Positions 1-63,323 of a stretch of 63,323 nucleotides of DNA are shown in pieces. A program made the position numbers and the translations under genes. The notes under the pieces were generated by a model. It was not told the origin of the DNA. It was given only the letters and a program-made list of their open reading frames with translations, and did no database searches. Source of the DNA: a virus (Duplodnaviria > Heunggongvirae > Uroviricota > Caudoviricetes); IMG/VR virus record IMGVR_UViG_3300003973_000001, positions 64,001 to 127,323 of that record. One strand, 5' to 3'. How positions within the stretch are numbered: the first letter of the stretch is position 1; every line of letters begins with the position of its first letter.

Positions 1-420
1 CTCATGAGGGTATCATCAGACCAGTCATACCAAGGGTTTAAGCATCCGAGTTACGTTCATTCATCATCATCACTCATCACTAGTCATCATCACTTGTCTA
101 CTACCATACATCACTACTCATCATCATTACTCATCACTAGTCACATCAACGTTCATGCATACATACATCATCACTACTACATACACATAACATGTATAGA
201 AGTATGCAACTATACAACCATACTACATAGCTATACCATATGCAGGTATACCGAGCATACGCGCCCATATGGGGATATATGGAGACACTGCCTATATATG
301 GTACTATCCTAACAACCCTAGCAATACTAAACCATTACCCACTCCCCAAAGCGCTTAGAGAGGACGCTAGACACCTTAAGCGCTATATCATATATACGCA
401 ATATAGTTAGGGTTTATATG
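1..420. repeat. Low-complexity (TCA/ACT/CAT)-rich, G-poor tract; possible genome terminus or terminal-repeat region
   Basis: 26-bp direct repeat TCATCATCAT(C/T)ACTCATCACTAGTCA at 61-86 and 118-143 (1 mismatch); many CATCACTAC-like units; no credible gene. Confidence 0.6.
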
Positions 421-512
421 TAAATAAATACCAATAAACTAATTAACATTTAACTATTGACAAACCCTACATATGTATGTTATGTAACGCCACTTTGTAG
501 GGGTAACCACAT

Positions 513-541
513 ATCGTACCATACATATCACCACCTGTCAA
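513..541 (-). promoter_or_regulatory. Leftward sigmaA-type promoter
   Basis: Minus strand TTGACA (541-536), 17 bp, TG-n-TACGAT (518-513). Confidence 0.65.
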
Positions 542-555
542 CACCCTTTCTGTAT

Positions 556-608
556 TGTTACGATAGTGTTACACAAACCCATCTTATTGTTACAATCATG
601 TTACAATC
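556..608 (+). repeat. Four TGTTAC-core repeats in two 11-bp-period pairs
   Basis: TGTTACGATA 556, TGTTACACAA 567, TGTTACAATC 588 and 599. Confidence 0.6.
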
Positions 609-820
609 ACCACTTATTACCAATCCTTTCCAGTTATCCATCTATTACCACTTATTGCCAGTAAACACCACCTATGTAAGCCCTTTCACCTTACTCTCTC
701 TAAGGCTCGACCCACATTATCCCATATATCAACCTTTATCACCTTCAAATATTCAGAATTCTTTTTCTTTTTATTTTATCAAAACGCTCGAATCCCTTGC
801 AGTTCTAAGACTCACCCTAC

Positions 821-829
821 TTATCCACA
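821..829 (+). promoter_or_regulatory. DnaA box (perfect)
   Basis: TTATCCACA. Confidence 0.6.
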
Positions 830-1042
830 GGAAAATGAGAATCTTTTTGCAAATCTTTTTTTTAAAATCCCAAATCCCGATTGGCTCTAAGGCTCATCCC
901 TATTTTAAGCGAATTTAAAAAGTATTTTTTTCAATTTGTGAATCATTTTTTTGAAAAACGCTATAAACGTTGATATAACGCGGATTGTAGCTATTTTCAG
1001 TTTGTGAATTAAAGAAGCGGAATTATTAAGATTTTTTACTAT

Positions 1043-1051
1043 TGTGGATAA
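1043..1051 (-). promoter_or_regulatory. DnaA box (perfect, inverted relative to 821)
   Basis: TGTGGATAA on + strand; 8/9 matches also at 937-945 and 1003-1011 (minus strand). Confidence 0.6.
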
Positions 1052-1180
1052 CTCGATTAGTCCCTACAGCCACAAGGGATTTGCTACCCTCGATTCGTCA
1101 AAATTTGAGCAAGTTTCTCCTATTAAATATACGTGCGCGCATACACAAAGGGAATTGCCAAAAATCAATTTGAAATTTAT

Positions 1181-1223
1181 TTAAACAAAAGTATTGCAAA
1201 ATGTATTTACCCTATGTTACATT
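1181..1223 (+). promoter_or_regulatory. sigmaA promoter of early operon overlapped by motif A
   Basis: TTGCAA 1194-1199, TG-n-TACATT 1218-1223. Confidence 0.7.
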
Positions 1224-1265
1224 ATTGATGTGCCAGTGAGACACCAACTCACAAGACACAAACAA

Positions 1266-1335
1266 GTTATCTACAATGCCCAACTGGGGCGGATAACCTA
1301 CGAGCGACTATAATGCCCAACTGGGGCGGTTGCTC
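1266..1335 (+). ncRNA. Tandem structured-RNA hairpins in the early-operon leader
   Basis: 18-nt direct repeat AATGCCCAACTGGGGCGG (1275-1292, 1312-1329), each inside a different but fully pairing outer stem. Confidence 0.7.
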
Positions 1336-1605
1336 ATTGTTACATAAATAAGAAATTGAAGGGAAGTGAAGGCGCAACGCCAACATATCACCGAATACGT
1401 AACATGCAAGGTGGCTAAACAAATAGCATGAATCTTTGACAACTAAATGACAGGCTTTAAAGTTTTGGGCTAAATAGACTGGAATGCTCAAGGCGACTAA
1501 AGGGAACATGTCGAGAAGCTTTGCTTTAAATTGATGGGCTGAAAATTTCAGAATATGAATTTAAATCAAAATTAAACTATAAAACAATGAATTGGAGAGA
1601 TTAAA

Positions 1606-2703
1606 ATGAAAGAACTAAAAGTAGCAGAATTAAAACAAGAGGTAAAAGCATTTCGTAACATCATTAACATGAACTTATCAGCAAAGGAAGAACTTGCAAC
1701 GGAATTAACAGGCGCTGAAATTTCAGCTCTAAAATGTGGTTATAGCGCTATGAAAAAGGCTGAATTAGTAGAATTGTATCAAGCGCTTATCGCTTTACGT
1801 GACAGACTTGATAAAGTAGTTGCTGAAATTGCTGATGCTGAATTTAAGGCGGAGGAGCAAAGCGCTCCTTCTTGTCCTGCTGTTGAGAATATGCTTGCAA
1901 TGGCATTAGGAAAGAAACCAAAAGTGAAAAAAGAGCCAAAATATGGCACTGTTGAAAAACGTACAAAATTAGTAAATGATAAATTAGAGCTTGCAAAGCA
2001 AAATACGAAGGATGGGGAAATGAGATTATTCTTCGGAAATGGTAACAAGAAATTAAATGGAATTTTAACTTTCTCATTACCACCAGTTGCAACATGTCCA
2101 TACGCAACGGAAAATTGCATCATGAAATGTTATGCGCTGAAAGATTACTACAGAAATTGGGATAACGTTTCAAAATCTCAAAATATCAATTTCGAGATGA
2201 CAAAGCGCGCTGATTTCGTAGACATGGCAACAAAAATGCTAAAAATCGAAGCTTTAAAACATGAAGTAGAAAATACAGTAAACGGCACTGATGAGCCTTT
2301 AACAGTTCGAATTCATGTATCTGGTGATTTCTACTCTCAAGAATATTTTGACGCGTGGGTTCAAATTGCTGAGAATCTAAAAGGATTACCAATCCAATTT
2401 GGATGCTACACAAAATCAATTCCATTCATCAAAACTCACTTAAAACGCGAGGGAAAAAAATTATCTGACATCAACATCAATTTCATGTTCTCTTTATGGG
2501 ACGACACAAAAGAAAAATTCGTTGCAATGGCTGAAGAAATGGGAATGAACGTCTTCACTGCATACAACAAAAAAACTTCTGATGTACCTGCTGATTATGT
2601 AGCGTGTCCAGATGATGTTAAAAAAGGAGCATGCGGAACAACTTGCAACATGTGTTATGAAAAGTCACCACGCAGAAAAAAAATTGCTATCGCGATTCAC
2701 TAA
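1606..2703 (+). CDS. GP88-like (radical-SAM-related Cys-motif) protein with N-terminal Rho-N/HeH-like helical domain
   Basis: FSLPPVATCPYATENCIMKCYA, RIHVSGDFY, C-terminal CPxxxxxGACGTTCNMC; N-terminal LKVAELK...GYSAMKKAELVE. Confidence 0.65.
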   Translation: MKELKVAELKQEVKAFRNIINMNLSAKEELATELTGAEISALKCGYSAMKKAELVELYQALIALRDRLDKVVAEIADAEFKAEEQSAPSCPAVENMLAMALGKKPKVKKEPKYGTVEKRTKLVNDKLELAKQNTKDGEMRLFFGNGNKKLNGILTFSLPPVATCPYATENCIMKCYALKDYYRNWDNVSKSQNINFEMTKRADFVDMATKMLKIEALKHEVENTVNGTDEPLTVRIHVSGDFYSQEYFDAWVQIAENLKGLPIQFGCYTKSIPFIKTHLKREGKKLSDININFMFSLWDDTKEKFVAMAEEMGMNVFTAYNKKTSDVPADYVACPDDVKKGACGTTCNMCYEKSPRRKKIAIAIH

Positions 2704-2787
2704 AACTTATTAAACAAAAGATTTGCAGAGCGCTTGTATAAAGCAGGCGCTCAAAAAAATAATTCAACTATAGAGGAGAAATTAAAA

Positions 2788-3270
2788 ATGAAAAAATTTA
2801 TCAAAATGTTATTAGTGGTTATGGTTACAGCTATCAGTGTAGGGATGTTTACAAAAGAAGCGGAGCAAAAAAATATTTCAGTACAAGCGGAGCAAATGAG
2901 CGCTCAAGAAAAAGAATTGCAAGACGTAAAGAAAGAGTTAGCAGACGCAAAGGAAAAAAATTCTCAAGCAGAAAAAATTACTACAATCAATCACTTCATT
3001 ATTGACAAGGTGGACGAAAAATTTGCTTATGCACTTGCAATTGATGATTATGGAACGTTTGAAGAAAATTATGTAGTAATCGAAAAAGAAGATTATTACG
3101 GTGTAGCGTACAAACAAGGCGATATAGTAACAATTTCATTCGATGGGTTTGGAGAGTTAGGAGACCACGAGCGCACGACACAAGGACAACTAGAGATGTT
3201 AAACGATGGATTTGGTGGAATCATAGAGAGTTACAAGAAAGGTTTTGAGGTTGAAAAGCCTCAAGCCTAG
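2788..3270 (+). CDS. Secreted or membrane-anchored hypothetical protein
   Basis: RBS GAGGAG; MKKFIKMLLVVMVTAISVG signal-like N-terminus; coiled coil. Confidence 0.7.
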   Translation: MKKFIKMLLVVMVTAISVGMFTKEAEQKNISVQAEQMSAQEKELQDVKKELADAKEKNSQAEKITTINHFIIDKVDEKFAYALAIDDYGTFEENYVVIEKEDYYGVAYKQGDIVTISFDGFGELGDHERTTQGQLEMLNDGFGGIIESYKKGFEVEKPQA

Positions 3271-3308
3271 TAACAGGCGAGAAAAAAATTTTAAAGGAGA
3301 GAAATAAA

Positions 3309-3722
3309 ATGTTAAATTACTTCAAAAATAGAATGGTCGAAGAGAGTCAAAAGGTTAATTGTTTTTGGAATTTACATCTTAATGTATTCAGTTTAGAAGG
3401 TAGAACGATGGAAAACGGAGCGAAAAAAAATCTTGTGTTAGCTCATGGAAATGACATTATTCTATTAAATGTAAAATTTACGGTTCGCGAGTCAGGGAGA
3501 CAAAAGGTATTAAGAGAGCAAAAAAAGAATGTGCATGCATTTGTAAAAGGGAATTTTATGGGAATTGCAGGATACAATGAGAAATTGATTTTAGGCGCAG
3601 GGATGAGAGAGGCGTATTACAACCCATACAAACAAGATAGTTTCACAGATAAAGAGACAGGAAGGAAATTAGAAGGCGCTGAGATTGTAATTTTAGCTGA
3701 TAAAAGAATCTATTACAAATAA
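3309..3722 (+). CDS. Conserved phage hypothetical protein
   Basis: RBS AAGGAG; VRESGRQKVLREQKKNVHAFV is a familiar phage motif. Confidence 0.7.
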   Translation: MLNYFKNRMVEESQKVNCFWNLHLNVFSLEGRTMENGAKKNLVLAHGNDIILLNVKFTVRESGRQKVLREQKKNVHAFVKGNFMGIAGYNEKLILGAGMREAYYNPYKQDSFTDKETGRKLEGAEIVILADKRIYYK

Positions 3723-3834
3723 GGGTAGGTGTTTTATATGAAATGGATTAAAAGTCTATTTAAAAAGAAATTGACTATAGATGAACAGGTTAACGCGTGG
3801 GAAGAATTCAATAATAAATATGGAGGCGTGGAAA

Positions 3835-3993
3835 ATGAAATTAAATAAATATGTTGGGCTTGTTATAGATAGTATGGTTATTACTGGAGTTGAAAAGTAT
3901 TTTGACTTATCAACAGGCAGAGAAGAGAAATGCTTTATTGTAAATGATAAGTACGGTGTCAATTGCGAATTATTTATAAATCAATACATGTAA
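3835..3993 (+). CDS. Hypothetical protein
   Basis: GGAGG RBS before internal ATG. Confidence 0.55.
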   Translation: MKLNKYVGLVIDSMVITGVEKYFDLSTGREEKCFIVNDKYGVNCELFINQYM

Positions 3994-4024
3994 TCTAAAT
4001 TAACTTATAAAGGAGAAATAAAAT

Positions 4025-4381
4025 ATGAAAATTGTAAAATCTATTTTAAATGCATTAACTAAGAGAGCAGAAAAAGCAGGTGAAAAGAATTTGAAAAAGG
4101 TTTCTGCTACGATTCGTTACGATGTTGTTAAACGTGCTATTGAGCGTGGAGAATTTAAGAGCCTAGAGTGCGCGTACAGCTATACAGATGATTATTTATA
4201 TGATAATGCCACAAACTTCGGGAAACGCCTTGTAAGCGCTGAGGGACTGCTTAGAGAGTTTAGAATTTTAACGCCTTCATGTTGGGTTCGAATCAAAGAG
4301 AAAGACGGAAAAGAATATTATGAAATTAGTATCAGCTTTCATAGTAATTTAGCATATGACATGATAGTCCCTATGAATTAA
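4025..4381 (+). CDS. Hypothetical protein
   Basis: ORF with RBS. Confidence 0.7.
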   Translation: MKIVKSILNALTKRAEKAGEKNLKKVSATIRYDVVKRAIERGEFKSLECAYSYTDDYLYDNATNFGKRLVSAEGLLREFRILTPSCWVRIKEKDGKEYYEISISFHSNLAYDMIVPMN

Positions 4382-4440
4382 GATAGATATATATACATAC
4401 CAAACTAAAAAGAAATTTAACTATAGAGGAGAAATTTAAA

Positions 4441-4704
4441 ATGACTGCAACGGAAATTAAAAAACAAATTAAAAAGGCTATGCATGGAGTTTCTAAAATA
4501 ACTGTAACGATTGGCGAGCATGAAGATGGATATGATTTAAATGTTAATGTGTGGGGCTATGATAGATGGCACAACGAAGAATTCGAATGTTATACAGAAA
4601 CAATGGAAGACGAAAAGAAAGCTATTGCAAAGGCGAAGAGAATGGCAACAACGCTTGTAAATAATGGTTATAAAGCTAAATATACAGGATTCGAAAATTG
4701 CTAA
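4441..4704 (+). CDS. Hypothetical protein
   Basis: ORF with RBS. Confidence 0.7.
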   Translation: MTATEIKKQIKKAMHGVSKITVTIGEHEDGYDLNVNVWGYDRWHNEEFECYTETMEDEKKAIAKAKRMATTLVNNGYKAKYTGFENC

Positions 4705-4729
4705 TTAAAATATGAATGGAGTGATTTAA

Positions 4730-5113
4730 ATGTTAAATATTCAATGTACTGCATGCGATGGTTTTGGGAATCAAAAATTTATTGATGGCAAATTGGTTCA
4801 TGAATGTACAGAATGCACTGGAGGAGCTATACAAGCCCCAGAGGACATGAAAGTATATGTAAGTGTATACAAGGTTACTAGAGAGTTTGGAGGACATGAG
4901 GAAGGTGGGTGGTGGTTTAACTGGTATCAATTACTTGAGACAGTCCCATGTAAAAATAAATTTTCAGATGAAATTAAAAGCGATTTATTGGAAGAATATA
5001 AGAATGTTAAACATGGAAATATTTATTCTGTATTAGGTGGCGCGGATGTAGAAGTGTTTATCGAGCGTAGAGCAGGAGAAAATAAAACAACTGAAAAGCC
5101 TATATATGAATAA
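4730..5113 (+). CDS. Hypothetical protein with N-terminal Zn-ribbon
   Basis: CxxC...CxxC; FGGHEEGGWW motif. Confidence 0.7.
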   Translation: MLNIQCTACDGFGNQKFIDGKLVHECTECTGGAIQAPEDMKVYVSVYKVTREFGGHEEGGWWFNWYQLLETVPCKNKFSDEIKSDLLEEYKNVKHGNIYSVLGGADVEVFIERRAGENKTTEKPIYE

Positions 5114-5125
5114 GGAGAAAATAAG

Positions 5126-5350
5126 ATGAACTTAATAGAGAAACTCAGAAGGTTTAAGGATGACCAAAATGAATTAGAACTTTCTGGTCAAATAACTGCA
5201 AGAAGAAAATCTTGGTTCAAATTTGTCAAATATGAAAACAACGTCCACATACATGCATATGTGGGAGGGAATAAGGTGAAAATATTCGATACATGGGAAG
5301 AAGCGGAAAAGAAATTGAAAATGTGGATTAATATGTTATTTGGTCATTGA
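5126..5350 (+). CDS. Hypothetical protein
   Basis: ORF with RBS. Confidence 0.65.
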   Translation: MNLIEKLRRFKDDQNELELSGQITARRKSWFKFVKYENNVHIHAYVGGNKVKIFDTWEEAEKKLKMWINMLFGH

Positions 5351-5418
5351 GGCGAAACGCGTGGGAAATCACGCGTATATGGTAGAGTGGTAATCTTCAT
5401 ACTGATGAGCCAAACCAT
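5351..5418 (+). ncRNA. Hammerhead ribozyme, type II
   Basis: GGC-GAAA-stem III (ACGCGTG/CACGCGT)-GUA cleavage triplet (5375-5377)-stem I (TATGG.AGA/TCTTCATA)-CTGATGA (5402-5408)-GCC; possible loop I TGGT/ACCA pseudoknot. Confidence 0.9.
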
Positions 5419-5445
5419 AAATGAGAATAGGGGAGTTGTATACAG

Positions 5446-6126
5446 ATGAAAAATAATTTAAAAGAATATAAAAACAACGCTGATTTTATCGCGGAGATAG
5501 TTGAAACAAAAGAATTAAATAATGAAATCAGAATGACTGACGACAAACAATATCTTGTAACGCTCCAGAACACCCACGAGGACGTAAAGGCAGGCAGAGA
5601 TATATTATGTGGTGAAGGCGATGTAGAACGTTGTGTGCAAGCGCTGAAGGGTAGTAAAAACAATTGGGTTAAACATATGCAATGGAAAAAGCTACACAAA
5701 ACCGATTACAAATATTTTTACGCGGAGAAAAAAATTGATGATGTGGATTTAGCCAAGATTCAAAGGGTTAAAGAGAAGTTCTTTAACAACACTGGCAAAA
5801 ATGTTGTATTCATAGTTAGGGATAATGGAAGAGTGATAATAGCATTTCAGAACAAGGTAGTTTATGAAGAATTTTTACTTGTATCGATGCATGGGAAGCC
5901 TCAAGGCGAAAATTGGACTCAATATGGCGCGGAAAAAATTTTCTCGTGGTCGAATAAGATTGATAATTATAACGTGGTAGTTGCTGAATTCTGGACAGAT
6001 GAGAAGCTTGATTATGAGTTGCATGGAGATGCAGATGCGATGTATCGAGCGCACTGGGGAATCCAAGAGCCTACTGACAGACCACGCTCACCGTTTGATG
6101 TATATAGTCCTAGTGAATTGTTATAG
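5446..6126 (+). CDS. Hypothetical protein
   Basis: 226-aa ORF with RBS. Confidence 0.75.
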   Translation: MKNNLKEYKNNADFIAEIVETKELNNEIRMTDDKQYLVTLQNTHEDVKAGRDILCGEGDVERCVQALKGSKNNWVKHMQWKKLHKTDYKYFYAEKKIDDVDLAKIQRVKEKFFNNTGKNVVFIVRDNGRVIIAFQNKVVYEEFLLVSMHGKPQGENWTQYGAEKIFSWSNKIDNYNVVVAEFWTDEKLDYELHGDADAMYRAHWGIQEPTDRPRSPFDVYSPSELL

Positions 6127-6175
6127 GTTAGGTTAATAGGCGAGAAAAATTTTTATAGCATAGGAGAGATTCAAA

Positions 6176-6529
6176 ATGAATGAGAAACAACGTCAACGTT
6201 TAGAAAAGATTGTAACACTATATAAGGACAGCTATAAACGTTTTGATTATGTAACTGGTGAGTATGAAAATATGGAATGGTTAGCATGTTTTGAGCAGGG
6301 TAAAAAATTAATCATGAAAATGATTGGTGAAATGGATAAGCAAAAGATGGTGGCTGTAAATATATTCTATATGCTTGTAGAAAAAGAAAGTTGGATTCCT
6401 CATCCAGACAAGGAAATTAGAGGAAAGGACTTTGGAGAGTTATTTCATAGCGCTTTAAATAAGTTAGGATTGAAATATGATGTTGTAGAATATGGCTCTG
6501 GTGGGAAGAATTACACGTTAAAAGGCTGA
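6176..6529 (+). CDS. Hypothetical protein
   Basis: ORF with RBS. Confidence 0.7.
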   Translation: MNEKQRQRLEKIVTLYKDSYKRFDYVTGEYENMEWLACFEQGKKLIMKMIGEMDKQKMVAVNIFYMLVEKESWIPHPDKEIRGKDFGELFHSALNKLGLKYDVVEYGSGGKNYTLKG

Positions 6530-6611
6530 AAAAATTTTTTGGCACTTGACTGTTACGGTGTGACGGTGTAACATCGTATTATAAATTAATTAATGGACTG
6601 GAGAGATAAAT

Positions 6612-6983
6612 ATGAAACTTAGAAGATGGGTAAAGGTAGCGTTAGTATTAATGGCATTTGGAGCAATTGCAGGAATATTCAAAAGCATGGTATTTGCACA
6701 GACAATGGATGATAAGCCAGAATACAAGGTATATCATGGAGTAATTGAAATGAATTTAAATGGGAAATCAAAGCTTGTAATGTTAGATGGTAAAATAGGC
6801 GAGGATGTCGAAGTAAAGGTAAAAGAAGAATATAATAAAGGACAGATTATTACAGTAGTGTTTGAAGGTAATAGAGTAGTTGAGGATTATATTACAGAGG
6901 GTAAAGAGTTAGATAAGATTCTATATGAGAATCAAGTTTCGATTGAAGAGGTTAAAAGTAACAAAGTATACTTGATGCGATAG
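6612..6983 (+). CDS. Membrane-anchored hypothetical protein
   Basis: N-terminal hydrophobic helix. Confidence 0.7.
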   Translation: MKLRRWVKVALVLMAFGAIAGIFKSMVFAQTMDDKPEYKVYHGVIEMNLNGKSKLVMLDGKIGEDVEVKVKEEYNKGQIITVVFEGNRVVEDYITEGKELDKILYENQVSIEEVKSNKVYLMR

Positions 6984-7081
6984 CTTTTTTATTTGAATCT
7001 AAAGTGTGAAGGTGTCACACGTTAACATAAAAGGCGAAAAAAATTTTTTAACACATAAATAAATAAATGGAGGAATTTAAA

Positions 7082-7300
7082 ATGGAAAAATTATTAGCAT
7101 GGTTAGAACAGGGAGTATCATTAGGAAAGATTACAGGTTATGCATTAGCATTCCAAGAAGTTCGCGAACTAGGATTGAGAAGATATATGGTAGGCGTACA
7201 ACATGCAAGCATGGGAGAAATTGAGCTTAATGTAGCGATTCAAGGAACAACAGTATTAATCAGTCATGAGAATCGTACAATCGAAACTATTACTTGGTAA
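7082..7300 (+). CDS. Hypothetical protein
   Basis: GGAGG RBS. Confidence 0.65.
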   Translation: MEKLLAWLEQGVSLGKITGYALAFQEVRELGLRRYMVGVQHASMGEIELNVAIQGTTVLISHENRTIETITW

Positions 7301-7342
7301 TTAAATAATAAAATACGGGTTTTATTACGAGGAGAAAAAAAT

Positions 7343-7540
7343 ATGTTAGGCAAGATTAGATTTCATAAACCGAGTATTTGCATGACTCTGGAGGTCGAGA
7401 CAGGCAAGCAATTATCTTTCAAGAGTAATTGCATCAAAGAAGCGTCAGAGCGCTGTACGAAGCATTTACAGCGCTTAGGATTAAAGCATGGAGTTTTACG
7501 TGAGACAGTTACAAAAGAAATTTTAAAAACGTTCCATTAA
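7343..7540 (+). CDS. Hypothetical protein
   Basis: ORF with RBS. Confidence 0.6.
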   Translation: MLGKIRFHKPSICMTLEVETGKQLSFKSNCIKEASERCTKHLQRLGLKHGVLRETVTKEILKTFH

Positions 7541-7549
7541 ACAAAAGAT

Positions 7550-7578
7550 TTGCAATGTAATTAATTTAATGATATGAT
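7550..7578 (+). promoter_or_regulatory. sigmaA promoter overlapped by motif A
   Basis: TTGCAA-17-TATGAT with extended TG. Confidence 0.7.
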
Positions 7579-7621
7579 GTATCACAGGCACACAGACCAT
7601 AATAACGGAGGATGATTTTAA

Positions 7622-8176
7622 ATGGCAAAAAATAAACAGCAGTTAGTAGATGAGATTAAGGTTTTAGATGAGTGTATTACAAGCATGTCATTACAATTAG
7701 CTCATGCATCTGATAAGGAGATTAAAAAAGAAACTTATGCAGTTAATGATACAATTAACCACTGGGATAAAATTGTGAAGAAGGCTTGCGGTACTAAGAC
7801 TGGAGTAAATTCAATTAAGAAAGATATTCTAGTAGAAATCCAACAGGACTTTAGAAGAGTTTATATGGAACTTCTGGAGCTTAAAAAGAAAGTTCATACA
7901 TATGTATCACATGGGATTGAATTCATTGAACATCCATATCATATAGGCGTAACTATAGTACATGATAATCCAGACTGGAAAATGTTTCTGGCGAATGCAG
8001 TTGTAAAATTCAAGAAAGACATTGTGTTTATGGTTCGGAAGGGTAATCCAGTGGAAGAAAAAATTATGAATGATAATAATCTATTCATTGAGAAAGAACT
8101 TAGAAACTATCATCAATGCTTTATTGAATACAAGGAATCGGAAATGCTCAAGCATTGGCAGGTTCTCATGGGCTAA
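7622..8176 (+). CDS. Hypothetical protein
   Basis: ORF with RBS. Confidence 0.75.
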   Translation: MAKNKQQLVDEIKVLDECITSMSLQLAHASDKEIKKETYAVNDTINHWDKIVKKACGTKTGVNSIKKDILVEIQQDFRRVYMELLELKKKVHTYVSHGIEFIEHPYHIGVTIVHDNPDWKMFLANAVVKFKKDIVFMVRKGNPVEEKIMNDNNLFIEKELRNYHQCFIEYKESEMLKHWQVLMG

Positions 8177-8271
8177 CTCTATGAGAACTAATTTAATCTT
8201 AATTATAATTAATCTCATTCTATTAGTATTACTGCTGAAGAAAATTCTATTTGCCTAGAAGGGGATTTAAT

Positions 8272-8592
8272 TTGAATATTATAGAACTAACAGAATTTGT
8301 AGTACAACATATTAAGAACTCTAAGTTTAAGCTTCTTAATATTGACGATGTGAGCGGATTACTAAAAGAGAAGCTAGGAGACTCATATGATAGTCAAGTA
8401 GCGTACAGCGTAAAGCAGGCGCTTACAGAGCATGGAGAAATTGATTTCTTCAGAGAAGGTACATATAACAATCATCAAAAGTTTCATTATTGTATAGGTA
8501 CATGGCTCTGCTATAAAGGAGAATATGAAAACCCAGTGCAGGCAAAGATGACTGCAAATATATATGACTATGAAACATTTGGTGATGAATAG
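8272..8592 (+). CDS. Hypothetical protein
   Basis: TTG start after AAGGGGA. Confidence 0.6.
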   Translation: MNIIELTEFVVQHIKNSKFKLLNIDDVSGLLKEKLGDSYDSQVAYSVKQALTEHGEIDFFREGTYNNHQKFHYCIGTWLCYKGEYENPVQAKMTANIYDYETFGDE

Positions 8593-8633
8593 CATTTGAT
8601 TGCGAAAAATAAATTATGAAGGAGCTGTTTTAA

Positions 8634-9137
8634 ATGTTAACAAGAGCAGAGTGGAGCGATATTAAATTTAAGTTGGAAATGGTGGCTATTAAATTCTTGA
8701 AAGAGAATTATGATTTAAAATTAGAAGTCCCAATCGTTCTGAATGGTAGATTAAAAAGTAAGTTTGGTAGATTTATACATGCTCCTCATAATTCGAAAAA
8801 TAGGATTTCTTATAGTATTGAAATATCAAAAAACTACATAGAGTATCAGACTTGGGAGAACGTCATATCAACGCTTAAGCATGAGCTAATACATTATGCC
8901 TTGTATGAGCTAGGAAAGCCATACAGGGACGGAGAAAAAATATTTGAGAGTGAACTGGCTAAGCATGGCTCTCACAGCACTGGGACTCTTGAATTTAAAG
9001 GCGAGATGAATATATATAAATGTAAGGGATGCGGATTAGAATATAGAAGAGTTAGAAAGTACCCTAATAACGCTAAAGGATATACATGTGGAGATTGTGG
9101 AAGTGAAATTTATTACGATGGGAGGAAACTTGTGTAA
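8634..9137 (+). CDS. SprT-like zinc metalloprotease
   Basis: LKHELIHY (HExxH); C-terminal CxxC..CxxC ribbon. Confidence 0.85.
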   Translation: MLTRAEWSDIKFKLEMVAIKFLKENYDLKLEVPIVLNGRLKSKFGRFIHAPHNSKNRISYSIEISKNYIEYQTWENVISTLKHELIHYALYELGKPYRDGEKIFESELAKHGSHSTGTLEFKGEMNIYKCKGCGLEYRRVRKYPNNAKGYTCGDCGSEIYYDGRKLV

Positions 9138-9145
9138 ATTTTTAT

Positions 9146-9174
9146 TTGACTTCTTAGTGTGATGGTGTTACACT
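9146..9174 (+). promoter_or_regulatory. sigmaA promoter containing motif B
   Basis: TTGACT-17-TACACT. Confidence 0.7.
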
Positions 9175-9214
9175 TATACACAAGATAATAAACGAATAAG
9201 GGAGAGATTTTAAA

Positions 9215-10162
9215 ATGTCAAAAGTTGCTTATTTAGAAGATAAGATTGAGAAAGCGGAATTAAAAGTTGAAAAGTGTAACAGTACTATTGAAAGACACAA
9301 GAAGCAATTAGAAAAGAAAATTCAAGCTGTAATTAAGGCGGTAGGATTAGATTTAACTGGTAAGAGCAAGGAAGAAATTGAAGTAATTAGAGAGCCATAC
9401 AGAACTACTGATGACTCTTGGACAATTTATGAAGTTGTAAGTAAGCTTGATGATATTAAAGGCGCTAAAAAGAAATTGAGTGAAGCTGAGATAGTATTAT
9501 CAAACTGGCGTACAAAACTGGATGCGGAAATAAATAAAGAGAATTTCATTCGCGACAATGCTCCACAAGTAATCAAAGATTTTCTGGAGGAATGGAAAAC
9601 ACTGGCTTATGAGTGGCACATCAAGCGATACGAAGATTATCAAGACTTTAAAAAGAAGCTGAATCAGAAAGTATTTGAAGCTCAAATTGAGTGCATCAAA
9701 ACTACGCCAGAGTATGCTGAATATCTAGATGAAAACGGAGAAGTTCAAGAGCAATATAAAGGTGAATATAATATAACGAACATTCTTCCAAGAAATCCTA
9801 TGAAAAAGTATCTGGAGGAGCGTGACCTTGATTATAGCGGTGTCCAAGCTAGAAAGGCTTCGTATGCAGGAGCTGTAGTATTTAATATGGATACAATGAG
9901 AAGCGTATCCAAACGCCTAGAGTACCTAGAGAAAACACTTGAGCATGATAAGCAAATGAAAATGTTCGACTTAATCCAACGCATAACTAAAGCTGTAGGT
10001 GAGATTACAGACGCTTCTGGATTAAAGGTTAATCAAAAAGGATGCTTAGATGGTTTTATCATTGGCAACAAAGGTAAGGCGAGCTTAGAAACAATTGGAG
10101 CAGGTGGATGGAATATTGTTTGCTTCCATTACAGAACATTAATCAAGCCAGTTAAAGAGTAG
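9215..10162 (+). CDS. Conserved phage coiled-coil protein
   Basis: Long helical region; C-terminal ETIGAGGWNIVCFHYRTL motif. Confidence 0.75.
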   Translation: MSKVAYLEDKIEKAELKVEKCNSTIERHKKQLEKKIQAVIKAVGLDLTGKSKEEIEVIREPYRTTDDSWTIYEVVSKLDDIKGAKKKLSEAEIVLSNWRTKLDAEINKENFIRDNAPQVIKDFLEEWKTLAYEWHIKRYEDYQDFKKKLNQKVFEAQIECIKTTPEYAEYLDENGEVQEQYKGEYNITNILPRNPMKKYLEERDLDYSGVQARKASYAGAVVFNMDTMRSVSKRLEYLEKTLEHDKQMKMFDLIQRITKAVGEITDASGLKVNQKGCLDGFIIGNKGKASLETIGAGGWNIVCFHYRTLIKPVKE

Positions 10163-10365
10163 GAGTGGATTAGAATGTACAAGAGAGCAGAGCCTGTTTT
10201 AATTAATGAAAATACTTGGGTGGAAGTTAACGAGGGACACCTCGTTCTCTTCCAGATAAGTAGAGTAGATGGTCAAACGCGACATATTGTAATAGATGAT
10301 GAAGGCAAAGAGAAGTTGCGAGAAATTATAAAATAAACTTTTATACAAAAGATTTGCAGAGGGTG

Positions 10366-10394
10366 TTGACTTCTGGTGAAACATCCATTATAAT
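10366..10394 (+). promoter_or_regulatory. Consensus sigmaA promoter just downstream of motif A
   Basis: TTGACT-17-TATAAT. Confidence 0.8.
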
Positions 10395-10456
10395 TTTAAT
10401 TAACAAGTGATACGGTAACACAGTAACACATTAAAACATAAGGGAGAGATTTTAAA

Positions 10457-11251
10457 ATGAAATCAGATATCAAATTAATTAAAGAAGATAGCTTGGAAGT
10501 TGTAGCGGAATTTAGAGAAGGATATATAAACTTCATTAAAGAAGATAACGGTAAGACGAGCATTGTAACAATGAGTTATGGCGATTTAGAACATGCATTA
10601 AAAGGAATTAAAGAAGGTAAAGAGGATACGGATGAAGCTCGCAAAGGTTTGGAGATGGAATTCTTCAAAGGCGGAGTAACGATTCATAGACCAACAGAAT
10701 ATGTAACTCTGTTTAAAAGAGAAGTAGAAATCGTTTATAATGAAATTAGAAAGAGTGAGGGCATGCTAGAAGAAGATAATAAGCAAGATGAGTTTGAAAT
10801 TGCTAAACTCGAAGCTCAGAAAGAAATATTAGCAGAACAGATTCGATTAATGGATGCAAAACAGAGAGAGTTAGAAAAGAAGATTGTGGAGCATCAACAA
10901 AGCATCGAGCGCAGAAAATATAAAGGGAACACATTCCATGAATATTTTGGAAGCATTAAAGGAGAGCGCGCGGATGGAGATTTCAATATCACAATTGACG
11001 ATTGGGATAGAACAATCCATGTAGAAACTATGAATGGAGACTTTGAGGTCAGCATAGATGGCGACTACAAAGATAATCTACTTCCAAAATTACGAGTGTA
11101 TAGAGATACTGGTGTTAGAACTTACGAGAAAGAATATTATGGAGGGAAAGTTCCACAAAATCACGAAGCGCTATACAAGAGAATGGTTTCTATTAAGGAA
11201 AAGTATGGCAAGATGATTATAGATGGTACTCTTGAGCCGAAGGAGGCTTAG
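10457..11251 (+). CDS. Hypothetical protein with central coiled coil
   Basis: ORF with RBS. Confidence 0.75.
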   Translation: MKSDIKLIKEDSLEVVAEFREGYINFIKEDNGKTSIVTMSYGDLEHALKGIKEGKEDTDEARKGLEMEFFKGGVTIHRPTEYVTLFKREVEIVYNEIRKSEGMLEEDNKQDEFEIAKLEAQKEILAEQIRLMDAKQRELEKKIVEHQQSIERRKYKGNTFHEYFGSIKGERADGDFNITIDDWDRTIHVETMNGDFEVSIDGDYKDNLLPKLRVYRDTGVRTYEKEYYGGKVPQNHEALYKRMVSIKEKYGKMIIDGTLEPKEA

Positions 11252-11253
11252 GA

Positions 11254-11460
11254 ATGAGTAAGTCATGGGAAGTATTCTATAATGAAATAAGCCCTCGTAT
11301 CAAAGAAGTAGAGGGCTTAGAGTTTAAAATGACTTGCTACACGCCAAAAGACTGGGATGGTGTAGGAGTAAATACTAATAAAGGTATGATACATATCTTG
11401 AGTGATGGCACTGTGATTGATGAAAATAATTTACTAAAGGGAGAGATTCTAAATGATTAA
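11254..11460 (+). CDS. Hypothetical protein
   Basis: Operon-coupled ORF. Confidence 0.6.
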   Translation: MSKSWEVFYNEISPRIKEVEGLEFKMTCYTPKDWDGVGVNTNKGMIHILSDGTVIDENNLLKGEILND

Positions 11461-11857
11461 AGGATTACCGACATTATGCTATGGAACACTTGCTACAACA
11501 GGGGAAACAATTATTATCAGTCGAGGACAAAGCGGATATTGGAAATGTGAAGACCAGAGACCTGCTGATGAATTAAATAAAGGTATTGACGTAACTAAAG
11601 CAGTGGCGATGGCAATGGAATGGGGTTCTAAAAACGGATGGGATACTGATGGAGCAGACCCTGCTAACTGGAACGAAGACGGAACGTTTAAAAAGAAAGA
11701 AGAAAAGAAAGAGACTGTGAAAGCAAAAAAAGAATGTATGCTTTGCTACAATACAAATGAAGATGAAATTGAGAAAGTGCCATTATTCTCTGATGGTGAC
11801 GGAAACGAAGGTCACTATGAAGAGTGGATGTGTAAAGAAGGAAAAGGTTGTAGCTGA
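11453..11857 (+). CDS. Hypothetical protein with mobile-element-type AMxxGSxxGWDxxGADP motif and Cys-rich tail
   Basis: AMEWGSKNGWDTDGADP; CxxC...C...C. Confidence 0.65.
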   Translation: MIKGLPTLCYGTLATTGETIIISRGQSGYWKCEDQRPADELNKGIDVTKAVAMAMEWGSKNGWDTDGADPANWNEDGTFKKKEEKKETVKAKKECMLCYNTNEDEIEKVPLFSDGDGNEGHYEEWMCKEGKGCS

Positions 11858-11859
11858 TA

Positions 11860-12264
11860 ATGAATAGAGGCAATCTAGATGCACTTGAGGAGATAAGGGA
11901 TATGATAAAAAATATCCCTCCAGAAGTGCAAAGCGCAATGTTTATGATTGGCTTCATGTCTACATATGAAACGGAAGCAGTTGAGGATGAAAAAGTTGCA
12001 ACAAGAAGACTGAGGGAAGAATTGAAGAATAATATCAATGAATTATCTTTTGATAAACTTCTTGCCTTATATCCTCTTATACAGCTCCTTCTAGTCTCTC
12101 AGAGGCATTCTAAAACGTTTGATAGGGAAATACATCTGAGAACAAAAGAAGCCTATCAAAAGGGTTATAAGGACGCTCAAAAAGAAAAAGGTTCTTATGA
12201 AAAAGGATTTGAAGAAGGTAAGGCGTTGCGAATAAAAGAATTAAGAAAAATGAGGGACTGGTGA
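11860..12264 (+). CDS. Hypothetical protein
   Basis: Operon-coupled ORF. Confidence 0.65.
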   Translation: MNRGNLDALEEIRDMIKNIPPEVQSAMFMIGFMSTYETEAVEDEKVATRRLREELKNNINELSFDKLLALYPLIQLLLVSQRHSKTFDREIHLRTKEAYQKGYKDAQKEKGSYEKGFEEGKALRIKELRKMRDW

Positions 12265-12563
12265 GCCAGATGAAAAACAAAGAGCTGATTAAAGAAAGAG
12301 TTAGCAAATTAGAAGATGATTTAAAGCTAGGATGCTACGATGATAGAATTGAAAATGTATCAAAGAAGGGATTGGATGAAATCCTCTCATCTATTGAGGC
12401 GTATGACTGGGGAGATAAAGAGATTTCCATAAATAGAGCCAAGCATATCGTTGAAATTGAATGTGTTAACGGTGAAATAGACCTATATGTTCTAGCTAAA
12501 GCAGAGTATATGAATCGATATGGAATCACAGAAGAAGATTATGATGAGAAATTCGGAAAATAA
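12261..12563 (+). CDS. Hypothetical protein
   Basis: GTGA overlap with upstream stop. Confidence 0.65.
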   Translation: MSQMKNKELIKERVSKLEDDLKLGCYDDRIENVSKKGLDEILSSIEAYDWGDKEISINRAKHIVEIECVNGEIDLYVLAKAEYMNRYGITEEDYDEKFGK

Positions 12564-12577
12564 AAGAGAGATTTTAA

Positions 12578-12744
12578 ATGAAAGACGATAAAAAAATTAA
12601 AGTACATCCAATTATTGGCGGAGAGCCTCACACATGTATCCATTGTGATAAAAAAATGTAGAAGTTACAAACGTATATAACTATCCAAGTGGGAAGCATG
12701 CACATTTAAATTGTCATATAGAGAATAATGGAGGAAGAATATAA
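12578..12744 (+). pseudogene. Small Zn-finger gene interrupted by a frameshift in an A7 run
   Basis: MKDD...TCIHCDKK then TAG; one extra A gives ...KHAHLNCH...GGRI* ending in a TAATG overlap with the next gene. Confidence 0.6.
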
Positions 12745-12986
12745 TGAGCGAGAAATTGGCTTGGGATTTTTCAGACAGAGAAGAGATTAAAAGACTAATC
12801 GAAACAACGGAGAACGGTATGTATGAGTCTCACAATGAAGATGGTAATAAAGTTATAGTATTTGTACAGCAAGGTGCAGGATTGGATACACACACGTATC
12901 AGAGCAATGGATGGATTCGTGTAGATAGTTATGATGAAAATGGATTCTGGGAAGGCGATACATTTAGCGGTAGATGGGATAGATAA
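12744..12986 (+). CDS. Hypothetical protein
   Basis: GGAGG RBS. Confidence 0.7.
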   Translation: MSEKLAWDFSDREEIKRLIETTENGMYESHNEDGNKVIVFVQQGAGLDTHTYQSNGWIRVDSYDENGFWEGDTFSGRWDR

Positions 12987-13013
12987 TATCCTATCTCTGA
13001 AAGGGAGAGCGAA

Positions 13014-13250
13014 ATGGAAAACGTGACTAGAGTGTATATTAAATCAGAATTAATAAGATTAGACAGCGGAGAAGTAAAAAATCTCACGCTTAAAGGAGTA
13101 TATCCGAGCGTATTGGAAGGTGTTCTAGGAAGCTTTGAGGATGTGGAGACAAACGGTTGGCAAGGTGATTATTGGACGAAGACAGATAAATATGAAATTA
13201 GTGGATGTATGTATTATGGAAAGGCAACAATCTCGCTTAGAGGGGAATGA
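13014..13250 (+). CDS. Hypothetical protein
   Basis: ORF with RBS. Confidence 0.65.
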   Translation: MENVTRVYIKSELIRLDSGEVKNLTLKGVYPSVLEGVLGSFEDVETNGWQGDYWTKTDKYEISGCMYYGKATISLRGE

Positions 13251-13257
13251 TAAACCT

Positions 13258-13413
13258 ATGGATATATACACGGCTACAGCTATTAAAAATCAGATGCTGA
13301 AACAGCTCGAAGAAAAGTTGGAGCGCAAACTTACCGAGGGCGAAATGGAAGTATTTTACGCTACCTCAAATATGGCGCTCTTAAAAGGCGAGAGATACGG
13401 TAGGTGTAATTAA
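13258..13413 (+). CDS. Hypothetical protein
   Basis: AGGGG RBS before internal ATG. Confidence 0.5.
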   Translation: MDIYTATAIKNQMLKQLEEKLERKLTEGEMEVFYATSNMALLKGERYGRCN

Positions 13414-13823
13414 TAATATCGGACTTTTATTAGGAGGCAGAGGTATAAATGGTCAGCGTTTTAGGAATGGATAAGTTAGATGAAATATGGGACTCAGCAA
13501 GTCCATGTAAGTGTGGCAATGATGATAAGTGGGCGCAAGATATATTTGGTGGAATAACTTGTACATTGTGTAAGCAGGAAGTTGCTGAGAATGTAATAAA
13601 ATATTAATCACGAGATAAAGGGATGTAGGAAATGTTTGTAAAATTCAAGATTAAATCAGAGGCGCAAAGTGATTTACCGCATATGTCATTCTTGCCTCAT
13701 ATAAGCGAGGTAATTGTAACAGGTGGAGAGGGTAGAGACGTTGTGGACGTGGTAGATATTCACGATGGGATTGAGTTTAGAATCCATAAAAAATATTTAG
13801 AAATGGTATAGGAGGTATGTAAA

Positions 13824-14159
13824 ATGACTAATACGCACGATTCGAAAAGACGACCAGAAGTAGGCGTTAAAGATATGGATAAATACGAAAATGGTGGACT
13901 TGAGATTGAGGAACGATTAACAAATGGATATTTAATGTATGTACCATATGGTATTCATTGTGATATTTTTGAGTCAATTGAAGTTGGTATTCGTTTGATG
14001 TCTAAAAGAATTGAAGAGTTAAACAAAACTCTTAATGAGATTACAGATGACACAGGCATCAATCCCTCTGTTAAGAGAATGCTTAAAGAGCAGATAGATG
14101 ACATGAAGAAGCATCTACATGTATTAGAGAAGATATCCCCAATCAAGCACGAGATTTAA
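13824..14159 (+). CDS. Hypothetical protein
   Basis: GGAGG RBS. Confidence 0.7.
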   Translation: MTNTHDSKRRPEVGVKDMDKYENGGLEIEERLTNGYLMYVPYGIHCDIFESIEVGIRLMSKRIEELNKTLNEITDDTGINPSVKRMLKEQIDDMKKHLHVLEKISPIKHEI

Positions 14160-14238
14160 ACAAATTTATTGCAATACATATTAAAAACTATTAAACTGTA
14201 TGAATGGATTAATAAATTTAAAAATGCGGAGGAACAGA

Positions 14239-14550
14239 ATGAAGAAGTGGACAATTTGGGGAATTATCTTTTACATCCATTCAGCAGTATTACTTTTCTT
14301 AGGATTTGATAGACTCGGAGGATATCAAAATTCTGAAGTATATACCGATACGAATAAATATGCCTACGTAGGCGGAGATGCGTACAATTATATTATCAAT
14401 ACTAATGTGCTTACAGGTTATCTTGTGCTTAGTGCATCATTCTTTGTGGCAGGTACATTGTTAATCTCAACTGGTTCAATTCTAAGAGCCATCAAAGGCA
14501 GTCAAGAGAACGTTAAACAAGTATCAAGTACTGTAAGCTTAGAGAAGTAA
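14239..14550 (+). CDS. Two-TM membrane protein (moron-like)
   Basis: Two hydrophobic helices flanking YAYVGGDAYNYII; own promoter TTGCAA-17-TAAACT (14169-14197). Confidence 0.75.
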   Translation: MKKWTIWGIIFYIHSAVLLFLGFDRLGGYQNSEVYTDTNKYAYVGGDAYNYIINTNVLTGYLVLSASFFVAGTLLISTGSILRAIKGSQENVKQVSSTVSLEK

Positions 14551-14559
14551 TAAAACGTT

Positions 14560-14597
14560 GCAATGGGGCTAATAGAAGGCTCATTGCGATTCTTATT
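14560..14597 (+). terminator. Hairpin, possible intrinsic terminator
   Basis: GCAATGGG/CTCATTGC stem, weak U tract. Confidence 0.5.
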
Positions 14598-14653
14598 CAA
14601 ACAAAAGATTTGCATAAAAAGAAGTTAAATGCTACAATAATCTCTAATGAGAG

Positions 14654-14920
14654 GTGTTAGTGGCTATGCACATAAACGAAGATAAGGAAGATTTTCGTAA
14701 TAGCAGAAGAAACATAGACACAGCAGATTACGTTCAGTTTAAAGGGATGTATGATGTTGTGGCAGGGATAAGAGCAATCGTTGCTCTAGCATTAATACTA
14801 GGAATCCCATTCTTACTATTTGCATTTACAGAATCTATCAAAGGTATGCTTATCTTGGGAGGAATCTTTGCTGTATTACATCTTACATGTAAAGCGATGA
14901 AGAGAAGCTTCTTTGGATAG
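14654..14920 (+). CDS. Membrane protein
   Basis: Two hydrophobic helices; promoter TTGCAT-17-TACAAT at 14610-14638. Confidence 0.65.
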   Translation: MLVAMHINEDKEDFRNSRRNIDTADYVQFKGMYDVVAGIRAIVALALILGIPFLLFAFTESIKGMLILGGIFAVLHLTCKAMKRSFFG

Positions 14921-14954
14921 TAGGTAAAGCTTGAAATAAAATCAGGCTTTTCTA

Positions 14955-14983
14955 TTGACTGTCTAGTGTTATGGTGTTACACT
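14955..14983 (+). promoter_or_regulatory. Promoter of the recombinase-like gene, containing motif B
   Basis: TTGACT-17-TACACT. Confidence 0.7.
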
Positions 14984-15016
14984 AATACACGTAGTAATCA
15001 AAAGGAGATGATTTAT

Positions 15017-16036
15017 ATGATAGCACAAGTAATTGAATTGAATGATTCTGAAGCAGTAGATTTACATAATTTTAAAATCTACAATATTTTTCAATCTTTT
15101 ATAGGAGCGCATGCGATGAACTCAGAGCGAACAGCAGGGGAGTATCAGAGTAGAATCACAGAGTTCTTTCAAATTGTATTAAATAAACCGATTCAACTAG
15201 TAAAGGAAGAGGATGTTATAAATATTGAAAGATTAGATATTCAGAACTATGTTAGCAAGTTACTGGAAAATAAGAATTCTAAAAAGACTATAAAGACTAA
15301 ACTCAATAGCGTATCTAGTTTTTATAATGAAATGATGAAGAATAAGATATCGTTGAATCAATCGATTCTAAGAGTCAGTATGAAGACGACAACAAAGCAT
15401 CATGATTCACTATCATTTCATGAGTTAGAAGACCTGTATGAGTTTATGAGAGGCGAAAAGGAATTATCTTTAGAAAAGCGTCTCGTAACGAAGTTCTTTG
15501 CTACGACAGCAAATCGTAGGAGTGTTACATTCAATATGACTTGGAATAACATCACACAAAAGACAGACGTTGTGACAGGTAGAAAAGTGTGGGTAGTAAC
15601 AGTAATAGCAAAAGGTGTGAAAGAATCAGAGAAGCCAATCTCAGATGAATTCTATGAGGAGTTGCAACAGTTGAATAATGGACAAGATAAAGTATTCAAC
15701 CTATCCTCTAGGACGTATGAGAGAGCCTTAGAGAGATTTTCTAAGCAGTTGGGCAGGAAGGTCACTATCCATGGATTAAAGGCTACAGCAGTTACTATAG
15801 GATATCAGATGACAAAAGATATTAACCTTTGTAAGCAGTTAGCAGACCATGAAGATATTTCAACTACAGGAATCTATCTGAAAGAAGAGAAGTCTTATAC
15901 GAATCAGCTTAGCTACAATATGAGCAGAAAGTTAGATGATTCTATTTTAAAAGATATGAGCAAAGAAGATTTATTGAAGTTTCTAGAAGATAATGAGGAT
16001 ATTAAGAATTCAATCTTAATGAGATTGGGTGTATAG
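15017..16036 (+). CDS. Tyrosine recombinase/integrase-family protein (SPbeta YopP-like?)
   Basis: SAM-like N-domain; ANRRS (R), HGLK (K replaces R of HxxR), LADHEDISTTGIY (H, Y). Confidence 0.8.
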   Translation: MIAQVIELNDSEAVDLHNFKIYNIFQSFIGAHAMNSERTAGEYQSRITEFFQIVLNKPIQLVKEEDVINIERLDIQNYVSKLLENKNSKKTIKTKLNSVSSFYNEMMKNKISLNQSILRVSMKTTTKHHDSLSFHELEDLYEFMRGEKELSLEKRLVTKFFATTANRRSVTFNMTWNNITQKTDVVTGRKVWVVTVIAKGVKESEKPISDEFYEELQQLNNGQDKVFNLSSRTYERALERFSKQLGRKVTIHGLKATAVTIGYQMTKDINLCKQLADHEDISTTGIYLKEEKSYTNQLSYNMSRKLDDSILKDMSKEDLLKFLEDNEDIKNSILMRLGV

Positions 16037-16049
16037 CCTAATCTCTGGG

Positions 16050-16078
16050 TTGACACCATTAAGCAAAAGTATTACAAT
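16050..16078 (+). promoter_or_regulatory. sigmaA promoter with motif A in the spacer
   Basis: TTGACA-17-TACAAT; 29 of 30 bp identical to 31610-31639. Confidence 0.8.
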
Positions 16079-16115
16079 GTTAATCGTTAAGTATTTTGTT
16101 AGAGGAGATGAGATT

Positions 16116-16373
16116 ATGTATTTATTAGAATTTCACTTCCCTTATACGAAGGAGACTGTTCCAAAAACTCTTGTCGAGTCGCAGAAACTTCTAAATCACC
16201 TCGTCCACTTTTTGCAGATAGAACTGTGTAGAGGTAGGCTAGACAATCATATAATCATCGTTACATCCGCCTCAGGTTATCGAGATGATATTCCTATTAT
16301 TGGCAGAGAAATTGAAGTAATTATGTTTATTCATCAATTTAAGAAGCAATATTGCCTGCAGATGCCACACTAG
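16116..16373 (+). CDS. Hypothetical protein
   Basis: GAGGAG RBS. Confidence 0.6.
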   Translation: MYLLEFHFPYTKETVPKTLVESQKLLNHLVHFLQIELCRGRLDNHIIIVTSASGYRDDIPIIGREIEVIMFIHQFKKQYCLQMPH

Positions 16374-16554
16374 GTAACATGATTGAAAATGGTTGATATA
16401 ATAACTGTTTTCGCTTATAATTTATTTAAGCAAAAGATTTGCAGAATTTTAGTAGTTAAATTAAGCGAATTAACCAATCGCTTCAAAACTTAGGAGGTTT
16501 TTACATTGAATCAATCTATTACAAAGCACATAATAAGGAAGGAAGTAATTAAAA

Positions 16555-16983
16555 ATGAGAGATATTTTAAATTTACAGGCTTTAAAACATAGCAAGAATA
16601 GGAAACATAATAAGATTTATGAGAAAGCACATCGCATTATGTCAGAAGGATATGAGACTCCAGAACTTACTGATGAAGAAGTTATGGAGATTGCAAAAGG
16701 CTTCACAATGCTTGATACGACAGTATTAATCAATGGAGATATAAGAGTAATTAGCAAGAAAGATACTTGGATGATTCGAGATGAAGGCAGATTTTATACT
16801 CTATACCATAAAGGATTCACTTTTACAAAAGAGAGAATGAAAGAGTCTTATCACGTTCAAGATGTGTTCTATGACATAAACTATATTTTTGCAAGCATCG
16901 TAAGCCATGATGACTATGCACTGGGAATCAAATGTCGAAAGCCATCCGAATTAAAGAAAATTGTCGAATCATGTCGAAATTGA
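16555..16983 (+). CDS. Hypothetical protein
   Basis: ORF with RBS. Confidence 0.7.
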   Translation: MRDILNLQALKHSKNRKHNKIYEKAHRIMSEGYETPELTDEEVMEIAKGFTMLDTTVLINGDIRVISKKDTWMIRDEGRFYTLYHKGFTFTKERMKESYHVQDVFYDINYIFASIVSHDDYALGIKCRKPSELKKIVESCRN

Positions 16984-17030
16984 TGTGATTCGTAAGTTTT
17001 AACTGTAATTAACTTGAAAAATTTGTCGAA
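16933..17030 (+). promoter_or_regulatory. Cluster of four perfect Spo0A boxes (TGTCGAA)
   Basis: 16933, 16962, 16972, 17024. Confidence 0.7.
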
Positions 17031-17081
17031 ATTAACTGGTTAAATAAACCAAAATTCTTAAAAGAAATTATTGAAAAACCC

Positions 17082-17110
17082 TTGCATTCCTTAAGCTAAT
17101 GTATTACAAT
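17082..17110 (+). promoter_or_regulatory. Promoter of the MrpR-like gene with a motif A variant in the spacer
   Basis: TTGCAT-17-TACAAT; TTAAGCTAATGTATTACA 17091-17108. Confidence 0.7.
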
Positions 17111-17195
17111 TTATTTGTAAGGTTAACAAACTAATAAATGGAAATTATTATAAACATTAAATAAATTGGATATAATAATGAAGGGGAGTTCTAAA

Positions 17196-18389
17196 ATGAC
17201 TAAAATTATAATTTCAGACAAACTAAGACAGGAATTGGATGGACTGTTCGATGCTATAAATCACCCTATGTTAAAGGAATCTAGAAATCATTTTGAAACT
17301 AAACTATCTAAAAGTGTTGATTCTAATAAAGTTAAGTCTATCTTAGATAAGGAAGAAACTATTGATATTCTAGATAAAGATGAGGCAATTGCTTTCTTTG
17401 AAAGTCTAAGAATCCATTTTAAAAAGAATGAGTTTAGTTCAGATAATATTAAATTTGCTGAAGATGCTTCAGATACTAAAAAAGGTTTATATAATGAAGA
17501 TTTTAAAGAAGAATATTTAAGCAAGTATAAGGATAACACAAGAAGAGTTAAAAGAATTATTTTTGAAAAATCTAGAACTTTAGAATTAACTTATGGTAAA
17601 GATTTATATGATTTCAACTTTGAACAATTAGAAGAAGTTTTACGCAGTCTTAAAGCTAGTACTGTTAGGAGTTTACAAAATAGCGTAGCTACTATCGCTC
17701 AATATACTAAGTTTGCTATAAAGAATAAAAAGAAAAGCGACAAGATTAATTATATCGATGGATTCACTAAAGATAAGATTGAAGAATACTTAGATAAAGA
17801 ACGAGAAGAGAATATGATTTTCCCTAAACAGGAGATTATGAATATTGCAAATGAGGCAGAGAATCCTCAAGATGGAGTTATCCTAGCATTAATCTTTGAT
17901 GGAGTTAGCAATAAGAATGAGTTTGAAGAATTAATCAATCTATCTGAAGATGATATTGATTTTGATGATAAAGTAATCAAACTTGAAGATAGGGAAGTTC
18001 CTATGAGCGAAGATACTTACACTTTAGTAAAAGGTGCTATCAACGAGCCTAAGTATAGCAGTACTTCTGGAGATGTATCTCGTGAATATAAATTAGCTGA
18101 GAGCGAGTTTGTTCTTCGTGGATTAAGAAATAATAAACAAATCAAATGGCAGAACATTAGTCAACGTATTATCCGCCTTTCTGAGCAGTCTGGTTGGGAG
18201 AAAACTCTAACAGCGACAAATGTTGCTTATAGTGGTCAGCTTTATATGGCAGAGCAATTAATCAGTCAAGGAATGGATGTCGAACAAGCAATTGGAGTAA
18301 TAATTAAAAGATTTGGAATAAATGACAATCCTTCAGCTCAATTTTACTTAAGAGAAAGAATTGAAAAGTATCTTAAAATGAATAAATAA
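17196..18389 (+). CDS. mrpR: MrpR/YopR-family lytic-cycle repressor (catalytically degenerate tyrosine-recombinase fold) with N-terminal extension
   Basis: YLSKY..NTRRV..IIFEKS..LE..YGKDLYDFNFEQLEEVL..L; ILALIFDGV lacking catalytic R; TATNVAYSG lacking HxxR. Confidence 0.7.
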   Translation: MTKIIISDKLRQELDGLFDAINHPMLKESRNHFETKLSKSVDSNKVKSILDKEETIDILDKDEAIAFFESLRIHFKKNEFSSDNIKFAEDASDTKKGLYNEDFKEEYLSKYKDNTRRVKRIIFEKSRTLELTYGKDLYDFNFEQLEEVLRSLKASTVRSLQNSVATIAQYTKFAIKNKKKSDKINYIDGFTKDKIEEYLDKEREENMIFPKQEIMNIANEAENPQDGVILALIFDGVSNKNEFEELINLSEDDIDFDDKVIKLEDREVPMSEDTYTLVKGAINEPKYSSTSGDVSREYKLAESEFVLRGLRNNKQIKWQNISQRIIRLSEQSGWEKTLTATNVAYSGQLYMAEQLISQGMDVEQAIGVIIKRFGINDNPSAQFYLRERIEKYLKMNK

Positions 18390-18561
18390 TCTTATATAAA
18401 GTATCCATATTTAAAAATAATCTAATTCATATAAAAAATAGTCGTAATATAAAATAAAACATATATATAATAGAAGATATTGATTTTAATTAAAATATAA
18501 TATAAGGATATATCTAAAACAGAATGTAATTTTTAACAATTGACTTTTTTAAGAAAAGGTA

Positions 18562-18591
18562 TTGCAAAGAATGTAACATTAATGTTATATT
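18562..18591 (+). promoter_or_regulatory. sigmaA promoter with motif A at -35 and palindrome TAACATTAATGTTA in the spacer
   Basis: TTGCAA-18-TATATT with extended TG. Confidence 0.65.
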
Positions 18592-18624
18592 CAATACCTG
18601 CTACACATCTTCATTCCAATAAAA

Positions 18625-18788
18625 TGCAAAGAGGTTAAGCTATATCAAACTTTTATCTATAATGAGAATTTTCTACAATCAGCTTGAACGCCAATATATA
18701 TATACGAGGCGAACTTCAAGCTGATTGAAAAATGAATTCTAAAGAGAAAGTATTACAAAATTCCATAAAGGTTCACAATCTCTTTGCA
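18625..18788 (+). ncRNA. Candidate rod-like structured RNA or leader
   Basis: 13-bp perfect stem 18676-18688/18715-18727; outer stem 18625-18636/18777-18788. Confidence 0.5.
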
Positions 18789-18864
18789 ATAACTTCACAT
18801 TTACTATCCAAGGTAAATAAAATGGAAACCAAACAACTTCACACATTCTAGGAGGAATAGAAAA

Positions 18865-19350
18865 ATGCGACTATGTCATACAGCCATTACAATTAAAAGC
18901 CTGTCAACGATGAAGGGATTTAACGAGCTTACTCAAGGAGAGGAGCGCATTGAAGGCATGTTGCTACATAACTGCCTAGAGCTTCGAGGTCAGAGCGTTG
19001 GTTTCACAAAAACAAGAATAGACGTTGTTACTAACGAGTTTAGTAGAAACACTTTAGAAGAGTTTGTGAATATGTCTATTACTAACAGCCACTTAAACAG
19101 CTTCATGTTAACAATTATGCGAGCGCAAGCGGAAAGAATCCTACGCTATTGCGTACCCATAAACTACGTCACTGATTTTGCTGAAGCTTCGAAAAAAGCT
19201 GTCGATGAATTTGGATTCGATAGAACGTGCGATGGTATCGAAAAATACTTCACATGCGGAACGGTAGAAGCAGTAAAGAGTACATACAAGCATGCACTAA
19301 AATATTTGGAAGAAGGAGTGACTCCTGTTGAATCAAGAACGATTAATTAA
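18865..19350 (+). CDS. Hypothetical protein
   Basis: GGAGG RBS. Confidence 0.7.
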   Translation: MRLCHTAITIKSLSTMKGFNELTQGEERIEGMLLHNCLELRGQSVGFTKTRIDVVTNEFSRNTLEEFVNMSITNSHLNSFMLTIMRAQAERILRYCVPINYVTDFAEASKKAVDEFGFDRTCDGIEKYFTCGTVEAVKSTYKHALKYLEEGVTPVESRTIN

Positions 19351-19600
19351 TGGTGAAGACATCAAGAAGCTTGATGAACTTCAAGAGCTAATCGAGGAGA
19401 GCGAGCTTAAAATTCAAGAAGTAATCTCACTCAAGATGCTAGAGGTCAGAAGACCAGATGAGGCTAATGCTCTGTTGGAAAACCTTGACAAGATGATTGA
19501 AATTACTAAATCAATTGAAAGTCTCGACATCAAGACAATGGCAGAGGATTACATTAAAATTTACAACAATAAGTTTCATGAAAAAATGAAACAAATATAA
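19328..19600 (+). CDS. Hypothetical helical protein
   Basis: Coupled TTG-start ORF. Confidence 0.6.
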   Translation: MNQERLINGEDIKKLDELQELIEESELKIQEVISLKMLEVRRPDEANALLENLDKMIEITKSIESLDIKTMAEDYIKIYNNKFHEKMKQI

Positions 19601-19603
19601 AAT

Positions 19604-20968
19604 ATGGAGGCAATGACTATGTTGGAAGTAGCAAGTATTTTAAAAGACATTGGAGCAACAACGAAGAAGAAGGAAAAGGAAGCGATTCTCTCTCGAAATA
19701 GAGGGAATCAGCTTTTACGAGATGTATTACAATTCATATACAATCCTTATATCAAGACGAATATCGCGCAGAAAAAGCTTTCTAAGAAGATAGCGGTGAA
19801 AGAAGATTCTATCATCATGTATTCTTCAAATATCAACGTGTATGAGTTTATGAAGCGACTTGAAGAGGGTAGCGGTAGAGATGAGGATATTTTATTTGCT
19901 CAACATGTAATAGAGAATAGCTTGGAAGAAGTTAAGTGGCTATTAACAGCTATGGCAATTAAAAATCTGAAGATTGGCATAACTGGAGTTACAATTAACA
20001 AAGCATTTGAAGAAAACTTTATTCCTCAATTCGATATTATGCTTGCTGATAAGTGGGTAGATGAGAAGCGTACAACAGATAAGCAAACTGGTGAAAAAAT
20101 TGTAAAGGTCATTGAAAACTGGAGACAGTATATAGGGAAACGGATTATCGCAACGAAGAAGCTTGATGGTAATAGATGTACCGTTTTCACTAGAGAAGAG
20201 GGAGTAAAAATTTATTCTCGTGAAGGTCATCCTATGGTTGGATTTATTGAGATAGAAAAAGCTTTTGAACAGTTCCCAGTTGAACAAGTATATGATGGTG
20301 AATTATTGGCGACAAATGAAGAGGGACTCAATTCACAAGACTTGTTCAAGAAAACATCTAAGATTGTCAAGAAGAAGGGTGACAAGGTTGGTCTTGAGTT
20401 CCATGCATTCGATGTATTGCCGATTGAAAAGTTTAATGAAGGTGGATTTAGTATTGAATGTGAAAAGCGTAAAGCTGTTTTAAAATCTCTGATTGAAAAA
20501 GAAAACCATCCTCTAGTTGAATACGTAGAGCCATTATATATTGGAAAATTCGACAAGGAGCTAATTGATAAACTTGCGGATGAGGCAAAGAATAACGGTG
20601 AAGAAGGTATTATGGTTCAGCTTGCAGATGCTCCGTATCAGTGCAAACGTACCAAGGATATTCTGAAGGTTAAAGCATTCCATTCGGCAGATATCAAATG
20701 TATCGGTATGTATGAAGGTAAGGAAGAAAGCACGAAAAATAAACTTGGTGGACTTGTGCTTGAGTTTAAAGGATATCCAGTAAATGTTGGCGGTGGATAC
20801 TCAGAACCAGAGCGAGAAAAATATTGGAAAAATCCAGATTTAGTGTTAGGCAAAATTATCGAAATTAAGTATTTTGAAGAGTTTGAAGATGAAGATGGAA
20901 GCCTAGACTTACGATTTGCTACATTCAAAACTGTACGAGAAGACAAGACAGAGCCTAGCTATTATTGA
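19604..20968 (+). CDS. lig: ATP-dependent DNA ligase
   Basis: KKLDGNR (KxDG), YDGEL, EEGIMV, KRTKDILKVK, C-terminal OB fold. Confidence 0.95.
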   Translation: MEAMTMLEVASILKDIGATTKKKEKEAILSRNRGNQLLRDVLQFIYNPYIKTNIAQKKLSKKIAVKEDSIIMYSSNINVYEFMKRLEEGSGRDEDILFAQHVIENSLEEVKWLLTAMAIKNLKIGITGVTINKAFEENFIPQFDIMLADKWVDEKRTTDKQTGEKIVKVIENWRQYIGKRIIATKKLDGNRCTVFTREEGVKIYSREGHPMVGFIEIEKAFEQFPVEQVYDGELLATNEEGLNSQDLFKKTSKIVKKKGDKVGLEFHAFDVLPIEKFNEGGFSIECEKRKAVLKSLIEKENHPLVEYVEPLYIGKFDKELIDKLADEAKNNGEEGIMVQLADAPYQCKRTKDILKVKAFHSADIKCIGMYEGKEESTKNKLGGLVLEFKGYPVNVGGGYSEPEREKYWKNPDLVLGKIIEIKYFEEFEDEDGSLDLRFATFKTVREDKTEPSYY

Positions 20969-21079
20969 GAATAGAGGGAAGATATTTCCTGTCTCAATTT
21001 GTAACATTAATGTAATACAAAAGTTTTGCAGAGTGTGATACAATTCAATGGTAGCAAAAAATCGAAGGGATTTGGTATT

Positions 21080-21841
21080 ATGGTAAAAAATTCATCATCA
21101 AAGAGAGGTGTTAGTGGCAGGCGTATTGCGCTTGTGGGTACTTTATCAGCATTAGTTATGGCGAGCAGTGGAATGTGGTACAACAGTGAAGTAGATTACG
21201 ATAAGCTAGAAAATAGTTACAGCGTAACAAAAGCTCAGTTGCTAAAGCAAGAAGATAAAGTTTCTCAACAGGAGAAGGAGATAGAAAATCTTAACTCAAA
21301 TTTTAAAGCAGTAACTAAGGAAAAAGATTTAATCGATAGTGAAAATGAAAACTTGATGCATGAAAAGGATTCTCTAGCACAAGAAAGAGATGCTTTGATT
21401 CAAGAGAAACAAAATCTTGAGGCAGAGCTTCAATCAGAGCGAGAAAAAAAATCAGCAAAAAAGACTGAAGAGTATCCAGAGGCTAAAGAACCAGAAGTAC
21501 AAAACGCGCCACAGGCAAAGAAAGATAGTGGTGGCAATGGGTATCAAGGTTGGAATAAATTAAATGTAGAAGCAACTGGATACTCGAATGTAGATGATGA
21601 ACTTGGTGGTGGAGATTTAACTGCCATTGGAACAGGTGTTAGATGGGGAGTAATTGCGGTAGACCCAAACGTTATTCCTCTAGGCTCTACGGTTTACATA
21701 CCTGCATTTGGTCAAACGTTTATAGCTGAAGATACTGGTGGCATGATTAAAGGTAATCGAATCGATGTATTCTTTAATCATGGAGACCAAGCTAGAACGT
21801 GGGGAAGAAAAAATATCGAAGTATATGTACAGCCGAAATAA
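21080..21841 (+). CDS. 3D-domain (MltA-like) cell-wall protein with TM anchor and coiled coil
   Basis: ATGYS, IAVDPNVIPLGS, AEDTGGMIKGNRIDVF. Confidence 0.9.
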   Translation: MVKNSSSKRGVSGRRIALVGTLSALVMASSGMWYNSEVDYDKLENSYSVTKAQLLKQEDKVSQQEKEIENLNSNFKAVTKEKDLIDSENENLMHEKDSLAQERDALIQEKQNLEAELQSEREKKSAKKTEEYPEAKEPEVQNAPQAKKDSGGNGYQGWNKLNVEATGYSNVDDELGGGDLTAIGTGVRWGVIAVDPNVIPLGSTVYIPAFGQTFIAEDTGGMIKGNRIDVFFNHGDQARTWGRKNIEVYVQPK

Positions 21842-21940
21842 TTTTTTATAACTTTGCCTTAAGCAAAAGATTTGCAATGAAAGGGGAGATAAATCCATGG
21901 CTCTGTAAGAGGGGCGAAAAAATTTTTTGGAGGAAATGTT

Positions 21941-22465
21941 ATGAAACTTATGATTTGCAATTATATCGCAGGAGCAGGAAAGAGTACGGTTGCCGATTAT
22001 CTGGAGCAGAAGCATGGATTTAAGCAATATGCTCTTTCAGATGGAGTATATAAGGTTGCTGAAGACGTATTCGGTATGGATGTAAAGAATAGACCATTAT
22101 TACAGGATATCGGAGAATTGATGAAGCAAATTGACCCTGCGGTATGGATTAAAGAAACTCTTCGTAGAATCGAAAAGGATGGTCACAAAAAGGTTCTTAT
22201 CACAGACGTTAGATTCCTTTTAGAGTACTCATATTTGAAGTACAAGGGCTTTGACGAGTTCATGTTGTATTGTGAGCCAGAAGTGGCTATAAAACGCCTT
22301 GAGGAGAGAGATGGAGAGGCTCATGCAGATAATGTCGTAAACAACATGATTGAAAATCAATTGCGTCCATTAAAAGATAGTATGAAACTTATCGATGGCA
22401 CACAAGACTTTGAAGATGTGAAAAAAGAACTAGACGCGTATATACGCGTATTAGGAAGGAAGTAA
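21941..22465 (+). CDS. Deoxynucleoside monophosphate kinase-like P-loop protein
   Basis: IAGAGKST, RPLLQDIG, ITDVRF. Confidence 0.75.
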   Translation: MKLMICNYIAGAGKSTVADYLEQKHGFKQYALSDGVYKVAEDVFGMDVKNRPLLQDIGELMKQIDPAVWIKETLRRIEKDGHKKVLITDVRFLLEYSYLKYKGFDEFMLYCEPEVAIKRLEERDGEAHADNVVNNMIENQLRPLKDSMKLIDGTQDFEDVKKELDAYIRVLGRK

Positions 22466-22467
22466 CT

Positions 22468-22581
22468 ATGAAAAAGATGACTAAAATTTTCATAGCAGGA
22501 TGTTTTGGTATTTTAATGACGAATCTAGTTTTCTGGGGAGTAATTATCTGGGTAATTAGTATGATGGTGGGGGCGCTCTGA
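22468..22581 (+). CDS. 37-aa hydrophobic microprotein
   Basis: MKKMTKIFIAGCFGILMTNLVFWGVIIWVISMMVGAL; RBS AGGAAGG. Confidence 0.6.
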   Translation: MKKMTKIFIAGCFGILMTNLVFWGVIIWVISMMVGAL

Positions 22582-22685
22582 TGACTACATTAGACTTCTT
22601 AGCGAACATTGTATTGGCATTCTGTCTAAAAGGAGCATATAAATTGGCTGTAAGGATGGCAGAATACTTTGATAAAAAGAGTTAA
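22581..22685 (+). CDS. 34-aa microprotein
   Basis: TGATG coupling; MTTLDFLANIVLAFCLKGAYKLAVRMAEYFDKKS. Confidence 0.55.
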   Translation: MTTLDFLANIVLAFCLKGAYKLAVRMAEYFDKKS

Positions 22686-22697
22686 GGAGGATTCTTT

Positions 22698-22796
22698 ATG
22701 AAGGAATTCGTACTTGGAGTAACTGCATGCGCTATAGGATTTTGTTTATATGATTTATTTGAATATAGCGTGAAAAAATTTTTTAAAAAATATTAA
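22698..22796 (+). CDS. 32-aa hydrophobic microprotein
   Basis: AAGGAGG RBS; MKEFVLGVTACAIGFCLYDLFEYSVKKFFKKY. Confidence 0.6.
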   Translation: MKEFVLGVTACAIGFCLYDLFEYSVKKFFKKY

Positions 22797-22812
22797 GCAA
22801 AGGTATTGCAAA

Positions 22813-22863
22813 AGAACAAATGTTCTGGTAAGATGGAAACATCAACCAACGAACAAGCGTTCG
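22813..22863. promoter_or_regulatory. Two LexA (DinR/Cheo) boxes in a motif-A promoter
   Basis: AGAACAAATGTTCT 22813-22826 between TTGCAA and TAAGAT; CGAACAAGCGTTCG 22850-22863. Confidence 0.85.
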
Positions 22864-22881
22864 CAAAAGGAGAACATACCA

Positions 22882-23127
22882 ATGCTAATTAAAAAACACT
22901 TAAATAAACAAGCAACTTACTTTACTAAATCACTATTATTCTACCGCGAGAAAAAGTTAGCTTTAGCAATAGGATTTTCTTGGTCGGTAAACGGTGCGAA
23001 ATGGCACGATGAAAATAAAGTGGCTCACACATTTGGATTATTTAAACAAGTAGCTCCATCGACAATTATGAGAGCGTTAGTACTTGGCAGATTACGATTA
23101 AACTTTGTAACAGCAAATAAAAACTAA
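22882..23127 (+). CDS. Hypothetical protein, predicted SOS-inducible
   Basis: AAGGAG RBS; directly downstream of LexA boxes. Confidence 0.7.
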   Translation: MLIKKHLNKQATYFTKSLLFYREKKLALAIGFSWSVNGAKWHDENKVAHTFGLFKQVAPSTIMRALVLGRLRLNFVTANKN

Positions 23128-23147
23128 AAAACTTGGAGGAAACAATT

Positions 23148-23501
23148 ATGACAACAGCAATTATTATTTTAGTAGAAGAAGAGAAAGTAGCAGTACCTAC
23201 AACACGAGTTTACCCAATGGAAGATATGTTTGTAAGCGATGATAGAGAGCTTATCCGAGATGCTAAAATGGTATCTCTAATGTCTGAACTTAAGGATTCT
23301 CCGCGCGTGGATTACATTAGAAAACAATTTCATAATGCAGTTCGAAGAAGCCTTGGAATTAATAATGTAATAGCTGTAGCGCCTCATAAAGATGGAACAA
23401 CAGTAGATATTGTAGTCTTTGATGTAGAAGCCACTGTAGACAATCAATTTACTACTGGATGGGATGCAGAAAAGCAACTACCATACATTGAATTAAACTA
23501 A
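23148..23501 (+). CDS. Hypothetical protein
   Basis: GGAGG RBS. Confidence 0.7.
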   Translation: MTTAIIILVEEEKVAVPTTRVYPMEDMFVSDDRELIRDAKMVSLMSELKDSPRVDYIRKQFHNAVRRSLGINNVIAVAPHKDGTTVDIVVFDVEATVDNQFTTGWDAEKQLPYIELN

Positions 23502-23611
23502 TAAAAGATGAGTTTTATTATGAAAGGGGAGATGATACATGACGAAAGGCGAAGTGTTATAAGTAGAGAAAATATCTAAACAAACGTTTGATTAACTGGG
23601 AGGAAATTATA

Positions 23612-24442
23612 ATGTTAGCAAAGCAAACTACTGAATATATGGAGCAAATGAATAGGAATATCGATGATAAATTACGCATCATGGACTGGATTACTGGAGA
23701 CCGAGTCTTAGATGCAGGATGTGGTGGAGGAGAGTTTTTGCTTCGCTTACATCAAAGCGGATATGATGCATACGGATTAGATTTCTCACTACTATCGTTC
23801 AAGGAGCTACATAAGAAAGGCTTAAACAAATGGTTTATCCATGGAGATATCTTGAACATGAAAACGTATCTAGAAGGTATGAACATTGATACAATCGTAT
23901 TCTCATCAGTATTGCATGAAGTATATTCATATAATGGATTTGATATTACAAAGGTATCTGAAACTCTAAAGAATGCCTATGATGCATTGCCAGTAGGTGG
24001 TAGAATTATCATTCGTGACGGTATCAAGATGAGGGATGGACATAAGAAAGTTCTTGTCAGATTCAAAGATGTCAATGATGTACTATTCCTTACAGAGTAC
24101 TGCAAGAGATTTAAAGGCAGAAAAGTAACCTTTGAACCAGTAGACAAACTTACTTACAAGATGAAATTAGATGATGCTATGGAATTCCTATACACTTACA
24201 CATGGGGATGGGAATCATTTGATAGAGAAGTACAAGAACAATTCGGCATCGCAACACCTAATGACTATGTAAATCTTGTCAAATTTAATCTACCTAAAGC
24301 AAAAGTATTGCACAAAGAAAGCTATCTTCAGCATGGATATGTAGACCACTTAACAAATAAAGCTTGGGTTCTACATGAAGATAAGAGTCTTGCAAAATAT
24401 CCAGATTCAACATTCTTAATGGTCATTGAAAAAGGAGAGTAA
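23612..24442 (+). CDS. Class I SAM-dependent methyltransferase
   Basis: VLDAGCGGG, FSSVLHE, GGRIIIRD. Confidence 0.85.
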   Translation: MLAKQTTEYMEQMNRNIDDKLRIMDWITGDRVLDAGCGGGEFLLRLHQSGYDAYGLDFSLLSFKELHKKGLNKWFIHGDILNMKTYLEGMNIDTIVFSSVLHEVYSYNGFDITKVSETLKNAYDALPVGGRIIIRDGIKMRDGHKKVLVRFKDVNDVLFLTEYCKRFKGRKVTFEPVDKLTYKMKLDDAMEFLYTYTWGWESFDREVQEQFGIATPNDYVNLVKFNLPKAKVLHKESYLQHGYVDHLTNKAWVLHEDKSLAKYPDSTFLMVIEKGE

Positions 24443-24488
24443 CACTCTCTTAAATATAAAAAACAAACACAAGAGGAGATTTTAAATC

Positions 24489-25145
24489 ATGACAACAGAA
24501 ATTTTAATGGCATTACTTTCAATCATTCTAATCGACATCGTATTGAGCGGTGACAACGCAGTAGTTATTGCACTAGCCTGTCGTAACCTACCAGAGAAAA
24601 TGCGTAAGAAGGCAGTAATTATCGGATGTGCAGGAGCAATTGGATTGCGAATCGCACTTACATTCCTAGCAGTTTACTTACTGGAAATTCCTTATGTTCA
24701 ATTCATTGGCGGTCTAATGTTATTGTGGATTGCAGTTAAGCTTCTGAAAGGCGAAGAAGAGAGTCAACTTGAGGGTGGCAATACAATCTTATCAGCAATT
24801 AAAACAATCATCGTAGCAGACTTCGTGATGAGCTTAGACAATGTTGTAGCAGTAGCAGGAGTAGCAAATGGTCATACAGGACTATTAGTAATTGGATTAT
24901 TAGTAAGCATCCCATTAATCATCTGGGGTAGCCAAATCTTAATTAAACTTATGGAACGATTCCCAATCATTGTAGCATTTGGTTCAGCTCTATTAGGATA
25001 CACAGCAGGAACAATGATGATGCACGATAAGGTTATTGGTGGATGGATTACTGAAAACTTTGCAAACACACAATTCTTACCAATATTAATGGCAGTAGCA
25101 GTAGTTGTAATTGGAAAGTTAGAAAACAAGCGCTCTTCTAAATAA
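24489..25145 (+). CDS. terC: TerC/YjbE-family membrane protein
   Basis: IDIVLSGDNAVVIALA, ADFVMSLDNVVAVAG. Confidence 0.9.
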   Translation: MTTEILMALLSIILIDIVLSGDNAVVIALACRNLPEKMRKKAVIIGCAGAIGLRIALTFLAVYLLEIPYVQFIGGLMLLWIAVKLLKGEEESQLEGGNTILSAIKTIIVADFVMSLDNVVAVAGVANGHTGLLVIGLLVSIPLIIWGSQILIKLMERFPIIVAFGSALLGYTAGTMMMHDKVIGGWITENFANTQFLPILMAVAVVVIGKLENKRSSK

Positions 25146-25349
25146 GAGCCTTGCGAACATTTAGGAGGAGTAGCAATGAGACGAGAGTATTATGGGTTCG
25201 TATTTGATGGAGTAGAACTAGATACGCCAATATTAAACTACCACTTTAAAAGAGTATCTGTAGACTGCTTCTTGTACTACAGAATTAATAAGGCTAGAAG
25301 AAAAATGGGATTCTTGAAATAACAAATTACATATCTAGGAGGATTAACC

Positions 25350-25559
25350 ATGTTAATTGCAGGATTTTTTCAAGCACATAATGAGATGAGAAAGGAGATG
25401 AATAGCCAATTCAAAGTCAAGGGGATTACTGGGATTAAAAAGAAGAGATTTATTTTCGGAAAGGCTCTAGGATACGCTCCAAACATCACGGATATGACTA
25501 TTAGCGAGATGGAGCAGGTTATTCATTATCTAAAAAATACACAATTAGGAGATTCTTAA
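25350..25559 (+). CDS. Hypothetical protein
   Basis: GGAGG RBS. Confidence 0.6.
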   Translation: MLIAGFFQAHNEMRKEMNSQFKVKGITGIKKKRFIFGKALGYAPNITDMTISEMEQVIHYLKNTQLGDS

Positions 25560-25560
25560 T

Positions 25561-25797
25561 ATGATGAAATGCACAGATGGAACTAGATTCAACGGAGTAC
25601 TAAAAGAAGGTCAAATCTGGGTAAAAGGCAGAACTGTCCGAGTTATAGTTCGATTCGATGAGGACGTTATGGTCTATAAGTCAAAGAAGGATTTTGAAAA
25701 TGGTACGGTTACAACGGTTCGTAGAGGTGTATTCCGTAGATGGTTGAAGAGTGGAGAAAAAGCGATGTTACAAGTGGGAGGTAGACAAATTGATTAA
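25561..25797 (+). CDS. Hypothetical protein
   Basis: Coupled ORF. Confidence 0.6.
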   Translation: MMKCTDGTRFNGVLKEGQIWVKGRTVRVIVRFDEDVMVYKSKKDFENGTVTTVRRGVFRRWLKSGEKAMLQVGGRQID

Positions 25798-26023
25798 ATC
25801 AATAGTAGTAGGGGATAAGATTAAACCAAATTGCAGTTCAAGTTACATGGAGATTTATAACATCTTTAAATATAAAGGGGTAAAGTATGTTGCTTATATA
25901 TGGCATAACAAAGATGGTAGTCAGTCAGTATCTATACCAAATTCCAATTATTTCTCAAGTCATGTTTCTGAGTTAGAAGACTACTTATCGACAATTGGAG
26001 AAGGAAGACATAGCAAGATTTAG
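25790..26023 (+). CDS. Hypothetical protein
   Basis: TTG after GGGAGG. Confidence 0.55.
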   Translation: MIKSIVVGDKIKPNCSSSYMEIYNIFKYKGVKYVAYIWHNKDGSQSVSIPNSNYFSSHVSELEDYLSTIGEGRHSKI

Positions 26024-26159
26024 AGTGAAAATTAATAGAATCCAGAAGAGAGGGAAGTCGTATGCAAGAAGCAAATGTAACAGAGGTTCTAATTGGAATA
26101 ATATGTTTTATAGCAGGAGTTATCGTTAGCAAGATTACGAAACAATAGGAGGAATAGTC

Positions 26160-26369
26160 ATGGCAAGAAAGATTAAGAAAGAAGTATTTCTAACAACGGA
26201 TGGTACACCAGTATATGTAGATGAGTTTAGCGTTAAGAGATTGATGCAGATGGTCACAAGAGCAGATATTGTCAATATGTCTACAAACGTAACTAAAGAG
26301 GGGGTATGGTTTACGTATTCAACTAACTACAGCCATGGCTCTATGTTCTTAAACAATCTAGGGAAGTAG
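26160..26369 (+). CDS. Hypothetical protein
   Basis: GGAGG RBS. Confidence 0.65.
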   Translation: MARKIKKEVFLTTDGTPVYVDEFSVKRLMQMVTRADIVNMSTNVTKEGVWFTYSTNYSHGSMFLNNLGK

Positions 26370-26379
26370 GAGGAGTACT

Positions 26380-26712
26380 ATGTTTAATAGTGTTGAAGAG
26401 GTAAAGAAATGGATTGAAGAAAATAGAGATAACTATCCTAAAGAGGTTGGGAAGGCAATAGATTTCCTAATTAAAAAATCCGAAGTAGTGAGAAGTGATG
26501 AGTTTGTAGGTATGGAGATTAAAGATTTCTATTGCAATGGCTTCTTTGGTAGAACTTACGATTTAGAGGGTGCGATAGTCGTTAGCAATGGAAGTGACTG
26601 GGTAAATGTTAGGACTAGATACGGAGACCTGTATACCGCTCATTTTACAGATGGATGGGAGACGGAAATGAGGAACTACATGGAAGAGTGGACGAAAGAG
26701 AGGGAACTCTAA
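26380..26712 (+). CDS. Hypothetical protein
   Basis: GGAGG RBS. Confidence 0.7.
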   Translation: MFNSVEEVKKWIEENRDNYPKEVGKAIDFLIKKSEVVRSDEFVGMEIKDFYCNGFFGRTYDLEGAIVVSNGSDWVNVRTRYGDLYTAHFTDGWETEMRNYMEEWTKEREL

Positions 26713-26827
26713 TGTATATTTGTAAACTGTGTAATAAGATACTAGGATGGTCAAATGGATTGTTACTCTATATTACTTGTGAGACATATTACAACGGAAA
26801 GAAATGTAATTAATAGGAGGCAACGTT

Positions 26828-27025
26828 ATGAATGAAAAAGAAAAGGTTGAATCATTCTTTAAAGAGCTAAACGCTCTATCTGAAAAGTATGGGTTCGAAA
26901 TCACATCAGAGGGCAATTCTCCTTTGTTATACGATGCCAATAAGCAAGAATATATAGGCGAATTCTGGATGTCGATATTTACAGGTAAGTATGAAATAGG
27001 TGGAGACGGAATATCTTGTGATTAA
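26828..27025 (+). CDS. Hypothetical protein
   Basis: GGAGG RBS. Confidence 0.65.
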   Translation: MNEKEKVESFFKELNALSEKYGFEITSEGNSPLLYDANKQEYIGEFWMSIFTGKYEIGGDGISCD

Positions 27026-27047
27026 AATACATTTATGAGGTGATAAT

Positions 27048-27269
27048 ATGGCATTTGAAAAACAATTCGCCTGCAAAGGTGATGGAGATGAAAGCGATAT
27101 TCTTATAGTTGAGCAACAGAAATACCCAAATCGAGGTCTGATATGGTTTGAGGCAAGAACCAAGGAAGAAGATGGGGAAGTAAGTGAGACTTGCGTAGCT
27201 ATAACAAGAAGAGAATTTATGGAGATATATAACTCCATAGACTGGGAAGGCGTAGAATACGATTATTAA
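27048..27269 (+). CDS. Hypothetical protein
   Basis: GAGGTG RBS. Confidence 0.65.
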   Translation: MAFEKQFACKGDGDESDILIVEQQKYPNRGLIWFEARTKEEDGEVSETCVAITRREFMEIYNSIDWEGVEYDY

Positions 27270-27658
27270 AAACTACATTTTATGAAGAGGTGACAATATG
27301 ACATTAAACGATTTTATTAAAAGAATTACCACAGAAGATTTAGATAAAATGATTGTTTTTAGAGATGAAGACGGTAGTTGGAGCAATATAAATATTGAAG
27401 TTAAAAAGCATGAGATATCTATTACTTGTGATACTAATGAATTATTTTCAAGCGACAAATAGATAAAATGACATTTTTATGAGGTGGAATATGAATAAGG
27501 AAAATAAGAAAGAATGTTGGAACTGCAAGGGGAAGGGTAAGAGTTCGCAAGTTAGAGTTATTGGAGCATTAGTAACAACTATCAATGTAAGTTGTCATTA
27601 TTGTAATGGAACAGGATATAAAAATAGATAAAACTACATTTACAAAGGAGATATATTA

Positions 27659-28372
27659 ATGAGCAAATTAATCGATTTAAATAAGAAGGCACAGATTGTA
27701 TTAGAAAAGAAAGCTATTTTTGGTGAGAAGGCACAGGTTGTATTTATTACCGACATTTCAGGTTCTATGGGAAGCCTTTATAGAAATGGAACAATGCAAG
27801 AACTAACCGACAGAACACTTGGAATTGGCATGAACTTAGATATTGATAAAAGTATTGATATGTTCGCATTCGGAAGACATGCACACGAGATTGGCTCTGT
27901 AACAGAAGGTAATCACCAAGGATTCGTAGACAATGTCTTGTTACAAAAAACATCATTAGAAAGCTCAACTTATTACGCAGAAGTAATGGATATGGTTGTA
28001 AGGAGATATGGACAACCTGTTAAAAAGGGATTGCTATCACGAATAATGGGGAGTAAAAATACTGAAAAGCCTACTATACCTACGTTAGTTTTCTTCATCA
28101 CAGATGGTGATAACTTTGATAAAAAAGAGGCGGAAGATATTATTCGTAAATCATCTATCCAACCAATCTTCTGGCAATTTGTCGGTATCGGTGGGGCGAA
28201 TTTTGAGTTTTTAAGAAAGCTTGATGATATGTCTGGTAGATTTCTAGACAATGCTGACTTCTTTAACATTAATGACCTGCGAAGAATCAGTGATGAAGAG
28301 TTTATGGAGAGGGTTTTAAATGAGTTCCCACAGTGGATTAAGGAAGCAAGAGCGAAAGGGGTATTAGCATGA
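27659..28372 (+). CDS. vWA domain protein, TerF-associated type
   Basis: DISGSM MIDAS, FFITDG, FWQFVGIG, LDDMSGRFLDNADFF. Confidence 0.85.
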   Translation: MSKLIDLNKKAQIVLEKKAIFGEKAQVVFITDISGSMGSLYRNGTMQELTDRTLGIGMNLDIDKSIDMFAFGRHAHEIGSVTEGNHQGFVDNVLLQKTSLESSTYYAEVMDMVVRRYGQPVKKGLLSRIMGSKNTEKPTIPTLVFFITDGDNFDKKEAEDIIRKSSIQPIFWQFVGIGGANFEFLRKLDDMSGRFLDNADFFNINDLRRISDEEFMERVLNEFPQWIKEARAKGVLA

Positions 28373-29079
28373 GCGAAAAACAAAGAGAATTAAGACCAAT
28401 TAGAGTTAACTATACTTGCGATGAGTGTAAGGATACAGAGCTAAAATTTACAGGGATGATAAAGCCAATAAGTCCTCCTCTATACGTCCATAAATGCACT
28501 AAATGTAAGAAGATATTTAATTTAAACAAGCAATATCCATCAGTAGAATATAAGGAGATTGATAAAGTTGGAAAAACACTATTTAAAGTTCCTATAGGAG
28601 ATTGGTCAAACGATGGGCATAATCAGTCAGAAGATTATTATGTATACTGCAATTACCCTGTAGAAGCGATGAGGCAAGCATACAAGGATACGTGTAAAAA
28701 GATTGGGTTACAAATGAATCACAATGAAAATTATACAGGGATTGAAGGCTTAGGATATCGTACATGGAGATACTTATTAACGGAATATGAAGAATCAAGC
28801 ATTAGTGTGGATGCGGTTGAAATCCTACTAAACCATGGGTTCAAGTTTAGCGAAGATGAATTGCCTAGTGGTGAATTTGAATATCATGATGGAAGATTTA
28901 TAGCTGTCAGTTCAGTTAGCGCATCAACAGAAACAGCATTTAAACTATTTATGTGGTTCATTTCTTATAGTATGCCGAAGGATTTTGAGTGGGAAGAACT
29001 AAACCTTGAAGCAGAACCAATTGTTGGGTATTGGAACAAGGGGTTAAATCAACAAATTGGATATGGAGTATTTTCTTAA
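28369..29079 (+). CDS. Hypothetical protein with N-terminal Zn ribbon
   Basis: CDEC...HKCTKC. Confidence 0.7.
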   Translation: MSEKQRELRPIRVNYTCDECKDTELKFTGMIKPISPPLYVHKCTKCKKIFNLNKQYPSVEYKEIDKVGKTLFKVPIGDWSNDGHNQSEDYYVYCNYPVEAMRQAYKDTCKKIGLQMNHNENYTGIEGLGYRTWRYLLTEYEESSISVDAVEILLNHGFKFSEDELPSGEFEYHDGRFIAVSSVSASTETAFKLFMWFISYSMPKDFEWEELNLEAEPIVGYWNKGLNQQIGYGVFS

Positions 29080-29111
29080 TACGAAATAAACAATTAATTT
29101 GGAGGGCTATT

Positions 29112-29486
29112 ATGGTCAAAGTTATTGTAGCAGGTAGCAGAGAGTTCAATGATTACAAGAAATTAGCTACGAATCTTGTAGCCTACTTTATGAGAAAAGG
29201 ATATTATCCTAAAGATGTTGAGATTATTAGTGGTACAGCAGGCGGTGCAGATAAGCTTGGAGAGAGATTTGCAGAAAAGGCAGGTTGCAAGCTTACTAGA
29301 ATGCCTGCAGATTGGGATGGGTTAGGAAAGAAGGCAGGGTATATTAGAAACTGGGATATGGCAAAATATGCAGGCTCAGATGGTGTTTGCTTCTGTTTCT
29401 GGGATGGAAAGAGTAAGGGAACTAAGCATATGATTGACCTTGCACGTAAAGAGGGATTAGAAGTACACGTTATTATTTTTTCTTAA
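29112..29486 (+). CDS. SLOG-superfamily (DUF2493/YspA-like) protein
   Basis: VAGSREF, ISGTAGGAD, AGYIRN, FWDGKSKGT. Confidence 0.85.
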   Translation: MVKVIVAGSREFNDYKKLATNLVAYFMRKGYYPKDVEIISGTAGGADKLGERFAEKAGCKLTRMPADWDGLGKKAGYIRNWDMAKYAGSDGVCFCFWDGKSKGTKHMIDLARKEGLEVHVIIFS

Positions 29487-29505
29487 AAAACATTAAACGA
29501 AAGTA

Positions 29506-29534
29506 TTGCATAAAATCAAAAAGAGATATATAAT
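29506..29534 (+). promoter_or_regulatory. sigmaA promoter overlapped by motif A
   Basis: TTGCAT-17-TATAAT. Confidence 0.75.
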
Positions 29535-29562
29535 TAGGAGGAATCTTAAAGCAAACTAAGGG

Positions 29563-29751
29563 GTGTTGCTAATGCAATATGCACTGGAAGTATTGCAAGA
29601 AAGAAGAGATGTCATTGAAAAAATGGTTAAATTATCTAAAGCAGAAGATAATTGGTACGAATTCGATGGTATTGAAGGAAAGCTTCGAGACCTCGATGAA
29701 GCAGTCTACTGCATTAAAATGGGAGGATGTAAGTATGGGAAGCATGATTAG
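29563..29751 (+). CDS. Hypothetical protein
   Basis: ORF with GGGG RBS. Confidence 0.55.
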   Translation: MLLMQYALEVLQERRDVIEKMVKLSKAEDNWYEFDGIEGKLRDLDEAVYCIKMGGCKYGKHD

Positions 29752-30100
29752 TATTGGTGGAGTAACTTATACTGGAAGAAACATTACCGTTAATAACGGT
29801 CAAGTCATTGTTGATGGGGTTATCCAAGGACAGAAATTGGAAGAGAAGAATATCATTATTAACGCTGATAATTTTCAAGGCACTTTAAAATGTGGCTATA
29901 GTACAGTTGTCAATGGTAACGTCGGTGGCGATGTCGATTCGAATGGTTCAGTAACATGTGATAAAATTGGCGGTTCTGTAAGCGCAGGTGGCTCTGTAAG
30001 ATGCGATGATGTTAAAGGAAATGTATCAGCAGGTGGAAGTGTTAATTGTGGTAATATTGGTGGCTCTGTAATGGCAGGCGGTTCAATTAAACATCGATAA
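29735..30100 (+). CDS. Gly-rich beta-helix repeat protein (bactofilin-like repeats)
   Basis: Repeated GGSVSAGGSVxC units. Confidence 0.65.
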   Translation: MGSMISIGGVTYTGRNITVNNGQVIVDGVIQGQKLEEKNIIINADNFQGTLKCGYSTVVNGNVGGDVDSNGSVTCDKIGGSVSAGGSVRCDDVKGNVSAGGSVNCGNIGGSVMAGGSIKHR

Positions 30101-30162
30101 AATAATTAAACAAAAGTATTGCAGAAAAACAAAAAGTAGTGTAAGCTAAGGTAAGTGAGGTA

Positions 30163-30345
30163 ATGAAAGTGTTTGATGAATCTCAAGAAGCATTAAAGAG
30201 AATTGAAGCGCAAAGAATGCGAAACATTGTTGATGTCGTATGCGATGGCGATAGAGACAATATCGGCTCTCAACTATCAATCGATATTAGAGGAATATAT
30301 ACAATCAACGACATGCAGGAAATGCATGAGAAAGGCGGTTTTTAA
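30163..30345 (+). CDS. Hypothetical protein
   Basis: GAGG RBS. Confidence 0.6.
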   Translation: MKVFDESQEALKRIEAQRMRNIVDVVCDGDRDNIGSQLSIDIRGIYTINDMQEMHEKGGF

Positions 30346-30977
30346 TGAAGGGTGTAGTAAGATTAACAGTAGTAGTTGATTACGAAAAAATGTTAAAAGC
30401 AGAAAACATTAAAGCGATTCAAGATTTTACTGGTGCAGAAACAGAAGAGGAAATGATGAAGCTACATATGAGTCAGCTAAGTGAGAGCATTGTAAGCATC
30501 GTTCAGAAACCTCTTATGGAATACGAATTAGATGGTAAGTTTGTAGATGACAAGCCAGTTCAACAACAATCTCCTAAAGAATGGACTCCTTCAGAAGAGG
30601 ATTATAAAGTTGTAGAACATGAAGCTGAGAACGTGCAAATTCCAGTAGAAGTAGCCAAGGAGTTTCGTGAAAAGATGAATATGACTACTGAGAAAGGGAT
30701 ATATGAAGAGAACTTGTCTCTTGTAAAAGATTTTGAAGACGATATTGAGCATGTGTCCACTGAGCTAGGGATTCCTAAATCGATTCGTATCAATGGAGAG
30801 ATGTTACAGGCTATCCAGTCTGGAGTAGATTATCTAGCAAAATCTCAAACAGAGAATGGTACATTGACAAGATACAATGGCTTTCCTGTTACGATTGAAG
30901 GGATGGAAGAGAAGTATCACATTATTTATCAAGAGTATAACGGTCAAGTTATGGGAGCTTACACTCATAATAAATAA
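30345..30977 (+). CDS. Hypothetical protein
   Basis: TAATG coupling. Confidence 0.7.
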   Translation: MKGVVRLTVVVDYEKMLKAENIKAIQDFTGAETEEEMMKLHMSQLSESIVSIVQKPLMEYELDGKFVDDKPVQQQSPKEWTPSEEDYKVVEHEAENVQIPVEVAKEFREKMNMTTEKGIYEENLSLVKDFEDDIEHVSTELGIPKSIRINGEMLQAIQSGVDYLAKSQTENGTLTRYNGFPVTIEGMEEKYHIIYQEYNGQVMGAYTHNK

Positions 30978-31042
30978 CATTTTAAATCGGCTATATTAAA
31001 AAAAGTATTGCGGATAGCCGATAATAAAGAAAGGAAGTTAAA

Positions 31043-31324
31043 ATGGGGATTGGAATGATTTTGCAAGTAGCAGGAACAGCATTGCTACTAGGTGGTTATA
31101 TGCCACAAATTATCAAGCTTCGTAAGACAAAGAATCCAACTGGAATTAGTACTCTGTTCTGGGTGTTAATCGCAGTAGGAGCGACATGTATCTTAGTCAA
31201 TATGCATCTTGGAGGAACTCCTATAGAGATTCGTATGACTCAAGTATTTAATGCAGGATTCGCTTGGTACACTCTATTTCTAGTAATGGGATGTAAGAAG
31301 GATTGGAAAGGGGATAGCGAGTGA
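31043..31324 (+). CDS. PQ-loop (SemiSWEET-like) 3-TM protein
   Basis: GYMPQIIKLRKTK..GIS. Confidence 0.8.
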   Translation: MGIGMILQVAGTALLLGGYMPQIIKLRKTKNPTGISTLFWVLIAVGATCILVNMHLGGTPIEIRMTQVFNAGFAWYTLFLVMGCKKDWKGDSE

Positions 31325-31614
31325 TGACAGCACAAGAGATTGGTTACATCTTTCAAACTATCGGAACGATTTGTTTGTTAGGAGCTTACGTACCGCAAAT
31401 CGTTCATCTATTAAAGGTGAAAGAGGCTGAGGGTGTAAGTCGTGGTTTATGGGTTGTATTAGGAAGCGGACTATTCTTAATCTTAATCAATATGATTATC
31501 GGTGAAACTCCGATTGATGTAGTAATTACTGAAGCAATTAACGTACTATTAATCTTCTATCTATATTGTTTAACGGTTTATTACCAAAATAAAAAGCTTA
31601 AAAATAAGCGTTGA
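31321..31614 (+). CDS. PQ-loop (SemiSWEET-like) 3-TM protein, tandem paralog
   Basis: AYVPQIVHLLKVK..GVS. Confidence 0.8.
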   Translation: MMTAQEIGYIFQTIGTICLLGAYVPQIVHLLKVKEAEGVSRGLWVVLGSGLFLILINMIIGETPIDVVITEAINVLLIFYLYCLTVYYQNKKLKNKR

Positions 31615-31639
31615 CACCATTAAACAAAAGTATTACAAT
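31611..31639 (+). promoter_or_regulatory. sigmaA promoter of the replication operon with motif A in the spacer
   Basis: TTGACA-17-TACAAT. Confidence 0.8.
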
Positions 31640-31796
31640 TGAATATGTGACGAGAGATTTTCTTCTCTCTCACATTTCAAAAGTGGCAAAGTAATTAAGC
31701 TAATATCTTAAACAAAAGTATTGCAGATATTGGTTTAAAGAGGGTGACCACTTCTGAAAAGAAGATAAAATAAATAGACGAAAGAGGTAATCAATT

Positions 31797-32966
31797 ATGA
31801 CAGAATTAAAAAAGCGTATTTCAAGTATCACAGTGGTAGGGAAAGCTAAAATCAATGACAAAACATTTAGCGGTGAAACAACTAGCCCAACTACTGGATT
31901 CAAATACTGCAACATTAACTTAGGTATCGAAACTTCAGAAGGTAACGTAATTTACGGTAAAATGATGGGCGGATATTCTCCTAAGAAGCCAGTATTATAC
32001 GGAATGGACAAAGATAGCAATCAAATGCTAATCAACTGGAATGACCGTTTCAATGAGAAGATTATCGATTCAAGCGCAGACTTTAAATTACATAAGATTG
32101 GCGTAGAGAAGGACGATAACGATAAAACGATTGTAAAACGATTCTTATCTCCATTAGACGTACACAACTATCTGCAAGAACACTTAAAAGAAGGTATGAT
32201 GATTTGCGTTAAAGGTGAATACGAATTCAGCGAATACAACGGAAATGACAAGCGTGAGTTCAAAATCAAGGATATTTACTTAAGCAACCAAGAAGAAGGA
32301 TTCGCTAACTTCCGTCAAACAATCTTGTTAGATGAGTACGCTATCAGCAAAGAAGCATTAAAGGCTTCAAAGGAAAGCGGAGAAGTTGTTATCCAAGCTA
32401 AAGTTGCTCAATACGTAGGTAAGCGTGATGGTAAAGAGTTCAAAAAGACAATTCCATTCACGATGCCAGTAGTTGTAAAGGTGAACCAAGAGAAGCCAGA
32501 GATGACTCAAAAAGTCCTTACAGCATTATTCAAAGTTAAGAAAGGCAAGATTCGTGAATTAACAATTGAGGGTCAAATCATCGAAGGATTCGAGAAGCAA
32601 GAAATCTCTGCTAAAGATATTAAGATTTCACCAGAGGTTCAAGAGTTAATCGACATGGGGCTATACGATGAAGAAGAAGCTCTTAAGAAGATGACTGTTC
32701 AAGGGAATAAGACTCGTAAGTTAGTATTCGCTAAGCCATTCTTAAAGAAAGATGCTAATGATGAAACGAAACTTGTAATCGACTTAGACGATGTAAAGTA
32801 CACTCCTGCTGACCTAGTTGTGCCAGAAATAGAAGAGAAAGAAGAAGAGAAGAAGGAAGAAATTGATTTAAACAAAATCGCTGAAGATGCTTCAAATGAA
32901 AAGGCTAATGACATCCAGAATGATGATATGGGTTGGATGAGCGCTATGGGCTTAGGTAGCAACTAA
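31797..32966 (+). CDS. Putative ssDNA-binding replication protein
   Basis: OB-like beta-rich body, acidic C-terminal tail, first gene of the replication module. Confidence 0.5.
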   Translation: MTELKKRISSITVVGKAKINDKTFSGETTSPTTGFKYCNINLGIETSEGNVIYGKMMGGYSPKKPVLYGMDKDSNQMLINWNDRFNEKIIDSSADFKLHKIGVEKDDNDKTIVKRFLSPLDVHNYLQEHLKEGMMICVKGEYEFSEYNGNDKREFKIKDIYLSNQEEGFANFRQTILLDEYAISKEALKASKESGEVVIQAKVAQYVGKRDGKEFKKTIPFTMPVVVKVNQEKPEMTQKVLTALFKVKKGKIRELTIEGQIIEGFEKQEISAKDIKISPEVQELIDMGLYDEEEALKKMTVQGNKTRKLVFAKPFLKKDANDETKLVIDLDDVKYTPADLVVPEIEEKEEEKKEEIDLNKIAEDASNEKANDIQNDDMGWMSAMGLGSN

Positions 32967-33065
32967 TAAACTTAATATAGGGAGTAGTTTTAATCTGCTC
33001 CCTTAAACAAAAGATTTGCAGTAAAACTAAAAAACTATAAAACAAACGAAAGAGGTAACTATATT

Positions 33066-34040
33066 ATGTCATTATTCCGTAAACCATCTACTAAACGCAT
33101 TGGATTAAAAGCTCTTATCATGGGAGAAACAGGTTCTGGTAAATCTGTATTCGCATTATCATTCCCAAAAGTATACGCATTAGATGCTGAGACTGGTATG
33201 TCTTGGTATGAAAACGACAAGAAGTGGGGTACTAACTTACTAGGTGTAGCTAATACTCAAAGTCACGGAGAAATGTCAGAGGCTATTGATGAGATTTCAG
33301 AAATGGTATCGTTTGACGAAGGTGCGGTTGGTACATTAGCAATTGACTCTGAAACTAAATTCTATCAAAACTTAACTGACTCTGCTCTTACAGTAGAAGA
33401 GAAGAAGGCAATCGCCAAAGGTAAGGACGTTATGGATTCAGCAGTTTCTATGCGAGGCTATGGACGCATTAAGGCTGTAGCAACTAGATTACAAAACTTA
33501 AAGATTGACGTATCTGCTAAAGGTGTAAACGTAGTATCTATTGCACAGATTGATGATATTAAAACTAAAGTTGGCGAGCAGTTCGTTAAAATTGGTGAGA
33601 AGCCTGTAATGCAGAAGAATTCAGAATATGACTATGATTTAGTTGTTAAGCTATTTACTGAAATAGATTCAAAAGGGAAGACAATTTACAAAGGTGAAAT
33701 CAAGAAAGACCGTACTGGAGTTACTCAAGTTGGTCAAATCATTGAGAACCCAAGCTACAAAATTTGGCAGGCATATGTTGAAAGTCGTGACGGTGCGGAT
33801 AAGATTGAATCTAAATTAGCTCAAGATGCAGGCAAATCTATGAAAGTTCTTGAAAAAGAAGATGCTGAAAAAGAGAAGAGTTTATCAGATATCTTTAAAG
33901 AGCTTATGAGTAAATCAGAAGCTCATCAAAAACGAGGAATTGAGCTAGTCAGAGAAAAGGGTATCAAGAACCCAATGAAACCAGAAGCTAACGAACATGA
34001 TGCTTTGGAGGCAATTGTAAAAGAATTGCAAGCTATCTAA
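33066..34040 (+). CDS. AAA-family ATPase (Sak4/AAA_24-like recombination protein)
   Basis: GETGSGKS Walker A; LAIDSET; EYDYD. Confidence 0.75.
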   Translation: MSLFRKPSTKRIGLKALIMGETGSGKSVFALSFPKVYALDAETGMSWYENDKKWGTNLLGVANTQSHGEMSEAIDEISEMVSFDEGAVGTLAIDSETKFYQNLTDSALTVEEKKAIAKGKDVMDSAVSMRGYGRIKAVATRLQNLKIDVSAKGVNVVSIAQIDDIKTKVGEQFVKIGEKPVMQKNSEYDYDLVVKLFTEIDSKGKTIYKGEIKKDRTGVTQVGQIIENPSYKIWQAYVESRDGADKIESKLAQDAGKSMKVLEKEDAEKEKSLSDIFKELMSKSEAHQKRGIELVREKGIKNPMKPEANEHDALEAIVKELQAI

Positions 34041-34092
34041 ATACAGAAAGTTTAAAGGGGAATCTTAATTGATTTCCCTTTAAACAAAAGTA

Positions 34093-34299
34093 TTGCAGAA
34101 GGGGATGTTTTCATATATGATGAGAAGGCAGAGACAAAGGAAGCGAATTAAGAAGAGATTCATATTCTTAATTGGAAGCATATCTCTGGCAGTTATATTG
34201 CCATTATTACTATGGCTAATTTTAAAATTATTTGAATTTGCATTTATGGCGATAATCGTCTTAGTTGATATATTAATGTTCATCTACAGATTGTTCTAG
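34093..34299 (+). CDS. Small membrane protein
   Basis: Basic N-terminus plus hydrophobic helices; start uncertain. Confidence 0.5.
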   Translation: MQKGMFSYMMRRQRQRKRIKKRFIFLIGSISLAVILPLLLWLILKLFEFAFMAIIVLVDILMFIYRLF

Positions 34300-34312
34300 G
34301 AGGAGATTTACA

Positions 34313-34996
34313 GTGACAAAACCAAAAGCGAAGAAGCAGGAGAAGCCAATTAAATGTTATTACTGCGGAAAGATTATTGAGAGAAGCAGTGAACATGTTA
34401 TCAAGAAAGTTCCATTGGCTACGAAGGCAGGCATCAGAAACTATAAGAGACAGCTTCATCTGAGTTGTGTTCCAAAATACAATGAGAAACTTGAAGATAC
34501 GGATTTAAGAGTAAAAGAGAACTCTGACTGGGATGCTGTATATCAATACTTCAGAAACAATATCTTAGGATTGGATTCGACAATCCCATTAGATGACCAT
34601 ACAATTCGTAGATTACAAGGTCTTCGCCTCGGTCAATTCTATCCATCTGGGAACAATACTAGGCTACTACCGCGAGGATATGACTTTAAAACGATTCTCG
34701 TTGCTATGAAAGTGGCTAACTTAAAGATTCAACCACATCTAAAGACGGCTAGTTTTAAGGATGGGAAACATCGCGTCAACGCCATTATGAAATTTGTAAC
34801 GGATGAAATCAACGATGTGGCAATGCGATTAGAATCACAACGTAAGGCTGTTGAGAAGCTTGAAAAGGATGAGGTTACAGAAACATTTGATTATGTAACT
34901 AAGCTGAAAGAGAAGAAAGAAGCCGAAGTAAAACAAGCTAAAGAGAAAACGGAAACGCAAAGCAATATTGAAGCATTATTTGGAGGGCTATTATGA
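34313..34996 (+). CDS. Zn-finger protein upstream of helicase (possible loader or initiator)
   Basis: CYYC...HLSC; position. Confidence 0.6.
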   Translation: MTKPKAKKQEKPIKCYYCGKIIERSSEHVIKKVPLATKAGIRNYKRQLHLSCVPKYNEKLEDTDLRVKENSDWDAVYQYFRNNILGLDSTIPLDDHTIRRLQGLRLGQFYPSGNNTRLLPRGYDFKTILVAMKVANLKIQPHLKTASFKDGKHRVNAIMKFVTDEINDVAMRLESQRKAVEKLEKDEVTETFDYVTKLKEKKEAEVKQAKEKTETQSNIEALFGGLL

Positions 34997-36444
34997 GTAC
35001 AACAGAACAACGCAATGAATTTAGAGAGATGTTAAAGAAAACTAAGAATACAGCAGAGAGCTATATCGTACTTAGCATCTATAAGAAGCCAGATTTATAC
35101 TTTGATAGTAATCTATCAGCAGATGATTTTCATGAGAATGAGTGGAAGATGTATTTTGCGGTGGCAGAGAAGCTTATTAAGCAAGAGAAGAAGGCTTTGG
35201 ATGATATTGTAGTAGGATTATACGTATCAGAAAATGAGCTGTTACAGAAGATGTATGATGATTGTGGTGGGTATCAGACAATCGCAAATGGGATTACATT
35301 TGTAAAAGAAGAGAACTTCCCAAGTTATCTAACTGATATCAAGAAGACAAACGCATTAATCAAGCTACATGACTTAGGATTTCCTATCATGGAGAGATTC
35401 GAACACTATAAGGTTATGAGTGTCGATAAGATTCAAGAGGCGTTAGAAGGCGTATTAGCAACTATTTTTGCTGATGTAGACGTAGATGAAAAAGTAGAAG
35501 ATTTAAGTAGTGGGTTATTACAAGTCGTTAAAGATGCTCATGAAGGTAAAATGAGAGGATTCCCATATGCATCTCCATCACTTACAGAAACTGTGAATGG
35601 ACAGGTTTTAGGGAATATTACAATGTTATCTGCCAACTCTGGTGTTGGTAAAACGTTCTTTACTCTAGCTCAAATTCTACCAAATATGATTGAGTTCCAA
35701 GAGAAACTATTAATCTTGGCAAACGAGGAAGATAGTGTGAAATGGAAACGTGAAATCATAGTTTGGGCGATTAATAATATGACAGACGGAGACTTCCAGA
35801 AATCTAGATTTAACCGAGGCGAATTCTCTAGTGAAGAGATGGCTATCCTTAAGGCAGGCGTAGATTGGCTAGACGACCACATGAAGAAGGGTCTTATTAA
35901 TTTCGTAAACTTTAATTCATTCAACATGAACAAGGCTATTAAAACAATTAAAAAGCATTCTGCTATTCATGATGTTAAGTATTATGTACTAGATACATTG
36001 AAACTAGATAGCGATGATACAAATGTAAATGTGCAGGCATGGCTTCAATTACAGCAGAACATGGTTAAGCTACACGATGTTGTAAAGCCATCTGCGCTTA
36101 ATAGACATGTGTGGGTAACTTATCAGCTTGGAAAATCTGCTATGCTAACACGCTACCTATCTCAAAATAGTTTAGGTGTTTCTAAGAACGTAGTAGATGT
36201 AGTAGCGACATTAATGTTAGTACGTAAAGCACTAGACTCTGAGAAAGAGGGAGGGAAGAATGAAGTCCCTGTCAAAACTAAGAATGGTGCAATCGTAAAG
36301 ATGAATCCAGATAAAGAGTACTTCATTGTCTTCCTTGGCAAAAACCGTAATGGTGAGACTCATAGACAGCTAGTATTAGAGGTTGATATTGGTCGTAATA
36401 CATTTATAGACTTTGGTACATGTAACATTCCTCAAGATATTTAA
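34993..36444 (+). CDS. dnaB: DnaB-like replicative helicase
   Basis: SANSGVGKT, ANEE, VLDTLK, KNRNG. Confidence 0.85.
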   Translation: MSTTEQRNEFREMLKKTKNTAESYIVLSIYKKPDLYFDSNLSADDFHENEWKMYFAVAEKLIKQEKKALDDIVVGLYVSENELLQKMYDDCGGYQTIANGITFVKEENFPSYLTDIKKTNALIKLHDLGFPIMERFEHYKVMSVDKIQEALEGVLATIFADVDVDEKVEDLSSGLLQVVKDAHEGKMRGFPYASPSLTETVNGQVLGNITMLSANSGVGKTFFTLAQILPNMIEFQEKLLILANEEDSVKWKREIIVWAINNMTDGDFQKSRFNRGEFSSEEMAILKAGVDWLDDHMKKGLINFVNFNSFNMNKAIKTIKKHSAIHDVKYYVLDTLKLDSDDTNVNVQAWLQLQQNMVKLHDVVKPSALNRHVWVTYQLGKSAMLTRYLSQNSLGVSKNVVDVVATLMLVRKALDSEKEGGKNEVPVKTKNGAIVKMNPDKEYFIVFLGKNRNGETHRQLVLEVDIGRNTFIDFGTCNIPQDI

Positions 36445-36530
36445 AATTTATTAAACAAAAGTATTGCAGAGGTGCTGTTAGTGTGATAGTATTACATTAA
36501 CAGCAAAGCAGTACAAAAGGAGAGAATGAT

Positions 36531-36920
36531 ATGGATGTCAAGGTATCAGCAAGTGTATTAGTGCAAGCTGAAGAGATTGGCTTAATCGGAAGGAAAGAGT
36601 TAAGGATTAATGTAAAATACAATATATTAAACAAAAGTATTGCTAGAGTGATAGGGAAAAGGCATAAGGTATTAAGAACATTATTGAGCTTTGACTTTAT
36701 AAGTGATTTATCATTCTACAAAGATTGCATAGAAACTCTCAATTCTATGGATAATCAGGAGGCTGTCATTGATATGATACAAAAGGATATCAATAGCAAA
36801 ATATCTAAGCATAAAGACTCCATTCTTGCGGATGAGATGCTTAAGGAGTTACACAAGGTTGCCAGTGACTTTTCTAATAATGGGAAGCAAATGAGTATTA
36901 ACATTGAAATCAAAATGTAA
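36531..36920 (+). CDS. Hypothetical protein containing an internal motif A copy
   Basis: AAGGAG RBS. Confidence 0.65.
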   Translation: MDVKVSASVLVQAEEIGLIGRKELRINVKYNILNKSIARVIGKRHKVLRTLLSFDFISDLSFYKDCIETLNSMDNQEAVIDMIQKDINSKISKHKDSILADEMLKELHKVASDFSNNGKQMSINIEIKM

Positions 36921-37069
36921 AAGGAGATGTTTTAATGGATAGTTGGGAACTAGCAGTTAAAATTCTTGCAAAGATTGAGGATAAGCTCAAATGCGATAAG
37001 GATGAGTTGACTGAAGAAGTTTACGAAACAATTAATAAGTATCTATCAGAGTACTAGGAGGTAAATAAA

Positions 37070-37327
37070 ATGATTTTAGAAGACATTCTTATTGAAAAAC
37101 TTGGTTCAGACGTATTGAGATTTAAGAAAAACACCGATGAAAGACCTAGAATACAGCATGTGGATGAAGATATGTTCCACCTATGTGCAGGCAGACAGAG
37201 CATTTCCATTAACTCCAGTCAAATTGATGACATAATTAATCTCTTAACATCTGTAAAAGTAGAAGGATATGTTATCGATGAAGACTTGAGAGAGACATTT
37301 ATACTTAAGCCAAAGGAGAATAAATGA
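37070..37327 (+). CDS. Hypothetical protein
   Basis: GGAGG RBS. Confidence 0.65.
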   Translation: MILEDILIEKLGSDVLRFKKNTDERPRIQHVDEDMFHLCAGRQSISINSSQIDDIINLLTSVKVEGYVIDEDLRETFILKPKENK

Positions 37328-37704
37328 TGTTAGATAAAAAGAAAGAGCGAGAAGAATGGATTTCAACTCTTAAGGTTGGCGATGAAGTAGCAATGTCGAA
37401 TAGTAGATTTTCTCATTGCCGATGGTCTCTTTATAAGATTATTAAAATTACACCTTCTGGTCGCCTTAACTTAGAGCATGGTATTGTAATCAATCCAGAT
37501 GGAAGCATTCGCGGAAACAAGTATTCTTACATCCATGAAGCAACAGATGAGATTAGAAATCATATCTGGAGAAGCAAGGCTGAAATTTTGGTTTCCAAGA
37601 TAGATGTGAAAAAGCTATCGCATAAGCAACTAATGATAATGCTAGATATATATAAAGAACAGAAGTGGATGGAGAGCAATGACAATGATAAAACGATTAC
37701 TTAA
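37324..37704 (+). CDS. Hypothetical protein
   Basis: Coupled ORF. Confidence 0.7.
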   Translation: MMLDKKKEREEWISTLKVGDEVAMSNSRFSHCRWSLYKIIKITPSGRLNLEHGIVINPDGSIRGNKYSYIHEATDEIRNHIWRSKAEILVSKIDVKKLSHKQLMIMLDIYKEQKWMESNDNDKTIT

Positions 37705-37891
37705 AAATGACTTTAGAACAGCTTTTGTTCTTGGAATGGTGCAATACACAATTGTTAACTTAGTGCGTGGGAGCAACGTTGAAACTACATGGTATATATG
37801 GCTCACTGCGAATGCTATAAGCGCAATTGTTAGTATAACTCTTGTCTTTGTCTCCATTAAAGTAGCAAGGAAGTTAATCAGCTTTATCTAA
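37679..37891 (+). CDS. Membrane protein
   Basis: Two hydrophobic helices. Confidence 0.6.
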   Translation: MTMIKRLLKNDFRTAFVLGMVQYTIVNLVRGSNVETTWYIWLTANAISAIVSITLVFVSIKVARKLISFI

Positions 37892-38092
37892 TAAAATCAT
37901 CATTTTATGAAGTATTGGAGGGTAACATTATGAAGAAAATCGAGTACAGAGAAATTGGATTTCATAAGCTAACAAGACCGCATTATCAAGAGCTTGATAT
38001 AGACAAACTAAACCATCTTGGGAAGGACGGTTGGGAGCTTGTGGTAGTCGTTAGTGGGAATTGTATATTTAAAAGAGAAGTGACAGTATAAA

Positions 38093-38281
38093 ATGAAAAT
38101 TATCTGTGTAGACAATCTTAATAGAGAAACCTATGATGATAAATTGGTATGCGAGAACATCGATAAGTTCTATGGGGAAATTATTGTAAAGTCCCTTAAT
38201 GACAAGCTGTCTGGCGAGTATAGCGGTTCTTACTTCAGACTAGTTGAAGACGATTATAAGTTATATAAATATGAGTGGTGA
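38093..38281 (+). CDS. Hypothetical protein
   Basis: Familiar small phage protein (KIICVDN..RE...LVCEN). Confidence 0.6.
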   Translation: MKIICVDNLNRETYDDKLVCENIDKFYGEIIVKSLNDKLSGEYSGSYFRLVEDDYKLYKYEW

Positions 38282-38496
38282 CGGAAGGGGATAATCAATA
38301 TGGAGTTAATCGAAGTTGTAAAGAATCTCGCCACAATACGTCCTTATCCTACGGAGAACACCTTAGTTAATGAAGCGTATTATAGGGGTTTTCCAACTCT
38401 AGAAATAGTCAAAGCATATGAGAAGTTGACCAAAGAAGAATTACCCTATGGGCATCAATACAAAAGAAGAGGTTATTAGAAAGGGAGTTAATTAAT

Positions 38497-38718
38497 ATGA
38501 GTGAAATCTATCAGTATCATGCATATAACGAACATATGAATTTTATAGTTTCTGTTCCAGTTAAAGAAGACGAATACGCAAAAGGATTTGCTAGACGAGT
38601 AGCAATAGACTTTTACGAATATACAGAAGAGCAGGTTCAAAATGTAAATGTTGAATTTATCGTAGGATTCTGGGGAGAGTCAGCAATTAATTTAAAAAAG
38701 TTAAATTCAACAAAATAG
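38497..38718 (+). CDS. Hypothetical protein
   Basis: ORF with RBS. Confidence 0.6.
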   Translation: MSEIYQYHAYNEHMNFIVSVPVKEDEYAKGFARRVAIDFYEYTEEQVQNVNVEFIVGFWGESAINLKKLNSTK

Positions 38719-38749
38719 TTCTTTGAATAGGAAAGGAGAGTTAATTAAT

Positions 38750-38965
38750 ATGAAAATGGCAATCTCAAAAGAGACAAACGAAGTATTAACTGGCAAGGCA
38801 GGCGTAATGGGAGTAGAGAGAACGTTTGGTCAAAAGCTTAGTACACAAGGTCATTATGCAAAAGATTTGCACCTTGTAGATGTTGATACGTCTAAAATGA
38901 ATGGTGAAGATGAATATGTAATAGTAAGCAAATCATATCTTGCATCGCTTGAGGCAGACCGATGA
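38750..38965 (+). CDS. Hypothetical protein
   Basis: AAGGAG RBS. Confidence 0.6.
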   Translation: MKMAISKETNEVLTGKAGVMGVERTFGQKLSTQGHYAKDLHLVDVDTSKMNGEDEYVIVSKSYLASLEADR

Positions 38966-39270
38966 AAGCATATCAAGTAGGCGATGGTGAGTATTCACGA
39001 ATATTCTTTGCCAAAACAGCAGGACAAGCTAGGCAATGGGGAATGAGCGAGTTTGGTATAGACTTCATTGCAGTAGAAGTTAGAAGAGCGAAGTGGGCTG
39101 ACGAGTATGGTAACGAGAGTCAAGTACCGAAATGGGCTTATCTTTCAAATGGTTGGTGGTGGGAATGCCAATGTGGGCATCCACAATATGATGAAACAGC
39201 AGTTGTAATTGATGATATGGTTTACTGCGAAGATTGTAGACCTAAAGAGGGGATAAATAATGAAATATAA
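38962..39270 (+). CDS. Hypothetical Zn-binding phage protein
   Basis: FAKTAGQAR...GWWWECQCG...CEDC. Confidence 0.7.
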   Translation: MKAYQVGDGEYSRIFFAKTAGQARQWGMSEFGIDFIAVEVRRAKWADEYGNESQVPKWAYLSNGWWWECQCGHPQYDETAVVIDDMVYCEDCRPKEGINNEI

Positions 39271-39499
39271 ACATGGACTAAGTCAATATCGGATTAATCA
39301 TGCAAGAGATTATGCAAGATACATAGCAGAATGCGTTGCTAAAATCGAGCTGTTATTCCACTTGTCAGAGGAGGGTCATATTGAAGAAGAGAAGGCTGAA
39401 AATGGCATAGCAAACTTAAATGAAGAAATTGAACGAAGCACAAAGCAATTATTAGGATACGTAGAACAGCGAGACGATATGAGAGGAGAAGGCAAATGA
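39260..39499 (+). CDS. Hypothetical protein
   Basis: Coupled ORF. Confidence 0.6.
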   Translation: MKYKHGLSQYRINHARDYARYIAECVAKIELLFHLSEEGHIEEEKAENGIANLNEEIERSTKQLLGYVEQRDDMRGEGK

Positions 39500-40065
39500 C
39501 AATTTATTTTACAAGTGATACACACGCTTGGCATAAGAACATCTTAAACTTCGAAAACAGACCATATTCTTCTGTTGAAGAAATGACAAAAGATATGATT
39601 AAGAAGTGGAATGAGCAGGTTAACGATGATGACATCATCTATCATCTAGGAGATTTATGTTTAGGAAACTTCGAACAAACAGAAGACGTATTGAAGCAAC
39701 TTAAGGGTAAAATCATTTTAATAAAAGGTAATCATGACCTTTCTAAGCATTATAAGAAAATCAATGAAATGGGATTACTTCATGAATATCATGAAGTTGG
39801 AATTACATTGAAGTACAAAAAACAACAAATGTGGTTAACACACTATCCTCTTGAGATTGGCTTGAGACCTCGAAAGTGGTCGATTCATGGTCATATCCAT
39901 AGTGAAGAATCAGCATGGGGAAATCAGATTAATGTGGGAGTAGATAGCCCCCATTTCAAACACAAGCCATTTGGAGAATTAATCACAATCGATGAGCTGT
40001 TTGAAGTGATGGAGCAGAGACTTCCTTCAATAATAAGAAAATATGAGGCTCAGAGAGGTGCGTAA
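39496..40065 (+). CDS. Calcineurin-like metallophosphoesterase
   Basis: SDTH, HLGD, GNHD, HGHIH motifs. Confidence 0.9.
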   Translation: MTIYFTSDTHAWHKNILNFENRPYSSVEEMTKDMIKKWNEQVNDDDIIYHLGDLCLGNFEQTEDVLKQLKGKIILIKGNHDLSKHYKKINEMGLLHEYHEVGITLKYKKQQMWLTHYPLEIGLRPRKWSIHGHIHSEESAWGNQINVGVDSPHFKHKPFGELITIDELFEVMEQRLPSIIRKYEAQRGA

Positions 40066-40367
40066 ATGTATATAACACAAGTTGCTGAATTTAATTATGC
40101 AGATATGGCAAATGAATGGATAAGAGAAAATAACGAAAACATATCGATAACTGATTTTAAATATGTAGGGAATCGCCATTATGGAACTTCCATTCTAATT
40201 ATCTATAGATTGAAAGAAGATGTGATAGAGGAGGATTAATATGTGGAATTTTGCAAAAGAATATCCATTCTTTTTCACAATAATAGTGCTACTAGTTCTA
40301 TTCACAGTTGACAATATGGTCACTAATATTTGTAAAGCTTTATCAAACTAATCGAGGAGGAATCGTA

Positions 40368-40613
40368 ATGAAGAAACGTAATATTGAATTTTTAGCTAAG
40401 AAGAATGAGGTAAAAAAGGTGAAACGTATCTTTGAAGGATTAGAGGCAGGACAGGGAGTTATCATCGGTTGTACACGAGATATTCACTGCTTTAAGAATA
40501 ATGATGTGGTAGATGTAAAGTTGGAAGACAATGGTGAGTGGGCATCTTGTCGTAGGTTAAAAGATAATCATCATCAATTTGTACGCGTTGAAGATATCTT
40601 AATTAAGGAGTAA
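40368..40613 (+). CDS. Hypothetical protein
   Basis: GAGGAGG RBS. Confidence 0.6.
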   Translation: MKKRNIEFLAKKNEVKKVKRIFEGLEAGQGVIIGCTRDIHCFKNNDVVDVKLEDNGEWASCRRLKDNHHQFVRVEDILIKE

Positions 40614-40617
40614 TTAT

Positions 40618-40803
40618 ATGAAAGAATGGCTTTATAACTCATATTTTGGACATGAACTAAGCCAAATGAAATGGTTTAGAAGATGGTATGGTGGCACATG
40701 GTGTAAAATTATACCAAGACCATTCCCATATCTGCACTTTTGGTCAAGAGAATACTACGTTGATAGAGATATAGAAATTATAACAAACACAGAAGAATAC
40801 TAA
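40618..40803 (+). CDS. Hypothetical protein
   Basis: AAGGAG RBS. Confidence 0.55.
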   Translation: MKEWLYNSYFGHELSQMKWFRRWYGGTWCKIIPRPFPYLHFWSREYYVDRDIEIITNTEEY

Positions 40804-40819
40804 ATCGGAGGAATTAATT

Positions 40820-41239
40820 ATGAAAACTATTAAAAATGACATGATTACAGCTATGAAACTTAGAGACAAAGTAAAGGTTGTAGCATTACGTATGCTGTTA
40901 GCTACATTTGAGAAAGAGCGTATTGCATTAAAAGTACCAGAGTTAAATGAAGACCAAATTATCACTTGCATCAATCGTGAAATCAAAGCAATTGACCAAG
41001 AAATTGAAGGCTTGGTAAATGCAGGTCGCTCAACAATAGACCAAGAATATCAAAAGACTGTACTACAAGCTTACTTACCAAAGCAATTAACTCAAGATGA
41101 GGTCGTAGTATTAGTTACAGAAGTAGTTGGTCGCACAGCTAATATGGGTATGGCTATGAAAGAATTAACGCCTCAATTAAAAGGTAAAGCTGATATGAAG
41201 CAAGTATCGCAATTGGTTAAAGAAGCATTTTCAAAATAA
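40820..41239 (+). CDS. GatB/YqeY domain protein
   Basis: IKNDMITAMK.RDK.....LRML...YLPKQL...GMAMKEL..QLKGKAD. Confidence 0.9.
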   Translation: MKTIKNDMITAMKLRDKVKVVALRMLLATFEKERIALKVPELNEDQIITCINREIKAIDQEIEGLVNAGRSTIDQEYQKTVLQAYLPKQLTQDEVVVLVTEVVGRTANMGMAMKELTPQLKGKADMKQVSQLVKEAFSK

Positions 41240-41323
41240 ACCATTAAACAAAAGATTTGCAGAATTGCTGATATTGTGATAAGATTACAGTATCAGCAAT
41301 TTTCTTGTATAGGTGATGAAATT

Positions 41324-42397
41324 ATGAATGCATATGAAGTGAAAGAGTATTTAAAAGAAGACCTACAGAGAGTAGAGAAGCTTCTTGAAGAGGTTGGATG
41401 CCATGGTATGTGGCGTACTGGTGATGAGATTCGTTGCGCCCCACCAGATTCTCAAAGTCATACAGCTATCGCAGTGAATATAGACACTATGTATTGCTGT
41501 TGGTATAAGCAGGATGACACATTTAGAGGAGACATCTTATCCCTTATTCAATTGTTGCGAAAAGAGCCATTTACAGAGAGTTTTAGATTTGTAAGAGGGT
41601 TATTCGGACTAGGCGGTTCATTTAAGAAGGAAGATAAGAAAGACCTTTTGGCAATGTTTAAAGAGATTAGAAGGCAACATAGAGTAATTGAAAACATTGA
41701 TGAGATTGAGATTCCTAAGTTTGGTATGGAAACTCTAAGAGATTTCATTATGTTACCTCACATGAGCTTATTCTATGAGGGGATTATGCCACAAACAGCA
41801 GAGTTATTTAATGTTTGCTATGACCCAATGTTAGATAGAGTTCTATTCCCACATTCGAATTATGACGATAAGAATGCAATCGTAGGATTAACAGGGAGAA
41901 CAACGCTTGATACAAAGGTTCTAAAAGAGATGAAGATACCAAAATACTGGAATTACATAAAAGGTTACAAGAAGATGTATAACCTGTATGGATTAAGTCA
42001 CTCAATAGAGTTCCTTCCAGAACATAAGAAGCTTATCATATTTGAGGCAGAGAAGTCAGTGCTAAAGAACTTCACTCAAACCAGAAACAAAGGATATAGT
42101 TGCGCTGTTGGTGGTCATGAGATTAGTGATGTACAGGTTCAAATCATCTTGCAGAACGTTCCTATGGATGTTGAAATCATTATAGCGTTCGACAAAGATG
42201 TTATGACAATGGTTAATAAAGATACTCAAGAGCATATTGGGGAGAAGTATCTTATTAATACAGCCAAGCGTTTTTCTAAATTCAGAAAGACTAGTTACAT
42301 TTATGATGATAACGATGTATTAGGTGAGAAGGATTCACCAATCGATTTAGGCTATAAGGTATTTCACGAACTATTGGAGAATAGGAGAGTTGTATGA
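41324..42397 (+). CDS. dnaG: DNA primase (Zn-binding plus Toprim)
   Basis: GLTGR, IFEAEKS, IIAFDKD. Confidence 0.8.
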   Translation: MNAYEVKEYLKEDLQRVEKLLEEVGCHGMWRTGDEIRCAPPDSQSHTAIAVNIDTMYCCWYKQDDTFRGDILSLIQLLRKEPFTESFRFVRGLFGLGGSFKKEDKKDLLAMFKEIRRQHRVIENIDEIEIPKFGMETLRDFIMLPHMSLFYEGIMPQTAELFNVCYDPMLDRVLFPHSNYDDKNAIVGLTGRTTLDTKVLKEMKIPKYWNYIKGYKKMYNLYGLSHSIEFLPEHKKLIIFEAEKSVLKNFTQTRNKGYSCAVGGHEISDVQVQIILQNVPMDVEIIIAFDKDVMTMVNKDTQEHIGEKYLINTAKRFSKFRKTSYIYDDNDVLGEKDSPIDLGYKVFHELLENRRVV

Positions 42398-42606
42398 TGA
42401 AGAAGATTTATGTTATCAAATACACACATATTATGACAGGACTAGGAAAAGATGAGGAGAGAACTCATTACTTTGACGAGTCTCAAAAGGCTCAATTTCT
42501 ATCAAAATATACGATATTAAAAGAGGCTTGGTACTGTTTTAATCTAGAGGCTTACAAGGCAGACAGTGTTTCAAAATTAGATGTAGATTCATTATTAGAC
42601 TTTTAA
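42394..42606 (+). CDS. Hypothetical protein
   Basis: Coupled ORF. Confidence 0.6.
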   Translation: MMKKIYVIKYTHIMTGLGKDEERTHYFDESQKAQFLSKYTILKEAWYCFNLEAYKADSVSKLDVDSLLDF

Positions 42607-42635
42607 ACAAAAGTATTGCAGAAAGAAGGAATAGA

Positions 42636-43268
42636 ATGGCAAAGGTTTATTTTAGATATGGGACGATGGATTCGTCTAAAACAGCAAGATTAATTATGGA
42701 TGCATATGATTATACGTCCAGAGGTGAGTTTGTACTGCCTATTAAACCAGTAGCAGATTCTCGCTCTAAGAAAGGGAAGATTGAGAGTAGAACAGGATTG
42801 TCAGTTGACTGTCTTGATGTAGAAAAAGACTATCACATCTATGGTCATATTGGAATGTTGCTGAAGAATGATATAAACATTTCTTGCGTATTAGTTGATG
42901 AGGCGCAATTCTTAACGTCTGCACAAGTGTTACAGCTTCGTCTTGTAGCAAATCATTTTGATATTCCAGTTATGTGCTATGGCTTAAAAACAGATTTCAG
43001 AGGGAATATGTTTGAGGGTTCACAGTCATTATTCATACATGCGAATCGATTAGAGGAAGTTAAGACGATTTGTCGTGAAATAGGATGTAAACATAAAGCG
43101 ATGTTCAATGTTCGATACTTTGATGGTCAACCAACATTTAATGGTGACCAAGTCCAAGTAGGGGATACAAAAGCAGAAGAAAAGGCTTATTATTATGTAC
43201 CTAAATGTTCGGCTCATTTCCTTGAGAACTTTGAAGCACATTTAAAAGAGGAAGGTGTCGTACAGTGA
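42636..43268 (+). CDS. tdk: Thymidine kinase
   Basis: YGTMDSSKT, VLVDEAQFL, YGLKTDF. Confidence 0.95.
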   Translation: MAKVYFRYGTMDSSKTARLIMDAYDYTSRGEFVLPIKPVADSRSKKGKIESRTGLSVDCLDVEKDYHIYGHIGMLLKNDINISCVLVDEAQFLTSAQVLQLRLVANHFDIPVMCYGLKTDFRGNMFEGSQSLFIHANRLEEVKTICREIGCKHKAMFNVRYFDGQPTFNGDQVQVGDTKAEEKAYYYVPKCSAHFLENFEAHLKEEGVVQ

Positions 43269-44539
43269 GATTAACTTATGAACAATTAAATATGATTAAA
43301 GAGAAAATGGGAGTAGACATGCTATGGTCATTCTCAAAAATGAGTACTTATCTACAATGTTCTTGGCTGTATAAGCTTAAATATATTGATAAGATTAGAA
43401 TAAAAGGAGATAACTGTTACACGCATTTCGGTACAGTATCGCATGATGTTATCCAAGGATTATATGATGAAGTTCATACATATGAACAGATGCTTGAGAA
43501 GTTTAACGATGAGGTTATCAAATGGCAAATCAAGGATGACCCTGCACTAAAATTCAATTCTGATAAAGAGCGCGATGGTTATATTGAAAACCTTCGTCAC
43601 TACTTTACTCATACAGAGCAGATTCCTTATAAAGTAATCAATGAGAAAGCTGTTCTAGCTGTATTTGAGGGCGCTAAGAAGTACGTATTCCAAGGTTATA
43701 TCGATTCCCAGTACACAGATGATGATGGAATCTTTTATATTCTTGACTACAAAACTTCTAGTAAGAGCGGATTCACTGGCAAAGACTTATTAAAGAAGGC
43801 TCAGCAGTTAATGATTTATGCAGTCGGTATCAATATGTTCCATAAGATTCCTATTGATAAGATTCGCCTTCGTTACGATATGATGAAGTACTGTAACGTA
43901 TCATTCATGCAGAAGAATGGTAAAATGAAGACGACTAAAGCAGAACGTAGCTTGTGGGTTGCTCATATAGCTAATCAGTTACGCAAAGACTTTGAAGATG
44001 TCGAGAAGAGTATCGAGAAGCATCAAAAGGAAATTACAAAGATTGAGAAGAAAATCAAGCAGAAGAAGACTACTCCAGAAATGGCAGAGGAATATCTAGC
44101 TATGATTAAGGTTGAAGAAGAGTCTATTAAAGAGCTAGAGAAGTTCGTATTTAATCCTCTTGAAATCAATGAGATGATGGACACAGCTATGAATAACAAT
44201 ACACTTGAAAATCTACCTCAGTTTATTCAAGATAAGTATACAGTTGAGAACTGCTATATCGATATCGAGTTGACAGAGGAGATTGTAGAGGAATTCAAGG
44301 CTGAACTAGTTTCTGTATTAGACAAAATTATTGCAAAGACAGAGGAAGACAATCTAGATGAGGCGTTTGACCGTAGTAGAATCGATAACTCAAATTCATT
44401 CTATTGTAATACTTTATGCGATATGAAGAGCAAATGTAAATTCTATGAGGAATATAAAGAGAATAGTTCTATGTTTATAGATAAGAAGGTTGACCAACCT
44501 AGCGATGAAGAGATAATGGCTATGTTTGGATTGAGTTAA
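43265..44539 (+). CDS. PD-(D/E)XK nuclease (Cas4/AddB-like) with coiled-coil insertion
   Basis: SFSK...C; GYID; LDYKT; QLMIYA; C-terminal CxxxC...C. Confidence 0.85.
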   Translation: MRLTYEQLNMIKEKMGVDMLWSFSKMSTYLQCSWLYKLKYIDKIRIKGDNCYTHFGTVSHDVIQGLYDEVHTYEQMLEKFNDEVIKWQIKDDPALKFNSDKERDGYIENLRHYFTHTEQIPYKVINEKAVLAVFEGAKKYVFQGYIDSQYTDDDGIFYILDYKTSSKSGFTGKDLLKKAQQLMIYAVGINMFHKIPIDKIRLRYDMMKYCNVSFMQKNGKMKTTKAERSLWVAHIANQLRKDFEDVEKSIEKHQKEITKIEKKIKQKKTTPEMAEEYLAMIKVEEESIKELEKFVFNPLEINEMMDTAMNNNTLENLPQFIQDKYTVENCYIDIELTEEIVEEFKAELVSVLDKIIAKTEEDNLDEAFDRSRIDNSNSFYCNTLCDMKSKCKFYEEYKENSSMFIDKKVDQPSDEEIMAMFGLS

Positions 44540-44569
44540 GACGCGGAGAAATCTGCGTTTTTCTTTTTT
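44538..44569 (+). terminator. Intrinsic terminator
   Basis: AAGACGCGGA-GAAA-TCTGCGTTTT plus U tract. Confidence 0.8.
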
Positions 44570-44590
44570 AAAATTTATTAAACAAAAGTA

Positions 44591-44619
44591 TTGCAAAGAA
44601 TTTAAGGCTATGCTAATAT
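44591..44619 (+). promoter_or_regulatory. sigmaA promoter overlapped by motif A
   Basis: TTGCAA-17-TAATAT with extended TG. Confidence 0.7.
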
Positions 44620-44648
44620 TAACTTATCGAAAAGAGGGGGAAACAAAA

Positions 44649-44954
44649 ATGAAACAAGTTATCGATGCAACGAATTTCGTATTATTCATGAAACCATCAG
44701 ATGTTATTGGAAGTAATGCAACTTATATTGGAAGCGCAACTACAGGAGTTGAGCCTGTACGCGAAAACAAGCTTCCAGATATCGATGAAGATTTCATTAA
44801 CATGTCAGTTAGTGAAGTTATTTTAAAATACATTAAACTGAAGTATTGCAAAGAGTTTACTTGGGAACAAATTGTTTTGGCTACTTATGGAGAGGCGGTT
44901 CTAATCGCACCTTTATATTGGACAGCAATTGAATACTTAAAGGAACATAAATAG
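44649..44954 (+). CDS. Hypothetical protein
   Basis: GAGGGG RBS. Confidence 0.65.
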   Translation: MKQVIDATNFVLFMKPSDVIGSNATYIGSATTGVEPVRENKLPDIDEDFINMSVSEVILKYIKLKYCKEFTWEQIVLATYGEAVLIAPLYWTAIEYLKEHK

Positions 44955-44964
44955 GAGGAATACG

Positions 44965-47900
44965 ATGTACGATACACTAACAGCAGTAGAGAAAACATAT
45001 ACACCGATACACTTACATGACCATCATAGTAATATTAATATGGTTGAGGTAGTAACGAAATTTGAACAGTATGTAGAAAGAGCAATTGAACTTGGGCTTC
45101 CTACGATTGTATGTACGAATCATGGAGTTCTTACAGGTTGGTATAACCGTAAAAAGCTTCTCGAATCGAAAAATATGAAGTATGTTCACGCTGTAGAAGC
45201 TTATGTCACTTGGGATTTAGAAAACAAGGCTCGTGATAATTTTCACTTATCATTATTCGCCAAGAACTTTGAAGGATTCAAGGAGTTGAATAAGCTAGTA
45301 TCAAACTCATTTAACAGAAGCGACAATCACTTCTATTACAATCCTCGTATCGCATGGAAAGACATTAAGAATACGAGCGACAACATCTTAGTATCAACTG
45401 CATGTTTAGGAAGCTTTATTTGGAAACTTAAGGATGATGATGAGAAGTACGCTGAAATCCTACAATGGATTGATAGTAATAAGCATCGAGTATTCTTAGA
45501 AGTTCAGCCTCATCGACATTTAGAGCAGGCTAAGCTGAATAGACATCTAATCAATTTAGCTAGAAATAACGGATGGAGAATCATTGCAGGCGGTGACGTT
45601 CATGCATTAAACAAAGAGCATGATGAAGCTCGTAAGATTCTTCAGAAGTCAAAACGAGTTGAATTCGCGGATGAAGATAGCTTTGACTTAACATTAAAGA
45701 GCTACGATGAAATCTTCGAACAGTTCCAAGCTCAAGGAGTATTAACAGGCGATGAAATTGCAGAAGCATTAAACAATACAAACGTATTATTAGATATGGT
45801 AGAGCCATTTAAGCTTGATTATTCTAAGAAGTATCCTAAGTTGCATGCTAATCCAGACAGAGTGCTTCAAGAGAAGATTGCAGAGGGTATTAAGTTTCGT
45901 GGTATTGATAAGATACCGCATCATGAGAAGCTTGTCTACGCACAGAGAATTCAGCACGAACTAGATACTTATAGAGCGAATGAAGCTGAGAACTATCTGC
46001 TACTAGAGGATATGGTTAAGACATATGCTAGGGAAAATGATATAGCATACGGATATGGTCGAGGCTCTGTAAGCGGAAGTATCATCGCATATCTAATGCA
46101 AATTACAGAAATGAACTCAATCAAGCGAGGTTTAAACTTCGAGCGATTTATGAATAAAGAACGTATCAGTCTAGCCGATGTTGATTCGGACTACGACCCA
46201 CAAAAACGTTACATGATTCAAGATTTCTTAATGAATCATCCAGAGCTGTACTGCGCTCCAATCATGACATCTAATACAATCGCTATGAAAGGCGCTATCC
46301 GAGATATTGGTCGAGGCTTAGGCATGCCACTTAACGAGGTAGATGACATTGCTAAAGGTGTAGAGGAAGCAGAGCATTACTATCGTGATAGATATCCAGA
46401 GCTGTTTAAATATGTTGATATCGTATTGGGAACAATCACATCAATTGGACAACATGCATGCGGTATCTGCGTATCTCCAATTCCACTAGATGAGAATATG
46501 GGATTAATCACAACTAAAGATTCTCCTTATCCATTAACAATGCTTAATATGAAGGAAATCGATGACCAAAACTATGTAAAACTTGATATCTTAGGCTTAG
46601 ATACTACGTCTGTAATCAGCGAGGTTTGTAGATTAGCAGGGATAGACTTTGTAACTCCTCAGAACCTAGATTCGGAAGATGAGAAGGTTTGGAATAGTAT
46701 TCTAGATAGCAATGTTGGTATTTTCCAGTGGGAAAGTGACTTCTCGCATCAGATATACAAAGACCTATTCAGCAAAGAAACAATCGCTAAGATTAAAGCG
46801 CAGAACCCTAACTTCTCATACATAGACCTATTCTCATTAGGAAACGCGATTCTGAGACCATCTGGTGCATCGTATCGCGAAAGTGTATGCCAAGGTGAAT
46901 TCTACGATAACGGACATCCTGCATTGAACGAGTTCCTAGCATCAACACTTGGAAGATTAGTATATCAAGAGCAATTAATGGAGTTTCTGGTGAAATTCTG
47001 TGGATACACAATGGGACAGGCGGACTTAGTCAGACGCGGTATAGGTAAGAAGATTAAGACTATTATAGATACAGAAGTTCCTAAGATTGAAGCTAAATTC
47101 ATTGAAACAATGACAAGAGACTATGGATTATCTTATGAAGAGGCAGAGCGAATCGCTAAGCCATTCATGCAGGTATTCTTAGATAGTGCTGACTATGGCT
47201 TCTCTGTAAACCACTCAGATGCTTATTCTTGGATGGGATATGCTATGGCATGGCTAAGATATTATTATCCAATTGAATTCCTTACAGCATCGTTAAACGT
47301 GAACATAGGGAAGGAAGATAAGACTAATAAACTAGTTGAATATGCGAAAGATAAAGGCATTAAACTAGACGGTATTAAGTTCCGCTATTCTCGTGACGGT
47401 TATATGTTTAATAAGGAAACAAACTCTATCTATCAAGGTGTAGAGCCTATTAAATTCCTTAATGCTCAAGTGGCAGAAGGATTGTATGAACTGCGTAATA
47501 AAGAGTATAAATGTTTTACAGATTTACTTGTTGACATTAAAGATGGTATGGTGTTACACTGTAACAGTAGCTCACAAGTGATTGATGTTAAAGACTTGCT
47601 TAAGATATACGAGCCAAAAGAACTACAGCGAATGGTTAAAGCAGAAGAGGTTGTAACTGTCGGCTCTAATGAAGTTCAAATTAACTCTCGTCAAATGGCA
47701 ATCTTAATATCTCTAAATTACTTCTCAGAGTTTGGGCAAAATAAGAAGCTATTACAACTATTTGAGTTCTTCGAGAAGACTTATAAAAAGACTCTCACAC
47801 TCAAATCTAAAGCAGAACGTTATGCAAAAGTATTGCAGAGAGAACAAGAATTAGAAGATGATAAGCTTTCATTAGTAGAGCAATACGAAAGAGAGCTAGA

Positions 47901-48210
47901 GTTCTTAGGACATATTGAATCGAAAGATGAATCAATGCCACCTAATATCATGTTTATCACCGAAGTTACGAAGACTAAGACTTATATTCGTGCTAAAGCT
48001 CAGCAGTTCCATACTGGAGAGTCTAGAGAGTTTAAGATTGGTACAAGAACATATGCTTATGTACCATTCGAAGAAAAAGATGTAATTCAAATCATTAATG
48101 CACAAGTTAAACCAAAAAAGAAGAAAATCAACGGAGTGTGGGCAGACAGCAACGAGAAAGAGCTATGGCTTAAAGACGTTAAGTTTGTTCGCAAGGGAGG
48201 AAATGAATAA
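44965..48210 (+). CDS. dnaE: DNA polymerase III alpha subunit (family C)
   Basis: PHP HLHDH; GRGSVSGS; FERF; ADVDSD; KLDILGL; YQEQLM; FSVNHS. Confidence 0.95.
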   Translation: MYDTLTAVEKTYTPIHLHDHHSNINMVEVVTKFEQYVERAIELGLPTIVCTNHGVLTGWYNRKKLLESKNMKYVHAVEAYVTWDLENKARDNFHLSLFAKNFEGFKELNKLVSNSFNRSDNHFYYNPRIAWKDIKNTSDNILVSTACLGSFIWKLKDDDEKYAEILQWIDSNKHRVFLEVQPHRHLEQAKLNRHLINLARNNGWRIIAGGDVHALNKEHDEARKILQKSKRVEFADEDSFDLTLKSYDEIFEQFQAQGVLTGDEIAEALNNTNVLLDMVEPFKLDYSKKYPKLHANPDRVLQEKIAEGIKFRGIDKIPHHEKLVYAQRIQHELDTYRANEAENYLLLEDMVKTYARENDIAYGYGRGSVSGSIIAYLMQITEMNSIKRGLNFERFMNKERISLADVDSDYDPQKRYMIQDFLMNHPELYCAPIMTSNTIAMKGAIRDIGRGLGMPLNEVDDIAKGVEEAEHYYRDRYPELFKYVDIVLGTITSIGQHACGICVSPIPLDENMGLITTKDSPYPLTMLNMKEIDDQNYVKLDILGLDTTSVISEVCRLAGIDFVTPQNLDSEDEKVWNSILDSNVGIFQWESDFSHQIYKDLFSKETIAKIKAQNPNFSYIDLFSLGNAILRPSGASYRESVCQGEFYDNGHPALNEFLASTLGRLVYQEQLMEFLVKFCGYTMGQADLVRRGIGKKIKTIIDTEVPKIEAKFIETMTRDYGLSYEEAERIAKPFMQVFLDSADYGFSVNHSDAYSWMGYAMAWLRYYYPIEFLTASLNVNIGKEDKTNKLVEYAKDKGIKLDGIKFRYSRDGYMFNKETNSIYQGVEPIKFLNAQVAEGLYELRNKEYKCFTDLLVDIKDGMVLHCNSSSQVIDVKDLLKIYEPKELQRMVKAEEVVTVGSNEVQINSRQMAILISLNYFSEFGQNKKLLQLFEFFEKTYKKTLTLKSKAERYAKVLQREQELEDDKLSLVEQYERELEFLGHIESKDESMPPNIMFITEVTKTKTYIRAKAQQFHTGESREFKIGTRTYAYVPFEEKDVIQIINAQVKPKKKKINGVWADSNEKELWLKDVKFVRKGGNE

Positions 48211-48575
48211 TGACTAAGACAACTATCAAAACAATTGAGAACAACGTAACATTTATCAAAAAAGGTGACAAGGTTAAGAAGAATGGAGATATGTTCGTAA
48301 TCTCATCAATGGGTAAACAGAATCCAAGTAGCGCTTTTGAAGGAAGAAATATTGTGAGAAACGAAGCAATTAACGGTGCATTATTTGGAGTAGATTCAAC
48401 GCCAATGCATCCACCAGTATATGCAAGTCAAGCAATTGAAGTATATGCATTAGTGAGTATCACTACTGGGGAAAGATATTACCCTAACCCTTGTTCTTTA
48501 GATGAGCTTGTCCATAAGATTTCAAAAGATGGCTTTAAAAAAGTAAATGAAGTAGAGATTATTGAAAAATCCTAA
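48210..48575 (+). CDS. Hypothetical protein
   Basis: TAATG coupling. Confidence 0.65.
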   Translation: MTKTTIKTIENNVTFIKKGDKVKKNGDMFVISSMGKQNPSSAFEGRNIVRNEAINGALFGVDSTPMHPPVYASQAIEVYALVSITTGERYYPNPCSLDELVHKISKDGFKKVNEVEIIEKS

Positions 48576-48800
48576 AACAAAAGTATTGCAGAGGTGAATG
48601 AAAGATGAGTCCAACATCATTAGTAATATTATCATTTGGAATTACATGCATTTCACCGTTCGTGGGAATAGCAATTGGAGCAATGTTAGATTCCGATGGG
48701 ATAGAAATGGCATTGCTCGCCTTTCTTACAACGATACTAGGGTTCTTTATCACAATAGGAATAATAGCAGTTAACTACTAAAACATAAAACAAGAGGAGA

Positions 48801-49376
48801 ATGACAATTATGAAAAAGGTTTATATTGCAGGAGATATGTTAACGAAGGGTTCACAAATGTTACGAGCGCAGGAGCGTGAGCAAATCAAGGATATTGGAT
48901 TACCTTTCTACAATCCAATGGACAACAAAGAAATCAATGACAAAGCTAATCTAGATAACAATGAAGGTCTTGCTGAGAAGATTGTTCGTCTAGATACGGA
49001 TGCAATCAAAGAGAGTGATGTAATCATTATCGAACCGCAACCATTCGCTATGGGTACAATGACTGAACTTGGTCAAATCAAAGGTATGAAAGATATGGCT
49101 AAGATGATTCTTGGATTAGCAGAAGAGGGTAATAATCCTTTAGTTATGTTAGGAGAAATCCTTCAATTAGCAGAGAAGGTTAATAGCCAAAAAGTTCTAC
49201 CACACTTTGAAGATATTCGTAGATTTGCAGGTGTAACTGAATCTGGAGACCGTAGAAGTCTTGGAATCAATCAATATGTGTACGGTGTCTGCTTAGATTT
49301 AACAGATGGCAGAGGGTTTTATGAATGGGATGAAATCCTAGAAGAATTACAAAAAATCAAAAACGAAGAGTTTTAA
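48801..49376 (+). CDS. Nucleoside 2-deoxyribosyltransferase-family protein
   Basis: VYIAG, FYNP, D..AI.ESDVII, GTMTELG. Confidence 0.8.
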   Translation: MTIMKKVYIAGDMLTKGSQMLRAQEREQIKDIGLPFYNPMDNKEINDKANLDNNEGLAEKIVRLDTDAIKESDVIIIEPQPFAMGTMTELGQIKGMKDMAKMILGLAEEGNNPLVMLGEILQLAEKVNSQKVLPHFEDIRRFAGVTESGDRRSLGINQYVYGVCLDLTDGRGFYEWDEILEELQKIKNEEF

Positions 49377-49398
49377 TAGAAGAGGAGACTAGATAATT

Positions 49399-50160
49399 AT
49401 GGTAACTACAACTAAAAAGACAACTACAGCTAAAAAAGCAACAGTAGCTAAGAATGAAGCTAAGGCTAAGGATATTGTTAAAGCAATTAATGAAGCTCCA
49501 GTGGAAACTAAGCCTACTGGAACAAAGATTGATTTAGGTGGAAAGATTACAACTGATGACCTTAAGGATAAAGTGGATATAAAAGTCAGAGCAGGATTAG
49601 AAATTGGCGGAGGTAGCATTACTACTGGCACAATCAAGGCTACTAGTATTAAAATTCGTGGTTTTGAAGTAGCAAAAGGATTCGAAGACAAAGGAATTAA
49701 CCTTCCAGAACGTCAAACAGCTAACTCAGCAGGATATGATTTTGAAGCATCTGAAGATGTTATAATCGAGCCTCTATGGAAGAGCTTATGGAAACTATTT
49801 CGTAAGAACGCATATGGTCAAGATATGAATGAGAAGATTTTGAAACCAACTCTTGTTCCAACTGGAGTTAAGTCTTATATGACATTAAATGAGTCACTAG
49901 ATTTATATAATCGCTCAAGCAATCCATTAAAACGATTCTTACTGCTAGGTAATGGCGTAGGGCTAATCGATTCGGATTACTACAACAATCCAGATAATGA
50001 TGGTCATATAATGTTCCAATTCATTAACTTCGGGTTCTTCTCTCAAACGATTAAGAAGGGTGAAAGAATTGGTCAAGGCGTATTCCGTCCATTCCTTAAA
50101 GCTGATGGAGACAATGCTACTGGTACACGTACTGGCGGTCATGGTTCTACAAAGAACTAA
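49399..50160 (+). CDS. dut: Trimeric dUTPase with Lys/Thr-rich N-terminal extension
   Basis: SAGYD, NRSS, GLIDSDY, GERIGQG, RTGGHGST. Confidence 0.95.
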   Translation: MVTTTKKTTTAKKATVAKNEAKAKDIVKAINEAPVETKPTGTKIDLGGKITTDDLKDKVDIKVRAGLEIGGGSITTGTIKATSIKIRGFEVAKGFEDKGINLPERQTANSAGYDFEASEDVIIEPLWKSLWKLFRKNAYGQDMNEKILKPTLVPTGVKSYMTLNESLDLYNRSSNPLKRFLLLGNGVGLIDSDYYNNPDNDGHIMFQFINFGFFSQTIKKGERIGQGVFRPFLKADGDNATGTRTGGHGSTKN

Positions 50161-50168
50161 TTGAAAGA

Positions 50169-50202
50169 GGGGAGATTTTTTCTCCCTAAACTTTCTTTTT
50201 TT
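50169..50202 (+). terminator. Hairpin, probable terminator
   Basis: GGGAGA/TCTCCC stem followed by U-rich tract. Confidence 0.5.
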
Positions 50203-50262
50203 ATTGACCTCTAGTGTGACGGTGTGTTACTATATAATTAACGAAAGGGAGATGATGAACAA

Positions 50263-50856
50263 ATGAAGCGTTGGTATGAATATAGATTAAGAGGATTTAG
50301 CCTTGGATGTCAGCCAAAGGGTTTCGTAGACGTTGATAATGCATATGGTAAATGGGGAGCAGTTGCTTATAATCGTGAGCTAACGGATGAAGAAATGAAT
50401 GAATATGAGTTAAACAAGATTGAGCTGAATGTGACAGATGAGTTGAAAGAGAAGTATCCATTGCACATAATTGAGTTCGTTAGACAGCGTTGCGGTCTAG
50501 AGTCAGATGATACGTCAATGGATGGACAGATTTTAAATATGACAGCATCACAAGTGTTTAAAGATGTTTTAAATTGGAATGGCTTATTGGGTGGATACGA
50601 CGAAACGATTAAAGGGTGGATAAATAGTATCTACGGTGTAGACTTAGATAAGGAGAGGCAAGGAATGATTGAATTGCCAAGTAAATCAGATGATATGGGA
50701 AAAGTGGTTGCAACAATGACTACTAAATCAGAATATGGCGAGGTGACTCGTAACATATACGATAGCCAAGCCTTTCGCAAACCTTTAGAAGAAGGAACGA
50801 GTGAAAGTTATATAGCAGGAATTCATGTTACAACGACTATAAAATTTGTTGATTAG
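50263..50856 (+). CDS. Protein with N-terminal DarA C-terminal-like domain
   Basis: YEYRLRGFSLGCQPKGF...WGAVAYNRELTDEEMNEYEL. Confidence 0.6.
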   Translation: MKRWYEYRLRGFSLGCQPKGFVDVDNAYGKWGAVAYNRELTDEEMNEYELNKIELNVTDELKEKYPLHIIEFVRQRCGLESDDTSMDGQILNMTASQVFKDVLNWNGLLGGYDETIKGWINSIYGVDLDKERQGMIELPSKSDDMGKVVATMTTKSEYGEVTRNIYDSQAFRKPLEEGTSESYIAGIHVTTTIKFVD

Positions 50857-50858
50857 GA

Positions 50859-51107
50859 GTGAATACAATGAATGAAATGAATACAATGAATCCATTAAAG
50901 AAGCTTGCAAAGGAAGCTGTATGGTATCAAGACGAACTCGACAAGGAAACTCTTCGAGGTTGGGAACGTGAATCCGTAAAAGAACAATATGATAAGCACT
51001 TTATGAAAGTAATCAAAGGCGGATACAGCGTGGACTTATTCATTCAGTACATGGAAGAGTATAGAAATGTTTCTGTTGCTGATTATAAAGATTGGATTAA
51101 TAGTTAG
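50859..51107 (+). CDS. Hypothetical protein
   Basis: Coupled ORF. Confidence 0.6.
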   Translation: MNTMNEMNTMNPLKKLAKEAVWYQDELDKETLRGWERESVKEQYDKHFMKVIKGGYSVDLFIQYMEEYRNVSVADYKDWINS

Positions 51108-51151
51108 TACATACATTATAAAAGCGCTGTTTTATTAGGAGGTGGTAGACT

Positions 51152-51409
51152 TTGGAATCTACAAAAATAGTACAAGACCATAAGAAGAAATCTGACATAG
51201 TAAGAACATTAAAGAAGAAACTTAAAAACAGAATCGCTATTTCAAAGCTTGAAGAGATGTTGGCTCATGAAAAGCGTAATGATGTAGACCCAAATCATTA
51301 TACTGGAATTTATGAGTTTGATGATGAAGGGTACGGGAAAGCTGTTGCAAAAAAGGAAGCTCGTATTGAGCTATTGGAAGATATTATAAGAAACAGAAGG
51401 ATGGGATAA
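51152..51409 (+). CDS. Hypothetical protein
   Basis: TTG after GGAGG. Confidence 0.6.
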   Translation: MESTKIVQDHKKKSDIVRTLKKKLKNRIAISKLEEMLAHEKRNDVDPNHYTGIYEFDDEGYGKAVAKKEARIELLEDIIRNRRMG

Positions 51410-51410
51410 T

Positions 51411-51626
51411 ATGGGGGCTTTAGAAATCACTATGACAATTAAATGTGGGGAATGTATTACGCATAGTAACTATTCATTGAAGCGTGATGATATGGATAAT
51501 ATATTGCAATTGGCAGACACAATTAATGAGCATCATATGGGGCGCTTTGAAGCTATACAAACGTATCCAGATGCTATTCAAATTACATGTACTCAATGTG
51601 GTCATGAAGACGAGCTAAGTCTTTAA
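51411..51626 (+). CDS. Small Zn-ribbon protein
   Basis: CxxC...CxxC. Confidence 0.65.
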   Translation: MGALEITMTIKCGECITHSNYSLKRDDMDNILQLADTINEHHMGRFEAIQTYPDAIQITCTQCGHEDELSL

Positions 51627-51649
51627 TTATAAATAGGAGGATGAGTTAA

Positions 51650-51898
51650 ATGGGAATGCGTAAATGTGATTCATGTAACGGTTGGTATAATCAGCAGGAT
51701 AAAGAGAAGCACTGTTGGACATGTCAAGAACTTAAGAAGGATAAGCCAGAAATGGTACATTTAGTTTATGAAGAGGAAAGCATTGGACATGCAAAAGTAG
51801 TCTTTGTTAGAAGGAATGAAGTTGATGCAAAGGCTGATGTTGATTTTCGAGTAAAGCAAAATATTAAATCTTGGTATGAAACGCATTTCTTGCGATAG
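51650..51898 (+). CDS. Small Zn-finger protein
   Basis: CDSC...CWTC. Confidence 0.65.
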   Translation: MGMRKCDSCNGWYNQQDKEKHCWTCQELKKDKPEMVHLVYEEESIGHAKVVFVRRNEVDAKADVDFRVKQNIKSWYETHFLR

Positions 51899-51908
51899 GA
51901 GGGCTTAT

Positions 51909-52100
51909 ATGCCAGTGCCATTCAGTAATATGGAAGACATTATATATTGTCATAATGAAGAGTTAGCAAATGAAGTATTCGAGTTTCTCAGACAAAGGGG
52001 TTATCCAGTTGGTCTATCTGTTTCTATGATAAATACCGGTACACATGGAGAACAAGTCGTGAAACGATTAGATGTATATAAGAAGAAAGATAGTGAATAA
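51909..52100 (+). CDS. Hypothetical protein
   Basis: GGAGGG RBS. Confidence 0.55.
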   Translation: MPVPFSNMEDIIYCHNEELANEVFEFLRQRGYPVGLSVSMINTGTHGEQVVKRLDVYKKKDSE

Positions 52101-52125
52101 GGATTGTATTTGACTTAAAGAAAGG

Positions 52126-52329
52126 ATGAGCAATATGTGTAAAGTCATTATTGAACTAATCAATGGAGATTCTTATGAAAATGACCCATCATTAGGCATG
52201 AACTTAGAAAATATAGATGAAATTAAAGATTGTCTAAATGAGTCTGGGAAATATGAATTGATTACAAAAGAGAAAAAATGGGTTACCTTAAGACCAAGAG
52301 ATATAAAAGATATTAAAATGGTTAAATAA
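52126..52329 (+). CDS. Hypothetical protein
   Basis: ORF with RBS. Confidence 0.55.
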   Translation: MSNMCKVIIELINGDSYENDPSLGMNLENIDEIKDCLNESGKYELITKEKKWVTLRPRDIKDIKMVK

Positions 52330-52658
52330 AGTCTGATTGTCTTTAAATAGAAAGGATGTAACAATATGGAAGAGCCGAAGCAAGAGAAGTTCTGGTGGGA
52401 AGATACTCTATATGATGCAGATGAGAACTGCGAACATGACACAAAGCCTGTAAGTGGCGGTGGCGTTAAATGTATGAAATGTAATGGTTGGTTTTGTTTT
52501 TAACATTTGACTAGGGGGATTTTCATATGGATGATAAAATGAAGAAGACAATCATAACAAAGCTTAGAAACGGAAATCAGTTAGTTCCAATAGAAAGAAC
52601 TGAGCTTATTAATTTACTAAAGGGAAAAGACTAAACCAGAGAAAGAGGTTACTAGAAA

Positions 52659-52967
52659 ATGGAGCTAAAAATCAATCCATTAATCAAGGAATATATTGAA
52701 TCAATGAATTTTGAGCAAGTAGAAGGCTCTTCGTTAACAGTTAAACAACTTGAGAATCTAGAGTCTAAAAGAGGGTTTGTATGCTCAACAGGTTCAGTAA
52801 CAGACTTATGGATTCACCGTCAATTAGCAGTGATAGATGTTTTGGGGATTCCAACAGTAATGGAAAGCGCAAGAGGAGAATATGTGATTATGGATTCATT
52901 TGGTCTTACACTATGGGTAGACAAAGCAGAGGGAACTCTAGAATATATCCAAGGATTTATCGAATAG
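52659..52967 (+). CDS. Hypothetical protein
   Basis: GAGG RBS. Confidence 0.65.
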   Translation: MELKINPLIKEYIESMNFEQVEGSSLTVKQLENLESKRGFVCSTGSVTDLWIHRQLAVIDVLGIPTVMESARGEYVIMDSFGLTLWVDKAEGTLEYIQGFIE

Positions 52968-53033
52968 GAGAGATGGTTAACACTGTCTCTCTGTATAATC
53001 GAATAAATAAATCATCTTAAGCAAAATTATTGC

Positions 53034-53063
53034 TTGACGTAACATACGAACGGATGTTACTAT
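53034..53063 (+). promoter_or_regulatory. sigmaA promoter with a LexA-like box in the spacer and motif A upstream
   Basis: TTGACG-18-TACTAT; CGAACGGATGTTAC 53047-53060. Confidence 0.65.
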
Positions 53064-53119
53064 AAAGAAGTCGTAAAGACGAAGATTTGCAACACATACA
53101 TAATGGGGGAATTTACACG

Positions 53120-53356
53120 ATGAAAACAGTTGAATTAAACAAAGCAGAAGCAATTATGATTACACAGTCATTATTAAATACATTGAAGAAAACTTCACCA
53201 CACAAAATCAAAGAATATATTAGCATAGAGCAGTTCCAACAGTTCCAAGATGCTATGGTTGAGCAGATTCCACAACTTGGCACTGAAAAAGAGCAAGACG
53301 TAGTAATGAAGCAATTATTCAACAACATGTTTGATGCTATCGGTATTTCCAGATAG
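53120..53356 (+). CDS. Hypothetical protein
   Basis: GGGGGA RBS. Confidence 0.65.
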   Translation: MKTVELNKAEAIMITQSLLNTLKKTSPHKIKEYISIEQFQQFQDAMVEQIPQLGTEKEQDVVMKQLFNNMFDAIGISR

Positions 53357-53401
53357 TTTTTCAACTGCACTTAAGCAAAAGTATTGCAAAGGAGGAAATT
53401 T

Positions 53402-55648
53402 ATGACAACAATTAAAGGTATTGCCACATTTAAAAGAGCTATATTTTCAAAAGGCGACTTCGTTATTGGAGCATTTGAGCCAGTGTCAATAGAGGAAGGC
53501 AAGGTGGAAGTTAATGCATCATTTGGCACTTTCTCAATGAAAGGTGAAATGCCTGCCATGCAGAAAGATGCTGAGTATCACTTTATTGCTGAAGAGGGGC
53601 AGAGACATCCTCAGTATGGTATGTCTTACGACTGTTGCTTCATTAGACAGGATGTTAATCTTGAAAGTGGAGACAGTAAAGATATTAGAAGCTTCCTAGA
53701 AGTAATACTAACGAAGAGACAAGTAGATTCGCTGTATGAGGTATTTGAGAATCCACTTGAGGTAATCAAGGAGAACGACCCAGAAAAGCTTACACAGGCA
53801 AATGGGATAGGTTTAAAGACAGCTAATCGCATTCTTAAACATTATGATTCTCAAAAGGACTATACAGTAGCCTATGTGGAGCTTGGTAAGTTTGGAATCA
53901 CACCGAACACTATCCGTAAAATCGTTGGCTTCTATGGCAGTCCAGAGTTAGCAGTTCAGAAGATTAATAACAATCCATATGAACTTATGAAGATTGATGG
54001 TTACGGATTCAAGACATGTGATGAGATATTCTTTAAAATGGGCGGAGACCCTAACGATAAGATTCGTATTAAATCATTCCTGCTATTTGCATTACAAGAG
54101 GAAGCAGGGAAAGGTCATACATGGTCTGCTCCTTCAGATTTAATTCATACAGCATTAGAGTTTATCCCAACTGCAGACCAAACTTTAATTGGTCGTATCC
54201 TATTAGATAATGAAGATGATGAGTTTTATCTAACACAAGATAAGAAGCGTATCTCATTAAAGCCATTCCAAATGTTAGAGGAGCTTGTAGCAGGACAATT
54301 ATATCGCGTTCTTACAGCCAATAACACATTCGAATATGACGGATGGGAAGATGAAGTTGCCAAGGCTGAAGAAGAACAGGGTTGGAACTTTACAGACCAA
54401 CAGAAGGAAGCAATGCAGATGATGTTAGAGAATAACGTTTCTATCTTACAGGGTTATGGCGGTACAGGTAAAACAACAAGCTTGAAAGCTGTTGCAGATA
54501 TCTTAGAAATGGTTGGATACATTTATGCACAATGCGCTCTAAGTGGTAAAGCATCAAATAACTTGGCTTTGGTAACAGGTCGAGAAAGTAGCACTATTCA
54601 TAGATTATTAGGATTCGATGTTGGTAGTGGCGGATTCCATTACAATCATAAGAATCCATTACCATATGACATTATTATTGTCGATGAGGTGTCTATGGTG
54701 GACGCTCGACTATTTGGTCATTTATTACTAGCAATTCGCTCTGGTGCAAAACTGATTATGCTAGGAGATAGTCAACAATTAGAATCTATTGGCATTCCAG
54801 TTATGATGCCGATGCTAGATAGTCATATGATTCCTACAATGACATTAACTCAGATTCATAGACAAGCACAAAAATCTGCTGTCGTGACGGATTCTATTGC
54901 GATTCGACAAGGTAAACAGGTTGTAAAAGAGTCTATAGGACGTATAATTCATGGGGAATTACAAGATTTAGAGTATGAGTTAGTACAATCAGATGATGAT
55001 ATCTTCCTTAATGTTGTAAGAGAGTTCCATAAACATATTCAAGTGGAAGATATTAAGGATATCCAAATCCTTTCTCAGACTCGTAATAAGGGCAAGAATT
55101 CATGCTTAGCAATCAATAAAGCATGTCAAAAGATGTATAACCCAGAATCGCCAGATAAAGATGAAATTCAAGTAGGTAAAGAAGATACTGGCTACGTATT
55201 ACGACAAGGGGATAAGGTTATCAATATCAGAAACAATTATCAAGCTGTTGATGAGCATGATATGAGCTGTCCTGTATTCAATGGTAATATCGGTATCTTA
55301 GAAGGATTCTATACAGATGACGATGGAGATAACTATATGCTTATCGACTTCGAGGGTATTGGACGATTAAAGATTTATGAAGATAAGTACAGCACAATCG
55401 AATTAGCGTACTGTATCACTGTACATAAGAGCCAAGGTTCTGCTTCTAAGATTATTATCGTAGCATTCCCATATCATTTCTTATTAAATAGTCGCCAATT
55501 AATTTATACAGCAATTACTCGTACACGAAAACACTGTGTAGTTATTGCTACTAAGAAGACTCTTGTGAAAGCAATTCAGAAAGATGATGTGTCAAATAAG
55601 CGCACATACCTTGCCGAATACCTTCATAAGCTTGACAATTCCGCTTAA
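53402..55648 (+). CDS. recD2: RecD2-like SF1B helicase
   Basis: HhH repeats, GYGGTGKT, IVDEVSM, LGDSQQL, AYCITVHKSQG. Confidence 0.95.
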   Translation: MTTIKGIATFKRAIFSKGDFVIGAFEPVSIEEGKVEVNASFGTFSMKGEMPAMQKDAEYHFIAEEGQRHPQYGMSYDCCFIRQDVNLESGDSKDIRSFLEVILTKRQVDSLYEVFENPLEVIKENDPEKLTQANGIGLKTANRILKHYDSQKDYTVAYVELGKFGITPNTIRKIVGFYGSPELAVQKINNNPYELMKIDGYGFKTCDEIFFKMGGDPNDKIRIKSFLLFALQEEAGKGHTWSAPSDLIHTALEFIPTADQTLIGRILLDNEDDEFYLTQDKKRISLKPFQMLEELVAGQLYRVLTANNTFEYDGWEDEVAKAEEEQGWNFTDQQKEAMQMMLENNVSILQGYGGTGKTTSLKAVADILEMVGYIYAQCALSGKASNNLALVTGRESSTIHRLLGFDVGSGGFHYNHKNPLPYDIIIVDEVSMVDARLFGHLLLAIRSGAKLIMLGDSQQLESIGIPVMMPMLDSHMIPTMTLTQIHRQAQKSAVVTDSIAIRQGKQVVKESIGRIIHGELQDLEYELVQSDDDIFLNVVREFHKHIQVEDIKDIQILSQTRNKGKNSCLAINKACQKMYNPESPDKDEIQVGKEDTGYVLRQGDKVINIRNNYQAVDEHDMSCPVFNGNIGILEGFYTDDDGDNYMLIDFEGIGRLKIYEDKYSTIELAYCITVHKSQGSASKIIIVAFPYHFLLNSRQLIYTAITRTRKHCVVIATKKTLVKAIQKDDVSNKRTYLAEYLHKLDNSA

Positions 55649-55770
55649 ACAAAAATATTGCACAAAATTGTTTACAAGATGTATGTATGGATGGTATAAT
55701 TGATTTTGTAGTGATGCAGAGGTGTCGCTTTCAATTATACCGTTAAACAAAAGTATTGCAGAGGTGTAAA

Positions 55771-56172
55771 ATGATAACAATAGCTTATGCGTCATTAACA
55801 AATAACGTTAAGAGTTTCGTAGAAAGACTGCAGGAAGAGCTACCAGAAGTAAAGGTAGTTAAGATTGACAAGGATACAGTTATCAATGAGAAGTTTGTTC
55901 TTATTACATATACAACTGGATTTGGTCAAGTCCCTAAAGAAGTCGTATCTATGCTCAAAAAGAATAGAGAGAACATCGTTGCTGTAGCAGGTAGTGGCAA
56001 TCGGAACTGGGGTTCAGATAACTTCTGCAGGGCAACTGATATTATATCACAGCAGTACAACGTTCCATTGCTTCATAAGTTTGAAGTAAGAGGGCTTAAG
56101 AGCGATGTGAATATTGTAGCAACAGAGATTAAGAAAGGAATGAAGCAAGATTGGCAAAATATATCGAATTAA
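55771..56172 (+). CDS. nrdI: Class Ib RNR flavodoxin NrdI
   Basis: YASLTNNVKSFV, YTTGFG, GSGNRNWG. Confidence 0.95.
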   Translation: MITIAYASLTNNVKSFVERLQEELPEVKVVKIDKDTVINEKFVLITYTTGFGQVPKEVVSMLKKNRENIVAVAGSGNRNWGSDNFCRATDIISQQYNVPLLHKFEVRGLKSDVNIVATEIKKGMKQDWQNISN

Positions 56173-58262
56173 ATAATGAGGTCAAAATTCCAGATGAGAA
56201 TGGTAGACTTCAGTATCACAAAGACAAAGAGGCAGTTCACTCATACTTCCTAGACCATGTAAATGAAAAGATGCGTTACTTCCACGATAGAGAAGAACAA
56301 CTTGATTACATGTTTAAAAATGACTACTATGATAAGGCTATTTTCGACCAGTATTCATCAGCAGAGGTTAATGAAATCTTCAGCATGATTTATGGAGAGA
56401 AATTCCGATTCCAGTCATTTATGAGTGCTTATAAATTCTATAACAACTATGCTTTAAAAGACAATAAGGGCATTAAGTATCTAGAGCGATACGAAGACCG
56501 ATTGGCGGTAGTAGCATTATTCTTAGCAAGAGGTAACTTTGAAAAAGCACAAGAGTTTGCTGAAGTACTTGTTAAACAAGGGTATCAACCTGCTACACCA
56601 ACATTCTTAAATGCAGGACGCTCAAGAGCAGGGGAATTAGTATCATGTTTCCTAATCGAAGTTCCAGATAGCACAGAAGGTATTATGTATGCAACTGAAG
56701 CATCTGCTCAACTTAGTCGTATGGGTGGCGGAGTAGCACTTAACCTATCTAAACTGCGCGGTGCAGGAGATTCAATTAAGGATATCGAAGACGTATCTAC
56801 TTCAATCGTTGGTATTGCTAAGATTCTAGAAGGTGTATTCAATAAGTTTAATCAGCTTGGACAGCGACAAGGTAGCGGTGCTGTGTACTTAAACGTATTC
56901 CATAGTGACGTTATGGACTTACTAGATACAAAGAAAATCAATGTCGATGACAATATTCGTCTTAAAACGTTGTCTGTAGGATTAATCATGCCAGATAAGT
57001 TCTATGAATTAGCAGAGAAGAATGAGCCATACTTTACGTTCTATCCTTACAGCGTGTTTAAGGAATATGGCATTCACTTAGACGACATGGATATGAGTGT
57101 TATGTACGATGTGCTATTAAACAATCCTAACGTTCGTAAAAAGCAGATGATGAATCCTCGTAAGTTCTTAACAGAGATTGCTAAGACTCAAATTGAGAGT
57201 GGCTATCCATACCTTATGAACCGAGACAACGTTAAGAAAGCTCACTTGCTGAATGATATTGGCGAAGTAAAAATGTCAAATTTATGCGTAGAAATCCTTC
57301 AACTTCAGCTTCCAAGTGATATTCAAAGCTACAAAGGTGTAGATACATTTGGTAGAGATATATCTTGCAACTTAGGCTCATTAAACATTGTAAGTGTTAT
57401 GGAATCTGGTATCTTTGCAAAAACTGTACGAGCATCAATGGATATGCTTAACGCGGTAGCGGATATGACTTCTATTAATGAAGTTCCTACTGTTAAAGAA
57501 GCTAATGACGACTTCCATTCTGTTGGATTGGGTGCAATGAACCTACATGGTTACCTTGCTAAGAACTCTATCTCATATGAATCTGAAGAGGCGAAAGATT
57601 TTGCAAATACATTCTTTATGATGGTTCGATTCTATGCCTTACAGCGCTCTATGGAGATTGCTAGAGAGAAAGGTACTGAAAAGAAGAGTAAGCCATTTAA
57701 AGGATTCGAAAAGTCGGATTACGCAAAAGGTACTGCATTAACAAAGTATATCAAGAATAGTTATGCTCCTAAAACAGCTAAAGTAGCTCAGTTATTTGAA
57801 GGAATCTATATTCCAAATCAAACTGACTGGAGCAACCTAAATCATGACATTATGACTCATGGTATCTATAATGCTTATATTATGGCAATCGCTCCAACTG
57901 GCTCAATTTCATACGTACACAACGCTACTCCATCGGTCATGCCGATTGTAGAGAAGATTGAGACAAGAACATATGGAGATTCAACAACGCATTATCCAAT
58001 GCCATATCTATCTCCTAAGACATTCTGGTTCTACAAATCAGCTTATGACATGGATATGTTCAAGGTAATCGACCTTATTGCAACGATTCAAGAACACGTT
58101 GACCAAGGTATTTCATTCACATTATTCGTAGATGGAGATGAGATTACTACTGGTAAACTCGCTAGAAATTACATTTACGCTCATAAGAAGGGTATTAAAA
58201 CACTGTACTACACTCGTACTAAGAAGTCTTCAAATGAAGAATGCTTATCTTGCGTAGTCTGA
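56151..58262 (+). CDS. nrdE: Class Ib ribonucleotide reductase alpha subunit
   Basis: PATPTFLN, SCFL, SNLCVE, APTGSIS, TLYY, C-terminal CxxC. Confidence 0.97.
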   Translation: MAKYIELNNEVKIPDENGRLQYHKDKEAVHSYFLDHVNEKMRYFHDREEQLDYMFKNDYYDKAIFDQYSSAEVNEIFSMIYGEKFRFQSFMSAYKFYNNYALKDNKGIKYLERYEDRLAVVALFLARGNFEKAQEFAEVLVKQGYQPATPTFLNAGRSRAGELVSCFLIEVPDSTEGIMYATEASAQLSRMGGGVALNLSKLRGAGDSIKDIEDVSTSIVGIAKILEGVFNKFNQLGQRQGSGAVYLNVFHSDVMDLLDTKKINVDDNIRLKTLSVGLIMPDKFYELAEKNEPYFTFYPYSVFKEYGIHLDDMDMSVMYDVLLNNPNVRKKQMMNPRKFLTEIAKTQIESGYPYLMNRDNVKKAHLLNDIGEVKMSNLCVEILQLQLPSDIQSYKGVDTFGRDISCNLGSLNIVSVMESGIFAKTVRASMDMLNAVADMTSINEVPTVKEANDDFHSVGLGAMNLHGYLAKNSISYESEEAKDFANTFFMMVRFYALQRSMEIAREKGTEKKSKPFKGFEKSDYAKGTALTKYIKNSYAPKTAKVAQLFEGIYIPNQTDWSNLNHDIMTHGIYNAYIMAIAPTGSISYVHNATPSVMPIVEKIETRTYGDSTTHYPMPYLSPKTFWFYKSAYDMDMFKVIDLIATIQEHVDQGISFTLFVDGDEITTGKLARNYIYAHKKGIKTLYYTRTKKSSNEECLSCVV

Positions 58263-58325
58263 TAAAAGAGGGGATTACTTTTAATCCCCTTAAACTAAAG
58301 TATTGCAGAGGGGTAATTAATAAAC

Positions 58326-59297
58326 ATGACAAAACGAATTCATAAGGCAGTAAATTGGAATAAGAAAACAGATGACTTTACATTGATGTTCTGGAAGCAG
58401 AATATTGCTCAAATGTGGACGGACGAAGAGTTCTCTCCTGCAAAGGATGAATCAGATTGGGCGAAGCTATCTCCACAGCAACAGGATGTTTACAAGAAAG
58501 TATTGGCAGGGTTAACTCTATTAGATACAAAGCAATCTGAAGTAGGTATGCCATGTATCAAGCGACATATTGAAGATTCACAGCGTAAAGGTGTTCTATC
58601 ATTTATGGAGTTTATGGAAGCGATGCATGCAAAATCGTATTCTACTATCTTTACAACATTGCTACCAGACCACGAGATTTCCGATATCTTAGAAGAGTTT
58701 GTAGAGAGTAACCAATACCTGCAATACAAAGCAGAACATATCTCTCATTACTATGAAAATATCACATCTAAGAAGTCTCTATATCTAGCTATGGTGGCAT
58801 CAGTATTCCTAGAAAGCTTCTTATTCTATAGTGGATTCTTCTATCCATTATATCTAGCAGGACAAGGACGTATGGTGGCTTCTGGGGAGATTATCAATCT
58901 TATTTTACGTGATGAGTCAATTCATGGGGTTTATATCTCAATGTTAGCGCAAGAGTTGTATCAAGAACTGTCTCCACAAGAGCAAGAGGAAGTAGATTAT
59001 GAGACTAAAGCATTGCTAGAAGAATTAATGGAGAATGAACTGAAGTATACAGAAGAGATTTACGCTCCAATTAACCTTGACCATGATGTGAAGAACTTCC
59101 TTTACTACAATGCGAACAAAGCAATGATGAACTTAGGAAAAGAGCCTCAGTATGAAGAGAAGAAAATCAACCCAATCGTAATGAACGGATTAAGCACAGA
59201 AGGTAAGAACCATGACTTCTTCTCAGTAAAAGGTAACAGCTATGTTAAGGCTGTACATGAAGATTTAACAGACGCAGATTTCGTATTCGCTATCTAG
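58326..59297 (+). CDS. nrdF: Class Ib ribonucleotide reductase beta subunit
   Basis: EAMHAKSY, ESFLFYSGF, RDESIHG, NHDFFS. Confidence 0.97.
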   Translation: MTKRIHKAVNWNKKTDDFTLMFWKQNIAQMWTDEEFSPAKDESDWAKLSPQQQDVYKKVLAGLTLLDTKQSEVGMPCIKRHIEDSQRKGVLSFMEFMEAMHAKSYSTIFTTLLPDHEISDILEEFVESNQYLQYKAEHISHYYENITSKKSLYLAMVASVFLESFLFYSGFFYPLYLAGQGRMVASGEIINLILRDESIHGVYISMLAQELYQELSPQEQEEVDYETKALLEELMENELKYTEEIYAPINLDHDVKNFLYYNANKAMMNLGKEPQYEEKKINPIVMNGLSTEGKNHDFFSVKGNSYVKAVHEDLTDADFVFAI

Positions 59298-59314
59298 AGG
59301 TATGGAGGTATGAG

Positions 59315-59530
59315 ATGAACAAGAAATTATTGATTCATATAAGAAATGAATTCTTTAAAGAATTAGGAGCGATGCGTTGGAAGAGAGCTTTATTTTGCTC
59401 CTTCTGTATTGCTTGCATATGGAGCTTCGCAGATTTCTTAAGTGGAAGCTTGTCACCTAATCTATGGCACGATTTACTATGCCTCATACTTGGAATAGTA
59501 GTTGAAAGACTGCTTCCTTGGGGCAAATAA
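59315..59530 (+). CDS. Small membrane protein
   Basis: Two hydrophobic helices. Confidence 0.55.
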   Translation: MNKKLLIHIRNEFFKELGAMRWKRALFCSFCIACIWSFADFLSGSLSPNLWHDLLCLILGIVVERLLPWGK

Positions 59531-59595
59531 TACGCGATTTAATATGTAATTTTTATATAACTAACAAAACAATCGAAAAGGGGATTTATCCAACT

Positions 59596-59868
59596 ATGAA
59601 ACTAATTAAATTTGAACAAGACAACTGTACACCATGCAAAATGTTAGCAAAGGCTCTTAAGGAAGACTTTGGAAAAGTAATCGAAGTAGATGAGGTTCAC
59701 AACCTTACTACAGGTAATGATGATACGTTTATGTTAGCAGGAGAATTTGGTATTGAGAAAACACCTGTATTACTATTACTTGATGACAATGGTAAGGAAA
59801 TTGACCGTCATAAAGGCGTAGGCATTACTGGAGTATCACGAGTATTATCTCAGCGAGGACTAATTTAA
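59596..59868 (+). CDS. Thioredoxin/NrdH-like redoxin
   Basis: CTPC; TPV cis-Pro motif; follows nrdF. Confidence 0.85.
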   Translation: MKLIKFEQDNCTPCKMLAKALKEDFGKVIEVDEVHNLTTGNDDTFMLAGEFGIEKTPVLLLLDDNGKEIDRHKGVGITGVSRVLSQRGLI

Positions 59869-60116
59869 TGAATAAGCATATCAATATCAAATTCCAAGAA
59901 GGCACAGTTCAAGAGCATGGTGTAAATGGCGCACAAATTGAGGATGTAATTGATACATTAGTAGAACGACTAGAAGGATTCCAGAAGGGTGGACATCCTT
60001 GTAGAGAGAATGCATTGGCTATTACTAAGCTAGAAGAGGCTAGAATGTGGCTAAATGAGCGCACACGTAAGCGTCAAGAGCAAGGTGTAGAAGGCAAGTA
60101 TAAGAATCACAAGTAA
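59868..60116 (+). CDS. tad1: Tad1-family signal-sponge-like protein
   Basis: IKFQ.G......G....D......RL..FQ.G...RENA.A.T..EEA.MW.N.R...R...V.G pattern. Confidence 0.65.
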   Translation: MNKHINIKFQEGTVQEHGVNGAQIEDVIDTLVERLEGFQKGGHPCRENALAITKLEEARMWLNERTRKRQEQGVEGKYKNHK

Positions 60117-60120
60117 CTTA

Positions 60121-60149
60121 ATAGGGAGATTCAGTTCTCCCTATTTTTT
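60121..60149 (+). terminator. Intrinsic terminator
   Basis: ATAGGGAGA/TCTCCCTAT plus U tract. Confidence 0.8.
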
Positions 60150-60176
60150 ATACCTATAAGAAGAGGAGAAATCGAT

Positions 60177-60578
60177 ATGAAAAAGGGATTAGAATTATTT
60201 GAGGAAGTATTTGGAGAAGAAATTACGATTGAAGAGGTTCGAGGAGAAGAGGTAGAGGGAGTTGAAATCTCGTATGAGAATGAATTCCATAATGGATGGT
60301 GGATTTATCAAGATGTAATCGTAGATTATAAGGGCAAGAAATACTCATTTGAATATAGAGAGCATTCATCAGACAATTGCTGTGACAACGACTGCTACAT
60401 TAATACGTTTATGGAGATTAAGAAGTCTTATAAGTTAGAATTAAGCGAAGATGAGTATAACTTAATTCGTTGGATGTGTGAGGGGTCTTATTATTCAGCA
60501 AAAGACGATGGAAATGAAGAAAAGATGAAGGATGTAAATAGGCTAGAAAACAAGCTAATTGAGCTATATTTAAAATAA
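60177..60578 (+). CDS. Hypothetical acidic protein
   Basis: GAGGAG RBS. Confidence 0.7.
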   Translation: MKKGLELFEEVFGEEITIEEVRGEEVEGVEISYENEFHNGWWIYQDVIVDYKGKKYSFEYREHSSDNCCDNDCYINTFMEIKKSYKLELSEDEYNLIRWMCEGSYYSAKDDGNEEKMKDVNRLENKLIELYLK

Positions 60579-60600
60579 AACAAAAGATTTGCGAAAAGTG

Positions 60601-60629
60601 TTGACCTGTCTCACTATCATGTGTATAAT
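60601..60629 (+). promoter_or_regulatory. sigmaA promoter flanked by two motif A copies
   Basis: TTGACC-17-TATAAT; motif A at 60576 and 60645. Confidence 0.8.
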
Positions 60630-60691
60630 CAAGTTATAAGTTACTTAAACAAAAGTATTGCAAAATAGATGAACTTACAGGAGGAAATATA

Positions 60692-61789
60692 ATGTCTAAA
60701 ACAGTAGATATATTAAAGGATACAGGAGTATCAGCAGATTGGAAGACGGTAATGGGTACGGAAGAAGCATTGGTGGCGAAGGAATTTGCTGATGAGAAGG
60801 TTAAGGAGTTCTCCCACAACGATTTAGATGGAGTAGGGTGCGGTGTCGTAACTTTAATGGCACATCCAACAGCAGACATCGAATATTGTGCTTATCACGA
60901 TATTAACGATAGAGTTAAAGCGTTTATTATGACTAAGGGTTACGAGATGTACGACAGAATCTTCATCACAGATATCTCAGTAAACGAAGAGGTTGCAGAA
61001 CTAATTCAAGTATACTGTCCAGACAAGGTTATCTTACTAGACCATCATGGAACTGCAAAATGGCTAAATAAGTACGATTGGGCATCAGTTCAAGAAGAAG
61101 GCGTTTACGGTATTAATAGTGGAACAAACATGATATTCGATTATCTAGTATCTCAAGGACACTTCAAAGGTGAACGATATCAAGATGCATTAACTATCTT
61201 CGTAGAGATGGTAAGACGTTATGATTCATGGGAATGGAAGAACGTATATAATGACCAAAATCCAATGCAGTTGAACAATCTATTCTTCTTAGTTGGTGTC
61301 AATAAATTTGTAAAAAGATATGTAGACCGATTCAATACACTTGATTTATTCACTGTTTGCGAAGGATATTGGATGGAAATGTTCGATGAGACAGATGTTG
61401 CAGTATTAACAATCGATAACAATAAGAAGGAAGCCTACATTAAGCGTAAAGAGAAGCAAATGATTAAGGCTAATCTGATTGGATATGATGTTGGCGTGGT
61501 ATTCGCAGAGCAATATATCAGTGAATTAGGGAACGAGCTATCTGAGAGAAATCAAGACTTAGAGTTTATTGTTATCATAGATATGGGAGCTAAGAAAGTG
61601 TCTTATCGTACAATTCATGCCCATATCAATCTAGGTACAGATGTAGCAGGATTCTATGGCGGTGGCGGTCACCCTAAAGCATCTGGAAGCATGTTTGATG
61701 AGCGAGCATTGAAATGGGTGTACAAAATCATATTCGGTCTAGGGTTTATCGGAAAATTCAAAAAGATTGTTGACAGATTTAAAAAGTAG
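60692..61789 (+). CDS. DHH/DHHA1 phosphoesterase (NrnA/NrnB-like)
   Basis: HNDLDG, ITD, LDHH, GGGGHPKASG. Confidence 0.9.
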   Translation: MSKTVDILKDTGVSADWKTVMGTEEALVAKEFADEKVKEFSHNDLDGVGCGVVTLMAHPTADIEYCAYHDINDRVKAFIMTKGYEMYDRIFITDISVNEEVAELIQVYCPDKVILLDHHGTAKWLNKYDWASVQEEGVYGINSGTNMIFDYLVSQGHFKGERYQDALTIFVEMVRRYDSWEWKNVYNDQNPMQLNNLFFLVGVNKFVKRYVDRFNTLDLFTVCEGYWMEMFDETDVAVLTIDNNKKEAYIKRKEKQMIKANLIGYDVGVVFAEQYISELGNELSERNQDLEFIVIIDMGAKKVSYRTIHAHINLGTDVAGFYGGGGHPKASGSMFDERALKWVYKIIFGLGFIGKFKKIVDRFKK

Positions 61790-62076
61790 TAGTACAATAG
61801 GAGGTGAGGTTAATAATTAATTTTTAATCTCACCTTAAGCAAAAGATTTGCAAGAGGAGGTGGAAGGAATACTAATAGAAAAGGAGATTCATTATGAAAG
61901 AAATGATTAAACAATGGGAAACAAGCGAGATTGTAGATTTCCTAAATTCATATAATAGAGTTTTAGAAGTACATAAAGAGGTATCAGAGCCTTGGAAGGC
62001 ATGGTACGAAGTAGCAAAACAAGAACTTGATAGCAGAAGCTCGTTAATGGCAATGCTATATAAATAGGAGGTCGCT

Positions 62077-62355
62077 ATGAAGCTAGATATCTTAAACAAC
62101 ATACTACATCAGAATCTTACTTTAGAAGAAGGCGATGTAATTATCACCCATGAAAGTAATAGATATAGACATTATCAGCTTATCAAGGATTTAGAGACAG
62201 ATAAGTATAGACTGCTTCGACTTGAAACGTTTGTGGTATTAGCAACGTTCACATCTGAAGAGCCAGAGGATGCAATTAAATACTTAAAAGAGGCATTGTC
62301 AATGAATATAGTAGCGGTCATTCGCTCCAAGAATATTAAAATGGGGTTAGTATAA
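62077..62355 (+). CDS. Hypothetical protein
   Basis: GGAGG RBS. Confidence 0.65.
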   Translation: MKLDILNNILHQNLTLEEGDVIITHESNRYRHYQLIKDLETDKYRLLRLETFVVLATFTSEEPEDAIKYLKEALSMNIVAVIRSKNIKMGLV

Positions 62356-62687
62356 TGGTAGTTGACTATAAGCAGATTATCGTAAACGTAATAGTTAAGG
62401 ACGACAGACAGATGAATCATTACTTTAAACTATTTAAATTCATGATAGGCGAAGACAAGGTTACTAAAGTAGTAAAGCATAGTGGTTTAGGTTGCAGTAG
62501 CATAGATATGCATACGGACAAGATTATAATGAGGTTTTTTGTTGGAACTCAGGGATTAAGAGGTTATAGAGCGCACTACGTAATCAATTTTATTCAAAAC
62601 GAGCAATTTCATCATGAAGTGGCTTTACCAATGACTAATATATGGAGCTTGTTAGACCCAGAGCAGTATCCAGAATTAGTAGATTAA
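62355..62687 (+). CDS. Hypothetical protein
   Basis: TAATG coupling. Confidence 0.65.
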   Translation: MVVDYKQIIVNVIVKDDRQMNHYFKLFKFMIGEDKVTKVVKHSGLGCSSIDMHTDKIIMRFFVGTQGLRGYRAHYVINFIQNEQFHHEVALPMTNIWSLLDPEQYPELVD

Positions 62688-62706
62688 GCACTAGGAGGCA
62701 ATTATT

Positions 62707-63087
62707 ATGACAGCATCAATCGAACCAGTATTACTAGGAGAGTTTTACGGATGGGACGAAGGCAGAACTGGAGCAGATTTAATCGCACATCAATTCCAAG
62801 AGAAGGAAGAGTATATCGGAAGCCTGCAAATCTTATTAGCATCATATGAGACTGACCTCAGTGACGGAGAAGCGTTTGTACTCTTCTTGGAGGATGGAAA
62901 GATGTATGAAGTTCATGGAAGTCACTGTTCATGCTATGGGCTAGAAAGTCAATGGAATCCAGAAGAGACTACGATTGAGGAACTAGAGTTTCGATTAAAC
63001 AATGGTGGCGGTTCTGACGCTTGGAGAATTGAGTTATTACTGATGTTAGAAAAGCTGAAAGAGATTGAGGCAGGAGCAATTAACTAA
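62707..63087 (+). CDS. Conserved phage hypothetical protein
   Basis: EVHGSHCSCYGLE motif; GGAGG RBS. Confidence 0.75.
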   Translation: MTASIEPVLLGEFYGWDEGRTGADLIAHQFQEKEEYIGSLQILLASYETDLSDGEAFVLFLEDGKMYEVHGSHCSCYGLESQWNPEETTIEELEFRLNNGGGSDAWRIELLLMLEKLKEIEAGAIN

Positions 63088-63155
63088 ACACCTATAATTT
63101 CATTTACCGTAAGGGTAATAATAGAAAAATAGTTATAAAATAGGAGGATTTAACG

Positions 63156-63197
63156 ATGATGGGTGTTTTTGCCCATCCCCTCGAAAAGGGGGAATAG
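63156..63197 (+). CDS. Candidate 13-aa leader peptide
   Basis: AGGAGG RBS; MMGVFAHPLEKGE. Confidence 0.35.
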   Translation: MMGVFAHPLEKGE

Positions 63198-63277
63198 CAA
63201 AAAAATAGTGGCAAAACCCTTATAGGGGTCACACGACCCAAAAAAGAAAATTGTACGTTAAGGAATATTTTTACATA

Positions 63278-63315
63278 AAAAGACGATTCTTTTCTATATT
63301 AAAGAGTCGTCTTTT
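63278..63315. terminator. Strong, possibly bidirectional terminator
   Basis: AAAAGACGATTCTTT/AAAGAGTCGTCTTTT stem. Confidence 0.8.
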
Positions 63316-63323
63316 CATCTTTT

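Follow-up and report, generated by a model that had tools for sequence, protein, structure and literature searches.

Four perfect copies of TGTCGAA, the Spo0A 0A box, lie within 98 bp upstream of the promoter of a master-repressor gene in a phage that appears to belong to an SPbeta-like family of plasmid-prophages in the Bacillus cereus group. We propose, with somewhat more confidence than doubt, that the four boxes are selected Spo0A~P binding sites that make repressor synthesis dependent on the state of the host, high Spo0A~P perhaps keeping the prophage silent. From its sequence, the array is probably where the phage reads the starvation and sporulation state of its host. The parts of this proposal differ in strength. 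The sequence, geometry, rarity and conservation of the boxes, together with the host, make their identity as 0A boxes well supported, and tuning of the repressor by Spo0A~P, and hence of lysogeny or dormancy, is plausible; we infer that Spo0A binds the array in vivo, with a transcriptional effect of the sign guessed at above, and that this binding is linked to lysogenising or to dormancy in the spore. 0A boxes are already known from lytic phi29-type phages; here they accompany the master repressor of a phage that is temperate, SPbeta-like and carried as a plasmid-prophage.

The window analysed here comprises 63,323 nucleotides, bases 64001-127323 (the second half) of a 127,323-bp IMG/VR record, and its features are collected in Table 1. 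The repressor has close homologues on contigs of 115-137 kb from Bacillus mycoides, B. cereus and Bacillus sp. ISTL8. Synteny extends to a more distant relative in B. wiedmannii, a complete circular plasmid of 137.6 kb, and a sister virus record has direct terminal repeats. On the basis of these hosts, the circular plasmid and the terminal repeats, we assign the record to an SPbeta-like plasmid-prophage family of the B. cereus group, and its host was presumably a member of that group. The regulator itself would be supplied by the host: two Bacillus genomes with related MrpR loci encode a Spo0A_C domain that exceeds the cut-off score, and no Spo0A domain was found in the phage genome. The Spo0A box is reported to be conserved among Bacillus, including B. 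thuringiensis (PMC9430311, PMC4970707).

Table 1. Features of the repressor locus and related elements (window coordinates unless a contig is named)
Feature	Position	Strand	Remarks
Tyrosine-recombinase-like gene	14966-16036	+	Positional equivalent of SPbeta yopP/sroD; PF00589 and SAM-like domains
Promoter-like site TTGATA-17-TATAAT before ORF 16555	16393-16421	+	11 of 12 matches; consensus scan only
ORF 16555 (142 aa)	16555-16983	+	Conserved phage protein; function unassigned by similarity
0A box 1	16933-16939	+	Exact TGTCGAA; codes for Cys-Arg-(Lys) within the ORF 16555 tail
0A box 2	16962-16968	+	Exact TGTCGAA; upstream half of tandem pair; uses rare Val codon GTC
Terminator-like hairpin at 3' end of ORF 16555	16965-16992	+	Followed by a short T run
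0A box 3	16972-16978	+	Exact TGTCGAA; downstream half of tandem pair; starts 10 bp past the start of box 2
0A box 4	17024-17030	+	Exact TGTCGAA; intergenic; ends 51 nt before the -35 hexamer at 17082
Conserved A/T-rich segment directly before the -35	17043-17081	+	Start of the mobile mrpR promoter module
Sigma-A-type promoter of the repressor gene, TTGCAT-17-TACAAT	17082-17110	+	Read directly
MrpR/SroF(YopR)-like integrase-fold repressor gene (397 aa)	17196-18389	+	Pfam, PHROGs and PDB matches
Example copies of the 20-mer TTAAACAAAAGTATTGCAGA	30116, 31718, 34090, 36461, 42613, 48583, 55753, 58300		
Full-length Rap (RapH_N and TPR) with overlapping 44-aa secreted Phr-like ORF	G000:C1:7057-8297 (L160:1468-2708)		Same genome, outside the window
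Example copies of the B. gaemokensis interspersed repeat	G001 C12:348554-348581, C1:904930-904957		

The preliminary description of this DNA had noticed four copies of TGTCGAA within 98 bp, three of them in the end of ORF 16555, about 50 bp upstream of a -35 hexamer at 17082, with only isolated copies elsewhere, and had read them as 0A boxes. Each of these observations was borne out. The four copies are exact matches to the consensus on the plus strand and include the canonical dimer pair, boxes 1-3 fall inside the last 17 codons of ORF 16555, and there are 7 other copies in the window and 16 others in the whole 127,323-bp genome. The genome total of 20, counted on both strands, compares with 12.7-16.4 expected under Markov models of order 1-4, so that only the cluster is in excess; the 16 copies outside it are scattered at about chance density, mostly inside ORFs. 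At least four copies in one fixed 98-bp window have a probability of about 4e-10, the genome-wide probability of such a cluster is about 1e-6, and none of 200,000 random placements of 20 boxes produced one. Outside the 7-mer itself the four copies have no similarity to one another, and a search of 16850-17200 for boxes with one mismatch found no further ones. In addition, by eye, the box sequences do not fit the consensus sites of LexA (CGAAC-N4-GTTCG), CodY or sigma-H.

The central pair has the spacing known from Spo0A sites: boxes 2 and 3, both perfect, follow each other head to tail with 3 bp in between, the geometry bound by a Spo0A~P dimer (PMC2731898). The starts of boxes 2, 3 and 4 differ by 10, 52 and 62 bp, or about 1, 5 and 6 helical turns, and these three boxes are therefore on one face of the helix. 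Relative to the likely transcription start, the box centres lie near -90, -142, -152 and -181; the array spans about 90 to 184 bp upstream of that start, or 51-149 bp upstream of the -35 hexamer, and none of the boxes overlaps the core promoter. Perfect tandems of the form TGTCGAA-N3-TGTCGAA are rare, with 7 matches in 31 Bacillus genomes of 4.4-6.4 Mb each (the reversed control pattern gave none) and a single one in the 5.6-Mb genome of B. gaemokensis. Among 82 tandems sampled from IMG/VR, a third box occurs within 150 bp in 8 and four boxes occur in one. We note that the B. gaemokensis genome also contains about 10 copies of an interspersed repeat, TGTCGAACGGTCGATATGTTGTGTCGAA, with two 0A-like heptamers 21 bp apart, and that this repeat consequently inflates counts of paired boxes in host genomes.

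What does the downstream gene encode? The preliminary description had called it a repressor, and its product is a homologue of the MrpR/YopR-type master repressors, which justifies the term: it matches the MrpR core-binding domain (Pfam PF22822) at 1.6e-21 (77 bits, cut-off 27), phrog_5830, and the YopR/MrpR structures 8bj6 and 8a0a at about 1e-17 over residues 98-366, and its homologues carry the database name "phage lytic cycle repressor MrpR family" protein. At its N-terminus the protein carries an additional domain of about 95 residues, mostly helical in the structural model, for which an Atlas search returned no match. MrpR/SroF is the SPbeta-type master repressor; its operators, named SPBRE in SPbeta, are long and dispersed through the genome (PMC10516654; 10.1101/2025.11.27.690993). 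As in SPbeta, where the order is yopP-yopQ-yopR, a recombinase-like gene, a middle gene and the repressor gene follow one another here, and the locus is also syntenic with its relatives; two ORFs without a family match also lie upstream of the repressor gene. The two loci differ at the promoter and the N-terminus. In SPbeta, yopR closes the yopM-R operon, begins 23 nt after yopQ and has no promoter of its own, whereas the gene described here has its own promoter and the extra N-terminal domain. PMC10516654 describes no Spo0A input for SPbeta MrpR, and the term Spo0A is absent from it.

That promoter, also part of the preliminary description, is conserved across the family. It is nearly invariant in the close lineages, and TTGCAA-17-TACAAT with a similar spacer occurs in two relatives, L011 and L012, whose repressors are about 43% identical. 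It shares a spacer motif with consensus sigma-A-type promoters at 16050 and 31611, and by eye no sigma-H-like elements were seen in 17030-17196. We take TTGCAT-17-TACAAT, as read from the sequence, to be a real promoter with a start near 17117. Homology to large B. cereus plasmids begins at window position 17043 (query base 644).

How well is the array preserved among relatives? All four boxes are present in three lineages (L001, L002 and L003) with repressors 88-94% identical, and only boxes 2 and 4 are perfect in a further lineage (L008-L010, repressor 87% identical), where box 1 reads TGTAGAA through the synonymous arginine change CGA to AGA and box 3 reads TGTCGAT. Across the five close lineages, boxes 2 and 4 are invariant, box 1 is intact in four, and box 3 is perfect in every lineage except L008-L010. 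Variable columns number 2 of 28 in the boxes and 46 of 110 in their flanks (Fisher 2.5e-4, permutation 2.3e-4), a comparison with few independent events because the five lineages represent only two or three haplotype groups. The bases between boxes 2 and 3 vary (TCA, TCT or TCG) at constant spacing, and the starts of boxes 3 and 4 are 52 bp apart, or 53 bp in L001-L003, despite strong divergence of the sequence between them. As judged from these alignments, the boxes are islands of conservation within a fast-evolving stretch. Part of this conservation could have other causes, since three boxes are coding and overlap the hairpin.

The coding context itself looks as it would if selection had acted on the DNA motif and not on the protein. 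ORF 16555 has no Pfam, NCBIfam, PHROGs or PDB fold match and no useful Atlas lead. Boxes 1-3 fall in its variable C-terminal tail, which includes two Cys-Arg pairs, is modelled with a pLDDT of 52-75, and is clade-specific, being entirely different in the alignment of distant homologues. The codons within these boxes are rare (GTC accounts for 8% of Val codons and CGA for 15% of Arg codons), and arithmetic on the codon table gives a joint chance of about 2e-4 for the three coding boxes. It is these rare codons, within a divergent tail of low model confidence, that point to selection on the DNA. The hairpin at the 3' end of the ORF, whose left arm runs from the end of box 2 through the spacer into the start of box 3, has an energy of -17.7 kcal/mol (z -5.2). 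Three relatives have values of -12.5 to -15.7, the structure is weak in L003, and four of the five lineages retain it.

These same features allow the boxes to be read as having no regulatory role, the heptamers being a by-product of the clade-specific tail of ORF 16555, the hairpin and one intergenic copy, all shared through recent ancestry; Spo0A might then bind in vitro without consequence. We consider this account unlikely. It can draw on the coding position of three of the four boxes, two of which belong to the hairpin that is itself kept in most lineages, on the confinement of the array to repressors at least 87% identical, on the lineage in which two of the perfect boxes are already gone, one through a synonymous change, and on a promoter module that works without boxes elsewhere. 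It does not account well for the genome-wide improbability of the cluster or for the rare codons that spell the boxes. Moreover, the intergenic box 4 is invariant, boxes 2 and 4 are fixed amid flanking columns of which 42% vary, and the hairpin needs no repeated heptamer: its right arm changes while the arm made of box sequence stays fixed. We retain selected Spo0A~P sites as the preferred reading.

The array has a narrow distribution. It is limited to lineages in which the repressor is at least 87% identical, and it is absent from the syntenic relatives with 40-45% identity (L011, L012, L026 and L016/L038), which retain homologues of all three neighbouring phage proteins. Neither a search of these box-less relatives for a substitute repeated heptamer nor a search of the whole 137.6-kb B. 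wiedmannii plasmid for two same-strand boxes within 60 nt found any, and there is no array in the 12.8 kb around SPbeta yopR. SPbeta does contain perfect 0A heptamers in that region (L158 positions 3545, 3798, 7056 and 7203), above chance density, with two in yopP, one between yopR and yopS and one in yopS. A lineage with an 84% identical repressor, on B. cereus plasmids of 212-274 kb, has the same promoter module joined to unrelated upstream DNA without boxes. On four plasmids (NZ_AP022929, NZ_AP022988, NZ_AP022879 and NZ_CP113429; L004-L007) this 84% identical copy and its promoter module stand beside an IS element with the phage neighbours absent, and this solitary copy may be an orphan that confers immunity. 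Because the array is confined to a narrow clade, we regard it as an add-on and not as part of the basic switch.

Megablast of the locus against GenBank phages and a single-protein search of genome contigs gave no match, a profile search of genome contigs gave three distant loci only, none with upstream boxes, and a pattern scan of metagenomes gave unrelated contigs only. A DNA search with 16555-17200 against 71 Bacillus genomes found no match beyond the coding part of ORF 16555, and that in one prophage; among these genomes, then, the array was not captured from a host promoter. The preliminary description's further claim, that Spo0A~P would tune the repressor, is supported in part: the perfect boxes, the MrpR/YopR-type gene, the conserved promoter and the B. 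cereus-group host hold, and an effect on repressor expression, in either direction, is a conjecture. The reading is weakened by the lineage with only two perfect boxes, by the box-less promoter module of the 84% lineage and by the box-less syntenic relatives.

Could the boxes instead be sites for a phage protein, with the match to 0A coincidental? The repressor's N-terminal domain, the YopP-like recombinase or the ORF 16555 protein might bind them for autoregulation or recombination, which we judge highly improbable. The array lies between two genes of the tyrosine-recombinase fold, and lambda-type integrases bind irregularly spaced direct "arm" repeats, an analogy that could give the unexplained extra domain of about 95 residues a role. 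The arm-binding domain of lambda Int, however, is built on a beta sheet, and the repressor's N-terminal domain is mostly helical in the model. A random repeated 7-mer would be the 0A box only about once in 8000 cases, and neither the boxes nor a substitute repeat occur at that place in lineages that have homologues of the N-terminal domain and of ORF 16555 as well as YopP-like genes. Finally, SPbeta-type repressor sites are longer and are distributed over many promoters (PMC10516654; 10.1101/2025.11.27.690993), but here the other 16 heptamers are at chance density.

A different possibility is that Spo0A~P does bind the array, with another target: read-through or 3'-end formation of ORF 16555, an antisense promoter, or the replication or partition of the plasmid-prophage. 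We find this distinctly unlikely. In its favour, the boxes are distant from the core promoter and lie directly over the terminator-like hairpin; against it, we know of no description of Spo0A as a roadblock to elongating polymerase. On the minus strand, a promoter-like sequence, TCGACA-16-TACAGT at 17029-17002, has the reverse of box 4 for a -35 and would be read antisense into ORF 16555, but the last base of its -10 is not conserved in L001 and L003. Replication block by Spo0A at 0A boxes is known from phi29 and oriC (PMC2731898), and this family is carried as a circular plasmid; against a replication target, DnaA boxes were looked for near the array and none was found, the perfect ones being at 821 and 1043. 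As a separate observation, those two DnaA boxes, TTATCCACA at 821-829 (plus strand) and 1043-1051 (minus strand), stand in a non-coding leader together with one at 1267 (plus strand) that has a single mismatch, and this cluster, where the window begins, could serve as an origin of replication or titrate DnaA.

Comparison with the phages in which 0A boxes are established supports the identity of the sites and sets this array apart in its placement. In phi29 and Nf, as here, the phage genome contains the host consensus TGTCGAA, with boxes paired at a spacing of 3 bp; Spo0A protects 25-30 bp over such a pair (PMC2731898). Those boxes couple phage development to sporulation, as the array described here may do. 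Unlike this phage, phi29 and Nf are lytic. Their boxes are at most about 26-40 bp from core elements of early and late promoters, are also close to replication origins, and shut down lytic transcription and replication. Here, in a temperate SPbeta-like plasmid-prophage, the nearest box is 51 nt from the -35, three boxes are coding, and neither DnaA boxes nor genome ends are nearby.

The closest architectural precedent is the spo0A region of the host. In B. subtilis spo0A, several 0A boxes lie between tandem promoters and are occupied cooperatively (10.1101/2025.01.21.634141). Likewise, in spo0A and spo0F and at the present locus, several boxes follow a sigma-A promoter and precede a second promoter. 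In B. subtilis, the downstream promoter is sigma-H dependent and overlapped by one box, whereas here it looks to be of the sigma-A type and is touched by none, and the promoter-like sites upstream lie at a distance of more than 500 bp.

How might Spo0A~P act from this position? The array is situated between the upstream units (the promoter-like sites at 16050 and 16393, ORF 16555 and the hairpin) and the sigma-A promoter, and for this reason repressor synthesis is the process most likely tied to the transition-state or sporulation signal of the host. Transcripts from the promoter-like site at 16393 would run into the array. We propose that a Spo0A~P dimer would occupy the tandem boxes 2 and 3, with further protomers on boxes 1 and 4. 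The distance from the array to the start fits neither classical activation sites, which are beside the -35, nor repression sites, which are over the promoter. Our best guess is that high Spo0A~P would sustain or raise repressor output, or would insulate the gene from upstream read-through, and that the plasmid-prophage would thereby remain quiet while its host starves or sporulates.

The same genome encodes a protein that could act on the other side of this pathway. Outside the window lies a full-length Rap with an overlapping Phr-like ORF; the Rap scores 82.7 bits for RapH_N, carries TPRs, and aligns over its full length with RapF, RapI, RapJ, RapH and the phage proteins Rap105 and Rap3T. A gene for an XRE-type HTH protein is just upstream (L160:653-1006), and no SPbeta-type AimR was detected in the genome. 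The Rap is present in this genome and in the sister phage G003, both of which have the boxes, and is absent from the box-less B. wiedmannii plasmid; it also occurs on a box-less B. gaemokensis prophage contig, and the co-occurrence of Rap and boxes is therefore imperfect. Phage Rap-Phr cassettes, for example that of phi3T, are thought to modulate Spo0A~P (Bernard et al., 10.1101/2021.07.15.452460). In the passages of that report considered here the phage acts on the host pathway, and no proposal is made that Spo0A~P in turn feeds back on the repressor gene of the phage itself. It is conceivable, and in our view very doubtful, that the Rap-Phr pair senses the density of lysogens, with Rap lowering Spo0A~P, imported Phr relieving this effect, and Spo0A~P acting on the array. 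Such a loop, if true, would be a peptide-signalled lysis-lysogeny circuit that resembles arbitrium in function and is routed via the host sporulation regulator.

SPbeta-type phages are a leading model for signal integration by temperate phages, combining arbitrium peptides with SOS input via an antirepressor. In the literature considered, no input from a sporulation regulator to an SPbeta-type repressor gene is described. If true, a selected Spo0A array at the repressor gene would add a nutritional and developmental input to this model, and would explain the silence of a spore-former's plasmid-prophage while its host sporulates. Together, the array and the Rap-Phr cassette would constitute a circuit that can be tested in strains of B. 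cereus and B. thuringiensis, for which natural variants with four boxes, with two boxes, and with none beside the same promoter would serve as controls.

Finally, we note a repeated element elsewhere in the genome. The 20-mer TTAAACAAAAGTATTGCAGA occurs in more than 12 near-identical copies upstream of genes, mostly on the plus strand and several within about 20 nt of a start codon. Taken together with the three promoters at 16050, 17082 and 31611, which have the -10 TACAAT, these copies form a candidate set of phage-specific promoters or repressor operators.

Follow-up and report, generated by a model that had tools for sequence, protein, structure and literature searches.

An 82-residue protein encoded at positions 59868–60116 (+ strand) of the window, by which we mean the whole 63,323-nucleotide stretch analysed (the right half, 64001–127323, of a 127,323-bp virus record), is probably a real sponge for nucleotide immune signals and is predicted to be functional. 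We judge it likely that this minimal member of the Tad1 family acts in that way and is made early from the ribonucleotide-reductase (nrd) operon of a phage of the Bacillus cereus group. The family assignment rests on the open reading frame itself, on matches to Pfam PF24729 and to CmTad1, on an AlphaFold2 model and on Foldseek. The protein is a putative sponge of altered architecture within a family already known, and so does not represent a novel type of system.

The 82-residue protein belongs to the Tad1 family

The earlier note, made from the DNA letters, had recognised the gene by motifs of Tad1, and these are present in the ORF (IKFQEG, RLEGFQKG and RENALAITKLEEARMW). The motif towards the C-terminus (R65...R69....V74.G76) is there too, but with one spacer residue more than had been written. 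The resemblance to the C-terminal part of Tad1 is likewise real, but it covers ~55–60% of Tad1 and not the two-thirds that had been claimed.

Both checks that the note had proposed, a profile search and a Foldseek comparison with Tad1, were positive. The Pfam model PF24729 (Acb2/Tad1 hairpin) scored 33.9 bits against a cut-off of 27 bits, and phrog_2428 matched with an E-value of 9e-29, limited to profile positions 55–130 of 131. A sequence search of the PDB returned CmTad1 (8kbb; E 1e-19, query residues 7–77 against chain residues 59–129) and CbTad1 (7uav; E 2e-11), and no Acb2 chain at E-values up to 10. Identity to the founding member, SBSphiJ7 Tad1, is 53% over residues 3–79 (E 2e-19). PADLOC and NCBIfam contain no model that matches the protein.

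An AlphaFold2 model built with 57 homologues as input had a mean pLDDT of 87.3. The predicted structure consists of a strand equivalent to beta4 of Tad1 (approximately residues 5–12), a loop, two helices (residues 24–40 and 46–71) and a lid (residues 72–82) that carries His81. Foldseek aligned it to CmTad1 8kbb with a query-normalised TM-score of 0.83 and an rmsd of 1.3 Å over 74 columns, and its significant matches were Tad1 entries only. VIA, an aligner independent of Foldseek, gave Z-scores of 9.6 for CbTad1 and 8.8 for CmTad1; the score for the Acb2 protein T4 Vs.4 was 6.3, tied with unrelated helical-hairpin proteins. The protein is thus a member of the Tad1 family, with a similarity far above chance.

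Measured against the Tad1 proteins used for reference (SBSphiJ7 Tad1; CmTad1, 8KBB–8KBD; CbTad1, 7UAV, 7UAW, 8SMD and 8KBE/F), all phage-encoded as is the protein here, it shares beta4, the alpha1–alpha2 hairpin and the C-terminal lid, with a core identity of 40–53%. It differs in its length, 82 residues rather than 122–142, and in its lid, which is 3–4 residues longer than that of Tad1 and has a conserved His81. Acb2 (PaMx33 Acb2; T4 Vs.4, PDB 7UQ2) is a hexameric sponge of ~65–95 residues with a cyclic-trinucleotide site on its three-fold axis and has the PF24729 hairpin domain in common with the window protein, but its N-terminal element is a helix where the window protein has a beta strand, and it has no R..R..GVEG lid. 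Beyond the shared hairpin domain, membership of Acb2 had no support from sequence, and the structural match was at the level of the helical background only.

The N-terminal sheet is absent and is not encoded elsewhere

Tad1 consists of an N-terminal antiparallel sheet, beta1–beta4, followed by two C-terminal helices (Leavitt et al.). Since only six residues precede beta4 in the 82-residue protein, strands beta1–beta3 and the beta2–beta3 loop are missing, a loss of about 45–65 residues relative to Tad1. The note had also described the N-terminal segment as lacking, and this holds at the DNA level: a stop codon closes the frame just upstream, and the DNA beyond it is the thioredoxin gene. An HMM of the canonical N-terminal half found nothing in the whole 127-kb phage genome (best E 6.9), and neither HMM nor blastp searches of the six-frame genome with the N-terminal halves of longer homologues gave a credible match. 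With the upstream frame closed and no separate N-terminal half encoded in the genome, the idea of a split gene was rejected. What had been called a minimal variant is therefore, on the HMM and Foldseek results, a compact Tad1 relative without the N-terminal beta-sheet.

Most ligand-site residues are retained

To map the ligand sites, we used the PDB-search alignments together with the residue lists given in the Tad1 papers. In Tad1, a pocket at each end of a dimer holds gcADPR or cyclic dinucleotides, and a second pocket on the three-fold axis of the hexamer holds cyclic trinucleotides. The contacts of CbTad1 with gcADPR and cyclic dinucleotides are H29, G55, R57, R78, F82, F87, N92, R109, R113, G120 and N122. 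Seven of these 11 are identical in the alignment: G55 (G12 here), R78 (R34), F82 (F38), N92 (N48), R109 (R65), R113 (R69) and G120 (G76). Among the remainder, R57 is replaced by V14, as in SBSphiJ7 Tad1, which also has V; F87 and N122 become H43 and Y78; and H29 is gone along with the sheet. The predicted pocket at each dimer end would hence be formed by F38, N48, R34, R65, R69 and G12, with G76 in the lid. The beta2–beta3 loop, which carries H29, is one of four loops that line this pocket in Tad1; with that wall missing and a longer lid bearing His81, the dimer pocket has probably been remodelled. Binding of gcADPR is, on this comparison, uncertain.

The cyclic-trinucleotide pocket and hexamer interface of CmTad1 involve R88, T95, K96, Q98/E99, M102 and W103. 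Identical residues are found for C87 (C45 here), R88 (R46), A91 (A49), T95 (T53), K96 (K54), E99 (E57), M102 (M60) and W103 (W61), whilst M92 is changed to L50, Q98 to E56 and K106, a hexamer contact of CmTad1, to E64. A pocket made up of R46, T53, C45, A49 and L50 is predicted on the axis, and the intact residues favour cyclic-trinucleotide binding.

Short forms recur and keep the dimer pocket

The compact architecture recurs. A word-indexed search returned 227 relatives, and 49 of the best 120 have 80–89 residues, many of them from Bacillus cereus, B. thuringiensis, B. toyonensis and B. wiedmannii. When 1.84 billion representatives were scanned in full with HMMER, 3,613 clusters matched with E-values up to 1e-3; they have lengths of 81–303 residues and carry the Tad1 core nearly always at the C-terminus. 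For detailed comparison we used 267 sequences, i.e. the window protein and 266 collected homologues, and defined as minimal any form with at most 12 residues ahead of the IKFQ strand. There are 58 such forms in the set (80–87 residues), and they include proteins of the cultured phages PBC5 and vB_BceS-M2; their genomic contexts differ.

Within the 58 minimal homologues, G12, N48, R65, R69 and G76 are invariant, W61 is found in 57, R34 and F38 in 55, and R46, T53 and K54 in 48–50. The last group is lost in a subset that includes PBC5. PBC5 gp093 and its vB_BceS-M2 homologue are hypothetical proteins from B. cereus phages, with 82 residues, the same minimal architecture and tail, and 72% identity to the window protein; PBC5 has an altered trinucleotide site (R46K, T53H, K54H and E57Q) and intact dimer-pocket residues. 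Loss of the former without loss of the latter points to the dimer pocket as the feature on which selection acts universally.

A tree of the core (70 columns, 267 rows) gave 18 changes between minimal and extended forms at a resolution too poor for events to be counted, and suggests that the N-terminal part has been gained or lost repeatedly. Several close relatives (core identity 64–82%; P0012, P0020, P0046, P0088, P0121-P0125, P0027 and P0025) carry unrelated additions: an SH3-like N-terminal domain of ~75 residues, a Cys-rich zinc-ribbon-like N-terminus (P0027) or, in P0025, a 48-residue C-terminal extension. As judged from these sequences, the Tad1 core evidently behaves as a module to which other segments can be fused.

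A tail histidine marks a subfamily that may bind other signals

The window protein ends in GVEG followed by four residues and a histidine (GVEGxxxxH). Of the 267 sequences, 172 have this extended tail, and in 171 of these the HMM that defines the canonical N-terminal sheet finds none; conversely, 32 of the 33 proteins with the sheet have the short tail. His81 is kept in 51/58 minimal and 119/121 extended forms. The N-termini of the tail-His proteins are either lacking altogether or consist of an unrelated MDGSPA-type segment, SH3-like domain or zinc-ribbon-like segment. Because the correlation of tail and sheet may stem from one ancient split, we use it to describe two subfamilies and draw no statistical case for compensation from it.

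Experimental data come from Hadary et al. (bioRxiv 10.1101/2025.08.24.671296), who listed 1,587 non-redundant Tad1 homologues, with forms of 76–84 residues among them, and assayed 20 of 98–176 residues, none of them minimal. Only one of the assayed proteins, Tad1_56, belongs to the tail-His group. It is encoded on IMG/VR contig 3300031952_000152 (L060 in our set), comes from an environmental virus rather than a Bacillus phage, and is the nearest relative of the window protein with experimental data (57% identity over residues 7–81). Like the window protein it has the GVEGxxxxH tail and no canonical N-terminal sheet; unlike it, it has 107 residues and a 29-residue N-terminal extension with the MDGSPA motif. 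Tad1_56 gave no culture collapse with type I Thoeris (Table S2 of that study), and its inhibition of the E. albertii 3′3′-cGAMP CBASS was validated (Hadary et al.).

These data open a reading, possible although not the one we prefer, in which the sponge has changed target: gcADPR binding would have been lost, and the protein would bind only CBASS cyclic di- and trinucleotides or an as yet undescribed immune signal. This would refine the proposal of a functional sponge rather than contradict it, and the note had raised a shifted ligand specificity as a possibility. That Tad1_56 keeps the F, the N and both R residues and nonetheless leaves type I Thoeris uninhibited speaks for a shift, as do the missing beta2–beta3 wall of the dimer pocket, the near-exclusion between tail and sheet (171:1 against 32:1) and the retention of His81 in short and long forms alike. 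However, the argument draws on one assayed relative, which bears an N-terminal extension missing here; its negative result with Thoeris was obtained in a heterologous host and could be explained by expression; and the correlation, if it goes back to a single evolutionary split, is statistically light. Moreover, type I Thoeris is inhibited by Tad1_46 and Tad1_62, from which the canonical sheet motif is likewise missing (Hadary et al.), so that the sheet is not strictly needed for this activity. The model type I Thoeris system of the Tad1 papers itself originates from B. cereus, the host group concerned here.

The gene closes an nrd operon

The earlier note had placed the gene at the end of the nrd operon, and the surrounding features, all on the + strand, bear this out. 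Upstream lie nrdI (55756–56172), nrdE (56151–58262), nrdF (58326–59297), a 71-residue hydrophobic ORF (59315–59530) and a thioredoxin gene with a CTPC motif (59518 or 59593 to 59868). The TTG start listed for the thioredoxin (59518) overlaps the 71-residue ORF; since the ATG at 59593 opens the conserved MKLIKFEQDNCTPC, the real start is probably 59593. A promoter-like site (55671–55700; TTTACA-18-TATAAT with TG, 11/12, by consensus match only) precedes nrdI and is likely the start of the operon. The sponge gene has an RBS, GAGGA, 8 nt before its ATG, and its start codon overlaps the thioredoxin stop in the sequence TAATG (59850–59870 in all), an arrangement that, as read from the DNA, couples its translation to that of thioredoxin. 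Directly 3′, an intrinsic terminator (60120–60155; 10-bp stem, 6-nt loop and T-run) begins 4 nt past the stop codon. With the nrd genes, the thioredoxin gene and the promoter-like site upstream, the sponge gene is the final cistron of what appears to be an early nucleotide-metabolism operon.

This position is not general. Among 83 related loci the nrd context is common to only the sister phage L005 (IMGVR_UViG_2529292751_000001), so that the gene behaves as a mobile cassette, and a general linkage to nrd or thioredoxin was rejected. PBC5 gp093, for instance, is at the right end of a 56-kb siphophage, unlike the nrd setting here. The identical protein and close relatives are present in assemblies of the B. 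cereus group. A megablast of the region gave only short nrdF matches against phages and none against plasmids, and a single-protein scan of genome contigs gave two distant matches only. We also looked for Tad2 (PF11195) in the phage genome, where it is absent.

The operon position could be taken to mean that the Tad1 fold serves a non-immune role, either as a nucleotide-binding accessory of the reductase and thioredoxin or as a virion component. Coupling to thioredoxin would fit the former, as would the PBC5 homologue three genes past a glutaredoxin-like gene. For the latter, some homologues from Bacillus myophages carry a structural annotation, and gp184 of Pseudomonas phage phiKZ (PDB 8y6v chain I, 230 residues) has a Tad1-like C-terminal domain (residues 156–228), which matches the window protein at E 2.4e-9. 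The phiKZ capsid paper describes gp184 as an inner-capsid vertex protein and models only its beta-rich part; a Tad1-like domain in it would imply that virions contain a sponge domain. We nevertheless regard a non-immune role as very unlikely, given that the nrd context is confined to L005, that the gene is in the early replication arm away from the structural genes, and that the most constrained residues are exactly the ligand contacts of Tad1.

The gene is under purifying selection

Compared with L005, the sponge gene has a dN/dS of 0.21, and nrdE, nrdF and the thioredoxin gene have values of 0.01–0.04. In the comparison with PBC5, synonymous sites are saturated and protein identity is still 72%. 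The sponge is thus under purifying selection, yet evolves faster than its neighbours. A functionless, decaying remnant of a full-length tad1 that has lost its 5′ half would account for a match confined to the C-terminal part of Tad1 and for a dN/dS 5–20 times that of the neighbouring nrd genes, but this is the least likely explanation of all and the pseudogene idea was rejected on residue conservation and dN/dS: the 80–87-residue architecture recurs in varied contexts, cultured phages included, the ligand residues are invariant among minimal forms, the start codon, RBS and terminator are proper, and the protein has held its identity to PBC5 in the face of synonymous saturation.

Across positions 55756–61800, conservation with L005 drops sharply at the sponge gene. 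Protein identity is 97–99% for NrdE, NrdF and thioredoxin, 92.7% for the sponge and 67–84% for the products of downstream genes. This may be either a mosaic boundary or the faster evolution of accessory genes.

Downstream neighbours

Directly after the operon terminator lies a gene for an acidic, Cys-containing protein of 133 residues (60177–60578, +), 83% identical in L005, which matches phrog_34125 (function unknown) and nothing in Pfam, NCBIfam or PADLOC. The next gene, two past the sponge, has its own promoter-like site (60601–60629) and encodes a DHH-type phosphoesterase of 365 residues (60692–61789, +; phrog_26954, 5.5e-20). The Pfam DHH match is weak (22 bits, under the cut-off), a GGGGH motif is present, and no close solved structure was found. 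GGGGH is typical of DHHA1, and DHH-family enzymes cleave short or cyclic nucleotides. By analogy, this could be a second, signal-degrading counter-defence gene. Further downstream, a 126-residue protein (62707–63087, +) matches phrog_8792 and, at 4.4e-28, phrog_21421, which bears the label integrase. A recombinase would be far longer, and a fused domain is the probable source of the label.

Proposed mechanism and implications

For the functional sponge that we favour, we infer the oligomeric state, ligands and anti-defence activity from homology with Tad1. Expressed early in infection from the ribonucleotide-reductase operon, the 82-residue protein would form dimers in which the helical hairpins pack as a four-helix bundle with a beta4–beta4 seam, and the dimers would probably assemble as a trimer of dimers. 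The assembly would sequester nucleotide immune signals of the host, so that Thoeris and/or CBASS effectors stay inactive. Going by the retained and altered residues, the range of ligands likely leans towards the cyclic oligonucleotides of CBASS.

A more speculative extension, which we hold only tentatively, concerns the GVEGxxxxH proteins as a distinct subfamily. In these the extended lid with its conserved histidine may have replaced the role of the lost beta2–beta3 loop, and a core of ~75 residues, the smallest able to work by itself, may have shifted its preference from gcADPR to the cyclic oligonucleotides of CBASS or to some signal still undescribed. The N-termini, which vary from none to MDGSPA-type, SH3-like or zinc-ribbon segments, would then be dispensable additions.

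Short forms already figure in lists of homologues that have been published, and UniRef has them as hairpin-domain proteins. The gain in knowledge is incremental, since both the mechanism and the diversity of the family, like the family itself, are well described. If the 82-residue form is active, then ~75 residues, comprising a strand, a hairpin and a lid, would suffice for a multi-site immune-signal sponge. This would define the minimal Tad1 core and provide a compact scaffold for studying how the pocket walls determine whether gcADPR or cyclic oligonucleotides are bound. A further consequence would be to mark for annotation the whole tail-His subfamily, which is common in phages of the B. 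cereus group and whose members are currently labelled hypothetical or 'hairpin domain-containing'.
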